A stretch of 10,903 bases of DNA from Nostoc sp. DedSLP01 (GTDB lineage: Bacteria > Cyanobacteriota > Cyanobacteriia > Cyanobacteriales > Nostocaceae), in contig JAVRCJ020000081.1 in assembly GCA_034530875.2 (NCBI GenBank), positions 1 to 10,903 on the forward strand, written 5' to 3'. Positions 1-10,903 of this stretch are shown piece by piece (position 1 is the stretch's first letter; each line of letters starts with the position of its first letter). A model generated the notes under the pieces. The model was not told the DNA's origin. It saw nothing but the letters and a program-made list of their open reading frames with translations, and did not search any database. The translations under genes were made by a program, and so were the position numbers.

Positions 1-250
1 TACTATGACTCTACCATCAATGAGCGATCGCTCAACCTCCCTGAGACACGCGAGCTAACTTTTTTAGTAAGCATGTACTATATTTAGATGCGTTCGCCCT
101 GTGGCAATCTCTGGCAGGCGAGTCATTTTTTAGTACAATTATGCAACTCGATCTAGCTTAAAATCCACTCCCACTCATCCACTGTCTCTTGAGATTTTCT
201 TTACGAATCAGCTCTTAATTGGTGTGTTGTGTTGGAATCTAGAATCGCTT

Positions 251-478
251 TTAGTGCGTAAATCTGTCCACTAACTCTTCACGAGATAATGAAAGACACA
301 AAGGAGTAAATTCTTCTGGAGATAACTGTAGTAAACCATTAACAACTGTTGCTAGTTCACCATCCACTTCCCCAAACCGAAATCGCAACAGATTTTCTAC
401 AACTTGGCGGCGTTCTTGTTGCACACCCTCTTGTACAGCAGCAGCCCTGGCTTCTTCATAAGCTTGAGTTAAGTTCAT
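251..478 (-). CDS. Putative internally initiated small C-terminal protein (RpnS-like, 75 aa, MNLTQAYEE...)
   Basis: In-frame ATG at 478-476, preceded by GAGGAG (490-485 on the minus strand) with a 6-nt spacer, at the boundary of the C-terminal helical domain. Confidence 0.5.
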   Translation of the reverse strand: MNLTQAYEEARAAAVQEGVQQERRQVVENLLRFRFGEVDGELATVVNGLLQLSPEEFTPLCLSLSREELVDRFTH

Positions 479-1141
479 AATTAGCTCCTCGTCATCTTGG
501 GTTAACTCTTGTTGTGCCATTACACTGATACGCCATCTGTAAATTATCTCCAGTACATTGCGACGTACAAGGTTTTCTCTTGGCAGTGCCACCAGTTCAC
601 TAACAGCTTGTTGCTGAACCTTTCGCCTGCCCAACAGCCGAAACCACAAGGTGTCTGGAGTTGAGGGTAGCTTGTTAATCGCAACTATTGCGGCTCTCTC
701 TCCTTCAGGTAGAAAATACACCCCATCAGGCCAATTGTCTAAATCTAGTTTAGCCCCAAAAGCTTTAAGCAGAGTTTGTGAGGCACTTGGTGACAAAATC
801 CACAGTCTTGCTAAGTCATTCTCTGCTATTGTTGTGTCCTCTCGATTAGCCTGACGTTGGGAATCAGCAATTACTGTGAACAATTTTTGAAGACAATTAC
901 GTACCTCAGAAAAACTAGGCTGATTGCGAAATGGTTCTAGCAGTGTCGTATTTAACAGAGCAATTCTGCCTAATAACCCTAAAGTTTTTGCCTCAGCAGT
1001 AGAGTTTGGTGTTGCAGAAAATAGAACATCAACAAACCTTGTTTCATCAGTAACTTCTTGATTTGTTCTTATTTCCCCCAAAGGGGACAGTAATTCTTTT
1101 AAAAACTGCTTGGCAAACTGGTCGTGAGGTTTAGTGGTCAT
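251..1141 (-). CDS. Rpn-like / PD-(D/E)XK nuclease-fold protein of a family widespread in cyanobacteria, 296 aa
   Basis: N-terminal HDQFAKQFLKELL, then a VDVLF...LLEPFR motif and a C-terminal helical tail (QEGVQQERRQVVENLLRFRFG...LSREEL). Family call is from motif recall, not a database search. Confidence 0.75.
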   Translation of the reverse strand: MTTKPHDQFAKQFLKELLSPLGEIRTNQEVTDETRFVDVLFSATPNSTAEAKTLGLLGRIALLNTTLLEPFRNQPSFSEVRNCLQKLFTVIADSQRQANREDTTIAENDLARLWILSPSASQTLLKAFGAKLDLDNWPDGVYFLPEGERAAIVAINKLPSTPDTLWFRLLGRRKVQQQAVSELVALPRENLVRRNVLEIIYRWRISVMAQQELTQDDEELIMNLTQAYEEARAAAVQEGVQQERRQVVENLLRFRFGEVDGELATVVNGLLQLSPEEFTPLCLSLSREELVDRFTH

Positions 1142-1331
1142 GCTTTAAGTGTGTGGTAAATGTATTTGTTATCTGGCGTAAAAGTCCTGTCGTTTATACG
1201 CGCACAATCGCTCTTATCAATCTAAGACAGCAGCCTCCAGCATCTTTTATCCTAATTTAGTAACCCATGCTGATTGCTGGAAATCCCAGCGTAAGGTAAT
1301 GTGTACTAATTCAGTAGTTGAAGTTGTGTTT

Positions 1332-1619
1332 ATGACATTTCAAGAGCTTCAAACAGGCGACTACTTCCGTATTCTGGGCATGACTATTGGTTACGTCTAC
1401 AGAAAAACCAGCGATGACTATTGCACGTTGAACAATACTTTGCAGCCGATTCGACCCCACACAAGAGTCAAAAAGCTAAGTGGGGATGAACTTATTGAAT
1501 ATTTGGCACAACAGACGACTGCTGCTGAACATAAGCCAAAACCTATAGTTAGGTTAAAATCCCGACCAGTTCCCTCAAGAGAAAAAGCAGGCATCACAAA
1601 ATATGGCATTATCAACTAA
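1332..1619 (+). CDS. Hypothetical protein (MTFQELQTGDYFRI...), about 95 aa; alternative start at 1299
   Basis: Open frame with protein-like composition; divergent from the Rpn-like gene and convergent with the next gene, overlapping it by 4 nt. Confidence 0.6.
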   Translation: MTFQELQTGDYFRILGMTIGYVYRKTSDDYCTLNNTLQPIRPHTRVKKLSGDELIEYLAQQTTAAEHKPKPIVRLKSRPVPSREKAGITKYGIIN

Positions 1620-1969
1620 TCGGTAGTTTCGTGTTTTAGGCAAGTGTTTGTTCTTTTAATGCTTGCCTTTTTCACATAAAAATTAGTAGCCTCACATCTA
1701 TCGACTAAAGCCTCACACAAATCAGCCGACTTCACTCCAAAAACCCCCAGCTGAATCTCACTAGTCAATCCATTGACGAGCGATTGATAATCGGGGTGAT
1801 TTTCGTTAATTTCTAGCTCTATCAAATCTGGGGTTTTTGATGTGATTGTTGCCCAATGGGGAAGATTGGAAGTAACACTCGTCAGGTAAAGTTTCACATT
1901 TACACCCTCTGATCGGTAGTAGTTTCTATAAACCGCTCGATACAGTCCATCGCCCAAATGCGTTTTCAT
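1616..1969 (-). CDS. Hypothetical protein, 117 aa
   Basis: ATG-started ORF with globular composition, co-oriented with the 2059-2586 gene. Confidence 0.55.
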   Translation of the reverse strand: MKTHLGDGLYRAVYRNYYRSEGVNVKLYLTSVTSNLPHWATITSKTPDLIELEINENHPDYQSLVNGLTSEIQLGVFGVKSADLCEALVDRCEATNFYVKKASIKRTNTCLKHETTD

Positions 1970-2058
1970 CTCAGGAGCAAATCATTGCGATTGGACAGTT
2001 CTAGCCATTGAGCATTAGTAGCGATCGCAGTAGATAAGCGATCGCCTTTTCCCTTAAA

Positions 2059-2586
2059 CTACGCAGCTATTGGCTCCTGCCCTGACTCGTACTCTAAGAG
2101 CATTTGCCATTCCTCTGGGGTTAATTCTCCAAAAGGTTTATCCAACAAATCGATAGAACTGCTTGGGATTTGTGGTTGATGAACTAGAGTTTGCACAAAG
2201 CAGGGTGTGCCGTCTTTGTAAACGATTTCCACTAGCCTAATGTTGTTAAAGTAAATGCCATCGTCTAGGAGTTCGTATCCCAAGCTCTCGCAGCCTAGAG
2301 CTATCTGACACATCATTTCATTCCCTGTTGTAGCGGCTGGGGTTTCTTCTTGTTGTACTGGCAACGTTCCTTGTTTGTAGTGCCATGTCACGTAGTTGTG
2401 GCACTTCATTTGTGCAATACCGCGAAACACTTCTTCACCGTTCACCATCACTACCCACCGTTGAGTTACGAAATCTGCACGGTCATAAGTGATTCGGGCG
2501 ATTAGCTTTTGTCCGGCGTAGAGTTCATGCTCGTAGAAGTCGATTTCTACTGATGTTACTTGCCCTGTTGTTGTTGCCTGTGGCAT
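2059..2586 (-). CDS. Hypothetical protein, probably plasmid-associated (MPQATTTGQVTSVEIDFYEHE...), 175 aa
   Basis: ATG at 2586 with GGAG upstream. The longer 2718 start runs through a hairpin and antisense to the rep remnant, so it is unlikely. Confidence 0.7.
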   Translation of the reverse strand: MPQATTTGQVTSVEIDFYEHELYAGQKLIARITYDRADFVTQRWVVMVNGEEVFRGIAQMKCHNYVTWHYKQGTLPVQQEETPAATTGNEMMCQIALGCESLGYELLDDGIYFNNIRLVEIVYKDGTPCFVQTLVHQPQIPSSSIDLLDKPFGELTPEEWQMLLEYESGQEPIAA

Positions 2587-2610
2587 GATAGTAATCTCCA
2601 TGAATTGGAT

Positions 2611-2654
2611 AAAAGGGCGATCGCTGAGTTTGCCAGACAGGGCGATCGCCTTTT
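2611..2654. promoter_or_regulatory. HIP1-anchored stem-loop in the leader of the 2059-2586 gene (terminator or attenuator-like)
   Basis: AAAAGGGCGATCGC-TGAGTTTGCCAGACAGG-GCGATCGCCTTTT; inverted arms followed by T4 on both strands. Confidence 0.45.
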
Positions 2655-3497
2655 GATTTGCACGAGAACGTTGTGACAAACCCCGACGAGATCCGCAGAA
2701 AATCCATAAATATATCAAATACGAACATCCTTACAGGGAGCAAACACGCGCTTTCTTTTTACAAGTCACCAAAAAGATTTGGGTGAAAGTGTCGAATCGT
2801 TGTGGTATTCCTATCACCGATGAAGATTTACAACATCCGGGTGGGTTCTGGCATTGGGTCTGGAAGAACAATGTACCAGTGGTGATTGTCGAAGGAGTTA
2901 AAAAGGCCGCTTGTTTATTGAGTGCTGGTTATGCGGCGATCGCCATCCCTGGGGTGAACGCTGGCTACCGCACACCAAAAGATGATTACAGGACTGTCAC
3001 GGGTAAACCTTCGCTCATTCCCGATCTAAAACATTTCGCAACGCAAGAAAGACTTGTTAACATTTGCTTTGATAACGATACCAAACCCGAAACCGTCCAA
3101 CGAGTACGCACTGCTATCAGCCGCATGGGGCGGCTGTTGAGAAACGAAGGTTGTCAGCTGCGCGTGATTGACCTACCAGGAACCGAAAAAGGAGTTGATG
3201 ATTTTGTCGTGGCTCAGAGTCAGGCTGCATTTCACGCTCTGTACAACACCGCCGAGACTTTGGAGTTGTGGGAAATCAAGCTGTTTACCCTGCTGATTTA
3301 TCCTCCGGCGATCGCACTCAACCACAGATTCCTGGGTGAGCTGATAGCACCAGAAGGTCAAAAGCTAATTGTTCTCAAAGCTCCTAAAGGCACGGGCAAG
3401 ACTGAATGGTTGTCTGCTGAGGTGAAGAAAGCTCATGACCAGGGGCGAAGGGTACTGATTATCACTCACCGTATTCAACTGGGTGAGGCACTGTGCG

Positions 3498-3521
3498 TTC
3501 GTCCTTGACGTTGGCGCAGCC
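3498..3521 (+). mobile_element. 24-nt SDR-like insertion in HIP1 (GCG^ATCGC)
   Basis: TTCGTCCTTGACGTTGGCGCAGCC lies between GCG (3495-3497) and ATCGC (3522-3526). Removing it restores HIP1 and the continuous reading GEALCDRFGVDY. Confidence 0.85.
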
Positions 3522-3970
3522 ATCGCTTCGGCGTTGATTATGTCAGCGAGATTCACACCTCTGACACAGGCGGTTTGTTGGGGTATGGTGTTTGCGTGGA
3601 TTCTTTGCACAAAGATAGCCAAGCTCGATTCAACCCCAACGACTGGTCAAATGATATCGTTATTATTGACGAATGCGACCAAGTGTTCTGGCATTTGCTC
3701 AACTCTACTACTGATGTGGCCAAGCGACGGGTGTCCATACTGAGAAATTTCAAGCAGTTGGTACAGAATGTTTTAGGCAGCGATCGCGGTAAAATCTACC
3801 TGTCTTCTGCCGACGTATCCGATACCGATGTCAAGTACATTTTGTCTCTGGCGGGAGAATACAAGGTTAATCCCTTTGTCATCGTCAACAATTATCAGCC
3901 CGTATCTGGCAAGTGCTACAACTATTCTGGCAGCAACCCCAAAAATTTGATTGCAGCGTTGGATAAAGTG

Positions 3971-4012
3971 TTAGCGTTCGCGGAGCGTCTCGTAGAGAAG
4001 CTTGCCGAAGGC
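3971..4012 (+). mobile_element. Nested pair of 21-nt SDR-like insertions (42 nt, in frame)
   Basis: Outer element TTAGCG^AAGCTTGCCGAAGGC sits in GTG^ATCGC (HIP1 with one mismatch). Inner element TTCGCGGAGCGTCTCGTAGAG (3977-3997) sits in GCG^AAGC. Together they add LAFAERLVEKLAEG to the replicase. Confidence 0.8.
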
Positions 4013-5301
4013 ATCGCATTGGGAGGACATCATTTATTATGTTGTTCTGCCCAAAAAGCCAAATCCAAATGGGGAACCCAAGCCCTTGAACAACGGTTTA
4101 AACAGAAATTTCCTCACCTGCGGATTCTGAGAATTGACAGTAATTCAGTTTTAGACCCAAAACACCCAGCTTTTGAATGTATCGCTGATCTCAACGAAAT
4201 TCTCACGCAGTATGATTTAGTAATAGCCTCACCTAGCCTTGAAACTGGTGTCTCCATTGATATCAAAGGTCATTTTGATGCAGTTTGGGGGATATTCCAG
4301 GGAGTACAGCCTGTGGACTCTGTACGGCAGATGTTGGCACGATTACGCCAAACAGTTGACCGTCACATCTGGGTGAGCCAGTACGGGATGGGGACTGTAG
4401 GCAATGGTTCAACTTCTATGGGTGGATTGTTACGGAGTCAGGATGTTGCAACACAAGCCAATATTGCTCTGTTGTCTGCGGCTGATAATGATGATTACTC
4501 GTTCATTGACCAGAACTTCCAGCCCGAATCATTGCAAACCTGGGGTAAGCGTGGGGCTGTCATCAACGTCGAGATGCGCCGCTATCAAGAATTTGTATTG
4601 AAGGGATTAGAAGCTGATGGCTACACGATTATTGATGCGGATGATTCTGACCCCGACCAAACCAAGGAAATTGTCAAGGAAGTGAAAGCCGCTTCCAAAG
4701 AATTATATGCTGGGGAATGCCAGGGGGTTTCTGAATCTGAAGATGTGTCTGATGCCGAACTCAAGAAATTGCAAGAAAAGCGGGTGAAGACTCCTGAGGA
4801 AAGATACCAGCAAGGGAAGGCTGAATTGTCCCGGCGTTATGAAGTTGAAGTGACACCCGAATTAGTAGAAAAGGACGATGACGGCTGGTATCCCCAATTG
4901 CGGCTGCACTATTATCTGACGGTGGGGCGGGAGTTCCTTGCCAATCGTGATGCCAAACGCGCCAAGGCACAGGCTGAGGCTGGGGAGAATGCGATTTGGA
5001 AGCCTGACTTTAACAAAGGGCAGATGATGTCTTGTATGTTGTTGTTGGAAAAGGTTAATCTGTTGGACTTGCTAAAGCCAGGGGAGAAACTGCGCTCTTC
5101 GGATGAGCAGATGCAGGAGTTGAAGCTGGCAGCACTGGAGAATCGTTATCTCATCAAGACTTGTTTGAATGTGACCGTTACCGAGAAGTTAACACCTGTT
5201 GCGATCGCACAAAAGCTTTTGAACAAGATTGATTTGCGGTTGTCCTACATTGGTCGATTGGGGTCGTTAAGCTAGGATAAGACATCGTTCATACCATTTC
5301 A

Positions 5302-6696
5302 CTATGCCCTGTTTGCCAAAGTGCTGTAAGAGAAAGAGCTATCTGCAAAGATAAATTTCTCAAAGCCAGTGATAGAAAAGCTAATGGGGTTTCCATTGCT
5401 GTTGAAAGTAAAAGTTGCACAATTAAGAGTATTGCCAGAAATAACACCAGATACCAGCAGTTGCGAGCGATTAAAAGCTGTGAGGTCGAGAGTGTCAAAA
5501 CCGTACCCGCCATCAACACTAGCAACGCCAAACCCTTTGAAGTAGTCATCCCCAGTACCTAAATCAATGTTGATGCCGCCACCAATAGAGACTTGTTGTT
5601 GAACTCCATCTAGGATACCGGTAGCGATAATTTGATCGTTGCCATCGTCAGTCTTGATGATTCCTTGTCCATAAATACCGTAGACAAGACCATCATTGTT
5701 GTAAGCATCAGTTGCTATAGCCTGTCCGATAACCTTGTCAGAACCCTTGCCTGTATCAATGACTCCATCGTTGAAGATGCCATAAGTGGTGGAGTTGGCT
5801 CGCGAACTGTTGCCATTACCTGTAATCGTGTCCTTGCCCGTCCATGTAGTGATGGTGGCGCCTTTAACGTTCTGGATGCCGATCCCAGCACCACCGTAAC
5901 CCTCGAACCCGCCTTTGGGGGCGGTGCCGCCATTACCCGTGCCAGCGATCGCGTCGTTTCCGCCACCTGTATCCAGTTCGCCATTGTTAGCGATGCCTAT
6001 GCCAGTACCGCCATTGCCGCCCTTGCCAAGGAGGGGAATGTATTTGTCGCTGTTTGTGTCCCCACCATAGCCGCCGTTGCCGCCATCACCACTACCAGCG
6101 ATCGCGTCGTTTCCTTCCCCTGTATTCAGTTCGCCATTGTTAGCAATACCTGTGCCGTTACCACCGTTACCACCATTGCCACCATTGCCACCATTGCCAC
6201 CATCACCACTAGCACCGATCGCCTCGTTTCCGTCCCCTGTATTCAGTTCGCCATTGTTAGCGATACCTATGCCGTTACCACCATTGCCACCATTGCCACC
6301 GACACCGCCGTTGCCGCCATCACCACTAGCACCGATCGCCTCATTTCCGTCCCCTGTATTGAGTTTGCCACTGTTAGCGATGCCTGTGCCACTACCACCG
6401 TTGCCACCCTTGCCACCATTACCGATATCGCTGCCTTTGCCGCCATCACCAATAGCACCGATCGCATCGCTTCCGTTCCCTGTATTCAGTTTGCCCCTGT
6501 TAGCGATGCCTGTGCCACTACCACCGTCGTTGCCAGTACTGATACCAGTGAGCGTGTCTTTTCCTGAAAGTGTAAGGACGTAACCTCCAATTAAAATATC
6601 AATACCAATTGCTGGAGATGCATTCAGCTCTTCCCCAACTAGAGTATCGGAACCGAGGGTACCGATGAAATTCGATGGAATACGAAGTCTTGCCAT
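5302..6696 (-). CDS. Gly/Asn-rich repeat protein, RTX or hemolysin-type Ca-binding-like, probably secreted or surface-located, 464 aa
   Basis: Repeated TG(D/E/N)GND/EAI, GKDT, GNDQ, GDDY and GGYGFDTLDL motifs; GGNGGNGG tracts; C-terminal TGFEKFIFAD; no obvious signal peptide. ATG at 6696 preferred over the TTG at 6711. Confidence 0.8.
   Translation of the reverse strand: MARLRIPSNFIGTLGSDTLVGEELNASPAIGIDILIGGYVLTLSGKDTLTGISTGNDGGSGTGIANRGKLNTGNGSDAIGAIGDGGKGSDIGNGGKGGNGGSGTGIANSGKLNTGDGNEAIGASGDGGNGGVGGNGGNGGNGIGIANNGELNTGDGNEAIGASGDGGNGGNGGNGGNGGNGTGIANNGELNTGEGNDAIAGSGDGGNGGYGGDTNSDKYIPLLGKGGNGGTGIGIANNGELDTGGGNDAIAGTGNGGTAPKGGFEGYGGAGIGIQNVKGATITTWTGKDTITGNGNSSRANSTTYGIFNDGVIDTGKGSDKVIGQAIATDAYNNDGLVYGIYGQGIIKTDDGNDQIIATGILDGVQQQVSIGGGINIDLGTGDDYFKGFGVASVDGGYGFDTLDLTAFNRSQLLVSGVISGNTLNCATFTFNSNGNPISFSITGFEKFIFADSSFSYSTLANRA
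5930..6545 (-). repeat. Five in-frame tandem repeat units in the Gly-rich gene, with internal 9-nt GGN microrepeats
   Basis: A TGTAT(T/C)(C/G)AGT anchor recurs at 5968, 6121, 6238, 6355 and 6481 (spacings 153, 117, 117, 126). Unit: GIANxGxL(N/D)TGxGx(D/E)AIxxxGxGG. Confidence 0.9.
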
Positions 6697-7072
6697 AAAG
6701 CAAATTCTCAAAAGTTAGTTTGGTACGGGTGGCTTGCTCATTTGGTTGAGCAGTTTCTCAAAAAATCTCGAAATTGTTTCTCCAAAAGCTATTGAGCGAT
6801 TGAGTTTATTCTTGTATCACTCACCTAGTAGTCTGCCAAGACAACGAAAGCATCGTGGAAGGCAGGGGTGGTAGAGGAGGAAAAAGCGCACGGAACTTGA
6901 GGTCAGAAGGGATAAGAATACTGTTAACCATTCGGCTTCTTGAGGTTTGATGATGAGCGAACTTGTATTGAGCTTTGTCGAAGTAGTAGAACCGTCAACA
7001 AATACTGTGGGACACACAGAAATTCAAGCTTATGGAGAAGCAGTAAGACTCGTTGGTACTTATGCCAAAAAG

Positions 7073-7121
7073 AGGCAGTGACGGGTACGCAGGAGTCTCC
7101 CCAAGTAGAGCAACTGCCGTG
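7073..7121. repeat. About 49-nt hairpin insertion (GGCAGT...ACTGCC) in the tnpB tail
   Basis: Inverted GGCAGT (7074-7079) and ACTGCC (7113-7118); it carries the TGA that ends the tail frame. It resembles a dispersed Nostoc repeat from memory; boundaries are approximate. Confidence 0.4.
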
Positions 7122-7159
7122 CGTGTTTCAACAGAAACAAGAATCTCCGCTACATTGCG

Positions 7160-7180
7160 TTCGCGGAGCGTTCCGAAGGA
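7160..7180 (+). mobile_element. 21-nt SDR-like insertion in GCG^AAGC
   Basis: TTCGCGGAGCGTTCCGAAGGA shares its first 12 nt with the copy at 3977-3997. Removing it leaves the perfect hairpin TACATTGC-GAA-GCAATGTA. Confidence 0.8.
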
Positions 7181-7205
7181 AAGCAATGTAAGGGGGAAGT
7201 CTCAA

Positions 7206-7530
7206 ATGCAATCTTGGGCATCTCTACAGCGAGTTGTGCAGCAGTAGAAAGCAAGTTTTGCAATGCCTCAGCTATAGCTACAGTTGAAGTAGTTACCCCA
7301 ATAGCAGTTTCTTCTAATGCTTTCCCCACATTTTGTACAGCTTGAAAACCTTGCTGTGCTGTTGCGGGCAAATCAGTAATTGCATTAAGACTTGAGGTGG
7401 CAATTTCTAGAGTAGTATTTTTGATTCCATCAACTACTTCTTCTATGCCGATTGCTGTATTATTTGCCCCTTCTTGAGCATTTTCCCTAAGAGTATCTGC
7501 TAAACTTCGTACTTGATTGATGAAATCCAT
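7206..7530 (-). pseudogene. Ala/Thr-rich helical hypothetical protein, probably 3'-truncated at the IS605 right end
   Basis: ORF MDFINQVRSLAD...AVEMPKIA reads directly into the IS end at 7205. Its last residues (FETSPLHC...) are antisense IS and SDR sequence. Confidence 0.55.
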
Positions 7531-7830
7531 GTTGTAGTAGACGCTTATGTTTAATATTTAGTATTTAGTCCAGCTTTTTACCCATACTTCAGAACCATAT
7601 CACGATAGCTCGTAAGCTTTATAAAAAAATCTTTAAAGAGATAGTAAGCGATTTATAGCTTGATGATGTGGTAAAAGAAAAACTAAACTATGAAGTTAGT
7701 TTAGCTGTTTTATTAACGATTTAAAAAACTTTTTATTAATGCAGCAATCAGCATTATATAAGCCATTTCTTAGCTTTTTTATCCTGTATTTGAATTGAAC
7801 GAAGAAAGCGATCGCTGCTCATTAAACAGT

Positions 7831-7992
7831 TCAATCTGTATTGGGCGTTTCTCCAGTTGGTAAAGAACGGATTAGCTCTCGAATCACATCGGTTGCTGGT
7901 CTTCCCGTCATTGAGCAGTATTTTTCTAATATTTCTGCTTCGCCTGATGTCAGATTTATTGTTATTCGTTTAATAGCCCATTTCTTATTCAT
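7831..7992 (-). CDS. CopG/ribbon-helix-helix transcriptional regulator, 53 aa (not in the ORF track)
   Basis: MNKKWAIKRITINLTSGEAEILEKYCSMTGRPATDVIRELIRSLPTGETPNTD: alternating beta strand RITINL, a helix, a G-R-P turn and a DVIRELI helix. Confidence 0.8.
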   Translation of the reverse strand: MNKKWAIKRITINLTSGEAEILEKYCSMTGRPATDVIRELIRSLPTGETPNTD

Positions 7993-8260
7993 TGATTTAA
8001 TTAACTCTACTTCAAACTACTTCTTTACTATCAATCACTCAAACTGTTATTGCAATGATAAAAGTAATGATATTAGCCTCAAGATGTTGTGAAGAGAATG
8101 CTGCTAAGTTTGAAGCCGTAGTGAAGAGTTTAAATACAGTTAAAATTATGAAGTTTAATTAATTTGTAAGCAACAATTATAAAGAAAACAGATTCTTCCA
8201 CTTGTTTGGTACTAAATCTACTTAGTTATTTTAGTTTTTTATTGCCCCTACTGATTCGCG

Positions 8261-8284
8261 TTCGCCCTGGACGTTGGTGCAGTC
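8261..8284 (+). mobile_element. Degenerate copy of the 24-nt SDR-like element in a HIP1-like site (GCG^ATCAC)
   Basis: TTCGCCCTGGACGTTGGTGCAGTC matches 3498-3521 at 20 of 24 positions, with equivalent flanks. Confidence 0.75.
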
Positions 8285-8356
8285 ATCACATTTTAAATTT
8301 TGCCCATCAGCCTTAATATACACCTCTCTTTTTTTATCAATGCGTAAGTTCTAATA

Positions 8357-9477
8357 AGTAGGTCAACCTAATTAAACATAAAACGTTCAACTTGGTACTG
8401 ACCTTGCACGCCTCTATTTTCTATACTCTCAATAATAGCGATCGCTAATTCATATTCATCCTCAAAAACTCGGCCGGCAAGCTGATCGCGTTTGAGATGC
8501 AACCATTCGTCTTCAATGCGATTCATTTGTGGGCTATAAGGAGGTAGAAAAAAAATGTACAACCCTTGCTGTTGCCAACGTTGATGCTGCTGGCGAGCTA
8601 AAAGACTTTTATGAACAGAGGCATTATCGTGAATGATGACGGTAATTTGTCCAGTTAACAATAAGTGGTGTGCAGCAATTTGAGCAAGACACTCCATGAG
8701 TTGGACATAGGTTGGTGCTTTCAATGTTCCAAGCATCAAAGCGTAATCAAAGCTAACTTTCGGCTCCCAAATACCGAAGATGTCGATCCGCCTACCCCGT
8801 CGTCTATTTTGTCGAATACGTTTTTGCTCTCCCCTACGCCCATAAGTGTAATCAGTGGGACTAGTGCAGTAACAACCAGATTCATCCAAGTACTTTAAAC
8901 AAACCAATCCTAATTTTGCCCATAGCTTGAGTAATTCCCAATCTTGGCGTTTAGCTTTTAAATATCCTGCATTCAGATTTAAAGCCGGACAGTAGCGACT
9001 ACGTTTCCAATACCACCCCTTTTTTTGAGTAGTCGCCTGATTTGTTCGGCTCCTAGTTCGATTTGTCGTTCCTCAAATAGTTTTTGACTTAGCTGCCGAG
9101 CACTGTAACGACGATTTTGTTCCAAGCATTCTTCTACTACTTGCCAATCAACTTCATGCCAAGTTCTCTTTTTTCCACGTCCTGGCGCTTCCCACAAACC
9201 TCCTAACCCTTGAAATTGCCAGCGTTTTATTGTCTGTCTGACCGTTTGTTGTGCCCAACCTAAATACTTTGGAATCTGAGGTACATTCCATCCGTGGGCA
9301 TTGAGGCGCAAAGCGATCGCTCTAAGTTTGGTTCGATGTGGTACTTTATCTGCACAACTGAGTTCAAAAAGTGTCAGGTCTTCTTCAGTAGTTAGTATTA
9401 TTCTTAACGCACTAGGCATCATTTATCACTTAATTTATGCAATCTATCTATCTTACGTTTTTTTTGGTTGACCTACT
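8357..9477 (-). mobile_element. IS630-family insertion sequence, 1121 bp
   Basis: Perfect 12-bp TIR AGTAGGTCAACC (8357-8368 and 9466-9477), extending imperfectly to about 27 bp; flanking TA at 8355-8356 and 9478-9479. Confidence 0.92.
8368..9422 (-). CDS. IS630 transposase, expressed via -1 frameshift (HTH ORF A 9422-8979 plus DDE ORF B)
   Basis: A7 followed by GGGG at 9026-9016 (minus strand). The -1 frame is open as KGWYWKRSRYCP...KYLDESG. Catalytic motifs DESG, DNAS and YSPQMNRIE are present. Confidence 0.9.
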
Positions 9478-9513
9478 TAGTTGTAAAAACTTTAAAGTTA
9501 AACAATTTTCTCC

Positions 9514-9804
9514 ATGCGCTCGTTACTCTTTCAAAACTTAAAGCTGACTATTCATACAGCTTTATTATTTACGGTTCTTGGCTATATTCTAAGTCTATTT
9601 CTGAGTTTTCTTACCAATCCACAAGCAGCAAGATGGCAATTCCATCTAGAATTCGGGCCTGAACCCCGAAACCTTCATGAGCTTGCGATTTTTCAAGCTC
9701 AGGCAGCATTCGCAGGTACAACGCTCGGAATTCTAATAGCTCAAACAGCTTTTTTTGTATATGTAAGTAAATTTGGACTCAGCAATCGTAGCACTAAGCA
9801 GTAA
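9514..9804 (+). CDS. Small membrane protein, 96 aa, two predicted hydrophobic segments
   Basis: ATG start; hydrophobic stretches ALLFTVLGYILSLFLSFL and AAFAGTTLGILIAQTAFFVYV. Confidence 0.55.
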   Translation: MRSLLFQNLKLTIHTALLFTVLGYILSLFLSFLTNPQAARWQFHLEFGPEPRNLHELAIFQAQAAFAGTTLGILIAQTAFFVYVSKFGLSNRSTKQ

Positions 9805-9815
9805 TCGTAAGCGAT

Positions 9816-9843
9816 GTCACTCGAGAAGCCGCTTGCGCGTCTA
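9816..9843 (-). mobile_element. 28-nt SDR-like insertion splitting a HIP1 site
   Basis: Minus strand reads GCG^TAGACGCGCAAGCGGCTTCTCGAGTGAC^ATCGC and contains a CGC-GCAA-GCG hairpin. Confidence 0.6.
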
Positions 9844-9967
9844 CGCCATCTGCAACATCCGCAATTCAACACTCACGTTCCCCCTGCCGTTGCCATATAC
9901 TGTCTTGAGAACAGCGAATGCTACAGCAGGAACAGTGGTTGGATTGCTATTGGTAAAGCCAATGCAT

Positions 9968-10243
9968 TTATGGCGCTACTTTTTCTTTAAACTGTTTCCC
10001 AGCAGAAAACGCAGGCACTTTGGTCGCCGGAATTGTCATTGGCTCATTGGTTTTCGGATTACGCCCTTCACGTTCTGAGCGATCGCGCCGCTCGAATGAG
10101 CCAAACCCAACTAGCGTTACCTTATCCCCATTCGCTACAGCCTCGGTAACGACTTCTAAAAAAGCTGATATCACCTCCAATGCTTCCTTTTTTGTGATGT
10201 TGGTCTTTGCTGCTACAGCATCCACTAATTCACCTTTATTCAT
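9968..10243 (-). CDS. hup: HU family DNA-binding protein, 91 aa
   Basis: MNKGELVDAVA...VTLVGFGSFE...REGRNPKT...IPATKVPAFSAGK, the canonical HU signature. Confidence 0.97.
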   Translation of the reverse strand: MNKGELVDAVAAKTNITKKEALEVISAFLEVVTEAVANGDKVTLVGFGSFERRDRSEREGRNPKTNEPMTIPATKVPAFSAGKQFKEKVAP

Positions 10244-10870
10244 AAATTACTCCGAAGTATTACAAGTATTGGAAATCTAGCATCAGTAACTCTTGTTAGC
10301 AAAGGGGGAAAAGGAATCAAAATCAAAAATGTAATACTACTACAAATTCTTTTGAGTTTTATCAATTCCTGTACTCTTTGGCACAAAGGGCAAAAACATC
10401 GTTACGGCAGATATTAGTGCTTGGTTCTTTGTGGGTGCGGCGGCAGAGAATCGTGCTGGCCATGTCTAGTGGGGTAGTGTATACGGGCTTGAGGGGAAGC
10501 AGTGGAATTACCAGAGATGATGCGGGGGTTTCTCCACAATCAGTAATGCCAATTCTTTAAAATTCAATAGATCGAAAACTTTTGTAAGTTGACGAAATAA
10601 TCAGCGTTTCAACCGAGGTTTTGGGGCTGACGATCGCGAACGCTTGCACTCCACTCTTAACCCAATACACTTGGTGTTAAGGAAATTTATCTGTTTAGGC
10701 AGGCTGTTCTTGAGCAGGGGAAGCTCTTGAGGCAGGGGGAGAGAAAAAGGCTTATCTGAACCGTATTGACTCTTAACCCACCAACAACGATCGCTCCGCG
10801 ATCGAGACTTGTCTAAGCAAATTTTTGGCGTTGCTGAATCCAAGTATGAATCATGCGATCGCCTCAAGCT

Positions 10871-10891
10871 TGCGGGCGCGTAGCGCCCGCA
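10871..10891. other. GC-rich perfect hairpin with a GTA triloop
   Basis: TGCGGGCGC-GTA-GCGCCCGCA, a 9-bp stem starting 8 nt after the HIP1 at 10855-10862. Confidence 0.6.
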
Positions 10892-10903
10892 GCGCCACGG
10901 AAC

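Follow-up and report, generated by a model that had tools for sequence, protein, structure and literature searches.

Twin-hairpin mobile repeats of Nostoc sp. DedSLP01 that may move as folded single-stranded DNA in exchange for a target adenine

The closest described relatives of the elements discussed here are the SDR families of Nostoc. In 2008, Elhai et al. reportedly described families SDR4-6 of Nostoc punctiforme as repeats of 21-27 nt with a common fold, compensatory changes, nesting and heptamer hosts. No follow-up on the mechanism of SDR mobility since then was found in the literature searched. According to the passages that cite it, SDR5 is inserted between bases 3 and 4 of the HIP1 octamer (PMC4390886), and its known range is the family Nostocaceae (PMC4390886, PMC5861425).

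The window analysed here, a stretch of 10,903 nt from contig JAVRCJ020000081.1, contains six inserts, which are genuine twin-hairpin mobile repeats of 21-28 bases. The elements themselves are already known: those of the window most likely belong to the published Nostoc SDR families, namely the SDR4/SDR5 group of Elhai, and the SDR number to be given to each class is a guess. All six positions given in the preliminary description were confirmed when the sequence was inspected again. The insert at 3498-3521 (plus strand; 24 nt, or 25 nt counting the A at 3522 as part of it) splits a HIP1 octamer (3495-3526) after its third base. It is an exact 24-nt indel relative to eight of eight aligned homologs, the L002 homolog carrying an intact HIP1 at this position, and its subtype has 10 copies across the genome. 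The host is a gene for a plasmid primase-helicase of the CyRepA1 family (DUF3854; 2783-5275, plus strand), split by an in-frame TGA that the insert brings, the host ORF ending at 3508. The same gene carries, in frame, an outer HIP1-class element (3971-4012, plus strand, consisting of 3971-3976 and 3998-4012) at a near-HIP1 site with GTG as its left half; with the inserts removed, it is one open frame of 808 codons. An inner loop-class element (3977-3997, plus strand; 22 nt when A3998 is counted in) lies in the first loop, GAA, of the outer one. The outer element is also found in L002 and L003 and is missing from six more distant homologs. In L002 and L003, a different inner insert occupies loop 2 of the outer element, whereas that of the window is in loop 1; the two nested events are independent.

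The other three inserts were classified from their sequence. A loop-class variant with two copies in the genome (7160-7180, plus strand) interrupts the GAA loop of a perfect 8-bp hairpin (about 7151-7190). The insert at 8261-8284 (plus strand), at a near-HIP1 site, is similar to that at 3498-3521 and belongs, in degenerate form, to the 24-nt HIP1 subtype. Finally, the insert at 9816-9843 reads on the minus strand; it is 28 nt long and degenerate, and comes from a longer HIP1-splitting family whose first stem is extended (11 pattern matches in the genome). The orthologous empty alleles anticipated in the preliminary description were found, in exact form, for the sites at 3498 and 3971; among the sequences compared, there were none for 7160, 8261 and 9816. 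Single contigs from the likely source sequencing runs span 188-6144 and 6498-10699 with zero differences, so the inserts are not an assembly artefact. At the inserts, these contigs showed neither a free intermediate nor an excision joint, and no gene for a mobility enzyme is encoded near them.

A pattern scan of the genome yielded 117 strict twin-hairpin copies, compared with 1, 3 and 7 in three shuffles, which excludes chance; reversed-pattern controls gave 0 matches. Among the strict copies, 93 are 21 nt and 14 are 24 nt in length. Compensatory stem changes are present, as had been proposed: the middle pair of stem 2 is C-G in 57, T-A in 69 and T-G in 2 of 128 HIP1-class copies, G-T stem variants in this set being singletons only. 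The GNA triloops were likewise borne out, since a pattern leaving the loops free found GNA in loop 2 of 48/50 and 38/39 copies; the loop-closing pair is C-G in 48/53. Mini-hairpins of the C-GNA-G type are described in PMC13037366 as having greater stability when made of DNA than of RNA, as resistant to exonucleases and as weakly bound by SSB. ViennaRNA with DNA parameters did not prefer the GNA strand over its complement (25/70), and energy folding did not distinguish DNA from RNA. One structural detail did not stand as a general rule: the A of the right target half was thought to close stem 2, and the base that would pair with it is C in 125 of 128 HIP1-class copies, so this pair is not required. 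Rfam gave 0 matches to the elements; four element matches were noted in viral contigs.

Elements were found in 34 of 37 other Nostocaceae genomes, sporadically outside the family, and in 56 of 301 genomes of a phylum sample. Among 127 Nostoc genomes, 69 contain the nested arrangement, with a loop-class element inside an outer one, at 116 places in total. Plasmid pNPUN03 of N. punctiforme PCC 73102 carries a nearly identical nested copy. Loci of close relatives, chiefly G462 (94% identical over pyrH-frr), offered 32 HIP1-class copies for comparison: the site is empty here for 14 of them, the copy is shared for 3, the state is unclear for 2, and 13 have no ortholog. Among the 12 comparisons listed, 6 differ by a clean indel of 21 nt in an otherwise intact HIP1 core. 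The indels are exact and without target duplication, in line with the preliminary description, and they occur in unique sequence and within coding genes. A MITE mobilised by a DDE enzyme, with terminal inverted repeats and target-site duplication, was rejected on these grounds. Many copies are located in heptamer arrays, REPs and composite repeats, as would be expected if they were not independently mobile and spread by gene conversion or slippage within larger repeats. This explanation is hardly credible, being largely refuted by the empty alleles at unique sites, in coding genes among others, and contradicted by independent nested events in both loops of one host. Overall, the view of the elements as mobile, non-autonomous, structure-defined and SDR-like, with compensatory stems, is supported, while the parts of the original interpretation that took the A for a target base and listed HUH/Y1 among the candidate enzymes are not.

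The first of these corrections comes from two sister families, T and S, which end in T or C and in which the target A is lost on insertion, orthologous sites included. For family T, free copies of heptamer hosts read AA in 187 cases and TA in none, and those of loop-class hosts split likewise, 26 to 0. No empty T allele was found among the 22 copies listed in REPs, near-identical empty alleles have A in 11/11, and A follows the hairpin directly in just 2 of the 150 heptamer rows listed. An orthologous pair behind frr has T in place of A, and in L205 a single base is replaced and no more. In family S (n=48), a lost A best explains 40 copies and clean insertion 3, with 5 undecided; one likely orthologous pair agrees with the lost A. 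A 5-bp duplication, considered for family T in heptamer arrays, fails in REP and loop-class hosts. The first hairpin of family T differs from the others, and this family may use another route. Since T and S lose the target A and the four main families are each 22 nt when the last base is counted, the A after the window elements, formerly read as a target base that closes stem 2, probably belongs to the element as its final base and takes the place of the target A. In families ending in A, such replacement and simple insertion look alike, and the rule is carried over from T and S by analogy.

The targets themselves differ between the classes: one enters HIP1 and another only GAA triloops. The commonest host haplotype rarely has GAA triloops in its free copies (97 vs 6,733). 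Filled hosts resemble the GAA haplotypes (GCC:GTC 20:8 vs 69:28) and not the other haplotypes (40:110 among 150 listed), and both 60/60 orthologs have A, in keeping with GAA targeting. In three loop-class contexts the best empty allele has T, two of them lying inside a multi-allele repeat. An alternative in which every GNA loop is open to overwriting by the loop class was rejected, the haplotype comparison favouring GAA-only targeting.

From these patterns we infer a movement through single-stranded DNA: the elements may well travel as folded strands of about 22 bases, each taking over the position of one adenine in a (C/T)G-A site. The two C-GNA-G mini-hairpins would fold while the DNA is transiently single-stranded, drawing the element ends close to each other and shielding the short strand. 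A single-strand transferase acting in trans, probably a host enzyme or a domesticated one, would cut the donor at both element ends and the target on either side of the A. The target G would be joined to the first T of the element and the element's last base to the base after the A, which would be lost; families T and S display this outcome, and the A-ending families of the window would follow it by extension. Each insertion would add 21 or 24 bases net, without duplicating the target or shifting the reading frame. As the families have separate targets, HIP1 or GAA triloops, elements would come to nest in each other, as is seen, and replication of the untouched donor strand would preserve the parent copy.

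Which enzyme could perform such an exchange? In classical peel-and-paste by an HUH enzyme, a RAYT or an IS200/IS605 TnpA, a small single-stranded circle would enter one phosphodiester. The strand-specific hairpins and the lack of duplication are what it predicts, and the RAYT gene of this genome has a loop-class insert in its REP. PMC8266576 describes TnpA-REP as redirectable to GA and GT sites. However, single-site strand transfer keeps every target base, and T and S lose one, which disfavours plain single-cut insertion. The suggested co-occurrence with RAYT did not appear: a strong match exists in 16 of 37 element-rich and 60 of 113 other genomes (p 0.35), so that RAYT presence does not track copy number. 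A Y1 family match was obtained in four of five rich genomes, G249 (57 loop-class copies, 99% complete) having none. Among the matches listed for this genome, none was an autonomous element with the same ends, and HUH transposition is on balance improbable. The RAYT of L022 was dismissed as showing no association with the elements; a GIY-YIG enzyme was set aside as well, its single match, in a 659-aa frame, being probably UvrC.

The surroundings of the elements did not reveal another candidate. Judged by leading residues only, 515 clustered ORFs around 445 elements include no recurrent mobile enzyme and comprise kinases, transporters and housekeeping genes; by eye, no common gene flanks the 18 densest hairpin clusters. 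At least 44 orphan left halves exist in this genome, and four with a right half 0.6-6.8 kb away are degenerate or further-interrupted single elements. The lack of a linked gene fits a strand transfer or ligation at one end only, occurring where the target has a nick or an abasic site, for which core enzymes suffice: the element would be joined at the G, either the Pol I 5' nuclease would then remove one base or the A would be lost through base excision, and ligase would seal the other end in the course of host repair. Such a route accounts for exactly one base lost whatever the last base of the element (C, T or A). By itself it does not explain the family-specific targets or the release of a donor with exact ends, and the precision is very high, with exactly one A in 150 of the 150 copies listed; we consider it distinctly unlikely.

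An RNA intermediate would be a processed short RNA, reverse-transcribed into the target at two nicks one base apart, with a 1-bp target deletion as in TPRT. TPRT can delete target bases, as is known from R2 elements, and Elhai is said to have favoured RNA intermediates. Reverse transcriptases are also widespread, being present in 141 of 151 Nostocaceae genomes, with two in this one. Against this, their proposed co-occurrence with the elements failed (RT count vs copy number, rho 0.04 in 37 rich genomes), and G079, which gave no match to an RT, contains 13 loop-class copies. The triloops are of the C-GNA-G type, there are no amplified G-U lineages, and no sense bias was found between co-directional genes (16:10 and 11:11), which makes the RNA route unlikely. 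Inside ORFs there is an antisense excess (26:12), probably due to selection against stop codons. A point against the single-stranded DNA model is that no replication-strand bias, which in an IS200/IS605 derivative would favour the lagging strand, was evident in the first half of G222 after dnaA (26 plus, 24 minus) or, by eye, in G452, but Nostoc replichores may be ill-defined. An apparent strand switch near 3.9 Mb in G462 was discarded as post hoc, off dnaA (1.77 Mb) and absent in G222 and G452.

Returning to folded single-stranded DNA, the junction rule specifies a defined substrate: about 22 nt that begin with T, end at a C-GNA-G hairpin and replace the A of (C/T)G-A. The same rule argues against single-cut transposition. 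It is tempting to suppose, if only tentatively, that an undescribed DNA-editing chemistry is at work, in which one enzyme swaps a single-strand adenine for a folded 22-base cassette and the reading of the target is family-specific. If so, the loop-targeting class would parasitise the other elements, having driven GAA loops out of them, and an element starting with A would mimic central insertion, uniting two HIP1 registers in different cyanobacteria. An enzyme capable of such an exchange would be a precise, frame-preserving tool for micro-insertion. The elements add 7-8 residues to proteins and at times break genes, as at 3498.

The Nostoc elements share with the d(GCGNAGC) DNA mini-hairpins C-GNA-G loops on stems of 2-4 bp; these (PMC13037366) are a structural motif only, whereas the Nostoc elements form a mobile system. 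With R2-type target-primed retroelements they have in common sequence-specific insertion with loss of target bases, and they differ in having no ORF, a length of only 22 nt, DNA-type loops and no linked RT. The REP/REPIN-RAYT and IS200/IS605 systems are similar in their strand-specific hairpin DNA, non-autonomous spread and lack of target duplication; sister families T and S, however, lose a target base. Unlike REPs, which serve here as their hosts, the elements lack a GTAG foot ahead of one long stem, do not flank a transposase gene and show no co-occurrence with RAYT. For an IS200/IS605 derivative, all target bases should be kept, which fails in T and S and is ambiguous for the A-ending elements of the window. 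The likeness is closest to the SDR families. The HIP1-class inserts of the window are likewise placed between the third and fourth bases of HIP1, as the indels show, and have the Nostocaceae range of SDR5; their size, their nesting, their heptamer hosts and a common fold kept by compensatory changes match what is reportedly known of SDR4-6. The near-identical nested copy in PCC 73102, the species of the original paper, serves as a proxy for a consensus match, and the comparison showed nothing that differs in kind from SDR5 and SDR4-6 as described in citing papers.

All six twin-hairpin inserts of the preliminary description are present in the window, and the inserts are real. The insert at 3498-3521 meets its predicted empty allele in an alignment of eight replication-gene homologs, where it appears as an exact 24-nt indel after the third base of HIP1, and it introduces an in-frame stop. 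At 3971-4012, the outer element is common to two homologs. Their inner element differs from that of the window and sits in the second loop instead of the first; six homologs have neither the outer nor the inner element. No empty allele of the sites at 7160-7180, 8261-8284 and 9816-9843 was found among the sequences compared; these three inserts are members of multi-copy subfamilies.

The window is the entire contig C81 of a genome of 8.57 Mb with 7,591 HIP1 sites. This contig is plasmid-like, encoding a CyRepA1 primase-helicase, an IS630 and HU. Directly where the replication gene ends, a glycine/asparagine-rich repeat protein of 469 aa without a Pfam match is encoded (5302-6711, minus strand). 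A 296-aa ORF (251-1141, minus strand) has no match in Pfam or NCBIfam and is presumably similar to cyanobacterial Rpn-like PD-(D/E)XK proteins. At 10790-10806, two overlapping HIP1-like halves flank a 3-base loop; read on the minus strand they give a GGA mini-hairpin that is possibly half an element. At 10869-10889, a GTA loop caps a 9-bp hairpin; the hairpin lies within a 77-base contig-end stretch identical in another contig, C34, and this stretch is likely to be the terminal part of a larger repeat.

The compensatory stem changes expected of such a fold were recovered in 128 copies of the HIP1 class (elements splitting HIP1) from other genomes, collected with a pattern leaving stem letters free within purine/pyrimidine classes. 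Their stem 2 has C-G as its middle pair in 57 cases, T-A in 69 and T-G in 2, the outer pairs are paired in 122/128 and 123/128, and G-T stem variants are singletons. Within the loop class, whose elements split GAA triloops of other hairpins, two paired forms of stem 1 alternate, by reading, in 148 of 150 among the matches listed. With loops left free in the pattern, the proposed GNA triloops hold for loop 2 in 48/50 and 38/39 copies and for loop 1 in 41/50 and 30/39; C-G closes the loop in 48/53. The claimed T-A pair closing stem 2 is not general, since 125 of the 128 HIP1-class copies have C there. GNA loops with a C-G closing pair are the DNA mini-hairpin motif, to which PMC13037366 ascribes lower stability in RNA, exonuclease resistance and poor SSB binding.

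Strict-grammar copies number 117 in the genome versus 1, 3 and 7 in shuffles (21 nt in 93 and 24 nt in 14, by the conventional boundary). The window holds 4 of 132 relaxed matches against about 0.17 expected by length. Small contigs are denser in elements (21 in 0.54 Mb versus 83 in 6.09 Mb), which may partly be an assembly effect. Matches to the HIP1-class pattern fall chiefly in named Nostoc records; it occurs in 34 of the 37 other Nostocaceae and sporadically beyond the family, and the loop class in 97/151 Nostocaceae genomes. For 32 HIP1-class copies at loci of close relatives, chiefly G462, our genome has the empty site in 14 cases and shares the element in 3, so turnover is fast. Two genomes, G282 and G390, carry 45 and 68 matches to the family T pattern (a sister family ending in T) in heptamer arrays without any loop-class match; the families thus expand independently. 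Many sites in our genome (e.g. C1 222676-222747) hold composite repeats, 70-110 bases long and assembled from three or four nested elements, which may move as units. Nested elements also occur inside long ORFs that look like housekeeping genes (L379 714-1637, L373 1346-3046, L392 1335-3046), shikimate dehydrogenase-like, with the insert read in frame, and gyrase/topoisomerase A-like.

The HIP1 class splits its target at CG-ATCG and the loop class at CG-AAG, often in a GAA loop that belongs to a REP or a second element. The next two positions flanking the loop class pair in 20/25 and 17/25 contexts of our genome, more weakly in other genomes (14/28 and 11/28). Across 127 genomes, nesting occurs 176 times in loop 2 and 116 times in loop 1, and A follows the nested element in every row among the matches listed. 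Among free copies of the commonest host haplotype, 97 carry A in the loop and 6,733 a different base; 28 filled hosts are found among 150 matches listed. Since the stem make-up of the filled copies (20:8) matches that of GAA copies (69:28) but differs from the remainder (40:110; 150 matches listed, five genomes), the loop class targets GAA loops only, roughly a fifth being already filled. Their scarcity plausibly results from loop-class insertion itself.

The sister families reveal what happens at the junction. Family T has T as its first base and again as its last, behind a hairpin, and occupies three unrelated hosts. When free, these hosts have G-A at the junction (187 versus 0 for the heptamer, 26 versus 0 for the loop-class junction), and in filled hosts T replaces this A in 46/48, the remaining two being boundary miscalls with T also present. 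Near-identical empty alleles have A in 11/11. A REP behind frr is empty with A in our genome and filled with T in its ortholog in G470. The second target base, G, is retained at locus L205, so exactly one base is replaced. In family S, whose first half is common to the window's classes, the last base is C at the hairpin foot; loss of one A best explains 40/48 copies, clean insertion 3, and a likely orthologous pair located in non-tandem sequence makes the loss directly visible. It is thus very likely that families T and S lose the target A on insertion. With the last base counted, the commonest form is 22 nt long in both sister families as well as in the short HIP1 and loop classes. The window's elements quite probably end in their own A, replacing the target A and hiding the exchange. 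One copy in PCC 73102 (1/141) has an extra A, perhaps from a rare insertion that lost no base or from slippage afterwards.

Classical HUH peel-and-paste, a single cut and rejoining according to PMC6006769 and PMC8266576, would retain every target base; it does not fit families T and S, which lose one, and we consider it improbable. We favour, at about even strength, a folded linear ssDNA cassette that would take the place of the target A through cuts on both sides of it. The intermediate is probably DNA rather than RNA; RNA-templated copying at offset nicks seems unlikely, one-ended joining completed by host repair slightly more so, and a merely passive spread of copies hardly credible.

No candidate enzyme emerged from RAYT, Y1 and RT profiles or from genes beside the elements, where no mobile gene family clusters. 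The suggested co-occurrence with candidate enzymes was not borne out: a strong match to the local RAYT occurs in 16/37 element-rich versus 60/113 other genomes, one element-rich genome has no Y1 match, and RTs, present in 141/151 genomes, show no correlation. As mobile enzymes come and go, these results only weaken the three candidates. A replication-strand bias of the elements was looked for and not found. In our genome, a RAYT gene on C33 (L022 1290-2120) lies between GTAG REPs, one with a loop-class insert in its loop, and C5 encodes a 600-aa reverse transcriptase (360474-362277) that matches RVT_1 weakly and is not like the C12 RT, which is group II intron-like.

The 2008 SDR paper on Nostoc punctiforme reportedly describes, in its abstract, a shared fold, nesting and heptamer hosts. 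We found a near-identical nested pair in that species. With this pair and the match to SDR descriptions, the elements are already known in kind and very likely identical with the SDR group. Our literature search, with most subscription journals outside its coverage, found no later work on SDR mechanism; the junction rule narrows the old open question of element movement to a testable substrate. Passages of PMC3116915 and PMC3733652 do no more than cite the 2008 paper. PMC4390886 and PMC5861425 describe SDR5 as a Nostocaceae element whose insertion point lies between HIP1 bases 3 and 4. In both its HIP1 position, after the third base, and its Nostocaceae range, SDR5 is the same as the HIP1 class of the window.
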